In this document: positions 1-45,405 of the stretch, in pieces
Numbering within the stretch: position 1 is the first letter of the stretch
Layout of the letters: each line of letters begins with the position of its first letter
Origin: Candidatus Parcubacteria bacterium
Lineage (GTDB): Bacteria; Patescibacteriota; Minisyncoccia; Phycocordibacterales; UBA2100
Assembly (NCBI GenBank): GCA_039798465.1
Contig: JBDKGA010000038.1
Span: 1 to 45,405 of the forward strand
Direction of reading: 5' to 3'
DNA length: 45,405 nt
Position numbers and translations under genes: made by a program
The notes under the pieces: generated by a model
Database searches by the model: none
What the model saw: only the letters and a program-made list of their open reading frames with translations
Told to the model about the DNA's origin: nothing

Positions 1-28
1 GGCGCGCCTACGGCGCGCCCGTTTTTTA
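1..28 (+). terminator. Intrinsic terminator for an upstream off-window + strand gene
   Basis: GGCGCGCC (1-8) and GGCGCGCC (12-19) are self-complementary, giving an 8-bp GC stem with a 3-nt loop. A T6 run follows at 22-27. Confidence 0.6.
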
Positions 29-101
29 TTTCACCACTCCCCAGAGCAGAGATGCGGTGTGCTCGGCGAGGGGCTCTGCTTCTTTTTTCCCCACCCCAAG
101 A

Positions 102-202
102 GCGATAACAGTGGTCATGCAGGCCTGCTCGCAGCGCGACGGCGCGCGAGGAGCGCGTCGACAGCAGTCGACGACGCGTGCCTGCATGACCACTGTTATC
201 GC
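102..202 (+). repeat. Compound inverted-repeat element A (23-bp perfect arms, structured 55-nt interior)
   Basis: 102-124 (gcgataacagtggtcatgcaggc) is the exact reverse complement of 180-202. The interior has a cgcg/cgcg mini-hairpin (135-146), GAGGAG (148-153) and a cgtcga/tcgacg hairpin (156-173). Confidence 0.8.
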
Positions 203-204
203 GA

Positions 205-213
205 TGTTATACT
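205..213 (+). promoter_or_regulatory. Extended -10 promoter element (TGtTATACT) 6 nt upstream of ATG 220
   Basis: TG at 205-206 and TATACT at 208-213. The same -10-to-ATG spacing recurs at many genes in this window. Confidence 0.5.
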
Positions 214-219
214 TTCCCC

Positions 220-1593
220 ATGTCTCACGGAGGACACGGACCAATACACCCCTGGCTCGATTTGCACGGGTGGGTAGAGTGGATACAGGGATGGAATATC
301 CCGCGTCCCTTATTTCTCACCAGTATTTTTGTTGGTGAACTTTTTGTACTCGCAGAACTCATACCCAATCTTGCTACGTTTGTATTTTGGTGGGCCGTAG
401 GCACGGCACCCATTTGGCTTCCCGCGGCCCTCTTTCGAAGCGGCTGGCATGCGTGGATAGAATATATTCGCGAAGAATATATTGCCGGCAATGAATCAGT
501 CTTGCTCGAAGTAAAGATCCCGCGCGACATCATGAAATCGCCGCGCGCGATGGAGCTCGTGTTCAATGCGTTTTATACAAAATCCGGCGAAACCACTGCA
601 ATAGACCGCGCATGGCACGGCTCAGTGCGTCCGTGGATATCGTGGGAGCTCGTGAGTATTGGGGGAGAGATACATTTTTATACCTGGTGCTGGAAACGCT
701 ACCGTCGCTCGGTAGAAACAGCCATCTATGCACAGTATCCAGAAGTGGAGATTGTTGAAGCGGATGATTATTCGATGCGCTTTGTGTACGATGCCGACAA
801 GCATTTTGTGTTTTGCACCGACTACATTTACGACCCTCACGGCGATGAATATCCGATAAAGAGCTACATCGATTTTGAACTCGACAAAGACCCAAAAGAA
901 GAATTCAAAGTCGATCCGTTTGCCAACGTACTTGAAGTGCTCGGGAGCCTCAAGGCAAACGAACAGGCCTGGATACAAATAAATGTTCGTACCGAAGAAA
1001 AAGCAACCGGACACAACGCACTCAATCCAAAATCCAGCACATGGAAAAAACGTGTCGAACAGGAGGTAAACAAAATCCGTCGCGACGCATCAGTGGCTGT
1101 CGGCAAAGAAGAAGCCGACGAGCATGATCCCGACAAGTACGGCACCTTCCCACGCCCTACCTGGAAGCAGACGCGCCAAATAGAAACCATGGAGCGTCAC
1201 TTGGGCAAAATTCCCTTTGAGGTAGGGATGCGCGCGCTCTACATTTCCGAAGGCCCACCACACGGCCCTACCTACACCAACATACGCTGGATTTGGAAAC
1301 CGTTTAACAGCCCTGCGTATTTCAATCAACTTCGTCCGCGCCGCGCACACAACGATTTCGACTACCCCTGGCATGATGTGGGCGGCATACGCTGGCGCTG
1401 GGTGGTGAGGTATTATCTCGATGCATATCGCACCCGCGCGTTTTTCTACACACCATATGGGGAGCACGGCATTGTGATGACCCCCGAAACACTGGCAAGC
1501 ATCTATCACTATCCGAGTCGTGCCATTACCGCTCCAGGCTTGCAACGCATCCCTGCCAAGAAAACAGAACCGCCCGCTAATCTTCCTCGATAA
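220..1593 (+). CDS. Hypothetical membrane-anchored protein (two N-terminal TM helices, large Trp/Tyr/Arg-rich soluble domain)
   Basis: 457-aa ORF. Hydrophobic stretch LFLTSIFVGELFVLAELIPNLATFVFWWAVGTAPIWLPAALF. The start fits the leaderless -10 spacing. No family recognised. Confidence 0.75.
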   Translation: MSHGGHGPIHPWLDLHGWVEWIQGWNIPRPLFLTSIFVGELFVLAELIPNLATFVFWWAVGTAPIWLPAALFRSGWHAWIEYIREEYIAGNESVLLEVKIPRDIMKSPRAMELVFNAFYTKSGETTAIDRAWHGSVRPWISWELVSIGGEIHFYTWCWKRYRRSVETAIYAQYPEVEIVEADDYSMRFVYDADKHFVFCTDYIYDPHGDEYPIKSYIDFELDKDPKEEFKVDPFANVLEVLGSLKANEQAWIQINVRTEEKATGHNALNPKSSTWKKRVEQEVNKIRRDASVAVGKEEADEHDPDKYGTFPRPTWKQTRQIETMERHLGKIPFEVGMRALYISEGPPHGPTYTNIRWIWKPFNSPAYFNQLRPRRAHNDFDYPWHDVGGIRWRWVVRYYLDAYRTRAFFYTPYGEHGIVMTPETLASIYHYPSRAITAPGLQRIPAKKTEPPANLPR

Positions 1594-1595
1594 GT

Positions 1596-2633
1596 ATGTT
1601 GAAATGGCTCATTACAAAACTCCAAGGAGTGTTTGACGACTTTGACGATGCGCAGGCTGACTTGTCTGAGCACTGGCGTCCTCATTCAAATCGCCGCACC
1701 ATTGGTATCCTCGTCATTGCGGGAGTGCTCGCGGCAACAATCTACACCCAAGCAATTCAACCTCCCGAAGAATTTCCTGTGCGCGAACTCGTTACGGTAC
1801 CTGAAGGGTCCACACTTTCCGAAGTAGCTCTCTCGCTTGCCGAGCAACACGTAATTCGCTCTCCGCAGGCATTTGAATTATCGATGCGCATCCTGGGCCG
1901 TGCACGAGACGCAAAAGCGGGTGACTATATATTCAAGGAGCCGCAGAGCGTATGGGCTATCGCGCGACGTGTTTCGACAGGTGCATTTGGACTTGAGCCG
2001 GTGCGCATTCGCATCGCCGAGGGGGCGACCACGCGCGAGATGGCCGAACAGTTGAGCAAGGCGCTCCCGCGATTCAATGCCGATGCATTCTTGCTCGCCG
2101 CACGGCCACAAGAAGGCTACCTCTTTCCCGACACCTACTTCTTTTTGCCCAACGCTCACGAAGACGCCGTACTTGAAACATTGCGCCAAAATTTCGACGC
2201 GCACCTCGTCGAACTACAGCCGCTCATAGATGCCTCAGGGCACTCGCTCGAAGAAATTATTACTATGGCCTCCATCATCGAACGCGAGGCGCGCATCCCC
2301 GCCGATCGCCGCATGATTTCCGGTGCATTGTGGAATCGTATCCGCATCAACATGCCACTCCAGGTAGACGTCACCTTTCTCTACACCGTGGGTAAAAATA
2401 CATTCCAACTCACGCTCGCTGATTTGCGCACCGATCACCCATACAACACCTACGTAAACAAAGGTCTCCCGCCGGGACCAATCGGCAGCCCTTCACTGGA
2501 TTCAATCAAGGCGGCAGCAGAGCCAACCCCGAGCGAGTACCTGTTTTATCTCGCCGACAACACGGGCGTCACACACTTCTCAAAAACATACGAAGAACAC
2601 TTGCGCAAAAAGCGCTTGTATCTCGGGACTTGA
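1596..2633 (+). CDS. mltG: Endolytic murein transglycosylase MltG (YceG-like)
   Basis: N-terminal TM helix. YceG hallmarks: EGYLFPDTYFF, ASIIEREA, YNTYVNKGLPPGPIGSPS, YLFYLADNTGVTHFSKTYEEH. Confidence 0.9.
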   Translation: MLKWLITKLQGVFDDFDDAQADLSEHWRPHSNRRTIGILVIAGVLAATIYTQAIQPPEEFPVRELVTVPEGSTLSEVALSLAEQHVIRSPQAFELSMRILGRARDAKAGDYIFKEPQSVWAIARRVSTGAFGLEPVRIRIAEGATTREMAEQLSKALPRFNADAFLLAARPQEGYLFPDTYFFLPNAHEDAVLETLRQNFDAHLVELQPLIDASGHSLEEIITMASIIEREARIPADRRMISGALWNRIRINMPLQVDVTFLYTVGKNTFQLTLADLRTDHPYNTYVNKGLPPGPIGSPSLDSIKAAAEPTPSEYLFYLADNTGVTHFSKTYEEHLRKKRLYLGT

Positions 2634-2664
2634 TTCTCGCGCAGTAATACGCCAAGCTGCAGAG

Positions 2665-3723
2665 ATGGTACGTGTATTTGTTGGTCTCTCCGGCGGCGTG
2701 GATAGCGCCGTGTCTGCTGCGCTCCTCAAAGAACAGGGGCACGACGTGGTGGGCGCATTCATCAAGATATGGAATCCTGATTTTTTGGAATGCTCATGGA
2801 AAGAAGACCGACTCGACGCTATGCGTGTGTGTGTGCATTTGGGCATACCGTTTACCGAGATAGACCTCTCGCAAGAATATATGCGCGAGGTGGTGGGGAA
2901 TATGATAGATGCATATCGTGCAGGTATTACCCCAAATCCCGACGTGCTTTGCAATCGCACGATAAAATTTGGTGCATTCAAAAAGTGGGCTCTCGCCGAG
3001 GGCGCTGACATGGTTGCGACAGGTCACTATGCTCGTATTGGCGTAAAAGAGGCGGGAGAAAATAAGTATGCACTCCTTCGCGCGATAGACACAACAAAAG
3101 ACCAGTCGTATTTTTTGTACCGCTTATCACAAGACGATTTGCGTATCGCACAATTTCCCATCGGCCATCTGCACAAAAAAGAGGTGCGTGCGCTAGCCGA
3201 CAAACTCCAGCTCCCCGTCTCAAAAAAACCCGATAGCCAAGGTCTCTGTTTTGCGGGCGATATTTCAATACCCGAATTTCTTGCGCGCTATATCACGCTT
3301 GAGAAAGGCGCCGTGCTCGACACGCACGGCACAATAATAGGGGAGCACGACGGCGCCGCACTGTATACACGCGGACAGCGCCACGGATTTCGGACACACA
3401 ACAATACTCCACACTATGTGGTCTCCGCAGACATACACACCAACACCCTCACTGTATCTCCCGACAAATCAGATACACTGAGCCACTCTGCGACACTGTC
3501 TGATGTGCATTGGATAGGAGACGCAGCGCGAGAAGGAGAACTGCTCGATGTACAGTCTCGGTATCACGCACCGGTGGCACGCGCAACACTTTCTCGCGAG
3601 GGATCTATCTGGCGCGCACATATTGCTGTTCCCGAACTTCTTTCGCCCGGGCAATCACTGGTGCTATATCGCGGAGATGAATGCGTGGGTGGCGGCATCG
3701 TGGACAACACTCGTCGTGAGTAG
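2665..3723 (+). CDS. mnmA: tRNA-specific 2-thiouridylase MnmA
   Basis: PP-loop VGLSGGVDSAV, plus NPDVLCNRTIKFGAF, ATGHYAR and KDQSYFLY. Confidence 0.93.
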   Translation: MVRVFVGLSGGVDSAVSAALLKEQGHDVVGAFIKIWNPDFLECSWKEDRLDAMRVCVHLGIPFTEIDLSQEYMREVVGNMIDAYRAGITPNPDVLCNRTIKFGAFKKWALAEGADMVATGHYARIGVKEAGENKYALLRAIDTTKDQSYFLYRLSQDDLRIAQFPIGHLHKKEVRALADKLQLPVSKKPDSQGLCFAGDISIPEFLARYITLEKGAVLDTHGTIIGEHDGAALYTRGQRHGFRTHNNTPHYVVSADIHTNTLTVSPDKSDTLSHSATLSDVHWIGDAAREGELLDVQSRYHAPVARATLSREGSIWRAHIAVPELLSPGQSLVLYRGDECVGGGIVDNTRRE

Positions 3724-3740
3724 TGTTACACTTAGGTGCG

Positions 3741-4562
3741 ATGACGCACATACTCATCACTAAAGCCGACGGTGAACAAGAAGCATTTGATCCGGCAAAG
3801 CTCGAACATTCGCTCCAGCTTGCTGGCGCATCGTCTACTATTCGCGCACGCGTACTCGCACACGTCCTCAAAGAACTCAAGAGCGGTATGCGCACCGAAG
3901 ATATCTATCACCGCGCGTACGAGCTCTTGCGCACACAAGAAGATACGCCGGTTGCGGCACGCTATTCCACAAAGCGCGCGATATTTGCTCTCGGTCCTTC
4001 GGGTTTTCCATTTGAACAATTTTTGGCAGAGGTATTTCGTGCACACGGCTGGCATACACGCACGGGCGTCGCACTCACTGGCCGCTGCGCACCGCACGAG
4101 GTAGACGTGCTCGCCGAAAAGGGTGGGAAGCGCATCGGTATGGAAGCAAAATTTCACAACGAGCCGAGCGGCAAGACCGACATCAAAGACGCACTCTACG
4201 TACATGCCCGCTACGAAGACCTCCGCAAAGCGCCCGAAAAATCTTCGCGTGTCGATGAAGGCTGGCTCGTCACGAACACGGTGTTCACGCGCAATGCGAT
4301 TCGCTACGCCCAGTGTTCGGGCTTGCGCTTGCTCGGCTGGGATTATCCACGCTCGCGCGGACTCCTCAGCATGATAGAAGAAGCAAAAGTGCATCCGCTT
4401 ACCTGTCTCACGACACTCTCAGAAGCCGAGAAGCACCGTTTTCTCGACAAAAAAATAGTACTGTGTCGCGACATGCGCCCACACCTGTTGCAGGAATACG
4501 GTATTCGACCCGATAAGGTATCCAAAGTACAAGAAGAAGCGCAGCGCTTGTGCGGCATCTAA
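3741..4562 (+). CDS. ATP-cone domain protein fused to a Mrr-like PD-(D/E)xK restriction-endonuclease-fold domain
   Basis: N-terminus ITKADGEQEAFDPAKLEHSL is ATP-cone-like. C-terminus HEVDVLAEKGGKRIGMEAKF fits D...ExK. ATG 3741 is preferred; GTG 3723 is the alternative. Confidence 0.75.
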   Translation: MTHILITKADGEQEAFDPAKLEHSLQLAGASSTIRARVLAHVLKELKSGMRTEDIYHRAYELLRTQEDTPVAARYSTKRAIFALGPSGFPFEQFLAEVFRAHGWHTRTGVALTGRCAPHEVDVLAEKGGKRIGMEAKFHNEPSGKTDIKDALYVHARYEDLRKAPEKSSRVDEGWLVTNTVFTRNAIRYAQCSGLRLLGWDYPRSRGLLSMIEEAKVHPLTCLTTLSEAEKHRFLDKKIVLCRDMRPHLLQEYGIRPDKVSKVQEEAQRLCGI

Positions 4563-4600
4563 GCTCTTTCTATTTTCTACACATCATTTATCATACTCGT

Positions 4601-5098
4601 ATGACTCCCGCTCAATTCATGGACCCTTCGATAGTTATGTTTACTAAGCTCGTCCTGGCACTCTTTTTGGGCGGCATTATTGGTACTGAGCGCGCAGTAA
4701 TCGCGCGCCAAGTAGCAGGGACCCGCACCTTTGGTTTGGTGGCTATGGGTGCATGCTTATTTATTCTTGCAGGGAATTACGTTGATAGCGCATATCTTGG
4801 CATTGTCAATTTCAATCCTTCGGCTGTTGCAGCGGCAGTAGTGCAAGGTATTGGATTTTTGGGTGCCGGCATGATTATCTTCCGCGGCGATACTGTGCAC
4901 GGCATTACCACCGCCGCAGGACTTTGGATTACCGCGGCTATCGGCGTCGCCGTCGGATTTGGTATGTACGACGTGGCCGTTTTTGCAACGCTCCTCACCC
5001 TCGTTATGTTTACCGGCATGTGGTACGTCGAGAATCGATTCAAACACTGGTTTGACCACGATCAAAACACGCCAGCAGGCCCCGGGCATATACAGTAG
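4601..5098 (+). CDS. MgtC/SapB family membrane protein
   Basis: LGGIIGTERAVIARQVAGTRTFGLVAMGACLF and GIGFLGAGMIIFRGDTVHGITTAAGLWITAAIGVAVGFGMY. ATG 4601 is preferred over ORF-track start 4550, which overlaps the previous gene. Confidence 0.85.
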   Translation: MTPAQFMDPSIVMFTKLVLALFLGGIIGTERAVIARQVAGTRTFGLVAMGACLFILAGNYVDSAYLGIVNFNPSAVAAAVVQGIGFLGAGMIIFRGDTVHGITTAAGLWITAAIGVAVGFGMYDVAVFATLLTLVMFTGMWYVENRFKHWFDHDQNTPAGPGHIQ

Positions 5099-5118
5099 GG
5101 CAATGGTATACTCGGCCC

Positions 5119-5892
5119 ATGAGCCAGTACTACAAACCTGATAGAAACCCAAACTGGAACTACGGGGGCGAACGCTTTCGTCTCTCTCGTAGCAAGATTG
5201 GTCTGTATACCGAGTGCCCGCGCTGTTTTTATCTCGACAACAAGCTCGGCACAGCGCGCCCGCCGGGTTTTCCTTTTAATCTCAACAGCGCCGTAGACGC
5301 GCTTTTAAAAAAAGAATTCGACATTCATCGCGCACAAGGGAATCCGCATCCGCTCATGAAAGCATATGGTGTTTCGGCGGTGCCATTTGCACACCCGATG
5401 CTCGATGTGTGGCGCGAAAATTTTAAAGGTATCGAGCACCGCCACGAAGCGACGGGGTTTGTGGTGTCGGGTGCAGTAGATGATGTGTGGCGCAACGATG
5501 CTGGCGAGCTCATGATTGTAGATTACAAATCCACGAGCAAGGATGAAAAAATAGAGGCACTCGATCAGGAGTGGCACGATGGTTACAAAAAACAAATGGA
5601 GGTATACCAGTGGCTCTTTCGCCAAAATGGTTTCAAGGTTTCCGATACGGGCTACTTTGTGTATGCCAATGCCAGCAAAGACAAAGAGGCATTTGATGCA
5701 AAGTTAGAGTTTGAGGTGACACTTATTTCGCACACGGGCGATGATTCGTGGGTAGAGCCCACGCTCACCGACATAAAAGCATGCCTCGAGAGCGACGAGC
5801 TCCCAAAGCCCAGCACCGAGTGCGACTACTGCAAATACCGCGAAGCGGCAGGGAAAAAGCTCATGGCATTCGCCAAAAAGAAAACCGCATAG
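5119..5892 (+). CDS. PD-(D/E)XK nuclease family protein (Cas4/RecB-like cysteine pattern)
   Basis: N-terminal CPRCF, core IVDYKS and QMEVYQWL, C-terminal CDYCKY. TGgTATACT (5104-5112) lies 6 nt before the ATG. Confidence 0.7.
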   Translation: MSQYYKPDRNPNWNYGGERFRLSRSKIGLYTECPRCFYLDNKLGTARPPGFPFNLNSAVDALLKKEFDIHRAQGNPHPLMKAYGVSAVPFAHPMLDVWRENFKGIEHRHEATGFVVSGAVDDVWRNDAGELMIVDYKSTSKDEKIEALDQEWHDGYKKQMEVYQWLFRQNGFKVSDTGYFVYANASKDKEAFDAKLEFEVTLISHTGDDSWVEPTLTDIKACLESDELPKPSTECDYCKYREAAGKKLMAFAKKKTA

Positions 5893-5897
5893 AAAAA

Positions 5898-5919
5898 GGC
5901 CGCATCTCGCGATGCGGCC
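5898..5919. terminator. Bidirectional intrinsic terminator
   Basis: ggccgcatc/gatgcggcc 9-bp stem with a 4-nt loop. It is flanked by an A-run upstream and TTT downstream, between convergent genes. Confidence 0.7.
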
Positions 5920-5942
5920 TTTACACAACGAATTTCGAAAAG

Positions 5943-6179
5943 TTACGGCAGGTAATCCTCGGGGTCAAGCATGCACGACTGGACTCCTTCAGAGGGGCCT
6001 TCCTCGCCGTCGAATGCGTCGTCGTTGTAAACAGTAACGACTACGCTGACGGTCGGTAAGGGTTTGGTCTCCCCATAAAAAGCTTTCCAGTTTGCGAGGT
6101 ACAATTCGACGGCTTCCGCAACCGCTTCTTGTACATCCGGATTACCAGCAACTTTTGCCGAATCGCTATGCTTCGCCAT
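5943..6179 (-). CDS. Small acidic hypothetical protein (78 aa)
   Basis: Has its own TTGACA-N18-TGgTAAAAT promoter and a GAGGAG Shine-Dalgarno 6 nt before the ATG. No family recognised. Confidence 0.65.
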   Translation of the reverse strand: MAKHSDSAKVAGNPDVQEAVAEAVELYLANWKAFYGETKPLPTVSVVVTVYNDDAFDGEEGPSEGVQSCMLDPEDYLP

Positions 6180-6222
6180 TCGAGTCTCCTCGTGTTGTGG
6201 CCAGCACTTTTGTGCTGTTTTT

Positions 6223-6252
6223 ATTTTACCACGAAAATTAGTGTTGTGTCAA
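6223..6252 (-). promoter_or_regulatory. Sigma70-type promoter for the 78-aa ORF
   Basis: Minus-strand TTGACA (6247-6252), 18-nt spacer, TGgTAAAAT (-10 at 6223-6228). Confidence 0.7.
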
Positions 6253-6253
6253 T

Positions 6254-7522
6254 CTACCGAATCGCCGCCTTGAGCTTTTCGACATCTGCATGCGGGCCAA
6301 TCACGGCAAGCGCGAGTCTTTCATTTTTGAGAATATTTTTGGCTACGCGCTGTACGTCTTTGGCAGTCACCTTATCTATCGCTTTGAGTGATTCTTCAAG
6401 TGTGCGAATACGCCCCAAGTGAATAAGCGAAGAAGCAGCGTGCTCGGCAATAGAATCAGACGATTCCATCGCAAGGGTGCTGGTGCCCTTCATGTACGAC
6501 TTTACTTTTTTGAGCTCGGTAGCTGGCACCGCCGTGCGTGCAATCTTTTTAAACTCATCGACGATAACTCGTAAGGCCTCCTCAAGCTTGGCGTGCTCCA
6601 CACCCGCCTGCACGGCGAGGTAGCCAGTGTCGGGATATTTATCTACCCACGCGTGCACCGAGTAGGCGAGCCCGCGCTTTTCGCGCACTTCGGTAAAGAG
6701 TCTGCTCGACATGCCGCCGCCGAGAATAGAGGACAAGACCGAGAGTGCGTACTCGTCTTTGTGCCCAAAGGGGTACGCTGGCACGCCTATCATGAGCTGA
6801 GTTTGATCAGTCTTTTTTTCTTTGATGCGCACTCCCGCAGCGGCTTGTATTGTCTCAAATTTTTCAGGGACCGATGGGGCAGTTGCTTTGAGCGCACCAA
6901 ATACTTTGCTTACTTTGGCCAGGACTTTTTTCTGATCAAATGCACCTGCCACACAGACCACTGTGTTGGTCGGGCCATAGTGGCGAGCACGATACTCTTC
7001 GAATTCTTTGCGCGTAAAGCTGCGAATATTTTCTTTGGGGCCCAAAATCGTGCGGCCGAGCGGGTGCTCATCGCCAAAGAGGAGCGCATCAAACACATTG
7101 TCGATGGTGCGCATCGGCATGTCTTCGTACATGTCTATCTCTTGAATCACTGCGCCACGCTCTTTTTCTATTTCCTTGGACGGGAGAGTGGAATTGAGAA
7201 AAATATCCGTTACCACGTCGAGTGCCTTCTCGAGATTTGCGCTCGAGGTTTTGGCCCAGTAGGCGGTGCGGTCTTTGCTGGTGAATGCATTGTACTGGCT
7301 GCCCAAGCCATCGAGCTCTTCGCTAATCGCCTTTGCAGTAGGGCGCTTTTTGGTGCCCTTAAAAAACATGTGCTCGAGAAAATGAGCCAGGCCATTTTCG
7401 CGCGCAGTCTCAAATCGGCTACCGGTGCCGCTCATTACTATTGCAGTCGCTGTCTGCGTCCCTGGCATGGGCGCGAGCACAATGCGGAGGCCGTTTTTAA
7501 GGATGTGGATGTGGTATTTCAT
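6254..7522 (-). CDS. M16 (pitrilysin) family zinc peptidase
   Basis: HFLEHMFFKGT carries the HxxEH motif, and the protein has two-domain M16 length. ATG 7522 (MKYHIHILKNGLRIV) is preferred because TACGAT (7529-7534) lies 6 nt upstream. The ORF track extends to 7621. Confidence 0.88.
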   Translation of the reverse strand: MKYHIHILKNGLRIVLAPMPGTQTATAIVMSGTGSRFETARENGLAHFLEHMFFKGTKKRPTAKAISEELDGLGSQYNAFTSKDRTAYWAKTSSANLEKALDVVTDIFLNSTLPSKEIEKERGAVIQEIDMYEDMPMRTIDNVFDALLFGDEHPLGRTILGPKENIRSFTRKEFEEYRARHYGPTNTVVCVAGAFDQKKVLAKVSKVFGALKATAPSVPEKFETIQAAAGVRIKEKKTDQTQLMIGVPAYPFGHKDEYALSVLSSILGGGMSSRLFTEVREKRGLAYSVHAWVDKYPDTGYLAVQAGVEHAKLEEALRVIVDEFKKIARTAVPATELKKVKSYMKGTSTLAMESSDSIAEHAASSLIHLGRIRTLEESLKAIDKVTAKDVQRVAKNILKNERLALAVIGPHADVEKLKAAIR

Positions 7523-7640
7523 TGGCGCATCGTAACGCGGATACAGGGGTGGGGCAAACATGGGGGAAAGCGGCCATGGAATAGCAAAAAATTTATACAC
7601 ATGATAGCGTGCTGACAGCAACCATAGGAGAGGTGCTCAA

Positions 7641-7892
7641 ATGGCATCGTTTGACAAACGCACTCAGCGCGTAACGCTTGACGGAGTCGAGCTGTTTCGC
7701 TTGGCGACATTCATCTTGAACCATCTATCCGTTCTGGATGACGAACTTCACTCCCTTGAAAGCGAGCTAGACATTGGATACTCGCTGAGCAAGAGAAAAG
7801 CATGGATTACGTTTTCTGAGGTTAATATGACGAACTACAAGCCTCCGCGATTGGAATTTGATATTGAAGACGTATTCCCTGAAGAAGATTGA
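7641..7892 (+). CDS. Small hypothetical protein (83 aa, acidic C-terminus)
   Basis: AGGAGAGG Shine-Dalgarno 7 nt before the ATG, and a terminator follows at 7914-7948. No family recognised. Confidence 0.6.
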   Translation: MASFDKRTQRVTLDGVELFRLATFILNHLSVLDDELHSLESELDIGYSLSKRKAWITFSEVNMTNYKPPRLEFDIEDVFPEED

Positions 7893-7913
7893 GGCACTCT
7901 CACGACGACGAAA

Positions 7914-7948
7914 GGCCTCGCGCACCGCGCGAGGCCTTTTTCTTTTTT
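7914..7948. terminator. Intrinsic terminator shared by convergent small ORFs
   Basis: ggcctcgcg/cgcgaggcc 9-bp stem (7914-7936) followed by TTTTTCTTTTTT. Confidence 0.8.
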
Positions 7949-7953
7949 GTTTT

Positions 7954-8238
7954 TCAGGCATCTTCCTTTTGGAGTTCAGTTTCCAAAAGGCGCATGATTG
8001 CCTTGGCAATCCCTGGCCACTTTTTCTCGGGAGGAAGCTGCTCGCCCTCGGCCCAAAAACTGGTGAGCCATTCGGAAAATCCGATTTCTGCCACGAGTGG
8101 GTGCAAATTGATCCTGCACCCGTCACGCAGACATTTAAATGTGTCTGCGAATTGTCGACTAGTCTTGATGCCGTCAGATTCAAGCATCCCATGTAGGATT
8201 CGCATTGCGATGAATTGCCTTTCCGTATACATCATCAT
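7954..8238 (-). CDS. Small hypothetical protein (94 aa)
   Basis: GAGGTG Shine-Dalgarno 5 nt before a triple ATG (8238/8235/8232). No family recognised. Confidence 0.6.
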   Translation of the reverse strand: MMMYTERQFIAMRILHGMLESDGIKTSRQFADTFKCLRDGCRINLHPLVAEIGFSEWLTSFWAEGEQLPPEKKWPGIAKAIMRLLETELQKEDA

Positions 8239-8319
8239 GTAGACACCTCGTTCCAGATTATTCCTACACGCACCCTACCAGCATTTGTCTTTTCTCGCCA
8301 TACCCGCTACGCTGTAGCC

Positions 8320-10236
8320 ATGACCATCAACGACATCCGCTCCAAATACCTCGCCTACATGCAAAAGCACGGGCACGAGGTGATTCCCAGCTCTTCGCTC
8401 ATTCCGCAAAACGACCCCACTACGCTCTTTACTGGCTCGGGCATGCAGCAGCTCATGCCGTATCTCTTGGGACAATCGCACCCCAAGGGCGCACGCCTCA
8501 CCGATAGCCAAAAGTGTTTTCGCGCCGAAGATATAGAAGAGATAGGCGACAATCGCCACACCACCTTTTTTGAGATGCTCGGCAATTGGGCGCTCGGGGA
8601 TTATTTCAAAAAGGAGCAGCTGCCATTCTTTTTTGGATTCCTCGTCGACGAACTCGGCATAGATCCAAGCAAACTCTACGTAACGGTCTTTGCGGGCGAC
8701 GAAACAAACAACATCGCGCGCGACGACGAATCGGTACAGATATGGAAAGAACTCTTTGCGAGCAAGGGGATAGAGGCAACCGATGTAGTGATGGGGAGCG
8801 AAGAGGACGGCGCTCGGCTCGGCATGCGCGGCGGACGAATCTTTTACTACGATGTAAAAAAGAATTGGTGGAGTCGCGCAGGAATCCCCAGCAAGATGCC
8901 TGCAGGAGAGCCAGGCGGGCCCGATTCGGAAATGTTCTACGATTTCAGCACACCACACGATGCAAAATTTGGCGCCGAGTGCCACCCAAACTGCGATTGC
9001 GGACGCTTCATGGAAATAGGGAACTCGGTTTTTATGCAGTACCTCAAAACGCAAAACGGTTTTGAACTCTTGCCCAAGCAAAATGTAGATTTTGGCGGCG
9101 GGCTCGAACGCATTGCTGCCGCAGCAGCGGGTACGCCCGATGTGTTTGTCGCAGTAGATGTGCTCGCAAATATCATCGCACTCATTGCGCACTTTTCGGG
9201 CAAATCGTATGACGATTCGCGCTACACGCGCAGCTTCCGCATCATCGCCGATCACATGCGCGCAGCGACCTTTATGCTTGCGGCTGGCATCATTCCCTCA
9301 AACACCGAGCGCGGCTACGTATTGCGCCGTCTCATTCGCCGCGCAGCACTCCACGCGCAGAAGCTTGAGGTGGCCGACAAAGACGCGGGGGATTCGATGC
9401 TACACCGTGCTGCGATACTCATCATCGAATACTACAAACATGCGTACCCCGAGCTCGAGGGAGAGGAAGTATTTACCTTCATCACCACTGAGCTGCACAA
9501 AGAAGAAATGCAGTTTGCTCGTACACTCGCCGACGGGACAAAAGAATTTCAAAAAGCGGCGGCAACAGGTGCCATCACCGGCGAGCAAGCATTCACACTC
9601 TTCACAACACATGGGTTCCCGTTTGAACTCACACAAGAAATGGCACACGAACGCGGGCTCACTGTCGATGCCGAAGACTTTGCGGCACGCATGAAAGCCC
9701 ACCAAGACCTCTCGCGCTCTGGTAGCGAACAAAAGTTTAAGGGCGGACTCGCCGATGCGTCTGAGGAGACGACGCGCCTGCACACTGCGCACCATTTGCT
9801 CTTGCGTGCACTACAAATCGTGCTCGGCGATCAGGTAAAGCAGCGCGGAAGCAACATCACCAAAGAGCGATTGCGTATCGATTTTTCGTACGGCGCAAAA
9901 ATGACTCCCGAAGAAATAAAAAAGGTAGAAGATATTGTGAACGAGCAAATACAGGCTGCACTCCCCATGACGCGCTGGCAGGTGAGCAAAGAAGAGGCAG
10001 AAGCGACCGGCGCCGAGCACGAATTTGGCGCCAAATACCCCGACACCGTATCGGTGTACATGGTAGGAAATGTCGTGCCCGACGATTTTGCCGCGAGCGC
10101 CGCACAATCATTCTCCAAAGAATTCTGTGGCGGTCCGCACGTACAAAACACAAACGAGCTCAAGGGCACGTTTAAAATACTCAAAGAAGAAGCGTCGAGT
10201 GCCGGCGTACGCCGCATCAAGGCAGTGTTGCAGTAG
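8320..10236 (+). CDS. alaS: Alanine--tRNA ligase, short form without a C-Ala domain
   Basis: MTINDIRSKYLAYMQKHGHEVIPSSSLIP and FFEMLGNW (catalytic core). Editing-domain motifs HTAHHLL and CGGPHV. TACGCT (8308-8313) lies 6 nt before ATG 8320. The protein ends right after the editing domain. Confidence 0.93.
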   Translation: MTINDIRSKYLAYMQKHGHEVIPSSSLIPQNDPTTLFTGSGMQQLMPYLLGQSHPKGARLTDSQKCFRAEDIEEIGDNRHTTFFEMLGNWALGDYFKKEQLPFFFGFLVDELGIDPSKLYVTVFAGDETNNIARDDESVQIWKELFASKGIEATDVVMGSEEDGARLGMRGGRIFYYDVKKNWWSRAGIPSKMPAGEPGGPDSEMFYDFSTPHDAKFGAECHPNCDCGRFMEIGNSVFMQYLKTQNGFELLPKQNVDFGGGLERIAAAAAGTPDVFVAVDVLANIIALIAHFSGKSYDDSRYTRSFRIIADHMRAATFMLAAGIIPSNTERGYVLRRLIRRAALHAQKLEVADKDAGDSMLHRAAILIIEYYKHAYPELEGEEVFTFITTELHKEEMQFARTLADGTKEFQKAAATGAITGEQAFTLFTTHGFPFELTQEMAHERGLTVDAEDFAARMKAHQDLSRSGSEQKFKGGLADASEETTRLHTAHHLLLRALQIVLGDQVKQRGSNITKERLRIDFSYGAKMTPEEIKKVEDIVNEQIQAALPMTRWQVSKEEAEATGAEHEFGAKYPDTVSVYMVGNVVPDDFAASAAQSFSKEFCGGPHVQNTNELKGTFKILKEEASSAGVRRIKAVLQ

Positions 10237-10291
10237 TTGCTACGTGGGGATTGCGAACACTACGCGCGATGCGCGCTGGTATACTTACGCA

Positions 10292-11446
10292 ATGGGTTTT
10301 TCACTGGTACCTCACGGCAAAAAGATAGTGGCGCTCGCTGATATTGGCGGGAGTGGAAGCGCCTGCGCACTTGCTGATGCTGGCAATGTTCCCACACAGA
10401 TACAAGCAGTAGTACGCACACCTCATGTGCACGAAGATCGCCAGGGCGAACGCACGATTGCGCAACTCGCACAAACACTGAGCACAGCCTCTTCACAGCT
10501 CGCCACCATGTATACACAGCCCGGCATATCTCGTCCGAGCGAACTCTACGCAATCGCACACGCGCCGTGGATACAATCACGCAGCATCGTGACTGAGCGC
10601 TCCTTTGAAACCGAGACCAAAATTACCGAAAGTCTGATTGGCGACATGGCAAAAGAGGCACTCGCCGGAGACTCCTCGCTCGTACGCGAAGATGTGTGCG
10701 AGGGAAGCGTCTCTCATATAGAGCTCAACGGCTATCCGACACATGCACCTCACGGGAAAATGGCACACCATGTAAAAGTAGTGGTGCTGGTGAGCGAGAT
10801 GAAGCGCGCGCACCGCGACGAACTCGAACACGCACTCCGGCCTAGTTTCCCCGAAATACCGATACGATGGCGCTCGTATGCGCGCGCCTTGGCAAGCGTG
10901 CTCGGGGAGCGTGGGAGCGAATCACGAAATGCAGTCATATTCGATATTTCCGACGACGGCTCAGCGGTGTCGGTATTGCGCAAAAATGTACTCACCGAAC
11001 AAAAACAAATTGCTGCTGGTACCCAGACACTCCTTTCCCTCATTGCAGGAAAGGGTTCGCGCGAAGAAACACTCTCTCTTCTTTCGATGCTTGAGCACGG
11101 CACTTGTACGACAGCACAGTGCGACGAAATAAATGCCGCGCTTACTGAAGCCGAACCGGCGATTACAAAAATAGTAGGGCAGGGACTGGGAGACATGGCC
11201 GCCCAGCGACGTTTGCCCAACGAAGCATACCTCTTTATGCACGAAGACTTGGCCGAATGGTTTGCGCGTTTTATCGCTCGTATCGATTTTGCACAATTCA
11301 CCATATCCTCAAAGCCGTTTTCCGTGCATCCGCTCTCAGTCGCAGATTTTTCTCACGCGGTTGCATGGAATGCCGGGGTTGCACACGATTTAGGTATCGC
11401 ACTCGCCGCCGCGCTTGTGCACACAGAACTCCACAAAAATTCCTGA
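10292..11446 (+). CDS. Hypothetical protein, possibly actin-like ATPase fold (FtsA/PilM-like)
   Basis: IVALADIGGSGS and AVIFDISDDGSAVSVL resemble phosphate-1 and phosphate-2 motifs. TGGTATACT (10278-10286) lies 6 nt before ATG 10292. Confidence 0.45.
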   Translation: MGFSLVPHGKKIVALADIGGSGSACALADAGNVPTQIQAVVRTPHVHEDRQGERTIAQLAQTLSTASSQLATMYTQPGISRPSELYAIAHAPWIQSRSIVTERSFETETKITESLIGDMAKEALAGDSSLVREDVCEGSVSHIELNGYPTHAPHGKMAHHVKVVVLVSEMKRAHRDELEHALRPSFPEIPIRWRSYARALASVLGERGSESRNAVIFDISDDGSAVSVLRKNVLTEQKQIAAGTQTLLSLIAGKGSREETLSLLSMLEHGTCTTAQCDEINAALTEAEPAITKIVGQGLGDMAAQRRLPNEAYLFMHEDLAEWFARFIARIDFAQFTISSKPFSVHPLSVADFSHAVAWNAGVAHDLGIALAAALVHTELHKNS

Positions 11447-11469
11447 GTACGTGGTATAATACGCAGTAT

Positions 11470-12795
11470 ATGAGTGATTATTTTCAAGATATACTTCCTC
11501 CTGAGGGTGAGCCACGTAGGTCTGCACCTACTTCCGCACCCGAACCGGAGATTACTCCCGAAAAGAGTATCCGTAATATCAGCATAAGCCGCTCTCGTTC
11601 GGCACCCGAAAAGCGAGATATTCCTATGCCAACACTTTCTACAAACAAAAGGTCATTCATGCCTGGGTCGCGTGTGTGGCTTATTGCCGCACTGGCACTC
11701 TTTGTGCTCGGCATTTTGAGTTTGTTTATGTTCCGCAAGACCACCGTTACCGTGATTCCACGCACACACACCATTCTCTTCGATAACACCGCGCCTTTTA
11801 GCGCGTATCCTGCCGCAACAGCAGCCTCTGGAACACTCCCATACACTGTCCAGACCTTTTCTTTCGAAGACACTGAGGTTGTGGCTGCACAGGGGACCCA
11901 GCATGTAGAAACAAAAGCCTCAGGTTCTCTCACGGTCTACAATGATTTTTCTGCCGCTCCAGTAAAACTCTTGGCCTCTACCCGTTTTGAAACACCAGAA
12001 GGTCTGGTGTATCGCGTGCCAGCACAGATAGTTGTTCCCGGCAAAAACGGCAATACGCCGGGCAGTATCCAGGTAACGGTTGTTGCTGATGCAGTCGGTC
12101 CGAATTACAACGTCGGACCCGTTGCAAAGTTTACTCTGCCCGGCCTCAAGGGCGGCGCAATGTTTGAAAAAGTATACGCACAATCAACGAGTGCGTTTAC
12201 TGGCGGCTTTGCAGGTGAGCAGCCACAAACGGCACCAGGTGTCCTAGAAGGAGCAACGGCACAAATTCGCACGCGCCTCGATCAGAAGGTCCGCGATGCA
12301 ATGAACGCACTCAGCGGTTCTACCGCGCTTGCTGATTTGGCGCGAACCACATACACCGACTTGCCAAACGTTGCGGAAGCAGAAAACAGTGTCCGCGTAG
12401 GTCAGCGCATCGAAGTGCAGGTGCCTGTCTTTGCCACAAATGTACTCGCGGGGGCTCTCGCGCAATCGGTAAGTGCCGACGCGCAACTGAGTGATATTCG
12501 CTTGGTGCCCGGAGAAGGGTTTGCATCTAAATCAGCAGATGTTGCTTCGACCACACTGGGCTCTGATCCGATTTCCTTTACACTCAACGGCAAGGCACAG
12601 CTCGTCTGGCAGGTAAACGGCGAAGCTTTGGCTCAGGCCCTCGCAGGGAAAGACCAGGCAGCCTTCCAAACCATCATCGGCGGCTTCCCATTTGTACAGG
12701 AAGCCAAGGCACGAATTGAGCCGTTCTGGCGTTCTACCTTCCCGAAAGAGGCTTCTGCCATCACAATTGTAGTCGGGGAGACGCCAAAACCTTGA
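11470..12795 (+). CDS. Single-pass membrane protein with a large beta-rich extracytoplasmic domain (hypothetical)
   Basis: TGGTATAAT (11452-11460) lies 9 nt before ATG 11470. TM helix VWLIAALALFVLGILSLFMF. No family recognised. Confidence 0.7.
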   Translation: MSDYFQDILPPEGEPRRSAPTSAPEPEITPEKSIRNISISRSRSAPEKRDIPMPTLSTNKRSFMPGSRVWLIAALALFVLGILSLFMFRKTTVTVIPRTHTILFDNTAPFSAYPAATAASGTLPYTVQTFSFEDTEVVAAQGTQHVETKASGSLTVYNDFSAAPVKLLASTRFETPEGLVYRVPAQIVVPGKNGNTPGSIQVTVVADAVGPNYNVGPVAKFTLPGLKGGAMFEKVYAQSTSAFTGGFAGEQPQTAPGVLEGATAQIRTRLDQKVRDAMNALSGSTALADLARTTYTDLPNVAEAENSVRVGQRIEVQVPVFATNVLAGALAQSVSADAQLSDIRLVPGEGFASKSADVASTTLGSDPISFTLNGKAQLVWQVNGEALAQALAGKDQAAFQTIIGGFPFVQEAKARIEPFWRSTFPKEASAITIVVGETPKP

Positions 12796-12820
12796 CGTAG
12801 GGCCAACTATTTGCTATTTT
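12792..12820 (+). promoter_or_regulatory. Promoter of the infA/ribosomal-protein block
   Basis: TTGACG (12792-12797, overlapping the upstream stop codon), 17-nt spacer, TGcTATTTT (-10 at 12815-12820). Confidence 0.6.
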
Positions 12821-12836
12821 TGTGTGCGCAGACTAT

Positions 12837-13043
12837 ATGGCTGATTCTGACATCGTAGAGGGTATCGTCGAAGAGGCGCTTCCCAATACTTTGTTCAAAG
12901 TTATCCTCCCCGACGAAAGTATGGTACTCGCGTACCTAGCGGGAAAAATGCGTCTGCACCGCATCAAGGTCCTCGTTGGAGACAAGGTGCAGGTAAAGCT
13001 CGATCCGTACGGCGGAAGAGCACGTATCGTCCGACGCAGCTAA
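12837..13043 (+). CDS. infA: Translation initiation factor IF-1
   Basis: S1-like fold: [20 protein letters not shown]...[26 protein letters not shown] 12837 is preferred over GTG 12822. Confidence 0.93.
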
Positions 13044-13050
13044 ACTATCC

Positions 13051-13164
13051 ATGAAAGTAAAAGCCTCACTCAAAAAGATGTGCCTCCAGTGCCGCCACGT
13101 GCGTCGTCGCGGTCGTCTTTTCGTTATCTGTAAGGACCCTCGCCATAAGCAGCGCCAAGGTTAA
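13051..13164 (+). CDS. rpmJ: 50S ribosomal protein L36
   Basis: My own translation gives [37 protein letters not shown] (37 aa). It is below the ORF-track size cutoff and sits in the canonical infA-rpmJ-rpsM position. Confidence 0.9.
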
Positions 13165-13192
13165 TTTTCATTTTCTAAATTCTTAACATCAT

Positions 13193-13573
13193 ATGCGTAT
13201 CGCAGGTATTACCGTTCCCGATGACAAGCGTCTTGAAATCGCTCTTACCGCGCTGTACGGCGTTGGGCGCGCACGCGCACAGGCAACCCTCTCTGGTCTC
13301 AAAATAGACTGGGGTACCCGTGCAAAGGACCTCTCTGCAAAGCAGGAGTCTGATTTGCGCGAAGCAATCGAAAAATTCACTCTTGAGGGTGAGCTCAAGC
13401 GCGAGGTAAGCGCAAATGTTCGTCGCCTCAAAGACATCAAGGCTCATCGCGGTGTCCGTCACCTCAAGAAGCTCCCTGTCCGTGGTCAACGCACCAAGAC
13501 TAATTCTCGCACTATCCGCGGCAACGTCCGCAAGACCATGACCTCTGGTCGCCGTAAGCTAGAGAAGACATGA
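13193..13573 (+). CDS. rpsM: 30S ribosomal protein S13
   Basis: MRIAGITVPDDKRLEIALTALYGVGRARA, plus operon context. Confidence 0.95.
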   Translation: MRIAGITVPDDKRLEIALTALYGVGRARAQATLSGLKIDWGTRAKDLSAKQESDLREAIEKFTLEGELKREVSANVRRLKDIKAHRGVRHLKKLPVRGQRTKTNSRTIRGNVRKTMTSGRRKLEKT

Positions 13574-13658
13574 TCCATTTTGCAGGCCTGCATGAGTGTG
13601 CTATTCTTTGGCCACTCGCAAAGCGGGAAGCTTCTGTGCGTATCTAAAAATTTCATCC

Positions 13659-14093
13659 ATGGGAAAGAAACGAATAATTCGAAAATCAGGCGGTACCGTC
13701 GATCAGGGACTCAAGTCTCGTTCTTTGGCACGCGTCGCAAAAAAGAACATCGTATCGGGGATGCTCTTTATTCAGGCCACCTACAACAACACCAAAGTAT
13801 TGCTTACCGACAAGGCAGGCAATGCAGTGGCGTGGTCTTCTTCTGGCTCTCTCGGCTTCTCGGGCGCCAAGAAGGGAACACCCTTTGCTGCTGCTAAAGT
13901 AGGAGAGCTCGTTGGCGACAAAGCAGCAATCATCGGCGTGAAAGAAGTAGAGGTCATTATTCGTGGAGTAGGTGCTGGTCGCGAATCAGCGCTTCGCGGT
14001 TTTGCAAGCAAGGGGATAGACGTTACAAGAATTTCTGACGACACCCCAGTACCACACAACGGCCCTCGTCCACCTAAGCCTCGTCGCATCTAA
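13659..14093 (+). CDS. rpsK: 30S ribosomal protein S11
   Basis: GMLFIQATYNNTKVLLTDKAGNAVAWSSSGSLGFSGAKKGTPFAA. ATG 13659 is preferred over ORF-track start 13596. Confidence 0.93.
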   Translation: MGKKRIIRKSGGTVDQGLKSRSLARVAKKNIVSGMLFIQATYNNTKVLLTDKAGNAVAWSSSGSLGFSGAKKGTPFAAAKVGELVGDKAAIIGVKEVEVIIRGVGAGRESALRGFASKGIDVTRISDDTPVPHNGPRPPKPRRI

Positions 14094-14104
14094 TTTTCTT
14101 CATT

Positions 14105-14713
14105 ATGCTTATCATCAAGTCCAAGTATCGCATCGCACGCAGGCTCGGAGCCGGCATTTTCGACCAGACGCAGACACAGAAGTTTGCGCTTCGCGCAGCA
14201 CAGCGCACCGAGAAGCGCCGTGGCGGCAGAGGAGGCTCGGATTACGGACGCCAGCTTCTCGAAAAGCAGAAGGTTCGTTTTACCTACGGTCTCACCGAAA
14301 AGCATCTTTCCAATTACGCCGCAAAAGCATTCGCCACCAAGGATCCCGGCACCTCGTTGCACCGTGCACTTGAAATGCGCGCCGACAACGTCGTGTACCG
14401 CTCCGGATTTGCTCCTTCTCGTCGCGCCGGTCGCCAGGCTGTTTCCCACGGTCACATCTTGGTAAACGGCCGCCGCATCAGCACCCCTTCGCTCGCACTC
14501 AAGGTGGGCGACGTTCTCACCATTCGCGAAGGTAGCCGCAAGAGCCCGCTCTTTGCTGGTCTTGCCGACAAAAACGCAGAGGGTCGTTCTATTCCTCAGT
14601 GGCTCGAGTCCGATGTCAGCCTCCTCACGATTAAGGTCATCGGCGAGCCAACCTACTCACCGGCAGAATCCGGCCTTGATTACGCGACAGTGTTTGAGTT
14701 TTACAGCCGATAG
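14105..14713 (+). CDS. rpsD: 30S ribosomal protein S4
   Basis: The S4 domain is recognisable (RQAVSHGHILVNGRRISTPSLALKVGDVLTIRE), plus operon context. Confidence 0.93.
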   Translation: MLIIKSKYRIARRLGAGIFDQTQTQKFALRAAQRTEKRRGGRGGSDYGRQLLEKQKVRFTYGLTEKHLSNYAAKAFATKDPGTSLHRALEMRADNVVYRSGFAPSRRAGRQAVSHGHILVNGRRISTPSLALKVGDVLTIREGSRKSPLFAGLADKNAEGRSIPQWLESDVSLLTIKVIGEPTYSPAESGLDYATVFEFYSR

Positions 14714-14770
14714 TGGTATAGTAGGTCCTAATTTTGAGCCATTTTTACAAGATTTAAACGAGCACGAGCT

Positions 14771-15736
14771 ATGTCTGATTATCACATTGCACTTCCCAGC
14801 AAGCCTCGCGTCGTCTCCGAAACGGAGAAGGGCGGTATCTATGAAATAGACGGTCTCTACCCGGGCTACGGCTACACACTCGGCAACAGCTTGCGCCGCA
14901 TCATTCTTTCCTCGCTCCCTGGTGCAGCCCTCACTCACGTAAAGATTCCCGGTGTTGCTCATGAGTTTTCAACCATCGAAGGCGTAAAGGAAGATGTGGT
15001 AACTATTCTTCTCAATCTCCGCAAGATTCGTTTTCGCATTTCCACCGACGAGCCTCAAAAAATCTCCTTGAGCATCAAGGGTCCTCAGTCGGTAACCGCA
15101 GGTGACCTCAAGCTTCCTGGCCAAGTAGAAATACTCAACCCAGAGCAGGTTATTTGTGAGATCACCGGCAAGGCAGAATTGGAAATGGAACTCACTGCAG
15201 AGCGCGGTCTTGGATACGTTCCAAAGGAAACCCACCAGAAGGAGCGTGTGGACATCGGCGCGATTGCACTCGACGCAATCTTCTCTCCGATTCGCCGCGC
15301 AAACTACGAAGTGGAGAACATGCGCGTTGGTGATCGCACTGACTTCAATCGTCTTCGTCTCATGATAGAGACCGACGGCACTCTTACCGCACGCGAAGCA
15401 CTTGAGCGCTCTATCGAGACCATGATTCACCAGCTTAAGGCAGTGATTGGTTTCAAAGAAGAAGAGGTTGAAGAAATTTCTCACGCAGACATGCCGCGCG
15501 CTTCTAAGGAAGACCGCTCGACCCCAATGGATGCAGAGGTTTTGAAAACCCGCATCACCGAGCTCACTCTCCCACAGCGCGTTGAAGATGCTCTCGACAA
15601 CGCATCCATTCGCACTGTTGGTGGCTTGGTACGCAAGCGCGAGGATGATCTTCTTGCCATCGAAGGCTTGGGTCAGAAGGGCTTGCAGGACATCAAGCGT
15701 GCGCTTTCTAATCTTGGACTTACCCTCCGCCAGTAA
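14771..15736 (+). CDS. rpoA: DNA-directed RNA polymerase subunit alpha
   Basis: [22 protein letters not shown] and a C-terminal HhH domain ([22 protein letters not shown]). TGGTATAGT lies upstream at 14713-14721. Confidence 0.95.
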   Translation: [321 protein letters not shown]

Positions 15737-15745
15737 TTAACCTGT

Positions 15746-16099
15746 ATGAGACACCACAAGGCACACCGCACACTTCACCGAGACAAGCGACAGCGCGTCG
15801 CGCTCTTGCGCAACCTTGCGCGCTCTCTCGTATTGCAGGAAAGCATCGTTACTACGGTTGCAAAGGCAAAGGAGCTCAAGCCATTTATTGAAAAGCTGGT
15901 AACTCTCAGCAAAGAAGGGACCGATGCTTCTCGCCGCACAGTACAGGCTCGCATCAACTCTACCGAGGCTACCCGCAAACTCCAGGACACCATCGCCAAG
16001 CGATACGACAAGCGCGCTGGTGGCTACACGCGCCTCACTCGCCTTGGTCGCATTGGCAAGCGCGTTGGCGAATCAGCTCGCATCGAATTCGTTAAATAA
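15746..16099 (+). CDS. rplQ: 50S ribosomal protein L17
   Basis: MRHHKAHRTLHRDKRQRVALLRNLARSL, plus its position after rpoA. Confidence 0.95.
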   Translation: MRHHKAHRTLHRDKRQRVALLRNLARSLVLQESIVTTVAKAKELKPFIEKLVTLSKEGTDASRRTVQARINSTEATRKLQDTIAKRYDKRAGGYTRLTRLGRIGKRVGESARIEFVK

Positions 16100-16105
16100 A
16101 TCAGT

Positions 16106-16462
16106 ATGGATGCTACCAAAACAACAACTATAGATGCAGCAGGAAAGTCTCTCGGACGTGTCGCTTCTGCTGCCGCAAAAGCTCTTATGGGCAAAACTCG
16201 TGCAGACTACACACCACACTTGTCTTCGGACACGGTGGTCCACATCAGTAACGCCAGCAAGCTCAAGATTCGCGACAGTAAGCTCGCTTCCCAGCAGTAC
16301 CAAAACTATTCTGGCTACCCTGGTGGTCAGCGCATTGAAACACTTCGCAGTCTTTCGACACGCAAAGGATACGGTGCCGCTATTCGTCTCGCCGTACAGC
16401 GCATGCTTCCAAACAACACCATGCGTGTTGGTCGTCTCAAGAGACTTCACATAACCGAATAA
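16106..16462 (+). CDS. rplM: 50S ribosomal protein L13 (short form)
   Basis: GKSLGRVASAAAKALMGKTRADYTPH and YSGYPGG, followed by rpsI. Confidence 0.9.
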   Translation: MDATKTTTIDAAGKSLGRVASAAAKALMGKTRADYTPHLSSDTVVHISNASKLKIRDSKLASQQYQNYSGYPGGQRIETLRSLSTRKGYGAAIRLAVQRMLPNNTMRVGRLKRLHITE

Positions 16463-16469
16463 TCATCAT

Positions 16470-16865
16470 ATGGCTACCAAAAACGACTACACAGAAGCTA
16501 TCGGCCGCCGCAAAACAGCCAGTGCGCGCGTACGCATCACTCCTGCCAAGAGCGCGAGCATGACAGTAAACGGCAAAACTGCTGAGGCATATTTCCCGCT
16601 TGAGACAATGGTAAAGATGGCATTTTCCCCAATGCAAACACTCGGTGTTGCCTACACTGTCTCTGTACAAGTACAGGGAGGCGGACACAAGGCACAAGCC
16701 GAGGCAGTACGCATGGGTCTCTCGCGCGCCATCACCATGGTAGTCCCTGAACAGCGCAAAGACCTCAAGGTAAAAGGCTTCCTCAAACGCGATCCGCGCG
16801 CCAAAGAGCGCAAGAAGTTTGGTCTCGTGGCTGCGCGCCGCGCACCACAGTGGTCGAAGCGTTAG
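16470..16865 (+). CDS. rpsI: 30S ribosomal protein S9
   Basis: GRRKTASARVRI, GGGHKAQAEAVRMGLSRA and the C-terminal RRAPQWSKR. Confidence 0.95.
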   Translation: MATKNDYTEAIGRRKTASARVRITPAKSASMTVNGKTAEAYFPLETMVKMAFSPMQTLGVAYTVSVQVQGGGHKAQAEAVRMGLSRAITMVVPEQRKDLKVKGFLKRDPRAKERKKFGLVAARRAPQWSKR

Positions 16866-16942
16866 TTTGCGTTTTTCAAAATTTCTGGTATAATGAGCAT
16901 TAGCTGGGAAAGGCCCAGTTGATGACTTGGAGGACAAGGGTC

Positions 16943-17290
16943 ATGGAAACATTGACTCGGAAATTTAATGTGCTCTGCGTTAGGTATCGCGGCAGGTTCC
17001 ATACCGCAGTTGATGGCCCCGCTGACGCTGAGCTGATTGCGGTGCGCAAAGAGGCGTATGGCATCGCAGTCGAGCAAACTCGTCTGCGCTTTCAGGGGAG
17101 TGACTACATCCTCGTCGATGTCACAACCGGCCTTGATGCCATGGTCGTAACGTTCATCGTCGCAGACGTCCGCACTGGTTACATGCGACACCTTTACTCA
17201 GATATCCCTGCAAAGGGCGACTCTGCGGAGGCCATCCACCGGAACGCACTCTCGACCATCGAGCGGTATGCGCGGGCCATGTATCTTTGA
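16943..17290 (+). CDS. Hypothetical protein (115 aa) directly upstream of grpE
   Basis: TGGTATAAT (16886-16894), then a leader hairpin (16904-16918), then GGAGG (16929-16933) 9 nt before ATG 16943. ATG 16922 is an alternative start. No family recognised. Confidence 0.6.
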   Translation: METLTRKFNVLCVRYRGRFHTAVDGPADAELIAVRKEAYGIAVEQTRLRFQGSDYILVDVTTGLDAMVVTFIVADVRTGYMRHLYSDIPAKGDSAEAIHRNALSTIERYARAMYL

Positions 17291-17310
17291 ACGCCCACGA
17301 AGAACCTGAA

Positions 17311-17337
17311 GTGTCGGCCATGTGTCGGCACTTTTTT
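17311..17337 (+). terminator. Intrinsic terminator
   Basis: gtgtcg/cggcac stem (one G:U pair) with a 9-nt loop, followed by T6 (17332-17337). Confidence 0.5.
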
Positions 17338-17372
17338 ATTGGAGCAATGCGAAAATTTGCTATACTCGCACC

Positions 17373-17909
17373 ATGAATCTCGACAACGAAGATATAGAAT
17401 TTTCTCCCGACGAGGAAATGGGTGATTTGTCTGGAGCACAAGCCAAGATTAAAAAACTTCGTGACGAGCTCAAGGAGGCACAGAAAAAAGCTGCCGAAAA
17501 TCTCGACGGCTGGCAACGCTGCAAGGCAGAGAGCATAAACGCTCGCAAAGATGCTTTGCGCGATGCCGAACGCGCCACCGAACGAGAGAAGGATTCTTTT
17601 ATACAAGACCTCCTTCCCGTACTCGACAGTTTTGACATGGCGGCCTCTACAGAGGCGTTCATAAATATGAGTGAAGATTGGCAGCAGGGGATTCGCCACA
17701 TACAAAACCAGCTGGTAGGCGTCTTGGAATCACATGGTATTGCGCGCTTTGGAGCGGTAGGAGACGTGTTTGATCCGCGCATTCACGAAGCACTGCAGGA
17801 AACAACTGACTTGCCAGGAGAGCCCCACACTATCGTGCGCATCATTCGCTATGGCTACCGAGCAGGCGAGCGAATCATCCGCCCTGTCCAGGCAATCATC
17901 CGCGCCTAG
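17373..17909 (+). CDS. grpE: Nucleotide exchange factor GrpE
   Basis: DLLPVLDSFDMA and FDPRIHEALQ...VRIIRYGYRAGERIIRPVQAII. Promoter TTGGAG-N16-TATACT (17361-17366) ends 6 nt before ATG 17373. Confidence 0.92.
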   Translation: MNLDNEDIEFSPDEEMGDLSGAQAKIKKLRDELKEAQKKAAENLDGWQRCKAESINARKDALRDAERATEREKDSFIQDLLPVLDSFDMAASTEAFINMSEDWQQGIRHIQNQLVGVLESHGIARFGAVGDVFDPRIHEALQETTDLPGEPHTIVRIIRYGYRAGERIIRPVQAIIRA

Positions 17910-17985
17910 TACTGCTCCACTAAACTATCCAATTGTCATATTTGCAGGAGCAAGGGGTCGTGATAGTCTAAGAGACACGAAACGT

Positions 17986-18564
17986 ATGGGGACAAAATTT
18001 AAAGGCATCAAGACCGCTGCAGAGTACCGTCGCGGAGAACTCGCGCGCGATATATTGCGATTGGTGGGCGCAGGCGTCGTTGTGGGAGCAAGTGTTATGG
18101 CTCCCAATACTATACAGCTTATTGATTACTTTAATCCGCAGGGTCGGGCTGAGCGCAACCGGCTCTGGAAGACGATAAAGTACCTCGAAAACAAACACCG
18201 CATCCAAATCGAGGAGCGCGGCGGAGAAAAATATGTGCTACTCACCGCGCATGGCCGCACCAAGCTCGACGAAGATGCTGTATGGGAGCTTGCTGTAGAG
18301 CGTCCGCGCGCCTGGGACCGTAAATGGCGCTTGGTTATGTTTGATTTTCCTTCGCATGTACAAACGCGTCATTCATTTCGCGTAAAGCTCGAGGACATGG
18401 GCTTTGTTCAGTATCAACGCTCTGTATTCATCTTTCCCTTTGAGTGCCACGAGGAAATACATGCAATCGCGCGCTGGTATGGCCTCGATGAATACATACG
18501 CTACATTGTTGCCACCGAAGTACACGACATGCGTCGCTTTGCCAAGCTCTTTGATTTGCTATGA
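17986..18564 (+). CDS. PaaX-like protein (winged-helix plus Cas2-like ferredoxin-fold domain), putative regulator
   Basis: WDRKWRLVMFDFPSHVQTRHSFRVKLEDMGFVQYQRSVFIFPFEC matches the PaaX/Cas2-like C-terminal signature as I recall it. ATG 17986 is preferred over ORF-track start 17770. Confidence 0.6.
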   Translation: MGTKFKGIKTAAEYRRGELARDILRLVGAGVVVGASVMAPNTIQLIDYFNPQGRAERNRLWKTIKYLENKHRIQIEERGGEKYVLLTAHGRTKLDEDAVWELAVERPRAWDRKWRLVMFDFPSHVQTRHSFRVKLEDMGFVQYQRSVFIFPFECHEEIHAIARWYGLDEYIRYIVATEVHDMRRFAKLFDLL

Positions 18565-18567
18565 CAT

Positions 18568-18641
18568 TTGACACAAACACGCACGCGATTACAATGTACC
18601 TGCTCCACTATTCTTAACATATGTTAAATTTAGAGGAGCAG
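18568..18641 (+). promoter_or_regulatory. dnaK promoter P1 plus nested palindromic operator candidate
   Basis: TTGACA (18568-18573), 16-nt spacer, TACAAT (18590-18595). Downstream is CTGCTCC (18600-18606) ... TTAACATATGTTAA (18614-18627, perfect 14-bp palindrome) ... GGAGCAG (18635-18641). Confidence 0.6.
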
Positions 18642-18693
18642 CGCAAAAATCACATTATTTAAAATACGTATTATTCATATAATTAATTCATCT

Positions 18694-20544
18694 ATGAGCA
18701 AGATACTCGGTATAGACTTGGGCACAACAAATTCCGCCATGGCAGTGGTAAAAAGCGACGGCCCTGAAATTCTCGAAAATGCAGAGGGTGTGCGCACGAC
18801 GCCGTCGATTATCGCAACATCCAAGACAGGGGAGCGCTTGGTGGGGCTTCTCGCCAAGCGTCAGGCCGTCACTAATCCTCTCAACACGGTCTATCAGATC
18901 AAGCGCTTCATCGGACATACCTTCGACGAATCCGGCGTGCAGAAAGATAAATCTGCTGTTCCATTTGAGGTGCGCAAAGCACAAAACGGTGGTGTCGAGG
19001 TAAAAATGGCCGACAAGTGGTACCGCCCCGAAGAAGCCTCCGCGATGATACTGCAGAAGCTCAAGGCAGACGCAGAGGCACGTCTCGGCGAGCCTATTAC
19101 GGAAGCTGTCATTACCGTACCGGCATATTTCAACGACGCACAGCGTCAGGCAACAAAAGATGCTGGCAAAATTGCGGGACTCGACGTGAAGCGCATCATC
19201 AATGAACCCACCGCCGCCGCGCTCGCGTACGGCTTCAACAAAAAGAAAGACGAGAAGATTGTCGTATTCGACTTTGGTGGCGGCACCTTCGATATATCGG
19301 TACTCGAGGTTGGCGATGATGTTATCGAAGTTCGCAGCACCGACGGCGACGCCCACCTCGGCGGCAAAGACATCGACCAAAAGGTCATGCAGTGGCTTGC
19401 CGATGAGTTTAAAAAGGAGAGCGGTATCGACATCTTGAAAGACACGCTCGCGCGTCAGCGTCTCGACGAAGCAGCCGAAAAGGCAAAGATAGAGCTCTCC
19501 ACCGCTGTTGAGACCGAGGTAAACATACCCTTCATCACCTCTGATGCTTCGGGTCCGCGCCACTTGCTAGTAAAGCTCACGCGCGCAAAGCTCGAAGAGC
19601 TCACCCGTGAATTTGTAGACCGCGCCCTCAGTATCACCAAGCGCGCAATGGAAGCTTCGCCATTCAAGATAGGTGACATCAATGAAATAATCCTGGTTGG
19701 AGGTCAAACACGCATGCCGGCAATGCAGAAAGCGGTTGAAGACTACTTTGGCAAAAAGCCAAACATGAGCGTAAATCCCGATGAGGTCGTTGCCATGGGC
19801 GCAGCTATTCAGGGCGGCATTCTCCGCGGCGATGTCAAAGACGTGCTCTTGCTCGACGTCATCCCACTCTCACTCGGCATCGAAACAATGGGTGGCGTCG
19901 CGACCAAACTCATCGAACGCAATACCACTATCCCGACATCCAAATCACAAACGTTTTCTACCGCTTCAGACAATCAGCCGAGCGTGGAGATACACGTAGT
20001 ACAGGGAGAGCGCCCCATGGCGGCCGACAACAAATCGCTCGGGCGATTCAATCTCGATGGCATTCCACCAGCCACGCGTGGTACACCCAAAATCGAAGTC
20101 TCATTCGATATCGACGCCAATGGTATCTTGAGCGTCAAAGCAAAAGATCAGAACACCGGCAAGGAACAGTCTATTCGCATCGAAGCATCGTCGGGTCTCT
20201 CTGATGCTGATGTCGAAAAGATGCGCAAAGACGCAGAGCTCCATGCAGACGAAGACAAGAAAAAGCGCGAGCTCGTCGAAGTGCAAAACGGCGCGGAGCA
20301 ATTGGTCTACACTGCCGAAAAATCTCTCAAGGAATATGGCGACAAGGTGAGCGAGGATATCAAAAAGGAGGTTTCCGAGAAGCTCGAGAATCTCAAAGCG
20401 GCTCGCACTGGCACTGATTCGGCAGCTATTTCTGCGGCAAGCGACGCACTCTCAGGTGCGCTCTCAAAAATCGGAGAGGCGATACAGAAGCAGCAACCAG
20501 GCACTGAGACACCGCCACAAGACAGCGCACAAGCACAGCAATAA
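18694..20544 (+). CDS. dnaK: Molecular chaperone DnaK (Hsp70)
   Basis: [17 protein letters not shown]-type motif ([10 protein letters not shown]), VGGQTRMP and [12 protein letters not shown]. Confidence 0.98.
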
Positions 20545-20591
20545 TCTCGTTTCTTGCGTGCGCCACCCTGCGCGCCTATAATCCCTGATGC

Positions 20592-21693
20592 ATGAGTAAG
20601 AACTACTACGACATCCTTGGCGTTGCAAAAAAACGCGAGCGAAGAGGACATCAAAAAGGCTTTTCGCAAGCTGGCACAGCAGTACCATCCCGACAAAAAA
20701 GGCGGCGATGAAAAACGCTTCAAGGAAGTGAGCGAAGCGTACGCCGTACTTTCCGACAAAAAGAAACGCGCCCAGTACGATCAGTTTGGGCAGTACCAGG
20801 CGGGCGGACCGCAGGGTGGCTTTGGTGGTGGCGCCGGATTCGAAGGATTTGATTTCTCTCAATTCCAAAATGGTTTCCAAGGGAGCTTCAACATGAACGG
20901 TCAGGAATTCGATATCGGCGATATCTTTGGCGAATTCTTTGGCGGCGCACGCGGCGCTTCGCGCGGAAAACCACGCGGTCGTGATATCTCAATAGATATA
21001 GAGCTCACCTTCAAAGAGGGGATTCTCGGTACCGAGCGTCGTGTCCTTATTGCAAAAGTTGCCTCCTGCGCCGAATGCTCAGGAACTGGGGCAAAAAAGG
21101 GAAGCAAGCTCACTACCTGCGCGACCTGCAACGGAAAGGGTGACATACGCGAAACTCGTAACACATTCTTTGGCGCCGTCACTACGGCCCGCGCATGCCC
21201 TTCGTGTGCCGGACGCGGTCAGACACCCGAAACTCCCTGTGCATCATGTCGCGGCGATGGTGTGCGCAAACAAGAAGAAGAAATACACGTGGTCGTTCCG
21301 GCCGGTGTCGAAGATGGCGAAATGATTCGCATGCCCGGCAAAGGCGAAGTCGCACCCGGTGGTGGAGCAGGGGATTTGTACGTCAAACTCCACGTTCGTG
21401 CCGATGCCCGTTTTGTGCGCGACGGTTCTCACCTCTACACAACTCTTTCAATAAAACTCACCGAGGCACTCCTTGGTGCCGAACGAGAGGTACCGACAAT
21501 AGAGGGGACCGCACGCATTGCGGTTCCGGCTGGCACGACACAGGGCGACACCGTGCGCGTGCGCGGCGAAGGCGTGCCCACAGGCCGAAGCGGTCGCGGA
21601 GATTTGATAGTGCGCATCTCGATAGATATGCCAAAAAAATTATCACGCACTGCGCGCGCGGCAATAGAAGAACTACAAAAAGAAGGCCTGTAG
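20592..21693 (+). CDS. dnaJ: Molecular chaperone DnaJ, reading frame interrupted in an A7 run (20627-20633)
   Basis: [12 protein letters not shown] is encoded from ATG 20592 in one frame. [23 protein letters not shown] continues in the frame of ORF 20617..21693. Four CxxCxGxG zinc-finger repeats are present. TATAAT (20577-20582) lies 9 nt before ATG 20592. Confidence 0.88.
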
Positions 21694-21794
21694 GCAAGAC
21701 ACATGCTCGCAAGGGGGTTCGCGCCGCGGCGGCGGTGCGACTTCAGGATTTTTCGAGCACGAAAAATGCGTATCCGAGCAAGCATGAGTCTTGC
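21694..21794 (+). repeat. Compound inverted-repeat element D
   Basis: Arms gcaagacacatgctcgc (21694-21710) and gcaagcatgagtcttgc (21778-21794) pair at 15 of 17 positions. Inner hairpin atttttcg-agca-cgaaaaat (21748-21767) is preceded by cagg. Confidence 0.6.
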
Positions 21795-21866
21795 TGTTTC
21801 TGCGCGACAAAAACTTACACACCTTCCTGCGTTGAAAACACGCTCTAAACGCGCGATACTTCATCT

Positions 21867-22361
21867 ATGGATTTGGCTGCCTCTACTACTGCTGCACTAG
21901 TTACTATCTCAAATCTGCCTGCCGATATATTCATCATCGGCGCACTCGCTCTCGCCGGTACATTTGACGGATACCGCACGGGAGCTGCCTATGCGAGCAG
22001 CGCGGCTCTAGCGCTCATTTGTGCCTCATATCTTTCTGCACTATTTCCACACACGGCACTTATCGCCACCCTTCCTCCCGCACCATATCAAGCCGCCGCA
22101 CTCGTCGGAGTACTAGCGGTCATCTTTTTCTTCCTACTGCGACGTATGACCGAAGTATTTGGATATGGCACCTCTGGCCTCGTGTCCGGGCTCCTTGCGG
22201 GAGCCGGATTTACCGCGATTGTTGTCAGTGTATGGGTGGGTACTCCCGCACTTGATGCAGTATGGGCATTCGGTCCTTCCATTAAAACGGTTGTTTCTGA
22301 GAGCTACCGCCTCTATCTTATCGTTGGCGGTTGTGCAGCGCTCGCCTTTGCGCGGACATAA
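21867..22361 (+). CDS. Hypothetical integral membrane protein (about 4 TM, possibly CvpA-like)
   Basis: Hydrophobic 164-aa ORF. GATACT (21855-21860) lies 6 nt before the ATG. Confidence 0.6.
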   Translation: MDLAASTTAALVTISNLPADIFIIGALALAGTFDGYRTGAAYASSAALALICASYLSALFPHTALIATLPPAPYQAAALVGVLAVIFFFLLRRMTEVFGYGTSGLVSGLLAGAGFTAIVVSVWVGTPALDAVWAFGPSIKTVVSESYRLYLIVGGCAALAFART

Positions 22362-22426
22362 GCAGCCGCCTGTTCCTGTGGAAAGTTGTATGGCTTACCC
22401 GCGGTAGGAATGCTAGAGTTGCTACC

Positions 22427-23293
22427 ATGCACTTGAGCGCACGTCTTGCGCAGCTAAAATCTATTCTCATCCCGAATTCTCTCTCGGGGCTTTTTCTAGC
22501 ACCGATATCTCTCGAAGGTATCGCCTTATACCCGACCGATGCAGTCGCAGAACTCACGCGGCGAGCCGGAAACACTGATCTAAGAAAACAAGTGGAAGAA
22601 TATCTCCAGCACGATATTCCATCATATATGCAAGATACGCCAGTTCTCTGTCTTGCTCGCTATATCGCAACGCCAAATTTTGAAACACTGAGATTCTTGG
22701 CACTCACCGAGCCATTTGGGCTGCCTGCTGTAGTGACAGAGGACCCCGGCGACAAATTCTCTGCACACAATCACCTCAAACGTGCACTCTGCAAACTTCC
22801 CATCACAGAACGCCTGCATCAAAAACATGGGAGATTGCACGAGCGTTTCCGTCCTCATACCATCATTGATTTTACGAAAGCGGAGGGCAAAAAGCTTAAT
22901 GAAATAGAAACGCTGTGGGGAGAAAAACTCACGGCCTTCCATGCGCGCGCATTTGCACAGATGGTCAAGAGCCCGGTCATCGTTGCAAACGACACCGCAT
23001 GGCTCGACCGCAACGGGCGCGGCAATCTACTTGAGCTCTACAAGCGATATCTATCCCTCTTCGTTGTGCACGGTATTTTGTTTGAGGATTATGTTTTATC
23101 AGACGCGCAAGACGCAGAGTTTGTAAAAACCATTGTGCGCCCGGCGGTAGAATTCGTTGAAAACAAATTTGGTCACAAACCTCTCATCGCAGAACTTGTT
23201 CCACAAACATTTGAAAGCAGCACGTTTTGGATTAGTTATCCCAAGCGCATCCGCGAACTCGCCAGCGAACAAGGGCTTCGAAACCACCTATGA
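22427..23293 (+). CDS. Hypothetical protein (288 aa)
   Basis: TGcTAGAGT (22411-22419) lies 7 nt before ATG 22427. The stop overlaps the next start (ATGA at 23290). No family recognised. Confidence 0.65.
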   Translation: MHLSARLAQLKSILIPNSLSGLFLAPISLEGIALYPTDAVAELTRRAGNTDLRKQVEEYLQHDIPSYMQDTPVLCLARYIATPNFETLRFLALTEPFGLPAVVTEDPGDKFSAHNHLKRALCKLPITERLHQKHGRLHERFRPHTIIDFTKAEGKKLNEIETLWGEKLTAFHARAFAQMVKSPVIVANDTAWLDRNGRGNLLELYKRYLSLFVVHGILFEDYVLSDAQDAEFVKTIVRPAVEFVENKFGHKPLIAELVPQTFESSTFWISYPKRIRELASEQGLRNHL

Positions 23294-24213
23294 CAAGTGC
23301 TTGGTTTTTCATAGCACTCGTGGGGCCATTCATGTACGCGCTCACGAATCACATAGACAAAATTCTCTTGGAGAAATACTTTAAGGATGGCGGTGTCGGC
23401 ACATTACTTCTTGTGTCGTCGCTCATTGCATTTCTTGCGTTACCGTTCTTCTTCCTCATGGACCCGCACGTCCTCGACGTAAGCGCAATGAACATCTTCA
23501 TCCTCGCAATCGTGGGCATTCTCAATGTGATTGTACTTTGGCTGTACCTCCTCGCACTCAAAGATGAGGAAGCGTCGGTTGCGGTTGTCTTTTACCAACT
23601 GATGCCAGTCTTTGGGTATGCACTTGGCTACCTTATCCTCGACGAAACGCTCACACAGATGCAGCTCATCGCAATGGCCATCATCATATTTGGCACGACT
23701 ATCATTTCATTTGAGGTGGACGAGGACAACGCATTTACGCTCCGTACCAGCACGATAGCGCTGATGCTGGGCGCCTCCCTCGCATGGGCACTTGAATCAG
23801 TGATATTTAAGGCGGTCGCTCTCGAAGAAAATCTCTGGGGCACACTCTTTTGGGAACACCTCGCGCTTGCGATGTGTGGTGTTTTCATATTCACAATGAG
23901 CAAATCGTACCGACGCCACTTTCTCCATGCGCTCAGTGAAAATTCTCGCAGTATTCTCGCACTCAATCTTTTGAATGAAGGTCTCTATCTTGTCGGTAAC
24001 GTTGTATTTTCGTTTGCATACCTACTGGCCCCGATTGCACTCGTCCTCCTTACCGAGTCATATCAGCCGCTCTTTGTCTTTGCGATAGGCATCTTCCTTA
24101 CTCTATTCTTTCCTCGCATTACCGCCGAGAAAATACATGCCCGACATCTCTTTCAGAAAGCACTGGCAATAATAATCACTGGCATCGGCACGTACCTTCT
24201 CCTCACATCCTAA
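23290..24213 (+). CDS. DMT superfamily (EamA-like) transporter
   Basis: About 10 predicted TM helices arranged as two repeated halves, typical of EamA domains. Confidence 0.7.
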   Translation: MTSAWFFIALVGPFMYALTNHIDKILLEKYFKDGGVGTLLLVSSLIAFLALPFFFLMDPHVLDVSAMNIFILAIVGILNVIVLWLYLLALKDEEASVAVVFYQLMPVFGYALGYLILDETLTQMQLIAMAIIIFGTTIISFEVDEDNAFTLRTSTIALMLGASLAWALESVIFKAVALEENLWGTLFWEHLALAMCGVFIFTMSKSYRRHFLHALSENSRSILALNLLNEGLYLVGNVVFSFAYLLAPIALVLLTESYQPLFVFAIGIFLTLFFPRITAEKIHARHLFQKALAIIITGIGTYLLLTS

Positions 24214-24244
24214 GCAGCCCAACATTCCTGCTATACTTTAGAAT

Positions 24245-24640
24245 ATGGATGCCGAACGCGTCGCGCAGAAGCTCCCGCTTATTCTCCTTATCGCGCTTGC
24301 GCTTTCTGCGGCGGCTTCTTTCTATCGCTTCATTGTCCTAGAAGATTACATTGTTCGCTACGAGGTACCCTGTGATCCTGCTTCACAAGACTGTTTCGTG
24401 GGCTGCGAAGATACCGCCTGTGCCGAATACCATTTTTATGCCGAGGCTCGCAAACAGGCCCGCGACCTCTCGGCCGCCTGCGGGGGAGACGTGAGTGAGT
24501 GCCCTGCGGCAGAGCGCTGCGTACCAAGCGACACCTACTGCACGATCACGTACTGCGATACCACAGACCCAGACGCTCAATGCGAGACCGTACAAAGCGG
24601 CGCGCAAACAGAGGAGCCCGAACTTCTCGATACTCTATGA
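24245..24640 (+). CDS. Membrane-anchored cysteine-rich small protein (10 Cys)
   Basis: N-terminal TM helix LPLILLIALALSAAASF, then a Cys-rich acidic domain. TGcTATACT (24229-24237) lies 7 nt before the ATG. Confidence 0.6.
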   Translation: MDAERVAQKLPLILLIALALSAAASFYRFIVLEDYIVRYEVPCDPASQDCFVGCEDTACAEYHFYAEARKQARDLSAACGGDVSECPAAERCVPSDTYCTITYCDTTDPDAQCETVQSGAQTEEPELLDTL

Positions 24641-26286
24641 TCTGCCACCTCTTCCCAGAACCGAGCTTTCTTGTATTTTCTACCGAACTTTCGGAGCTTT
24701 TTTATTACGCGCACCTGCCAACAGTGTTCGTCGCGCTCGCGGTTGGTCTCTTTGTATTTGCGAGCGCACCCCATCAGCTTCTCAACAGACTCCTATTCGT
24801 CCTCTCGATACTGTTTGCCCTCTGGATTGGAGCCAATCTTGTTGTGTGGACGAATATCCATAGCCAGGTAATCCTCTTCGCATGGTCTTTCTTCTGGCTA
24901 CTCTCTGGCCTTATCGCACTCACTGCAATATACCTGGTCTCGGTGTTTGTGACCCAGCGCGATATAGGGCCTGCACAAAAACTATTGCTCGCCGTGCTCG
25001 CGCTCCCGCTCATTATACTGGCGCCCACAAAAGCCAACTTGAGCGGATTCGATCTTGTTGCGTGCGATGCGTTCGGATTTGAAAGCGAATTTTTCTCTTT
25101 CTATCCAGTACTACTCGGCACCCTCGCGGTAGGGTGGATATTCATACTGCTCATTCGTTCTTCTCGAAACACAGCTCCAGCTCGACGCTTTGAGATATCA
25201 CTTTTAGGAGCAGGAATCGAAATCTTTCTCATTCTGTTTTTCGCGACAGACTTCATCTCTTCTCAGTTAACAAGCATAGGTGTATTTGAGGACTCAGAAC
25301 TCGAACTCTACGGACTCTTCGGTATGACCATATTTATGGTCTACATCGAGATTTTGCTCGTACGCAGCACAACGTTTAGTATCGGGCTTATTGCTTCCCA
25401 AGTACTCGTCCCTGCGCTCGCCGTCCTCATCGGCGCGCAGCTCACCTTCGTCCAGACACCAACGAGCATCGCGCTCACCTGTATCGCGCTCATATTTACG
25501 CTTATACTGGGGACGATTCTCGTGCGAAGTATCCGCAAAGAGGTCCGCCTACGCCAAACAGTAGAAGCTCAAGAACAGGAGCTCGAAAAAATTAACGCCC
25601 AGCAAGTAAACCTCCTTCACTTCATATCCCACGAAATAAAGGGGAATCTCAACAAAGCGCAGGGAGTATTTGCCGGCATGCTCGAGGGTGATTATGGGCA
25701 ACTTTCTGCAGAACTTTCGCATATTGCAAAAGGAAGCCTCGACGACGTGCGTGGCGGTATCGCGATGGTTATGGATATTCTTGATGCCTCCAATCTCCGC
25801 AAGGGAAGCGTGTCGTACGACAAGAAGCCTTTTGATATACGTCATACCGTCCTTGCAACAACCGACGCGGTACGCAATGTAGCTATGGCGCGCGGATTGC
25901 AGGTGGAAGTAATTACGCCACCTTCGGGAGCACTCACCATAAACGGAGACGAGGCGAAACTCGAAAAGCATGTGATACGAAACCTCGTTGACAACGCAAT
26001 TCACTACACACAAGAAGGATTTGTGCGAGTCTCGATACACGCCGTCAACAATACGGTACGATTCGCCGTCGAAGACAGTGGTGTGGGAATCACCCCCGAA
26101 GATATGGCACATCTCTTTACCGAAGGAGGAAAGGGAAAAGATTCAACGAAGATAAACGTAAACTCAACCGGCTACGGGCTCTTTATCGCCAGACAGGTGG
26201 TGGAGGCGCATGGAGGAACTATTCGGGCCGAATCAGAGGGAGCAGGGAAAGGATCGCGCTTCGTGGTAGAGCTGCCTCTCGCGTGA
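24637..26286 (+). CDS. Sensor histidine kinase with a multi-TM N-terminal domain
   Basis: H-box LHFISHEIKGNL, N-box VIRNLVDNAIHYT, G-boxes EDSGVGI and GYGLFIA. ATG 24637 overlaps the previous stop (ATGA). The ORF-track start 24499 lies inside the previous gene. Confidence 0.88.
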   Translation: MICHLFPEPSFLVFSTELSELFYYAHLPTVFVALAVGLFVFASAPHQLLNRLLFVLSILFALWIGANLVVWTNIHSQVILFAWSFFWLLSGLIALTAIYLVSVFVTQRDIGPAQKLLLAVLALPLIILAPTKANLSGFDLVACDAFGFESEFFSFYPVLLGTLAVGWIFILLIRSSRNTAPARRFEISLLGAGIEIFLILFFATDFISSQLTSIGVFEDSELELYGLFGMTIFMVYIEILLVRSTTFSIGLIASQVLVPALAVLIGAQLTFVQTPTSIALTCIALIFTLILGTILVRSIRKEVRLRQTVEAQEQELEKINAQQVNLLHFISHEIKGNLNKAQGVFAGMLEGDYGQLSAELSHIAKGSLDDVRGGIAMVMDILDASNLRKGSVSYDKKPFDIRHTVLATTDAVRNVAMARGLQVEVITPPSGALTINGDEAKLEKHVIRNLVDNAIHYTQEGFVRVSIHAVNNTVRFAVEDSGVGITPEDMAHLFTEGGKGKDSTKINVNSTGYGLFIARQVVEAHGGTIRAESEGAGKGSRFVVELPLA

Positions 26287-26299
26287 TATTATCGGGGAC

Positions 26300-27238
26300 A
26301 TGAAGCCGCGCCTTCTTACTGGCCTGCAGCCTTCGGGCACCCTCCACATAGGGAACTATTTTGGCGCACTCAAGCCCTTTGCGGCACTTCTCAAGCACTA
26401 CGATGCAACGCTCATGGTGGCCGATTACCACGCCCTCACCACACTGCGCGACCCGGCCGCTCTGCGGCAAAATATTATTGACGTGGTAAAAGACTACCTC
26501 GCGGTGGGCGTAAACCCAGCCGAGGCTACCATATTCAAACAATCCGACGTACCCGAACACACCGAGCTCGCATGGATATTTGAGTGCTTGGTAACGGTCC
26601 CATTTCTCGAGCTCGCTCATTCATACAAAGACAAGGTGGCGAAGGGGCTCGAAGCAAATGCAGGGCTCTTTAATTACCCCATGCTCATGGCGGCCGATAT
26701 ATTGCTCTACGACACCGACGTGGTGCCCGTGGGAGCGGATCAGCGTCAGCACGTGGAATACGCACGCGAAGCTGCTTCGAAGTTCAACAACGCGTACGCA
26801 CCACTCTTCAAGGAGCCGAAAGAAAAGATTCAAGAAGAGGTTTCGATAATTCCGGGGACCGATGGCAAAAAGATGAGCAAGAGCTACGGCAACACCATTC
26901 CGCTCTTTGCCACGCGCGACGAAATCGCAAAAGCGGTGATGAGTATTGTGACCGATAGCTCCGGCGAACGCCCCGAAAATGTATACGCTATCCACAAAAA
27001 CTTCCGCCGCTCCGAGGATATCGAGGCGATATACGAGGAGCACCGCGGCAAATACAAGGTGCTCAAAGAGGCGCTCATCGAAGACATCGATACCATGATT
27101 GCCCCTATGCGCGAAATGCGCGAGGCGATATCTGATACCGATGTGCGACATGTGCTTGCAGACGGTGCCGAGAGGGCACGTGCACGAGCCGCTGCCAAAA
27201 TGAAAGCGGTGCGAGAAGCAGTAGGTATAACTATCTAA
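26300..27238 (+). CDS. trpS: Tryptophan--tRNA ligase
   Basis: TGLQPSGTLHIGNYFG (HIGH-type motif) and KMSKS. TGaTATTAT (26284-26292) lies 7 nt before the ATG. Confidence 0.93.
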   Translation: MKPRLLTGLQPSGTLHIGNYFGALKPFAALLKHYDATLMVADYHALTTLRDPAALRQNIIDVVKDYLAVGVNPAEATIFKQSDVPEHTELAWIFECLVTVPFLELAHSYKDKVAKGLEANAGLFNYPMLMAADILLYDTDVVPVGADQRQHVEYAREAASKFNNAYAPLFKEPKEKIQEEVSIIPGTDGKKMSKSYGNTIPLFATRDEIAKAVMSIVTDSSGERPENVYAIHKNFRRSEDIEAIYEEHRGKYKVLKEALIEDIDTMIAPMREMREAISDTDVRHVLADGAERARARAAAKMKAVREAVGITI

Positions 27239-27254
27239 ATTACATTTCTTTCTT

Positions 27255-28628
27255 ATGGAACGCATTTTGATTGGTGAATTGGGAAAGCACGTGGGGGAGC
27301 AGGTCGCGATTAGCGGCTGGGTCGCGGTGCGCCGCGATCAGGGCAAGATGGTGTTCTTTGATTTCCGCGACCGCTCAGGCATTGTGCAAGGAGTTGTACT
27401 GCCACAGAGCGCCGCCCTCGATGCGGCCAAAGAAACCACGCGCGAAAGTGCTGTCGAGGTGGTTGGTACGGTCAATAAGCGTCCCGAGAAAAATATTTCT
27501 GCTGGCAAACAAAATGGCGACGTGGAATTGCTCGTAGAGCAGCTCACCATCCTCAACAAATCACACACCCTGCCGTTTGATTTGGAGAGCGAACTCAATC
27601 TCGATACCTTGCTCGACAACCGCCCGCTCATGCTCCACACGCAGCGCGAGCGCGATATCTTTGGTGTGCAGGCCACGATAGTGCAGGCATATCGCAACGC
27701 ACTCATCGCACGCGATTTCACCGAATTCCAAGCGCCGGCGATTGTGGGTGGCGACGCCGAAGGTGGCGCCGCAGCATTCAAAGTACAGTACTATCACGAC
27801 ACAACCGCTTTCCTCGCGACCTCGCCACAGTTTTACAAAGAGCTCATGGTCAATGCCTTTGAGCGCTCGTTTACTATTGCCAAAATTTTCCGCGGCGAAA
27901 AACATGCGACCCCGCGCCACCTCTCCGAGCTCACGCAAATGGATTTTGAAATGGGATTCATACGAGATTACCGCGACGTAACGCGCGTTCTCGAAGAAGT
28001 GATTCGCGACGTCGTACGCGCAGTAGGGGAGAAGCATGCAGCTGTGTTTGAGCGCTTCGGCACAAGCGTCCCGCTCGCGCCCGACCCATTTCCCATGCTT
28101 TCCCTCACCGAAGCACAAGACATCATTCGCAAAGAATTTGGTCGCGAGGTAGAAGACATAAACGACATGTCGCCCGAAGACGAGCGCCAGATATGCGAAT
28201 GGGCCAAGCGCGAAAAACAATCCGACTTCGTGTTTATCACGGGCTACCCCACAAAAAAGCGCGCCTTCTACACCTACGAAGAGCCGGGCAAAGCACCATT
28301 TTCGAGCGGATTTGATTTGCTCTTCCGCGGGCTCGAGATAAACAGCGGGAGTCAGCGCATGCATGATTACGACGCAATGATAGAGCGCATGAAGGAGCGC
28401 AAGCTCGATCCCGAGAAGTTTTCGTTTTATTTGCAGGCGCACAAATACGGCATCCCCCCGCACGGCGGCTGCTCCACGGGCCTTGAGCGCATCACCATGA
28501 AAATGCTCGACCTCCAGAACATCCGCGAAGCCACCACCTTCCCGCGCGACATGAACCGCATAGATACACTCCTCCACGCAACCCCTGCAACTTCTTCAGA
28601 CGCACTCAGCCAAAAGGGGGATCAATAG
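27255..28628 (+). CDS. aspS: Aspartate--tRNA ligase, archaeal/type-2 length class
   Basis: N-terminal OB fold (VAISGWVAVRRDQGKMVFFDFRDRSG). Class II motifs FRGEKHATPRHLSELTQMDFEM and GGCSTGLERI. Confidence 0.85.
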   Translation: MERILIGELGKHVGEQVAISGWVAVRRDQGKMVFFDFRDRSGIVQGVVLPQSAALDAAKETTRESAVEVVGTVNKRPEKNISAGKQNGDVELLVEQLTILNKSHTLPFDLESELNLDTLLDNRPLMLHTQRERDIFGVQATIVQAYRNALIARDFTEFQAPAIVGGDAEGGAAAFKVQYYHDTTAFLATSPQFYKELMVNAFERSFTIAKIFRGEKHATPRHLSELTQMDFEMGFIRDYRDVTRVLEEVIRDVVRAVGEKHAAVFERFGTSVPLAPDPFPMLSLTEAQDIIRKEFGREVEDINDMSPEDERQICEWAKREKQSDFVFITGYPTKKRAFYTYEEPGKAPFSSGFDLLFRGLEINSGSQRMHDYDAMIERMKERKLDPEKFSFYLQAHKYGIPPHGGCSTGLERITMKMLDLQNIREATTFPRDMNRIDTLLHATPATSSDALSQKGDQ

Positions 28629-28631
28629 CAC

Positions 28632-29354
28632 ATGGCATTCATACTCGAAACATCTCAGCATCAAGGCCCGCTTGAGGCGCTCCTCGAGCTCATTGAAGCG
28701 CGCAAGCTCTCTATCACTCAAGTCTCGCTCGCCGAAGTGTGCGACGCCTACTTGGCATACCTCGAAAAGCTCCCCGAACTCCCGCTCGGCGAAACAGCCC
28801 AATTTGTACTGGTCGCCTCTACGCTCCTCCTTATAAAATCTCGCTCGCTCTTGCCGTCGCTCACGCTCACCGAAGAAGAAAAAGAGAGTGTAGAAGAACT
28901 GGAGCGCCGCTTGGCGCAACTTCGTATCATAAAAAACTCCGCAAAATTATTGCGCAAAGAGTGGGGAAGAGCGCCGTTTGTCATCGAGCGTCGCGCGCCA
29001 GTGCGTCAGCCTATCTTTAGCCCGGCCGAAGCGAGTGTCTCGACACTCACGCTCGCGATGCAAAAACTCATTTCGCTTTTGCCCACACCCGAAAAGCTCG
29101 CCGAAGTTGCCGTCGCACCGGTACTCAAGCTCGAAGAAGTGGTGGCGAACCTCAAGCAGCGCCTTTCTTCGGCAGTGCGCACCACCTGGCGCGACCTCAC
29201 CAAAAATGCTTCGCGCGGCGACGCTATCGTACATTTTCTCGCGATTCTCGAGCTCGTGCGCTCGGGCTCAGTGTCTGTCACCCAGCAGTCGCTCTTTGCC
29301 GATATGACCATCGAAACCGAAGGGGAGTCGAGCTTGCCGCGATATGGAGTATAA
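28632..29354 (+). CDS. scpA: Segregation and condensation protein A
   Basis: HQGPLEALLELIEARKLSITQVSLAEV is typical of a ScpA N-terminus, and scpB follows. Confidence 0.85.
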   Translation: MAFILETSQHQGPLEALLELIEARKLSITQVSLAEVCDAYLAYLEKLPELPLGETAQFVLVASTLLLIKSRSLLPSLTLTEEEKESVEELERRLAQLRIIKNSAKLLRKEWGRAPFVIERRAPVRQPIFSPAEASVSTLTLAMQKLISLLPTPEKLAEVAVAPVLKLEEVVANLKQRLSSAVRTTWRDLTKNASRGDAIVHFLAILELVRSGSVSVTQQSLFADMTIETEGESSLPRYGV

Positions 29355-29408
29355 GCAACCTCTAGCAATGACTTCCTCGCTTGTCTAAATATGCGATAGA
29401 ATAGACGC

Positions 29409-29996
29409 ATGAGCACACCAACTATCGCACAACGCGCCGAGGCACTCCTTTTTGCAGAGGGCGGTCCGCTCTCCAAAAAGAAATTGGCAAATCAGTTGGG
29501 CTGCAGCGCAGAAGAACTCGCTACGGCGCTCGCTGAGCTCGCACAGCGCTACCAAGAAGGAGGTTTAACCCTCATTCTTTCCGACACCGAAGCAACGCTC
29601 GCCGTTGCTGCAGCAGCACAAGAATCGGTGCGCAAGGCCCAAGAAGCAGAGCTCGGCGAAAAGATAGGCGACGCTGGTCTCGAGGTGCTTTCTATACTTC
29701 TCTACCGCGGTCCATCTACGCGTGCTCACATCGATTACGTTCGCGGAGTAAACACCTCATCCACCGTTCGCAATTTACTTGCACGCGGCCTGATTGAGCG
29801 CGCCGGGAACCCCGAAGACGGTCGCGAATATTTGTATCGCCCCACCACCGAGCTCCTTGCGCACCTCGGTGTTCGCACTGCGCAAGAATTGCCAGATTAT
29901 GCTAAAATAGCAGGCGAATTGGCCTCTTTTGAGCGGTCCCAAGCCGCCGCAGAGCCGTTCGCTTCCCATGGAAACAACGCCGACAACCCAGCCTGA
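29409..29996 (+). CDS. scpB: Segregation and condensation protein B
   Basis: AEALLFAEGGPLS and LEVLSILLYRGPSTRAHIDYVRGVNTSSTVRNLLARGLIE. TAGAAT (29397-29402) lies 6 nt before the ATG. Confidence 0.88.
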   Translation: MSTPTIAQRAEALLFAEGGPLSKKKLANQLGCSAEELATALAELAQRYQEGGLTLILSDTEATLAVAAAAQESVRKAQEAELGEKIGDAGLEVLSILLYRGPSTRAHIDYVRGVNTSSTVRNLLARGLIERAGNPEDGREYLYRPTTELLAHLGVRTAQELPDYAKIAGELASFERSQAAAEPFASHGNNADNPA

Positions 29997-31005
29997 GATA
30001 ATCGATTCCGCACCCTGTACACGCGCTACCTACGCGGGCAGAGGTCTTCTGTCTCTCATATTTCTTGTCGCGGGTTTTTTGGTGTATACCTACTTTTCCG
30101 AAACCGCAGTAGTCTCTGCCGCAGCAACGCAAACACAAACCGCCGCAGTGGCGATTGCTGCACAAAAAGCAGCCGCTCGCGAAGCATTTCAGGGCATTGG
30201 TCTTCAGGCAGAGAGCGCAATCGTGTTTGACGCATCCACCGGCGTAACGCTCTTTGCACGCAACTCATCCGCACAACTCCCGCTCGCTTCTATCACCAAG
30301 GTACCGCTCGCGCTCGCCGTGAGCGAAGCACTGCCGGCCGACGCCATCATCACGCTCACGCATGGCGTTCAGGGTTCGGGCACAACCGACTCACTCTCGG
30401 CGGGTTCACGATGGCGCGTCCGCGAGGTAGTAGATTTCACCTTGGTTGGTTCTTCAAACGATGGCGCACAGGCGCTCGCCGATGCTGCAGATGAATCTCT
30501 GCGCATCCGTTACCCAGAAGCACCTGCCGGGGGTGCGGCAGTGTGGCTCATGAACAAACTCGTGCGAGACCTGGGTCTCCCGCACTCATACTTCCTCAAT
30601 CCCACCGGCCTCGATGAATCTTTGTCACAATCCGGTTCATACGGCAGCGCAGCCGATACGGCGCGACTCTTTGCGTATGCAGCCTCCACCTCCCGCGATA
30701 TTTTCGAAGCAACTGCGCAAAAAGAAGTAACGATTACTTCTCTCGACGGCGCACAGGCGCGCGCGGTAAACACAGACGCAGCGATAGAAGATATACCAGG
30801 GCTTGTGCTGGGAAAGACAGGCTTCACCGATCTTGCGGGAGGGAATCTCGCCGTGGTTGCAGATCTGGCACCCAATCATCGCATAGTGGCTGTAGTGTTG
30901 GGCTCTACACGCGAAGGAAGATTTTCTGATATTCGCACACTCATAGTGGCTGCCCAGGCCTCGCTCTCTCTATTCGAGGCAAGCTCGACGCCACCACTCA
31001 ACTAA
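29968..31005 (+). CDS. Serine-type D-Ala-D-Ala carboxypeptidase (S11/PBP5-like)
   Basis: SITK (SxxK), SSND (SxN) and KTGFT (KTG), with an N-terminal TM anchor. The start is uncertain: ATG 29968 overlaps scpB by 29 nt, and the ORF track gives 29929. Confidence 0.82.
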   Translation: METTPTTQPEIIDSAPCTRATYAGRGLLSLIFLVAGFLVYTYFSETAVVSAAATQTQTAAVAIAAQKAAAREAFQGIGLQAESAIVFDASTGVTLFARNSSAQLPLASITKVPLALAVSEALPADAIITLTHGVQGSGTTDSLSAGSRWRVREVVDFTLVGSSNDGAQALADAADESLRIRYPEAPAGGAAVWLMNKLVRDLGLPHSYFLNPTGLDESLSQSGSYGSAADTARLFAYAASTSRDIFEATAQKEVTITSLDGAQARAVNTDAAIEDIPGLVLGKTGFTDLAGGNLAVVADLAPNHRIVAVVLGSTREGRFSDIRTLIVAAQASLSLFEASSTPPLN

Positions 31006-31007
31006 GT

Positions 31008-32081
31008 ATGGACTCATTTGCTCCACCACTCATTAGTGCTCTCATTCCTGCAGCCGCCGCATTTGCTATCGGGCTCGCCATCACTCCCATCGTTACGCAC
31101 TATTTATATCTCCACAAAGCATGGAAAAAAACTGCCGGCAAAAAGGCCCTCGACGGTTCGGCGGCGAGCGTATTCAACGATCTTCACAAGCACCACGAGG
31201 TACGTGCGCCGCGCATGGGTGGCGTAGTGATTTGGGTGAGCGTATTGCTCGCTGTCATTCTTTTTAGGGTAATAAGTATTGTCTGGCCCACACCGTTTAC
31301 TTTTGCGCTCGACTTCCTTTCGCGTAGCCAAACATGGATTCCGCTCGCCGCACTCCTGATTGGTGCGCTCGTAGGTCTCATCGACGACATTCTTACGGTG
31401 AGTGCAAAAGGGGAAGGGCTTCGCCTCCGTGCGCGACTCGCGATTGTTGTAGTACTTTCCACCTACATTGGCTGGTGGTTTTATGCAAAACTCGGATTCA
31501 TCGCCATCAACGTCCCGTTTGCCGAACCAATAACCCTCGGGTGGCTGATTGTTCCACTCTTTATATTGGTATCACTTGCCGTGTACGCGTCGGGGGTTAT
31601 CGACGGTATCGACGGTCTTTCGGGAGGTGTTTTCGCTCCTATTTTTGCCGCATACGCAGTCATTGCATTCGCACAACAGCAAAGCGATTTGGCAGCACTC
31701 TGCGCAAGTATCGTAGGTGCTCTTCTCGCATTCCTCTGGTTTAACATTCCCCCCGCACGATTCTACATGTCGGACACTGGCACGATGGGGCTCACGCTCA
31801 CTCTCGCTGCTGTAGCATTTCTTACAGACAGCCCCGGTGGGGGAGTTGGGATTAGCGTCTTACCGATTGTTGGTTTTGTCCTCGTCGCTACGGTTGCCTC
31901 AAATATGTTACAAGTATTCTGGAAGCGCGCATTCGGGCGGAAGCTTTTGCGCGTAGCGCCGCTCCATCATCATTTCGAAGCGATTGGTTGGCCCGGCTAC
32001 AAGGTTGCTATGCGTTATTGGGTCGTCTCTTCGATGAGCGCGTTTGTGGGTGTCATCGTCGCGCTCGCTACACTTGCCTAA
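31008..32081 (+). CDS. mraY: Phospho-N-acetylmuramoyl-pentapeptide transferase
   Basis: GLIDDILTV, DGIDGLSGG, MSDTGTMG and APLHHHFE. Confidence 0.93.
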   Translation: MDSFAPPLISALIPAAAAFAIGLAITPIVTHYLYLHKAWKKTAGKKALDGSAASVFNDLHKHHEVRAPRMGGVVIWVSVLLAVILFRVISIVWPTPFTFALDFLSRSQTWIPLAALLIGALVGLIDDILTVSAKGEGLRLRARLAIVVVLSTYIGWWFYAKLGFIAINVPFAEPITLGWLIVPLFILVSLAVYASGVIDGIDGLSGGVFAPIFAAYAVIAFAQQQSDLAALCASIVGALLAFLWFNIPPARFYMSDTGTMGLTLTLAAVAFLTDSPGGGVGISVLPIVGFVLVATVASNMLQVFWKRAFGRKLLRVAPLHHHFEAIGWPGYKVAMRYWVVSSMSAFVGVIVALATLA

Positions 32082-32084
32082 GAT

Positions 32085-33194
32085 ATGAGTAAAAAAAGCG
32101 CCCACATCGATAGTGTGCTCGCGCTCATCTTGGCGACACTCGTCGTGGGCGGCGGCCTCCTCTTTACTTCTGCAGCATTTGGCCTGCTCGCTCGAGGATC
32201 TCTCAACATGAGCTCTGTCTTTTTGAGTCATCTCGGCATGGGTATGGGTGCCGGTTTTGTGGCGCTCCTTATTGGGGTATTTGCTGATTATCGTTTGTGG
32301 AGAAAATATGCACCTTTTCTTTTTGGTGCCGCACTTCTCATTACCGCCGCTGTATTTATTCCCGGCATTGGCTTCGAGCATGGCGGGGCGCGCCGCTGGA
32401 TTCATGTTGGCGGTATGTCACTCCAGCCGTCCGAAATGCTAAAACTAGCGGCACTTCTGCTGGGTGCTGCCTATTTTGCAACCATAAAACAGAAAGTGGC
32501 TACCACACAATGGGGACTGGGTGGCTTTTTGGCTATTCTTGTCGTGCCTGCACTGCTTCTTATTGCACAGCCCGATATCGGTACGCTTGGCGTCATCGCT
32601 ATCTCGCTCTTTGCTATATTCTGGGTCGCAGGTGCACGCATGCGCGACATCGCACTCCTTGTAGTGATAGGCATGATTGCGTTTGCTGCAGTATTTTTTA
32701 CCAAACCGTATATTCGCGACCGTATCTCGACATTCTTTGACCCCTCGCAGGGCCAACATGCAGAGAGCTACCAAATACGTCAGTCGCTCATTGCCATAGG
32801 ATCAGGACAAATAGTAGGACGTGGCTTTGGGCAGGGGATACAAAAATTTACCTACCTTCCCGAACCAATGGGTGATTCTATTTTTGCGGTTGCCGGAGAA
32901 GAGCTCGGCTTTGTTGGGACAGTTTCTATTGTTTTGCTCTTTCTTGCGTTTGGGCTGCGCGGATTCCACGTTGCAACAAAAGCTGCCGACCCCTTTGGCA
33001 TGTATCTCGCAGTGGGTATTGCCACCTATCTCACTATCGAAGCCTTTATAAACATCGCCTCTATGCTCGGCATGGTGCCCGTGACGGGCATCCCACTCAC
33101 ATTTATAAGCCAGGGCGGCTCGGCGATGCTCATGACACTCGCGAGCGCTGGCATACTGCTGGGCATCTCGAGAGGGAAAAAGAAGGCTGCCTGA
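32085..33194 (+). CDS. ftsW: SEDS family peptidoglycan glycosyltransferase (FtsW/RodA)
   Basis: PSEMLKLAALL, QIRQSLIAIGSGQIVGRGFGQG, LPEPMGDSIFAVAGEELGFVG and ISQGGSAML. It lies between mraY and murG. Confidence 0.88.
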   Translation: MSKKSAHIDSVLALILATLVVGGGLLFTSAAFGLLARGSLNMSSVFLSHLGMGMGAGFVALLIGVFADYRLWRKYAPFLFGAALLITAAVFIPGIGFEHGGARRWIHVGGMSLQPSEMLKLAALLLGAAYFATIKQKVATTQWGLGGFLAILVVPALLLIAQPDIGTLGVIAISLFAIFWVAGARMRDIALLVVIGMIAFAAVFFTKPYIRDRISTFFDPSQGQHAESYQIRQSLIAIGSGQIVGRGFGQGIQKFTYLPEPMGDSIFAVAGEELGFVGTVSIVLLFLAFGLRGFHVATKAADPFGMYLAVGIATYLTIEAFINIASMLGMVPVTGIPLTFISQGGSAMLMTLASAGILLGISRGKKKAA

Positions 33195-33231
33195 TGTTTA
33201 GGTCTGTCAAAAATCGGGTACAATAGCCTGT

Positions 33232-34374
33232 ATGCGTATCGCATTTACAGGCGGGGGGACAGGCGGGCATTTTTACCCGCATATTGCCGTTGCTGAATCC
33301 ATAGAGGAAATCTGCAACGAAAAAAGTCTCATCGAGCCACAGCTGTACTATCTGGGGCCAGAACCATTTGATAAGCTCGCACTTGCAGAACACGACATAG
33401 CATATGTGTCAAGTCCGGCAGGGAAGGTACGCCGGTACGCATCTATACTCAACGTGTTGGGCGCATTCTCAACGGCTGCTGGAATCATAAGCTCGATAGG
33501 AAAGCTCTTTTCGCTCTATCCCGATGTGGTGTTTTCTACGGGCGGCTACGCTGCATATCCCACCTTGTGGGCGGCGCGCATTCTTGCTATTCCCGTTGTC
33601 ATATACGATGCCGACGCCAAGCCCGGCCGTGTGTCGCTGTGGTCGTCCAAGTTTGCCAAGTGGATTGCTGTCGCGCACCCCGATGCTGCGGCAAATTTCC
33701 CGGCAAAAGTACGCGACCGCATGGCGCGCGTAGGGCACCCGATACGCAAAGAGATTCGTGGTTTTGCCCGCGAAGGAGGTCACGAGTTTCTCAAACTCGA
33801 TCCGTCGGTCCCAACCATCTTCGTGCTCGGCGGTTCGCAAGGCTCACGCGCAATAAACGAAACACTGCTCGATGCGTTGCCAGATTTAGTTTCTCGCTAC
33901 AATATCGTTCACCAAGCCGGTACTGCAAATCTCGAGGAAGTGCGGGGTATCTCTTCGGTGTCACTCAAGGGGTCGCCATTTTTGGACCGCTATCGTGTCT
34001 TTGGACTCCTCAATACGCTCGCCATTCGTATGTCGGCCGGTATTTCAAATCTTGTTATATCGCGCGCCGGCTCGGGCACTATTTTTGAAATCGCATCGTG
34101 GGGAATCCCCGCAATTCTTATTCCTATTCCACCCGACGTATCGCACGACCAAACAGAAAATGCCTACTCATACGCGCGCATGGGCGGTGGCATAGTGATA
34201 GAGCAACAAAATCTCACACCACATGTATTATCTGCCGAGGTGGATCGTCTTATGCAAGATGCGACCATGCGTGAGCGCATGCATGCTGCCGCCGAAAAGT
34301 TTGCCCGCCCAGAGGCGGCACACAAAATAGCAGAAATCTTGCTCGAAACATCGCTCGCACACGAGGCCGTCTAA
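33232..34374 (+). CDS. murG: UDP-GlcNAc--lipid I N-acetylglucosamine transferase
   Basis: FTGGGTGGHFYP and RAGSGTIFEIASWGIPAILIP. TACAAT (33219-33224) lies 7 nt before the ATG. Confidence 0.92.
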   Translation: MRIAFTGGGTGGHFYPHIAVAESIEEICNEKSLIEPQLYYLGPEPFDKLALAEHDIAYVSSPAGKVRRYASILNVLGAFSTAAGIISSIGKLFSLYPDVVFSTGGYAAYPTLWAARILAIPVVIYDADAKPGRVSLWSSKFAKWIAVAHPDAAANFPAKVRDRMARVGHPIRKEIRGFAREGGHEFLKLDPSVPTIFVLGGSQGSRAINETLLDALPDLVSRYNIVHQAGTANLEEVRGISSVSLKGSPFLDRYRVFGLLNTLAIRMSAGISNLVISRAGSGTIFEIASWGIPAILIPIPPDVSHDQTENAYSYARMGGGIVIEQQNLTPHVLSAEVDRLMQDATMRERMHAAAEKFARPEAAHKIAEILLETSLAHEAV

Positions 34375-34381
34375 TTTTTCT

Positions 34382-35881
34382 ATGAACACACCTATCACAC
34401 GATTCGCACCAAGCCCCACAGGATTTATGCACATAGGTGGTGTACGTACCGCACTCTATGCGTGGATGTGGGCGCGCAAACACGGCGGCACTTTTATTTT
34501 GCGCATCGAAGACACCGACAAGGAGCGCGAGGTCCCGGGGTCTATCGAGCACATTATGGAAACACTGCGCTGGTTAGGATTAGAGTGGGATTATGGGCCC
34601 GACAAGCCAGGAAATTTTGGTTCATGTATCCAATCCCAGCGCCTTGATACCTACCGCGCCGCCGCTCAGCAACTCGTAGATAAGGGTCTCGCATATCCAG
34701 ACCCCTACAGCGCCGAAGAAATTGATGGGTTTCGCCGAGCAGCACAAGCCGACAAGCGCGTGTTTCTCTTCCGCGACCATCGCCCGAAAGAGTTTGGTGC
34801 ATGGGACGGCACGCGCCCACTGCGATTCAAGGTACCCGAGGTAAAACGCAGCCACTGGCACGATGCAGTGCGCGGTGAACTGCAGGCAGGGGAGGAGGCA
34901 CTCGATGATTTTATCCTCATGAAGAGCGACGGCTACCCAACGTACAACTTTGCGCACATTATCGACGACCAGCACATGGGTATCACGCATATTATGCGTG
35001 CCGATGAATTTATTTCTTCGACCCCTAAATTCCTTTCGCTCTACGAAGCGCTGGGCATTACGCCGCCCGTTTTTGTAACGCTCCCACCAATCTTGCGCGA
35101 AGATAAAACAAAAAAGCTTGGCAAGCGCGATGGTGCAAAAGACGTTCTCGAGTACCGTGCCGAAGGATATTTGCCTGAAGCAATGATAAATTTTCTTGCA
35201 CTCATCGGCTGGAACCCGGGCACGCCCCAAGAAATATTTTCTCGCGAAGAACTCATCGCGGCGTTTGATATCTCTGGTATTCACTCGCACGGCGGCGTGT
35301 TCAACGAAGAAAAACTTCGCTGGTTTAACAAGCAACATCTCAGTCGATTGAGCAATGAGCGCTTTAAGGAAATCATCATAACCCCAATGGTCAGCTCTAC
35401 GACTACCGCCTACTATGACACGCATCAAGCAAGCCACAGTACTGATGCATTTGTGATTGATTCAAAACATGCGGATATTTGGAACAAACTCACGCCTATC
35501 ATTCGAGAGCGCATTGCAACAGCTGCAGATTTCTCGGCCGAACTTAATTCAGGTGAATATTCATATTTCTTTGCCCCACCAAAAACGACACAAATTAAAA
35601 CGGAGCTTCTTCCTAATAAATCTTCGTCCCTGACCGAGGCACTAGGTTACCTACAAGATGCACGCAATTTACTTGCTAAAGCAGATTTCTCTTCTGCGGA
35701 TACACTTAAGTCAGCTCTCTGGGATTACGCCACAGAAAAGGGGAGAGGGAACGTCTTGTGGCCTTTGCGCTACGCACTCACCGGCAAAGAAAAGTCCCCC
35801 GACCCGTTTACCGTCGCCCATATCATCGGTAAAGAAGATACCCTGGCACGCATAGATGCTGCACTTACTCTCGGCCTATGA
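34382..35881 (+). CDS. gltX: Glutamate--tRNA ligase
   Basis: RFAPSPTGFMHIGGVRTALY, YPTYNFAHIIDD and KLGKRDG. Confidence 0.93.
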   Translation: MNTPITRFAPSPTGFMHIGGVRTALYAWMWARKHGGTFILRIEDTDKEREVPGSIEHIMETLRWLGLEWDYGPDKPGNFGSCIQSQRLDTYRAAAQQLVDKGLAYPDPYSAEEIDGFRRAAQADKRVFLFRDHRPKEFGAWDGTRPLRFKVPEVKRSHWHDAVRGELQAGEEALDDFILMKSDGYPTYNFAHIIDDQHMGITHIMRADEFISSTPKFLSLYEALGITPPVFVTLPPILREDKTKKLGKRDGAKDVLEYRAEGYLPEAMINFLALIGWNPGTPQEIFSREELIAAFDISGIHSHGGVFNEEKLRWFNKQHLSRLSNERFKEIIITPMVSSTTTAYYDTHQASHSTDAFVIDSKHADIWNKLTPIIRERIATAADFSAELNSGEYSYFFAPPKTTQIKTELLPNKSSSLTEALGYLQDARNLLAKADFSSADTLKSALWDYATEKGRGNVLWPLRYALTGKEKSPDPFTVAHIIGKEDTLARIDAALTLGL

Positions 35882-37146
35882 GAAAGGTCGTGGCAATACT
35901 GTTCGCGATTTTTTTCGCGCTACCCATGGTGATGCATGCTCAAAGCGCTGATGAACTCCGCGCACAAATCGCAGACCACAATGCTCAAATAGAAAAACTC
36001 GATAAAGAAATTGCTCAGTTTGAAAAAGAGCTCGTCGCGGTAGGGGGCAAAAAAAAGACTCTGCAAAACACCATCTCTTCTCTCAACATCACGATAAAAA
36101 AGACAACCGCGACAATCAACGTCACCAAAAATAAAATTGGTGCAACCGAGCTTGAGATTCGTGAGCTCGCTGGTGACATCGCAGACCGCGAGACCCTTAT
36201 CGCACACCAGAAGTCTGGCATCGCAGCGTCACTGCGCACTGTCGCCGGCGAAGATGATCGTTCTCTCATCGAGCAGACACTTTCCGAAGACACACTTGCT
36301 GAAACGTGGCGCGTGCTCGACGCCGCAGCCGAATTCCAGGAGTCCATGCAGGAGCGCATTAGCACACTTTCAAAAGAAAAAGAGCGACTCGCTACCTCTA
36401 AGGCTGCCACCGAGAGCAAGCGTGCAGAGCTTTTAAAACAAAAGCAAACGCTGCTTGCACAGCAGGGTTCACTCACCGCAACCAAGCAATCACAAAACGA
36501 GCTCCTTGCCGCAACAAAATCCCAAGAGGCCGAGTACCAGCGCATCCTCAAAGAAAAAAAGGCGCAGCAATCGACATTTGAAGGAGCGCTAACCGACCTC
36601 AAATCAAAGCTGGCAGTAGCTATCGACCCCTCATCAATCACTCCCGCTGGCAAAGGTGTTTTGCGCTGGCCCACCGACACGGTGCGCGTCACCCAGTACT
36701 TTGGCAATACTGCCTTTGCTGCGAGCGGCGCCTACAAAGGCAAAGGTCACAACGGCATAGATATCGGTGTACCAAACGGCACGCCACTCAAGGCCGCACT
36801 TTCGGGCACCGTAGTTGGCACAGGAAATACCGATAGCGTACGCGGCTGTTATTCGTTTGGTAAGTGGGTACTTATCAAACACGGCAATGGACTTTCAACA
36901 CTCTACGCCCACCTCTCAAAAACCGCCGTATCAGCGGGCCAACAAGTTTCTACCGGGCAACTCATTGGCTACAGCGGGGAAACAGGGTACGCTACCGGTC
37001 CTCATCTTCACTTTGGTGTATATGTTTCGTCGGCAACCCAGATTATGAAATTGGGTGATGCCACAAATTCAAAGAGTGCGTGCTCAAGCGCTACCATGCC
37101 CATTGCGCCACTTTCAGCGTATCTCAACCCGATGAATTATCTCTAG
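35878..37146 (+). CDS. M23 family metallopeptidase with N-terminal coiled coil (EnvC-like)
   Basis: Signal peptide, a long coiled coil, then HNGIDIGVPNGTP and GPHLHFGVY. The start overlaps the gltX stop (ATGA). Confidence 0.88.
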   Translation: MRKVVAILFAIFFALPMVMHAQSADELRAQIADHNAQIEKLDKEIAQFEKELVAVGGKKKTLQNTISSLNITIKKTTATINVTKNKIGATELEIRELAGDIADRETLIAHQKSGIAASLRTVAGEDDRSLIEQTLSEDTLAETWRVLDAAAEFQESMQERISTLSKEKERLATSKAATESKRAELLKQKQTLLAQQGSLTATKQSQNELLAATKSQEAEYQRILKEKKAQQSTFEGALTDLKSKLAVAIDPSSITPAGKGVLRWPTDTVRVTQYFGNTAFAASGAYKGKGHNGIDIGVPNGTPLKAALSGTVVGTGNTDSVRGCYSFGKWVLIKHGNGLSTLYAHLSKTAVSAGQQVSTGQLIGYSGETGYATGPHLHFGVYVSSATQIMKLGDATNSKSACSSATMPIAPLSAYLNPMNYL

Positions 37147-37813
37147 TGCCGCGTTTTGCACGAGTGCCTTGGCGTTTCCACTCAATATGGAACGAGGCGT
37201 CTATTTCTACAGGCTGGGCTTTTCTGAGCGAGGCTAAAATATTGTGCGACACGGTTGGAAAATGCTTACTGTGATCGAGCTCGCCGGCAAGCCAGTGCAA
37301 ATCGTTCTCGGCCGTGAGCCATCGCTCGAGCGCAAAACGAGACACATCAAACGGTGCAGAATATGCTTTGAGCGATTTTGTTCCGTTGGGCATAAAATAT
37401 TCATGGAAGTACGACATCGCGAGTTCGCGCGGTGATGTGTATACCGCATCGCGGTAACGCAAGACAGCATGATTGGTCTTGCTGATTGCGCCCCAGCGAT
37501 TGTTTTTCTTAAACAGTGCCACCACATGATCCTGATCGTCTCCGCTAGTCTGAAAGTCCAGAAGAAGCGGGCGGGCACCGTGGTACGCGAGGACAGCCGC
37601 CGCAAACAGAGCCCCTTCGAAACAATGTGCCGTTTTTTCGCGCACAACTCGGCGTGGTGAGTAGTATGTCTCGCCCTGGTCCTCAAAATTGACCGACAGC
37701 GAGTCGAGATAGTCTTGTATGGCATCTGGGGTGCCGAGATTATCAAAAAGTGCTTTCTCGTGGGGGACTAGGAGCGCCGAGATACGGCTAGAAATCGTTG
37801 ATTTACGGCTCAT
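37124..37813 (-). CDS. Hypothetical protein, possibly transglutaminase/papain-like cysteine peptidase fold
   Basis: AHCFEGALFAAAVL and DQDHVVALF suggest a Cys and His pair. TATAAT (37821-37826) lies 7 nt before ATG 37813. The 3' end overlaps the convergent M23 gene by 23 nt. Confidence 0.55.
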   Translation of the reverse strand: MSRKSTISSRISALLVPHEKALFDNLGTPDAIQDYLDSLSVNFEDQGETYYSPRRVVREKTAHCFEGALFAAAVLAYHGARPLLLDFQTSGDDQDHVVALFKKNNRWGAISKTNHAVLRYRDAVYTSPRELAMSYFHEYFMPNGTKSLKAYSAPFDVSRFALERWLTAENDLHWLAGELDHSKHFPTVSHNILASLRKAQPVEIDASFHIEWKRQGTRAKRGTRDNSSG

Positions 37814-37865
37814 GAGGGAATTATAGCGCAAAAGCTTGGGCTCGAATCAAATCCGAAGGTGGAGA

Positions 37866-38031
37866 GGGTTATTTCCAACATAGACCCGTAGGAGCGTGCT
37901 GGAAAATAACCCCTGATCTTTACGAAATATGCCCGGGGCCGCCTTGCCCCCATGTTTATGTCGCAAAAGATATATTGTGCGACATGTCCAGTATAGAGAA
38001 GGGCGGGCCTGAGAATCTCGCCTAGGCCCGC
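37866..38031. other. Non-coding region with four consecutive stem-loops (H1-H4)
   Basis: H1 37866-37912: 12 bp with one bulge and a 22-nt loop. H2 37929-37953: ggggc/gcccc core. H3 37958-37985: atgtcgca/tgcgacat. H4 38003-38031: gcgggcct/aggcccgc. Confidence 0.6.
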
Positions 38032-38060
38032 TTACTGTCTTATCTCTCCCCTTGAAAGGC

Positions 38061-38450
38061 TTAGCCTAGACCGTGTTTTGCGCCGGCGTTTTCGTCACGC
38101 TGATTTTTGCGCACTGGAATATCTTGAAACAAAAATCCTGGCCGCGGGGGACGAAGCTGATACATGTATTTTCCAGTAGAGGAGAAGGCAGTGGGTTCGT
38201 GTATCACATGTAGTTCACACCCGCCTATCCCCTGCTTTGTGTCATATCCCGGAGGCCTGTCATATTGTGCAAGTATTGCCACCAGGACCCAGCTATTCCA
38301 GTGGAATGTATGGCTGATGGCTTCTATTGCTTCCTGGTCACTACAGGCGACCATATATACCGGCTCTCCTTCTGGCATATCGCCTGCAACACATATGGTG
38401 TAGCTCATGCTGCACCAGAGGGTCGCCAGCGCAAGGATACACTTTCTCAT
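38061..38450 (-). CDS. Small secreted or lipoprotein-like hypothetical protein
   Basis: From ATG 38450 the N-terminus MRKCILALATLWCSMSYTICVAG looks like a signal peptide. A purine-rich GGAAAGGGAAG lies upstream. The ORF track extends to 38558. Confidence 0.5.
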   Translation of the reverse strand: MRKCILALATLWCSMSYTICVAGDMPEGEPVYMVACSDQEAIEAISHTFHWNSWVLVAILAQYDRPPGYDTKQGIGGCELHVIHEPTAFSSTGKYMYQLRPPRPGFLFQDIPVRKNQRDENAGAKHGLG

Positions 38451-38529
38451 CCGACTTCCCTTTCCTTGGGTTGAGGTTTCAAATAACCTTCTACCCCAAT
38501 TAGAGCACGCCCCTAGTGGGTAGCAAGCA

Positions 38530-38919
38530 CTACCGGACCGAACGCACAAATCTTGCAAACCATTTCGGCAGCTTACCTCCAGAAATGGAACTACCCATCA
38601 TGCGCGGCTTAAAATTATTGAATATAAATTCTTGAGCCGATTTGAGTTCCGCTTCGCGCTGTGCCAATAATTCTGGATTCGGCTGCGCCTCCGAAGGAAA
38701 GAGTTCAAGCTCGTTGATGCGCACATCGCCCACGTCCTTGATGCCAAGCTCTTGGGCGCGTATCGGATCGTACGCCAACAAAAAGATACGCCGCACGAAG
38801 CCATCTATTTCCTCTCGCTTCCACTGTTCAATGGTATACAAACCACAGTGCCCGAGCAGCAAACTTATAAAATGTGCCTCAGCGGCATGCAATTCGGCAT
38901 GGTGAATATTTTCTGTCAT
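38530..38919 (-). CDS. Hypothetical protein (129 aa), translationally coupled to the methyltransferase
   Basis: The ATG overlaps the upstream stop (ATGA at 38916-38919). No family recognised. Confidence 0.6.
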   Translation of the reverse strand: MTENIHHAELHAAEAHFISLLLGHCGLYTIEQWKREEIDGFVRRIFLLAYDPIRAQELGIKDVGDVRINELELFPSEAQPNPELLAQREAELKSAQEFIFNNFKPRMMGSSISGGKLPKWFARFVRSVR

Positions 38920-39683
38920 AACAATTTTCGCACTTCGAGCGAGAGAAAAAGCGGGAACTCTTTGCGTGCCCTATCCTCCCCTGCTTGGCGCGGACCTTTT
39001 TCGCTCACGCGATGAGAAATCCATTCTTCCATGCGCGTGATACACAGACCCGCCGCTGCAAATGCTTTCATGTGGTCTTGGAGTGAACGATGAAATGAAT
39101 ATGTATATTCGTGCTCCCCTTTCTTGCCCGGCGTCATATCCATCTTTTCGCGCGACGCAGAGAGGTATGCATCGACACGGCGATACTGTGTCTTTTGAGC
39201 ATCGTCCCATCCCCATGCGCTTTTTTTCGGAATACGAAACGCTGGATGATTGAGTACAAATACACAACGCCCTCCGCTCTTGAGTACGCGTGAGACTTCT
39301 TTCATGACTGCTTCAAGTTTCTCCATGTTTTGAAGCGCAAGAACGCAGGTCAGTACATCGTATGAAGCATCTTGTGCAAATGCGAGTGCATCAGCCGATG
39401 CAACATGGTATTTGATAGCCGGCGTATCTTTCTTGGCGCGAGCGATGAGCTCGGGGGCAATATCTGCACCCGCAACCTGCGCACCGCTCGCCGCAAGCAA
39501 ACGGGTAAAATATCCTTCACCGCACCCAATATCGAGTATTGTCTCCCCTCTCTGCGGGGCGACCATGCGTACAAAATTGGGTGCGATTACTTTTGCGTGA
39601 TACGTGTCTTCTCCCGCAACATGCTCGTCGTACCAATCGGCTACCGAACCCCAGGAAGTGGTTTTTTTATTTGTCATAGCCAA
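38916..39683 (-). CDS. Class I SAM-dependent methyltransferase
   Basis: Motif I ILDIGCGEGYFTRLLA, an acidic residue after beta-2 (GADIAP) and VLKSGGRCVFV. Confidence 0.85.
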   Translation of the reverse strand: MAMTNKKTTSWGSVADWYDEHVAGEDTYHAKVIAPNFVRMVAPQRGETILDIGCGEGYFTRLLAASGAQVAGADIAPELIARAKKDTPAIKYHVASADALAFAQDASYDVLTCVLALQNMEKLEAVMKEVSRVLKSGGRCVFVLNHPAFRIPKKSAWGWDDAQKTQYRRVDAYLSASREKMDMTPGKKGEHEYTYSFHRSLQDHMKAFAAAGLCITRMEEWISHRVSEKGPRQAGEDRARKEFPLFLSLEVRKLL

Positions 39684-40082
39684 CTATCTTGAAAGATCCG
39701 AGTACGCACACTATCGTCCATAAAGCCGCGCCCACTAAGACACCGAGGTGAAAATAGCTAGTGAGCATGTATCCGATTTTAACCCCTTCCCACGCAATAA
39801 CTACGTAGAGTGCGCTACAGGTGTAGAAAAGATATTCTTCTAGCGGCAAGTCTAGTATCTGCACACCGATAGTGTTGCTTTTGTTAAACGTCCACAACCA
39901 GTGCGTATCGTGTGCACCGTGCTTCGCCGCCCACACATCATAAAAAGACCCTACCACAGTAATGAGTCCGATGAATATGAAATTTGTGCAACAGGAATTT
40001 GAATCTCAAGCACGCTCCATATATAGAGAGCTGGGAGCAAAAATACGGCAATCAGGCTAGCTGCGTATGAGTATTTTTTCAT
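39667..40082 (-). pseudogene. Lycopene-cyclase-domain membrane protein with an interrupted frame
   Basis: ATG 40082 gives MKKYSYAASLIAVFLLPALYIWSVLEIQIPVAQ..., which stops at 39951. The rest (NFIFIGLITVVGSFYDVWAAKHG...LPLEEYLFY) continues in the frame of ORF 39667..39957. The PxEE motif is typical of the lycopene cyclase domain. Confidence 0.5.
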
Positions 40083-40084
40083 GC

Positions 40085-40681
40085 CTATTTCCACGGAATC
40101 TCAAACTGCGTAAACTCGGGCAACAGTTTGCGGCCGTACAAGAGGCGCGCGATGACCTCGGCATGGCTAAGCGCACCGGTGAGCGCATTGTGCGGCTGCG
40201 GCTCTTCGGGAATGCCGCAGTAATTGAGCACCGCATCAAGATTGAGTGCGGAGCGGTGATGCACGGGGTCTATTGGCGGCACGAGTCCCCTATTCACCAT
40301 GTGCATGTAGGCAAGTGTGTGTGTATCGATAGTGCGATGCGCAAACGGCCATGCGGTATGCCCCGCACGCTCGCACGCGTTTTTTATAAAATCACGATCA
40401 AACGAAGGATTTTGTCCGGCGATAGTGCGATTGCGCAAAGCACTGCTCCAGTGCAAAAATTCGTGCACGATATCAGCCTCGCTCGGCTTACTCGCATCGG
40501 TAATCTGCGCTTTGGTAAAACCATTTACCTCAAGCGCCTCGTCAGAAATGTGCGCACCGTCCCATACACGGCATTCGGCATAAAATCGTTTTTCGGGGTT
40601 TTCTAAATCGAGCGCGCCAATAGACACTATTGAGTGTTTGTGTGCCTCTACCCCGCTGGCTTCGACATCGACGACGAGCAT
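40085..40681 (-). CDS. DEDD-type 3'-5' exonuclease (DnaQ/RNase T-like)
   Basis: VVDVEASG (Exo I), GQNPSFDRDFI (Exo II) and HNALTGALSHAEV (Exo III-like). TACACT (40689-40694) lies 7 nt before the ATG. Confidence 0.8.
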   Translation of the reverse strand: MLVVDVEASGVEAHKHSIVSIGALDLENPEKRFYAECRVWDGAHISDEALEVNGFTKAQITDASKPSEADIVHEFLHWSSALRNRTIAGQNPSFDRDFIKNACERAGHTAWPFAHRTIDTHTLAYMHMVNRGLVPPIDPVHHRSALNLDAVLNYCGIPEEPQPHNALTGALSHAEVIARLLYGRKLLPEFTQFEIPWK

Positions 40682-40734
40682 AACAGAGAGTGTACCGTCT
40701 TAGGCAAAAGGTGTACAGCGGATTCCTAAGCCTA

Positions 40735-40841
40735 GAATATTGGATGCGATTCGAGGCGCGGGGAAAGCGGGCGAGGAGTCGTACAGACTAGTACGATGAC
40801 GAGCACGCCGGGGCCCCGTAACGATGAAGCGCGCCAATATT
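40735..40841 (+). repeat. Compound inverted-repeat element C (most diverged member)
   Basis: Arms gaatattggatgcgattc (40735-40752) and gaagcgcgccaatatt (40826-40841) form 8 perfect bp plus an imperfect extension with a 1-nt bulge. The interior carries gcgaggag plus the hairpin tcgtac-agacta-gtacga (40779-40796). Confidence 0.5.
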
Positions 40842-41229
40842 ACGGGCTTTGCAAACCTCGGCAATTCTTTGCGGGGCGGTAGCCTGCTTTCTTGGCAGCG
40901 TTTTCACTCACAAACCACACCTGCTTTTCGGGCGGGATTTGCTGCGCTCCACTACACCACGGAAAGTAGTACACCGAGCCCGTGCGCAGAGCGACAAACT
41001 GCCCGCCGAGAGCGAGGGCTCGCGGCTCCCCTACCCGCGAGCTCTCTCGTATGTCCACAATAGGGCGAGCAGCTTCAAGCGCCGAAAGCTGACCCAGTCC
41101 AAACGAAGCAACCCCCACCAAAACAACAAGGATAGGTATGGCCCATAGTTCCATGGCCTCGCCCGCCCTCGCAGCCCCCACACGCTCCAGATGCTTGATT
41201 TTGAGCCATGATTCCTGTATACTGCGCAT
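40840..41229 (-). CDS. Membrane-anchored small protein with a C-terminal Cys-containing domain
   Basis: TM helix LWAIPILVVLVGVASFGLG. C-terminus YYFPWCSGAQQIPPEKQVWFVSENAAKKAGYRPAKNC. TACAAT (41236-41241) lies 6 nt before ATG 41229. Confidence 0.6.
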   Translation of the reverse strand: MRSIQESWLKIKHLERVGAARAGEAMELWAIPILVVLVGVASFGLGQLSALEAARPIVDIRESSRVGEPRALALGGQFVALRTGSVYYFPWCSGAQQIPPEKQVWFVSENAAKKAGYRPAKNCRGLQSP

Positions 41230-41301
41230 CACTCTATTGTAGCTTGGTTTTGAGCCGTTTTCGAGAGCTCAGCCCATCTATCCGGAGTCCATTTTCATTC
41301 T

Positions 41302-41580
41302 ATGGCATCAACAAAAGCAGGTGGAACAACAAAAAACCTACGCGACTCAAATCCGAAGTATCTCGGCGTAAAGCGCGGTGACGGCCAAAAGGTTACCGTG
41401 GGCGAAGTTATCGTTCGTCAGCGCGGCACCAAGATAATGCCTGGCCGCAATATCGGCACCGGTAAGGATCATACTCTTTTTGCACTCAAGGCAGGTGTTG
41501 TACATTTCCGCACCATGCGCAAGACAGATTTCGACGGTCGCACCAAAACTCGCGGCGTTGTAGACGTTCTCGTTAAGTAA
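41302..41580 (+). CDS. rpmA: 50S ribosomal protein L27
   Basis: [57 protein letters not shown]. Confidence 0.95.
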
Positions 41581-41600
41581 TTACCTCAGCGATTCTTCAG

Positions 41601-41630
41601 AACCGCTCCGTGGTGAGCGGTTTCTGTCTG
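41601..41630 (+). terminator. Intrinsic terminator after rpmA
   Basis: aaccgctc/gagcggtt 8-bp stem with a 6-nt loop, followed by the T-rich tctgtctg. Confidence 0.6.
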
Positions 41631-41645
41631 TGATATAAAAAATCT

Positions 41646-42830
41646 ATGCATGTTTTTGACCTCACTCACGTTGCTCTCGTTCTCTTCCTCGTGCTCGGAG
41701 GCGGATTATTTTTGGAGCGATTGCGACAGCCTGCACTCGTGGGGTATCTCTTTATGGGTGCCATCATTGGGCCGGGGCTACTAGGCCTCCAGGGAGACGA
41801 TGTCACCGTACGCTGGCTCGCCGAGCTCGCGATTGTACTTCTCATGTTTATGCTCGGACTCGAGCTCAATCTCAGCTTTTTTCGCGAATCAATAGGAAAG
41901 GCACTGGGTATCGCTCTTTCGCAAGTACTCGTCAGTGTGAGTGCCATGCTTGGTCTCACGTTCTTCTTTGATATTAGTCTCGAAACCGCTGTGCTCTTTG
42001 GATTTATTGCGGCGCTCTCTTCTACGGCAGTAGCCATGACCATGCTGCGCAATCTGGGCGAAGAGCACACCGAAATGGGTCACACCGCAACAGCCATACT
42101 TGTCGCGCAAGATATTCTCGTGGTACCTATGCTCCTCGTGGTGAGTATTCTCGGAGAAGGTTTTACGGTAGATGGCGTGCTGCATCTCGGCATTTCTCTG
42201 AGCGTTATCGCAGCGACACTCTTTGGTATTTTTGAGCTGGCTCAGCACCCCCAGTGGGTCGCGCGTCTCGAATCATTCTTTACACGCGGCGCCTCACAGC
42301 CGGTGGTTGCCGCTATGACATTGTGCTTTGGCGCTGCAGCACTTTCGGGCTCTGTCGGCCTCTCTACTGCCTATGGCGCATTTGCAATCGGACTCCTTAT
42401 TGGAAACATGGGTACTATCGGCGCATCGTATCGCAGCGCGATTGAGCCCATACACGAACTCCTCATGATGGTGTTCTTTTTGTCTATTGGGCTTTTGCTT
42501 GATATCGGATTCATTCTGACAAATCTCCCACTCATCGGGGTACTGCTTGCTGTTACTGTTCTTCTCAAAACCGCCTTCACGGTGTTCATTGCGCGCATCG
42601 CCGGTATACGAAGTGAAATCGCATTACCGCTCGGCGCAGTCTTGGGGCAAATCGGAGAGTTCTCTTTCGTACTACTCGCGCTCGGTCTCTCTACCGGATT
42701 TCTTACTCACGAAACATATCAAATGGGACTGTCTGTTATTGCACTCTCGCTCGTGATTTCCCCGCTATGGTATTCATTGATGCGGCACCACTTGCGCACT
42801 GTGCACAGCATAGAGCACGCACGCGCCTAA
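41646..42830 (+). CDS. Cation:proton antiporter (CPA2/Kef-type membrane domain only)
   Basis: About 12 TM helices. PALVGYLFMGAIIGPGLLG and GQIGEFSFVLLALG are typical of the Na+/H+ exchanger family. TGaTATAAA (41631-41639) lies 6 nt before the ATG. Confidence 0.82.
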   Translation: MHVFDLTHVALVLFLVLGGGLFLERLRQPALVGYLFMGAIIGPGLLGLQGDDVTVRWLAELAIVLLMFMLGLELNLSFFRESIGKALGIALSQVLVSVSAMLGLTFFFDISLETAVLFGFIAALSSTAVAMTMLRNLGEEHTEMGHTATAILVAQDILVVPMLLVVSILGEGFTVDGVLHLGISLSVIAATLFGIFELAQHPQWVARLESFFTRGASQPVVAAMTLCFGAAALSGSVGLSTAYGAFAIGLLIGNMGTIGASYRSAIEPIHELLMMVFFLSIGLLLDIGFILTNLPLIGVLLAVTVLLKTAFTVFIARIAGIRSEIALPLGAVLGQIGEFSFVLLALGLSTGFLTHETYQMGLSVIALSLVISPLWYSLMRHHLRTVHSIEHARA

Positions 42831-42831
42831 A

Positions 42832-43275
42832 TTATTCTCCCTGCACTACCACGGTGATAGTGGCCTTGTGGCCATGGAGATCGGCTACTACTTCAAAATC
42901 GCCAAATGTTTTGATGTGTTCTGCTGCTGCCAGGTGATGTGCGTCTACCTGCACACCATGTTCGTGTACTATCGCTGCCGCGATATCGGCCGGTGAGATT
43001 TGTTTGTAGAGGTGTCGCTGCTCGTTGCCCTTGGCAAAAATCGTAACGATTTTTCCCTGCAATTTTTGTGCGTCTTTCGCGGCCTGCTGCTCAGCCGAAG
43101 CGTGTGCGCTCTGTTCTACCCCCTTTTTCTTTTCGAGTGCTGCGACACGCTCGGGAGTCGCCTGGACCGCCTTGCCCTGTGGAATCAGTGAGTTCATGGC
43201 ATAGCCATCACTCACCTCTTTTATCTCGTCGCGTCTCCCCACGCCCCCTACATCCTTCACGAAAATGACTTTCAT
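42832..43275 (-). CDS. rplI: 50S ribosomal protein L9
   Basis: [37 protein letters not shown]. Confidence 0.92.
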
Positions 43276-43281
43276 ACCTAC

Positions 43282-43309
43282 ATTGTAGAGAGAAAATGCG
43301 CCGAGTCAA
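43282..43309 (-). promoter_or_regulatory. rplI promoter (leaderless spacing)
   Basis: Minus-strand TTGACT (43304-43309), 16-nt spacer, TACAAT (43282-43287), then 6 nt to ATG 43275. Confidence 0.65.
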
Positions 43310-43318
43310 AGTGGCACA

Positions 43319-43417
43319 CGGCGAACGAGGTTTTCGAGAACCTCTGCAGCGCGACGGCGCGAAGCTGAGGAATTTTATAGCAATAAAATTCCGTGTTCGA
43401 GGAAACCTCGTTCGCCG
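43319..43417 (+). repeat. Compound inverted-repeat element B (15-bp perfect arms)
   Basis: cggcgaacgaggttt (43319-43333) is the exact reverse complement of 43403-43417. Core gcagcgcgacggcgcg (43346-43361) is identical to 131-146. Inner hairpin ggaatttta-tagcaa-taaaattcc spans 43369-43392. Confidence 0.8.
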
Positions 43418-43439
43418 CATGAAAAATCGTAGCGAACAA

Positions 43440-44675
43440 TTATTCAGACAGGTACTTAATCGCCGCATCCATCTGCGGATCTTTTCCAGCCTTCACGTCT
43501 TCTTCCGTAATATCCGCTTCTATATCTGGCTTGATTCCTTCGAGCGGGATTTGCACGCCATCGGGCCCGAGCCAGCGCGCCACCGTGAGCTTGAGCGAGG
43601 TGCCCGGAGAAATCTCGACGAGCTCTTGCACCGAACCTTTGCCAAAGGTGTTGGTGCCTATGAGCTTTCCGACACCGTAGTAGCGCAGTGCATCAGCAAG
43701 AATTTCTGATGCCGAGGCAGAGCCCTTGTTCACGAGTATTGCCATCTTGAGATTCTGATTAAACACATTGTACCCAAACGAGCGGTGCACAATGGTGGGT
43801 GCGTGGCCGTCGTAGTCTTCGCTCACAATCACCTTCCCTGCTGGGGTAAACCAGCTCGCCATATCGACCGCCGCTTCGAGGTAGCCCCCAGGGTTTCCAC
43901 GCAAATCGAGTACAAGCTTGGTCTTCCCCGATTCCACAAATTCACGCAGCGCACTGCGGAATAGTTCGGGCGCGTTTGAGGTAAAGGTGGCGACCGAGAT
44001 GACAAACACATCGCCTTTTACCTTTGTCTCAACAATCGGGACGTTTATGACATCGCGCGTTACCTCTATTTCTTTTGGTGCCGCCCATCCTTCACGCTGT
44101 ACCAAAAGCGTTACCTGTGTCCCCTTGGGACCGCGAATCATTTTTACTGCTTGGGTGACATCCAAGCCCTTAGTGTCTTTGCTATCTATTTTCAAAATCT
44201 GGTCGCCACTCTTGAGGCCGGCGCGTTCGGCGGGCGTGTTTTTGAGTGGAGAAACCACGGTGAGCACTTCGCTCTTTACGGCAATTTCCATTCCCACGCC
44301 TTCAAAGGCACCACTCATGTCTTGAGCAAATTGTTCGTTTTCTTGTGGTGGTAAGAAAAAGGTATAGGGATCGTTGAGCGAAGATGCAAGGCCTCCTATC
44401 ATGCCCCACACGCGCTTATCGTTTTTGTCTTTGGTGGTGGTCGCTACGGGAGTGGTCGAAGACACCGCGGCAGGAACAAATTTTTCATCTATGACACGCC
44501 ACGCTTTCCATACCGGAGAAAAGTCGACACCTTCTGGCGCGCCCGAAACCAAGCTCCCCCCAATCCCCCGCGCAACCAACTGGCGCTCAGTAAGAAAGCC
44601 AATGCCAAACCCGACGAGCAGTGCCGCGAGTACCAGGCCCACCAGCTCAGGAGAACGAACAAAGCGATGATACAT
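43440..44675 (-). CDS. S41 family C-terminal processing peptidase
   Basis: PDZ segment (GMEIAVKSEVLTVVSPLKNTPAERAGLKSGDQI), LVLDLRGNPGGYL, NKGSASASEILA and TFGKGSVQ. GATACT (44683-44688) lies 7 nt before ATG 44675. The ORF track gives GTG 44699. Confidence 0.88.
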   Translation of the reverse strand: MYHRFVRSPELVGLVLAALLVGFGIGFLTERQLVARGIGGSLVSGAPEGVDFSPVWKAWRVIDEKFVPAAVSSTTPVATTTKDKNDKRVWGMIGGLASSLNDPYTFFLPPQENEQFAQDMSGAFEGVGMEIAVKSEVLTVVSPLKNTPAERAGLKSGDQILKIDSKDTKGLDVTQAVKMIRGPKGTQVTLLVQREGWAAPKEIEVTRDVINVPIVETKVKGDVFVISVATFTSNAPELFRSALREFVESGKTKLVLDLRGNPGGYLEAAVDMASWFTPAGKVIVSEDYDGHAPTIVHRSFGYNVFNQNLKMAILVNKGSASASEILADALRYYGVGKLIGTNTFGKGSVQELVEISPGTSLKLTVARWLGPDGVQIPLEGIKPDIEADITEEDVKAGKDPQMDAAIKYLSE

Positions 44676-44745
44676 GCGGCTAAGTATCGCATGCGCCACG
44701 GGCGGTGGAAAGGATGATGTCTGTATACAAGCATGTGGCCTCCAA

Positions 44746-44770
44746 AATACACAGGGTAACCCTGTGTATT
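44746..44770. promoter_or_regulatory. 25-bp near-perfect palindrome (operator or bidirectional terminator candidate)
   Basis: aatacacagggt-a-accctgtgtatt has 12-nt arms that match apart from the central base. It has T-runs on both strands and lies between the S41 peptidase promoter and the promoter region of the small + strand ORFs. Confidence 0.5.
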
Positions 44771-44847
44771 TCGTTTGCGAGTCTTGGAGGCGGTGTTATG
44801 CTGCGTGCGAGAGGATAGGTAGAGGTAATTCTATATTGTGAAAAGAT

Positions 44848-45034
44848 ATGACTGATTACACCACAAAAAATACAAATAAATTGGACCTATCCCCATTTTC
44901 TCGAACGCACTGCAACACTCAGAGAAGCGGCTTTTGCGCTCAGACGCATAGCTGACTTGATGCTTGCCGAAGTGCAGCACATGGATGCGGCACAAGAGCG
45001 CTTTGCAGCAAAGAAAGCGAAGAAGAACGCTTAG
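44848..45034 (+). CDS. Possible small helical protein (about 61 aa) requiring a frame change in a T4 run
   Basis: ATG 44848 gives MTDYTTKNTNKLDLSPF.... A protein-like helix LERTATLREAAFALRRIADLMLAEVQHMDAAQERFAAKKAKKNA continues in the +1 frame to TAG 45032-45034. TATATT (44832-44837) lies upstream. Confidence 0.3.
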
Positions 45035-45086
45035 CGCAGCCGCGGGGTATTGCCCCACACTTATCCGCTTCATGCATCGTTCACCT

Positions 45087-45257
45087 ATGACTTCAGACAC
45101 AATAGAAGCAGCCCGCACACTTATCGACTTCGCGCGCGACCATGCAGAAGACGTGTATGACCCCGACGAATATCCGCAGTACGCCCCGCTGTACCACGAC
45201 ATTCATAGAGCGGCCGACACGATGCAGCAGTATCTCGATTACGCATCGCGCGTATGA
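45087..45257 (+). CDS. Possible small acidic protein (56 aa)
   Basis: MTSDTIEAARTLIDFARDHAEDVYDPDEYPQYAPLYHDIHRAADTMQQYLDYASRV has protein-like composition. No clear Shine-Dalgarno or -10 box. Confidence 0.35.
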   Translation: MTSDTIEAARTLIDFARDHAEDVYDPDEYPQYAPLYHDIHRAADTMQQYLDYASRV

Positions 45258-45351
45258 TTTCTGTTGCCGCCACCCGCATCCGCCAACTGTCCGCGGAATG
45301 GGAATGGGGATACGTCCGATTTATTGCCTATTTCTGTGGCATAATATTTTC

Positions 45352-45405
45352 ATGGCGCGCATGAATCGTGTTGCCGTGGGCGGCATCCCCTACCACGTCA
45401 TTAAT
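45352..45405 (+). CDS. 5' end of an IS200/IS605-like Y1 transposase domain protein (RAYT/COG1943-like), truncated by the window edge
   Basis: MARMNRVAVGGIPYHVIN resembles the N-terminus of REP-associated tyrosine transposases (for example MAR...R....G..YHV.NRG). TGgCATAAT (45337-45345) lies 6 nt before the ATG. Only 18 codons are visible. Confidence 0.45.
   Translation, partial: MARMNRVAVGGIPYHVIN

Follow-up and report, generated by a model that had tools for sequence, protein, structure and literature searches.

The compound palindrome at positions 102–202 of the 45,405-nt stretch of DNA analysed here (the window) belongs to a family of structured, non-coding elements of about 100–160 nt, which was found exclusively in CPR/Patescibacteria within the collections searched. 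Its members share one fold with covarying helices, are present or missing at the same sites in related genomes and occur as near-identical copies at unrelated loci. The explanation that we rank first, and to which we give even confidence, is a mobile structured element similar to REP or MITE elements, the apex of which is read by a putative factor. The family is uncatalogued in the sense that Rfam 15 contains no model of it; no earlier account was found in a limited literature search, so that a prior description is possible.

The 23-bp perfect inverted repeat around a 55-nt core, which was the starting point of the original prediction, was exact on re-examination. Positions 102–124 (GCGATAACAGTGGTCATGCAGGC) are the reverse complement of positions 180–202, and the chance expectation for 23-bp perfect inverted repeats with a spacer of up to 200 nt is about 1e-7 per 45 kb (estimated as 45405 x 200 / 4^23). 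When folded with RNAfold, both strands were far more stable than shuffled sequences (z = -9.8 and -10.3). On the plus strand, the two arms form the closing stem P1 (5' arm 102–124, 3' arm 180–202), which encloses the hairpins P2 (128–150) and P3 (153–177). P2 was assigned from the RNAfold structure, the alignment to the covariance model R2 (67.6 bits) and the covariation within the family. It consists of a lower helix CUC/GAG, an upper helix of GCGC (134–137) and GCGC (142–145) and the loop GACG (138–141). P3 carries the loop AGCA (163–166) and a bulged A at position 174.

The two hairpins and the box that had been predicted inside the repeat are present, with altered boundaries. The mini-hairpin read as cgcg-acgg-cgcg (135–146) exists, shifted by one base to GCGC-GACG-GCGC, because the covariation in the family (GGGC/GCCC, GCCU/AGGC, CCGC/GCGG) fixes this register. 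The letters of the GAGGAG box (148–153) are there; they do not constitute a free Shine-Dalgarno-like box, and in typical members this site comprises the conserved GA junction and the first paired bases of P3 (GGAA/UUCC). The second hairpin, cgtcga/tcgacg, corresponds to P3, the actual loop being AGCA with a closing C-G pair instead of cagcag. This copy is a somewhat atypical member. In P2, the pairs G131-C147 and C132-G146 and the bulged A133 occupy the place of the G(C/G)A/GA internal loop, so that G-C stands for the usual G-A, and the base of the P3 stem is GC-rich, where GGAA/UUCC is usual. This copy nevertheless retains the bulged A and the CAGCAG loop.

Upstream of the element, the predicted terminator at 1–28 is real and separate from the palindrome, and a second terminator-like hairpin is located at about 42–88; both are on the plus strand and each is followed by a T-run. 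In L001, a longer contig of the same strain (compared loci are referred to by L numbers), the terminator at 1–28 follows the stop codon of a sigma70_r4/HARE-HTH gene, and the order is this gene, the two terminator-like hairpins, the element and a leaderless DUF8128 gene. A terminator scan called positions 1–19 and left 102–202 uncalled. Directly after positions 202 and 43417, the ends of the two firm copies in the window, no T-run or U-tract of an intrinsic terminator was found. Downstream, in the flank outside the repeat, the extended -10 element TGTTATACT (205–213, plus strand) precedes the ATG at position 220 of the DUF8128 gene by a gap of 6 nt (205–222). As had been predicted, the right arm lies at the -35 position of this promoter (ATGACC, 186–191). 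The -10 element and its distance to the ATG are retained in the relatives L007, L010 and L011, all of which are devoid of the element.

The window is part of the chromosome of a Candidatus Kaiserbacteria bacterium (CPR/Patescibacteria). Its genes are housekeeping genes with homologues named Kaiserbacteria or Parcubacteria, and a search for tRNA and tmRNA genes found none. The leaderless arrangement, in which 6 nt separate a -10 box from the ATG, is present at three genes of the window and also in relatives: at the DUF8128 gene (205–222, TGTTATACT), at rplI (43309–43273, minus strand, TTGACT-16-TACAAT) and at a gene starting at 21867 (21834–21869, TTGAAA-17-GATACT). The heat-shock cluster contains two copies of a separate 41-nt palindrome, CTGCTCC-N27-GGAGCAG (17912–17952 and 18600–18640), one between grpE upstream and a PaaX-like regulator gene downstream, and the other between a TTGACA-N17-TACAAT promoter and dnaK. 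By its appearance this palindrome looks like a repressor operator other than CIRCE.

The 16-mer GCAGCGCGACGGCGCG is present exactly twice in the window, at 131–146 and 43346–43361, both times on the plus strand and at the equivalent position of the fold just inside the left arm. This confirms the recurrence proposed by the original prediction, and the second site is likewise a compound palindrome of the same build. Its arms (43319–43341 and 43395–43417, 23 nt each with a 53-nt spacer) form the only other long inverted repeat of such geometry in the window. Copy 2 (43319–43417, plus strand) scored 66.4 bits with R2, which was run on the window with filters off. It comprises P1 (43319–43341/43395–43417), P2 (43342–43366, GACG loop 43353–43356), the GA junction (43367–43368) and P3 (43369–43392, AGCA loop 43379–43382). 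Both regions adopt a common shape, in which a long stem closes a three-way junction that bears two short hairpins, with z values of about -7 to -10 against shuffled sequences. The neighbours of copy 2 are an S41 protease gene and rplI, the end of the copy being 9 nt away from the -35 box of rplI; since both genes are on the minus strand, the motif strand runs antisense to the two of them. In this region, an Na+/H+ exchanger gene (plus strand) and rplI (minus strand) converge at 42830–42832, where 1 nt separates them and no terminator is present. Transcripts reading through from the exchanger gene would traverse rplI in antisense and enter copy 2 in sense orientation.

A possible divergent third copy is located at approximately 21693–21795 on the plus strand (23.7 bits with R1 and 23.8 bits with R2, E about 1e-3). 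Its first position coincides with the last base of the dnaJ stop codon, and it possesses a long P1 (GCAAGAC.CAUGCU/AGCAUG.GUCUUGC), a P3 with an AGCA loop and, at the position of P2, a GC hairpin without the GACG loop. Its membership is only tentative, because the score is no better than those of the two best chance matches in the control with non-CPR loci.

Pattern scans and two covariance models (R1, built from 15 sequences, and R2, built from 24) revealed at least 20 distinct members, all of them from CPR/Patescibacteria. A repeated structured family, as had been claimed, is therefore real and widespread in the CPR, and the alternative of a palindrome without further copies or conservation clearly fails. 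The metagenome scan used the 16-mer plus GAGGA and the genome scan a relaxed loop. The size and the taxonomic breadth of the family given here are minimum estimates. Most of the scan matches listed were chance matches in GC-rich genomes (110 of the 120-odd listed from the relaxed-loop genome scan). After filtering for the flanking stem, members among the listed matches occurred only in contigs of 37–59% GC. Records with members that bear an organism name always belonged to a CPR lineage, namely Kaiserbacteria (L174, L235), Taylorbacteria (L169), Paceibacterota/Paceibacteria (L132, L189, L245) and Saccharibacteria (L141, L143). Members scored 55–95 bits with R1 and R2, and both models detected additional copies within the same loci. 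The control, 100 non-CPR loci (726 kb) matching the string pattern, gave two marginal matches of 24–26 bits. Three copies were found in 5.9 kb of L031, two in 8 kb of L235, two in 9 kb of L019 and two or three in L169, in addition to the two firm copies and one tentative copy in the 45-kb window.

The whole window gave no match to any Rfam 15 family at gathering thresholds. When two members were compared at E values up to 10, the matches were limited to generic hairpin models of miRNA precursors and scored far below their thresholds. The Rfam ribozyme models gave no match, and in a comparison by eye neither attC nor a K-turn, bulge-helix-bulge, hammerhead or twister fits. BLAST against phage and plasmid collections detected no members, the plasmids yielding only short chance matches, and a pattern scan of viral contigs gave 3 matches, all in GC-rich contigs (63–68% GC) without the stem. 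The possibility of phage-derived, spacer-like arms was also considered. The P1 arm of copy 1 was absent from viral contigs, and 32 matches were obtained with a 16-nt pattern of the copy 2 arm that included one degenerate position, a number judged near chance at such a length; these searches, a weak test, did not support a phage origin.

In the consensus, P1 comprises 20–45 bp with a sequence particular to each copy, and its inner segment, approximately UUUUGAGRG/CYCUCAAAA, is semi-conserved in many members. A junction of 0–3 nt leads to P2, which consists of a variable lower helix of 3–5 bp, an internal loop in which G-(C/G)-A faces G-A, a helix of 4 bp and a GACG loop (linear form 5'-G(C/G)A-[4 bp]-GACG-[4 bp]-GA). 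The loop was assigned as GACG because the 4-bp helix covaries in the manner that also fixed the register of copy 1. P2 and P3 are connected by a GA junction. The base of P3 is usually GGAA...UUCC; its 3' side often carries a bulged A, and its loop is AGCA or AGUA with a closing C-G pair. P3 is followed by a G, 0–2 nt and the 3' strand of P1.

In the alignment of 24 sequences, 90.5% of the cells were paired and 27 of the 28 pairs had changed on both sides, with the reservation that these numbers are inflated by the fitting of the alignment to the model. None of 500 shuffles reached any of the five measures, and slid partners reduced pairing to 35–63%. Support independent of the model comes from single-sequence folds, which all gave the same architecture, from the covariation of the 4-bp helix of P2, and from pairwise alignments, which agree with it. 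The proposed helices thus show the compensatory pair changes of a conserved structured motif. Furthermore, at 13 unpaired positions 21–24 of the 24 sequences have the same nucleotide.

In 20 of 23 members, the fold of the motif strand has a higher stability than that of the complementary strand. On the motif strand G-U outnumbers A-C, though not significantly, by 21 to 13 in the alignment (p = 0.11) and by 13 to 6 in a gapless walk along P1, and the AT-rich members L127, L114 and L243 contain several G-U pairs and no A-C. These data are suggestive of a strand-specific fold, which would be compatible with either RNA or single-stranded DNA. When the loci were oriented by the element, GC skew and coding-strand bias were both inconsistent; the skew was negative in 10 of 14 loci, although small, and gave no clear link to replication.

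P1 is a fast-evolving part of the unit that is kept paired, because subfamilies share P1 homology with paired changes across genomes. L031b and L127 possess homologous P1 sequences in different genomes, with point changes passing through G-U. The cores of L037 and L169a are identical at 55 of 57 positions, while their P1 stems differ in mirrored blocks (AGC/GCT to GTG/CAC; AGTGC/GCACT to TAGCT/AGCTA) and retain the non-Watson-Crick segment GCGAAAGAA/TTCTGTAGC. These mirrored 3- and 5-nt stem blocks lie in L037 775–930 and L169 3355–3510, and such block-wise compensation could be due to hairpin-templated repair rather than stepwise selection. Within one genome the P1 arms differ among copies, as in the window, L031 and L235, and they are shared only within subfamily pairs.

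Gain or loss of the element is seen at copy 2. The spacer between the protease gene and rplI comprises 164 nt in the window in comparison to 43 nt in a relative with a 94% identical protease, and 8, 21 and 9 nt in three further relatives; all four lack the element. The extra DNA in the window corresponds to the 99-nt element plus 22 nt. The model, run with filters off, found no family member in about 89 kb of the relatives compared at this site (L255–L260).

At the site of copy 1, the spacer between the sigma-like gene and the DUF8128 gene comprises 239 nt in the window, compared to 63–123 nt in six Kaiserbacteria relatives (L007, L010, L011 and L293–L295), in none of which the model found a family member. 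L011, L293 and L294 contain just a terminator and/or promoter there. The element behaves like an insertion and unlike a conserved regulatory site, since the closest relatives are devoid of it at the same sites; a conserved regulatory site of the DUF8128 promoter was rejected for the reason that relatives keep this promoter without the element. A bona fide member was detected between the orthologous genes of L132, a distant Paceibacterota, in the same orientation (72 bits), where the flanking orthologues are 48% and 35% identical to those of the window.

The copy 1 locus is a hot spot for palindromic repeats, two of the six relatives carrying others there. In L007, whose DUF8128 protein is 87% identical, an unrelated palindrome occupies 1679–1771 with 19-nt arms and also a 55-nt spacing. 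It may have arisen from the element by decay or have been inserted independently, and R2 gave no match to it. In L295, a pair of 98% identical compound palindromes of 176 nt (9508–9683 and 11375–11550) flanks the DUF8128 gene, with perfect outer arms of 18 nt and a three-way fold of -101 kcal/mol. It is a second family of palindromic repeats at this hot spot, in another Kaiserbacteria genome.

The mnmA-like genes of L010 and L011 carry further long inverted repeats at their 3' ends (L010 7003–7093, 38 nt, 79% complementarity; L011 13370–13419, 23 nt, 96% complementarity); these repeats are missing from the shorter mnmA of the window. Two independent metagenome contigs of the same strain as the window, L004 and L005, begin inside the left arm of copy 1 (their position 1 is window position 105), and two other same-strain contigs begin just upstream of it. 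Thus, two of the six contigs with the downstream DUF8128 gene start within the left arm, and the element appears to break short-read metagenome assemblies.

Near-identical paralogues are represented by L101 and L013, which belong to one assembly (coverage 23 and 21.5) and carry copies of about 98% identity (2 differences in about 107 nt). This identity extends precisely to the ends of P1, beyond which the two loci have unrelated flanks. Neither the boundaries of this pair nor the comparison of the filled and empty copy 2 sites, the two informative comparisons, revealed a target-site duplication, and the boundaries of L101 and L013 also showed no conserved terminal motif.

The copies are intergenic, occur in either orientation with up to three per 6 kb and essentially fill their spacers, a qualitative result because the outermost pairs of minimum-free-energy folds overshoot. 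The upstream gene is co-oriented in about 12 of 22 cases, at least five copies lie between convergent genes and two in divergent spacers, and three (43319–43417 and both copies of L235) are antisense to both neighbours. The 5' arm of P1 is often found 0–10 nt past a stop codon. T-runs follow P1 in some members (L031, L127, L132), and in some the polarity is reversed, a U-tract lying 5' and an A-tract 3'. Copies on the same contig tend to share their orientation (8 pairs same, 3 opposite).

The REP/MITE-like reading is favoured because of the presence or absence in close relatives, the near-identical paralogues, the strictly intergenic location in both orientations and the local clustering. The invariant apex, the covariation in all three helices and the conserved non-canonical features point to a folded single strand which is read by something specific. 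Several observations speak against this explanation. Copies of the same genome have no common P1 sequence; recently transposed MITEs or REPs normally have shared ends. Target-site duplications and a conserved terminal motif were both not found. A tblastn search with a Y1 transposase protein of L295 detected no homologue in the window or any member locus, which is a weak counter-argument as these are genome fragments (about 55 kb for the genome of the window). Invariant loops and junctions, covarying helices, tandem G-A and the bulged A are the signature of a functional RNA and not of selfish DNA, and the strand evidence (20 of 23 members; G-U to A-C 21:13 and 13:6) is suggestive at best. A simple 3'-UTR role fails as a use common to all copies, because 43319–43417 and both L235 copies are antisense to both neighbours, and copies 1 and 2 have no U-tract after P1.

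Ranked second is a structured RNA family that serves the host and is not mobile, an explanation we regard as possible and somewhat doubtful. The copies would be transcribed, the apex would bind a protein or ligand or be catalytic, P1 would function as a stem for RNase III or for stability, and the copies would stem from ordinary duplication and be held by selection. This is consistent with the covarying helices, invariant tetraloops, internal-loop purines and bulged A, with the better folding of the motif strand in 20 of 23 members, with the G-U pairs that build up on this strand in AT-rich L127, L114 and L243, and with the conserved non-Watson-Crick segment in the P1 of one subfamily. The frequent position of the 5' arm of P1 0–10 nt beyond the stop codon of a co-oriented upstream gene also fits, and according to textbook knowledge a P1 of 20–45 bp would suit the needs of RNase III. 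It is difficult, however, to reconcile with the absence from close relatives at the same sites, with near-identical copies at unrelated loci and with the mixed orientation, including divergent spacers and positions antisense to both neighbours; in addition, the copies of the window have no consistent promoter upstream of P1. RNA-type conservation and mobile-element behaviour would be reconciled if the apex (P2, GA, P3 and the following G) were a new CPR-specific class of functional RNA spreading via an RNA intermediate. We consider this rather improbable. Riding on a long hairpin, such an apex might cleave or process itself as a ribozyme, or it might be the module that a reverse transcriptase or an RNA-binding protein recognises, and the element would then be a bacterial counterpart of SINEs or retrozymes.

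The idea of an operator in double-stranded DNA, in which the 23-bp arms are regulator sites for the leaderless DUF8128 promoter, accounts for a right arm covering the -35 position and an element abutting the extended -10. It is largely refuted and very improbable, as relatives retain the promoter without the arms and other copies lie between convergent genes, away from promoters. The complete difference of the arms among copies, with pairing kept by compensatory change, argues for a folded strand and against sequence-specific half-sites. A further explanation takes the element for an intrinsic terminator of unusual length or for an idiosyncratic palindrome generated by template switching, without meaning for a family, and might account for the hairpins of differing sequence in the same spacer of L007, L010 and L011 and the T-runs after L031, L127 and L132. 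Two terminator-like hairpins are already present upstream, though, no U-tract follows position 202, and at least 20 members with an invariant apex across CPR classes refute this explanation, to which we assign hardly any probability.

Among known systems, the REP/BIME/REPIN sequences, which are mobilised by RAYT Y1 transposases, resemble the family in being short, non-coding, extragenic and multi-copy, in forming imperfect hairpins as single strands, in occurring in either orientation and in varying in presence between strains. The members found here are likewise extragenic and multi-copy, and P2 itself is a REP-sized imperfect palindrome with a fixed asymmetry. However, the conserved 5' GTAG of REPs is absent from the P2/P1 boundaries of the 24-sequence alignment and occurs only sporadically in flanks (L101, L013), and the combination of a variable stem P1 and a conserved apex is the reverse of a REPIN. 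A REP/RAYT-like arrangement is present in the Kaiserbacteria relative L295. There, a Y1_Tnp gene (19110–19865, 232 aa, IS200/RAYT-like, HYH motif, 28 bits) has the 28-nt palindrome AAYCCTAGAGGCGTCGCCTCTAGGATT on either side, and a third copy of this palindrome lies 13 kb away (6308–6335); these palindromes differ in sequence from the family.

The MITE-like repeats Correia/NEMIS, ERIC, RUP and Rickettsia RPE are similar in size (about 100–160 nt), are non-coding, have ends which pair into a long hairpin, show insertion polymorphism and insert in intergenic regions by promoters and terminators, where they may supply parts of promoters. In contrast to the family, their copies share terminal repeats and the whole sequence and have target-site duplications. 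The family has copy-specific arms, no visible duplication and helices which covary across phylum-level distances; terminal inverted repeats common to the copies, typical of MITEs, were not found in the window, L031 or L235, where the P1 arms differ. Integron attC sites also depend on structure more than on sequence, are recognised as folded single strands, vary in length and contain unpaired bases that matter. They conserve the base of the stem (R''/R' boxes) and vary the tip, whereas the family does the opposite: the base of P1, where attC has its R''/R' core sites (RYYYAAC...GTTRRRY), is unconserved in the 24-sequence alignment. Cassette arrays or an integrase context were also not found, the neighbours being housekeeping genes. 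Structured RNA motifs of the Rfam kind, known from comparative genomics, share the three-way junction, covarying stems, invariant loop and junction nucleotides and the variety of contexts. The family differs from them by the lack of an Rfam 15 match, and a P1 of 20–45 bp, presence or absence in close relatives and near-identical paralogues are unusual there.

If the family is mobile in a REP- or MITE-like manner, the elements would spread and disappear as REP or MITE elements do, and their insertion targets would be the short intergenic spacers of compact genomes, in both orientations. The fold would be maintained since a single-stranded form is recognised by a trans-acting factor via the invariant apical nucleotides; this form might be a transcript or single-stranded DNA exposed in replication or transposition. 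In the case of copy 1, insertion would have placed a very stable hairpin downstream of the terminators of the sigma-like gene and upstream of the leaderless DUF8128 promoter; this hairpin probably acts as a transcript-end or insulator structure, with the right arm now at the position of the -35 box. The host probably uses the element as an intergenic hairpin next to leaderless promoters.

The CPR/Patescibacteria represent a large share of bacterial diversity, and to our knowledge almost nothing is known on their non-coding elements. The 13 invariant or nearly invariant unpaired nucleotides together with three covarying helices, from Saccharibacteria to Paceibacteria, imply a conserved partner, which may be a protein, an enzyme or a catalytic fold. 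As Saccharibacteria have cultured representatives, this question is open to experiment. A conserved apex with free arms is a pattern outside the usual logic of MITE or REP elements. Since the copies adjoin leaderless promoters or gene ends in genomes with short spacers, their gain or loss probably alters local transcription, and, if mobile, the element would be usable as a marker of strain-level variation.

Follow-up and report, generated by a model that had tools for sequence, protein, structure and literature searches.

The S41 peptidase gene and rplI of a Candidatus Parcubacteria bacterium are separated by a spacer that contains a long compound palindrome, element B, and the question raised by this locus is whether such a structure serves the adjacent genes, as a switch or attenuator of one of them, or belongs to something more widely distributed. 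Following analysis of the whole 45,405-nt stretch of DNA that carries it (hereafter the window) and of loci from other genomes, B was found to belong to a family of Y-shaped palindromes, copies of which are dispersed over intergenic spacers of CPR (Patescibacteria) genomes. The family was previously uncatalogued: Rfam 15 has no match, and a limited search of the literature on CPR repeats and structured RNAs (which does not establish absence) returned nothing relevant. Judging by the source names of the homologues found, the window belongs to a Kaiserbacteria-like member of the Parcubacteria. Genomes of the CPR are tiny and tightly packed, dispersed repeats are unexpected in them, and very little is known about their mobile DNA and regulatory RNA.

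The sequence of B agrees in most respects with its initial annotation. Its 15-nt arms (43319-43333, CGGCGAACGAGGTTT, and 43403-43417, AAACCTCGTTCGCCG) are fully complementary, the 16-mer GCAGCGCGACGGCGCG is common to B and to a second palindrome, element A, and GAGGA occurs where it had been placed (Table 1). The AT-rich hairpin that follows is present, although it had been given as 9 bp with the loop TAGCAA and is better described as 10 bp with the loop AGCA. As claimed, B is flanked by the S41 peptidase gene and a promoter-like site of rplI, and it is not a canonical U-tract terminator: there is a T-run on neither side, and a terminator scan found no site there. The core-sense strand of B is antisense to both rplI and the S41 peptidase gene. 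A 29-nt stretch inside rplI (43021-43049) has 72% identity to the 3' arm of B and its flank (43407-43435; matching letters CTCGTT...AAAAATCGTA.CGA), a likeness that is probably due to chance.

Table 1. Y-shaped elements of the window and features adjacent to element B
Feature	Position	Strand	Remarks
Element B, whole Y-shaped palindrome	43319-43417	+ (core-sense strand)	R1 71.1 bits, E 3e-17
B P1 outer stem, 5' arm	43319-43335	+	pairs with 43401-43417, 17 bp, one G.T
B P1 outer stem, 3' arm	43401-43417	+	
B inner P1 helix, 4 bp	GAAC 43338-43341 with GTTC 43395-43398	+	
B P2 hairpin	43343-43368	+	CTC-T-GC-A-GCGC[GACG]GCGC-GAA-GC-T-GAG
B 16-mer core GCAGCGCGACGGCGCG	43346-43361	+	within P2
B P2 bulged A	43348	+	
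B P2 tetraloop GACG	43353-43356	+	
B GAGGA	43367-43371	+	P2 3' end, junction and first P3 pairs
B P3 hairpin, 10 bp	43369-43392	+	43369-43378 with 43383-43392; loop AGCA 43379-43382
B conserved (C)CGT junction 3' of P3	43393-43394	+	
S41 peptidase gene	43440-44699	-	
rplI	42832-43275	-	
Promoter-like site of rplI, TTGACT-16-TACAAT	43282-43309	-	10 nt from B; context, outside the element
Element A	102-202	+	23-bp perfect P1 (102-124 with 180-202); R1 64.6 bits
A P2	128-150	+	core 131-146
A P3	153-177	+	AGCA loop 163-166
Element C, diverged third copy	21694-21794	+	R1 30.4 bits, E 2e-6
C P1, imperfect	21694-21710 with 21776-21794	+	
C P2	21719-21740	+	loop GGCG
C P3	21746-21769	+	AGCA loop 21756-21759

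Element A and element B occupy opposite ends of the window and are 43 kb apart. A is preceded by a separate canonical terminator (1-30) and followed by a DUF8128-like gene (220-1593, + strand), upstream of which it lies. The likeness between A and B reaches, with small indels, over CTC(T)GCAGCGCGACGGCGCG..GC(T)GAGGA, and the same three-way junction is predicted for both, whichever strand is folded and whether RNA or DNA parameters are used (z-scores of -6.8 to -12, with 0/200 shuffles as stable); with DNA parameters, too, the minimum-energy structure is the Y fold. A diverged third copy, element C, was found in the window with a covariance model of the family (R1, described below). It begins directly 3' of the dnaJ stop codon, and its P2 sequence is unlike that of A and B while the architecture and AGCA loop are kept. 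The P1 and P3 sequences of A, B and C are all different, and the three are not recent copies of each other; the compensatory upkeep of the fold in all of them nevertheless suggests selection or arm homogenisation beyond simple selfish decay. Elsewhere in the window no other matches to the arms of these elements were found at up to 3 mismatches, and we rejected on these grounds the idea that the arms were copied from nearby window sequence. The A outer arm may be a partial copy of its local flank: TGTTAT in the 3' arm (193-198) occurs again 12 nt on (205-210), and this second TGTTAT falls within TGTTATACT, a -10-like box of the DUF8128 gene whose conservation extends to relatives (TGATATACT in locus L160).

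Could the resemblance between A and B be a chance or compositional match of two unrelated GC-rich palindromes? The initial annotation had considered the 16-mer unlikely to recur by chance. In a k-mer census of the 45-kb window, the A/B 16-mer was the only direct repeat of at least 15 nt, but one unrelated inverted 16-mer is also present, so the bare match is not significant; one such match per 45 kb is about what is expected by chance. The placement of the match is more telling, as the census found A and B to be the only local perfect inverted repeats of at least 15 nt in the window, and the 16-mer occupies the same internal position in both. A scan for the core plus GAGGA, using one genome per species, then returned more than 118 loci. 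Most of these are in genomes of 60-77% GC, in which the core arises randomly and is flanked by arms of only 4-9 nt. Thirteen loci are from MAGs of Paceibacterota, Kaiserbacteria, Taylorbacteria, Parcubacteria and Saccharibacteria, and each of these has perfect arms of 8-27 nt at a constant distance from the core, with the P3 hairpin in all except one (L107). Frequent cores without arms had been proposed as the sign of a compositional match; such cores were indeed found in high-GC genomes, but 13/13 of the low- and mid-GC CPR loci have the same architecture, and since CPR cores always lie within it the 16-mer is not merely compositional. With the same architecture recurring, with covariation, in about 30 CPR copies and with model E-values of 1e-15 to 1e-20, we consider coincidence to be extremely improbable.

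A covariance model, R1, was built from 13 copies. CPR members with both hairpins score 53-84 bits with R1, diverged or truncated copies 27-48 bits and non-CPR matches no more than 33 bits. The model found extra copies in three known loci (L118, L018 and L043), and a stricter scan of metagenomes added 10 loci with members. There are about 27 further copies beyond A, B and C, carried on contigs of Paceibacterota, Kaiserbacteria and Saccharibacteria. Because both scans of large collections demanded an exact core, the diversity and taxonomic range of the family are underestimated. Of viral, plasmid and phage sequences, only viral contigs gave matches, three in number and all due to chance. A search for an autonomous version, in which the core would be followed by an ORF, was also unproductive, as the core-only matches were chance occurrences inside GC-rich coding sequence.

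Copies in the family are 80-145 nt in length. The outer stem (P1) has a copy-specific sequence and closes a three-way junction with two conserved hairpins. P2 begins with 3-5 pairs that vary between copies, above which are a bulged A and the tip GCGC[GACG]GCGC, while P3 is 10 bp, commonly with a bulged A, and has an A-N-N-A loop that is mostly AGCA; the conserved junction bases are GAG(GA) between P2 and P3 and CGT after P3. Members were accordingly defined by a P1 of any sequence, a bulged A and GCGC[GRCG]GCGC in P2, GAG at the junction, a P3 of 10 bp capped by an ANNA loop, and the CGT that follows. By this definition B, A and C are members, with R1 scores of 71.1, 64.6 and 30.4 bits, respectively. 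The arms are arbitrary in sequence, while the branched core that they enclose is conserved between groups as far apart as Saccharibacteria and Kaiserbacteria. The 16-17-nt core of P2 is identical across different CPR classes, an identity that could equally be a sign of conserved host function.

Several known structures were compared with this architecture. Rfam 15 gave no matches at gathering thresholds for the whole window, and around A and B, with E-values of up to 10 allowed, the best matches (E 0.3-9) were to unrelated families; hammerhead, twister-sister and mini-ykkC were among the families without a match at threshold, and the window also has no tRNA or tmRNA genes. By eye, A lacks the hammerhead core CUGANGA/GAAA. 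The ACGR loop of guanidine-II (mini-ykkC) is excluded by compensatory variants in L118, L130 and L153, which set the register as GCGC[GACG]GCGC. Finally, GAGGA is not the ribosome-binding site of a small ORF, as no start codon is conserved at a suitable spacing from it.

The covariance-model test that had been suggested for these elements gave both of the outcomes sought, namely compensatory changes in the stems and a conserved core. In a set of 28 distinct copies, aligned by a model fit that favours structure, 98.2% of cells are paired and 14/15 pairs vary on both sides; none of 500 shuffles attained the observed covariation values, compared with 38-61% pairing in slid controls. Covariation is strong in both P2 and P3. 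Double changes in L118b, L130a and L153 provide independent evidence for the P2 register, and P1 is complementary in every copy despite its differing sequence. The claim that A and B form one family of compound palindromes with a conserved core is therefore borne out by both the model and the covariation.

In the initial annotation B was also read as an RNA switch or attenuator, acting in cis on rplI or the S41 gene, in which the P1 fold would alternate with a hairpin formed by GAGGTT (43327-43332) and AACCTC (43339-43344). These two stretches are truly complementary, the resulting hairpin of 6-7 bp is somewhat more stable than those of shuffled sequences (-8.2 against -4.3 +/- 2.1 kcal/mol), and the promoter-like site of rplI begins a short distance downstream of B. 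B is nevertheless very unlikely to be a dedicated cis-regulator for four reasons. First, a fold forced to hold the alternative hairpin is 9.7 kcal/mol worse than the Y fold, the pair probability of this hairpin in the ensemble is approximately zero, and no comparable 5' hairpin is conserved in other family members. Second, the core-sense strand is antisense to both genes, and the position of B upstream of the promoter-like site puts it outside the rplI transcript that would start there. Third, the S41-rplI spacer of close relatives is without the element. Fourth, family members lie beside unrelated genes in any orientation. Riboswitches and attenuators, in contrast, are always in sense orientation within 5' leaders, recur with one class of genes and have a conserved alternative pairing, while this family has no such pattern and an alternative helix that is unconserved and energetically negligible. 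Taken together, energetics, mixed orientation, unrelated neighbours and empty relatives largely refute a dedicated rplI regulator, and in annotation such palindromes should not be taken for a riboswitch or attenuator of the adjacent gene.

Comparison of orthologous spacers indicates that copies are gained or lost between close relatives. The S41-rplI spacer is 164 nt in the window, where it holds B, and 37-43 nt in the relatives L122, L124 (L9 protein 85% identical) and L127 (66%). Downstream of dnaJ, the spacer aligns cleanly with that of the closest relative (L151/L152, DnaJ 91% identical), from which the window differs by a 121-nt insertion directly after the TAG; this comprises C, including both P1 arms, and a 20-nt tail. 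As the empty site of L151/L152 forms no hairpin, C was not inserted into the loop of an existing terminator hairpin, although insertion of this kind is possible at L018 and L028. In the scpA-scpB spacer the situation is reversed, with a copy in L153 and empty sites in the window and L151. Such insertion polymorphism would make the element a strain-level marker. Copy density is also low and uneven, with 3 in the 45 kb of the window compared with 1 in approximately 180 kb of the partly overlapping loci of its relatives.

Three close relatives carry different long hairpins without the core at the site of A (L157 1662-1785, L159 9938-10000 and L160 3465-3556, with stems of 35, 16 and 17 bp, respectively) and, judging by these sequences, hairpins at this site turn over quickly. 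A true member (L004 5581-5685) occupies the orthologous position, between genes for a sigma-like HARE-HTH protein and a DUF8128 protein, in a distant member of the Paceibacterota (42% GC) whose downstream protein is 35% identical to that of the window; the shared site may be a hot spot, or else the occupancy is ancient. In the relative L125, the S41-rplI spacer holds at 6666-7106 a gene for a 131-aa 23S_rRNA_IVP/bAvd protein where the window has B. This gene is bracketed by long inverted arrays of GTAGTCN heptads, a second case of an insertion within a long stem.

Whole copies are also found at unrelated loci. The elements of L144/L148, L145/L149 and L130b are near-identical, including their 23-bp P1 arms, and their flanks are unrelated; three of the five contigs (L148, L149 and L130) are from one metagenome and the other two from others. 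The unit can therefore be copied whole. The mobile unit is not always the whole palindrome, however, since L018 and L028, from one MAG, have only the inner ~68 nt in common and their outer arms are locus-specific. In L071, L028, L107 and L147 the arms overlap a stop codon or gene end. Palindrome extension by template switching would explain both the locus-specific arms and those that overlap genes. No target-site duplication was found on comparison of the filled and empty C sites or in the flanks of L144, L145 and L130b, nor was a conserved target motif seen in these flanks.

The neighbours of family members, in fetched loci with genes defined by simple longest-ORF calls, are unrelated housekeeping genes. 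Copies lie mostly 0-25 nt past stop codons and so are co-transcribed, and the gaps to neighbouring genes are 0-50 nt, leaving no space for a promoter of their own. They may act incidentally as 3' hairpins, and an alternative that must be weighed here is that the element is a host-functional structured RNA, either a co-transcribed 3'-end, processing or stability element (with the long P1 serving, for example, as an RNase III site or a terminator without a U-tract) or a protein-binding RNA module. The strong covariation, the conserved loops and bulges and the positions past stop codons are consistent with such an RNA. In AT-rich lineages (L004, L011, L071 and L144) P1, preceded by an A-run and followed by a T-run, is also similar to a bidirectional terminator. 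Relative to the gene that abuts by its 3' end, however, 5 copies are sense and 10 antisense (with 5 between convergent and 2 between divergent genes), such that the conserved loops would be present in most mRNAs only as their complement. The element is missing from the orthologous sites in close relatives, which argues that the genes concerned do not need the element, and Rfam has no matching family.

Family members resemble intrinsic (bidirectional) terminators in lying directly past stop codons, including between convergent genes, and in the runs that surround the outer stem in AT-rich lineages. They differ in that a conserved branched insert of 55-65 nt replaces a loop of 3-8 nt, and in that A, B and C are without a T-tract, A is preceded by a separate canonical terminator and the scan found no terminator-like site at B or A. 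Ordinary hairpin terminators occur in the window at 1-30, 5895-5922, 7911-7939 and 44745-44771, and take the form GGCGCGCC..GGCGCGCC followed by T6 or AAAGGCC...GGCCTTT with adjacent A- and T-runs. The host organism thus has canonical terminators that are separate from the Y-shaped elements.

Orientation is independent of transcription and correlates with the compositional asymmetry of the strands. Third-codon-position GC skew was separated into the contribution of the coding strand (about -0.12) and a remainder due to the strand itself. This residual, taken for the strand of the element, was negative in 14/16 loci (p 0.004); measured on an arbitrary contig strand, the same residuals were negative in 7/16. 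Neighbouring copies are mostly co-oriented (3/3 on the + strand in the window, 3/3 in L130, two each in L118 and L018), with L043 being mixed. By the general rule for skew polarity and one dnaA-proximal locus, on which this assignment is based, the core-sense strand would correspond to the lagging-strand sequence, i.e. the leading-strand template: the L076 copy adjoins dnaN-dnaA on the strand opposite to both genes, in agreement with this polarity. If the link with skew holds, the element would help to assign replication strands in fragmented MAGs. In the window itself, most 1-kb intervals have a negative GC skew on the + strand and cumulative skew falls almost steadily throughout, also over the - strand genes at 38-45 kb. 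Between 220 and 37146 the genes are nearly all encoded by the + strand, an unusual combination with a falling skew if the usual polarity holds.

An orientation that tracks strand skew regardless of gene direction is a further argument against a structured RNA. It is more in keeping with another alternative, a host-functional DNA signal of the chromosome whose orientation follows strand or replication, such as a protein-binding cruciform or hairpin involved in replication, repair or segregation. The co-orientation of neighbouring copies, the conservation of the core across CPR classes and the copy beside dnaN-dnaA all favour a signal of this type, and a host role, at either the RNA or the DNA level, is favoured by how strongly the core is conserved and by the upkeep of the fold in the old copies of the window. 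In contrast, presence and absence vary between close relatives at three sites, the density of copies is low and uneven, and the near-identical copies at unrelated loci point to spread rather than to a fixed architecture. We therefore regard a chromosomal signal as improbable.

Wobble pairs are distributed unequally between the two strands of the elements. There are 100 G.T/G.U pairs on the core-sense strand and 50 on the opposite strand (p 5e-5), with P1 alone contributing 51 and 21, respectively (p 5e-4), and the core-sense strand has the more stable fold in 26/29 elements. Replication-associated skew mutation bias is expected to give the opposite asymmetry, and so the wobble excess of the core-sense strand looks selected. 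An excess of G.U pairs on one strand would also be expected of a structured RNA; with all of the above taken into account, we consider a host RNA to be unlikely, if less clearly so than the switch.

The family is multi-copy and polymorphic in its insertions, is copied as whole units, has no link to particular genes, is oriented in accordance with skew and has a strand-specific fold. Based on these properties, it may be a non-autonomous, copy-and-paste mobile DNA hairpin that is similar to REPINs and MITEs but lies outside those families, and that acts as a folded single strand with an enzyme supplied in trans; we place the chances of this interpretation at about even. A trans-acting partner enzyme would recognise the core-sense strand of the element in its folded, single-stranded state, and mobility would proceed through a single-stranded DNA form, the sequence being compatible with RNA as well as DNA. 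Copies would persist chiefly where the active strand is the leading-strand template, and their outer arms may grow by template-switch palindrome extension.

This predicted mobile hairpin has features of several known systems. A REPIN has a conserved short REP palindrome at either end, in inverted orientation, and a variable middle (PMC3337134), and REPINs and REP sequences are mobilised by RAYT transposases (Bertels & Rainey; PMC3337134, PMC3116915). Like REPINs, the Y-shaped elements exist as many dispersed, non-identical copies in which the hairpin is kept by compensatory change, and the A and T runs sometimes found at their flanks suggest co-option as terminators. Unlike REPINs, they have a conserved centre (P2 and P3) and variable arms, this centre is branched into a three-way junction, their hosts are CPR bacteria, and neither a REP-like unit nor a RAYT gene was seen in the window and genome fragments. 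A REP-RAYT system has a single-copy RAYT (Y1 transposase) gene in the same genome, flanked by REPs. The one Y1_Tnp match in the window and genome fragments, in L153, is not flanked by elements.

MITE-type repeats, such as the Correia/NEMIS repeats of Neisseria, ERIC, BOX and RUP, are transcribed into long hairpins, and MITEs have terminal inverted repeats that are conserved family-wide and a target-site duplication. The Y-shaped elements are similar to MITEs in their non-autonomous size, their intergenic position near gene ends, their whole-unit copies and insertion polymorphism, and the long duplex that is a possible substrate of RNase III. They differ in that P1 is common only within one recent subfamily (L144, L145 and L130b) and in that no target duplication was found.

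Elements of the IS200/IS605 type have ends with two similar subterminal hairpins and no long outer stem, and these hairpins have been reported on the lagging-strand template; in derivatives of such elements both hairpins are on one strand and insertion is 3' of a fixed target of 4-5 nt. The recombination sites of integrons (attC) have conserved outer R''/R' boxes (RYYYAAC/GTTRRRY), a variable centre and an arrangement in cassette arrays beside intI, and for chromosomal integrons the recombinogenic strand has been reported on the leading-strand template. Both systems are similar to the Y-shaped elements with respect to strand-specific secondary structure, bulged bases, absence of target duplication and replication-linked orientation. 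P2 (GC-rich with a GACG loop) is unlike P3 (AT-rich with an AGCA loop), however, there is no common flank motif and, by the usual skew polarity, the better-folding Y strand is on the leading-strand template, all of which differ from IS200/IS605. That polarity, as deduced here, is the same as in chromosomal integrons, but the outer arms of the Y-shaped elements are without R boxes and the copies are isolated between housekeeping genes.

A partner for the element presumably exists, as a core conserved between classes and a covarying junction point to an unrecognised protein that is either transposase-like or a structure-specific binder of DNA or RNA. The family might even represent a new, CPR-specific class of structured element that is single-stranded, oriented by replication and dependent on a new transposition or recombination enzyme or on a host system of junction signals, or else a new and widespread ncRNA, a prospect that we put forward only tentatively. 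No gene for a transposase or other partner was found in the 45-kb window and the genome fragments of 2-20 kb. The sole Y1_Tnp match, in L153, was considered as a candidate partner and rejected because it lies beside operator-like palindromes rather than elements.

The palindromes of L153 (CTCTCCTTGTGCAAGTT.AACTTGCACAAGGAGAG) have a counterpart in the window, where two 41-nt palindromes that are 73% alike (17912-17952 and 18600-18640, CTGCTCCAC...GGAGCA(G)) flank a gene for a PaaX_M protein (Cas2-like domain) between grpE and dnaK. In L153 the analogous pair flanks the gene with the Y1_Tnp match, which is in the same position as the PaaX_M gene. The 41-nt pair looks like an operator pair of a heat-shock regulon, with a role similar to that of CIRCE.
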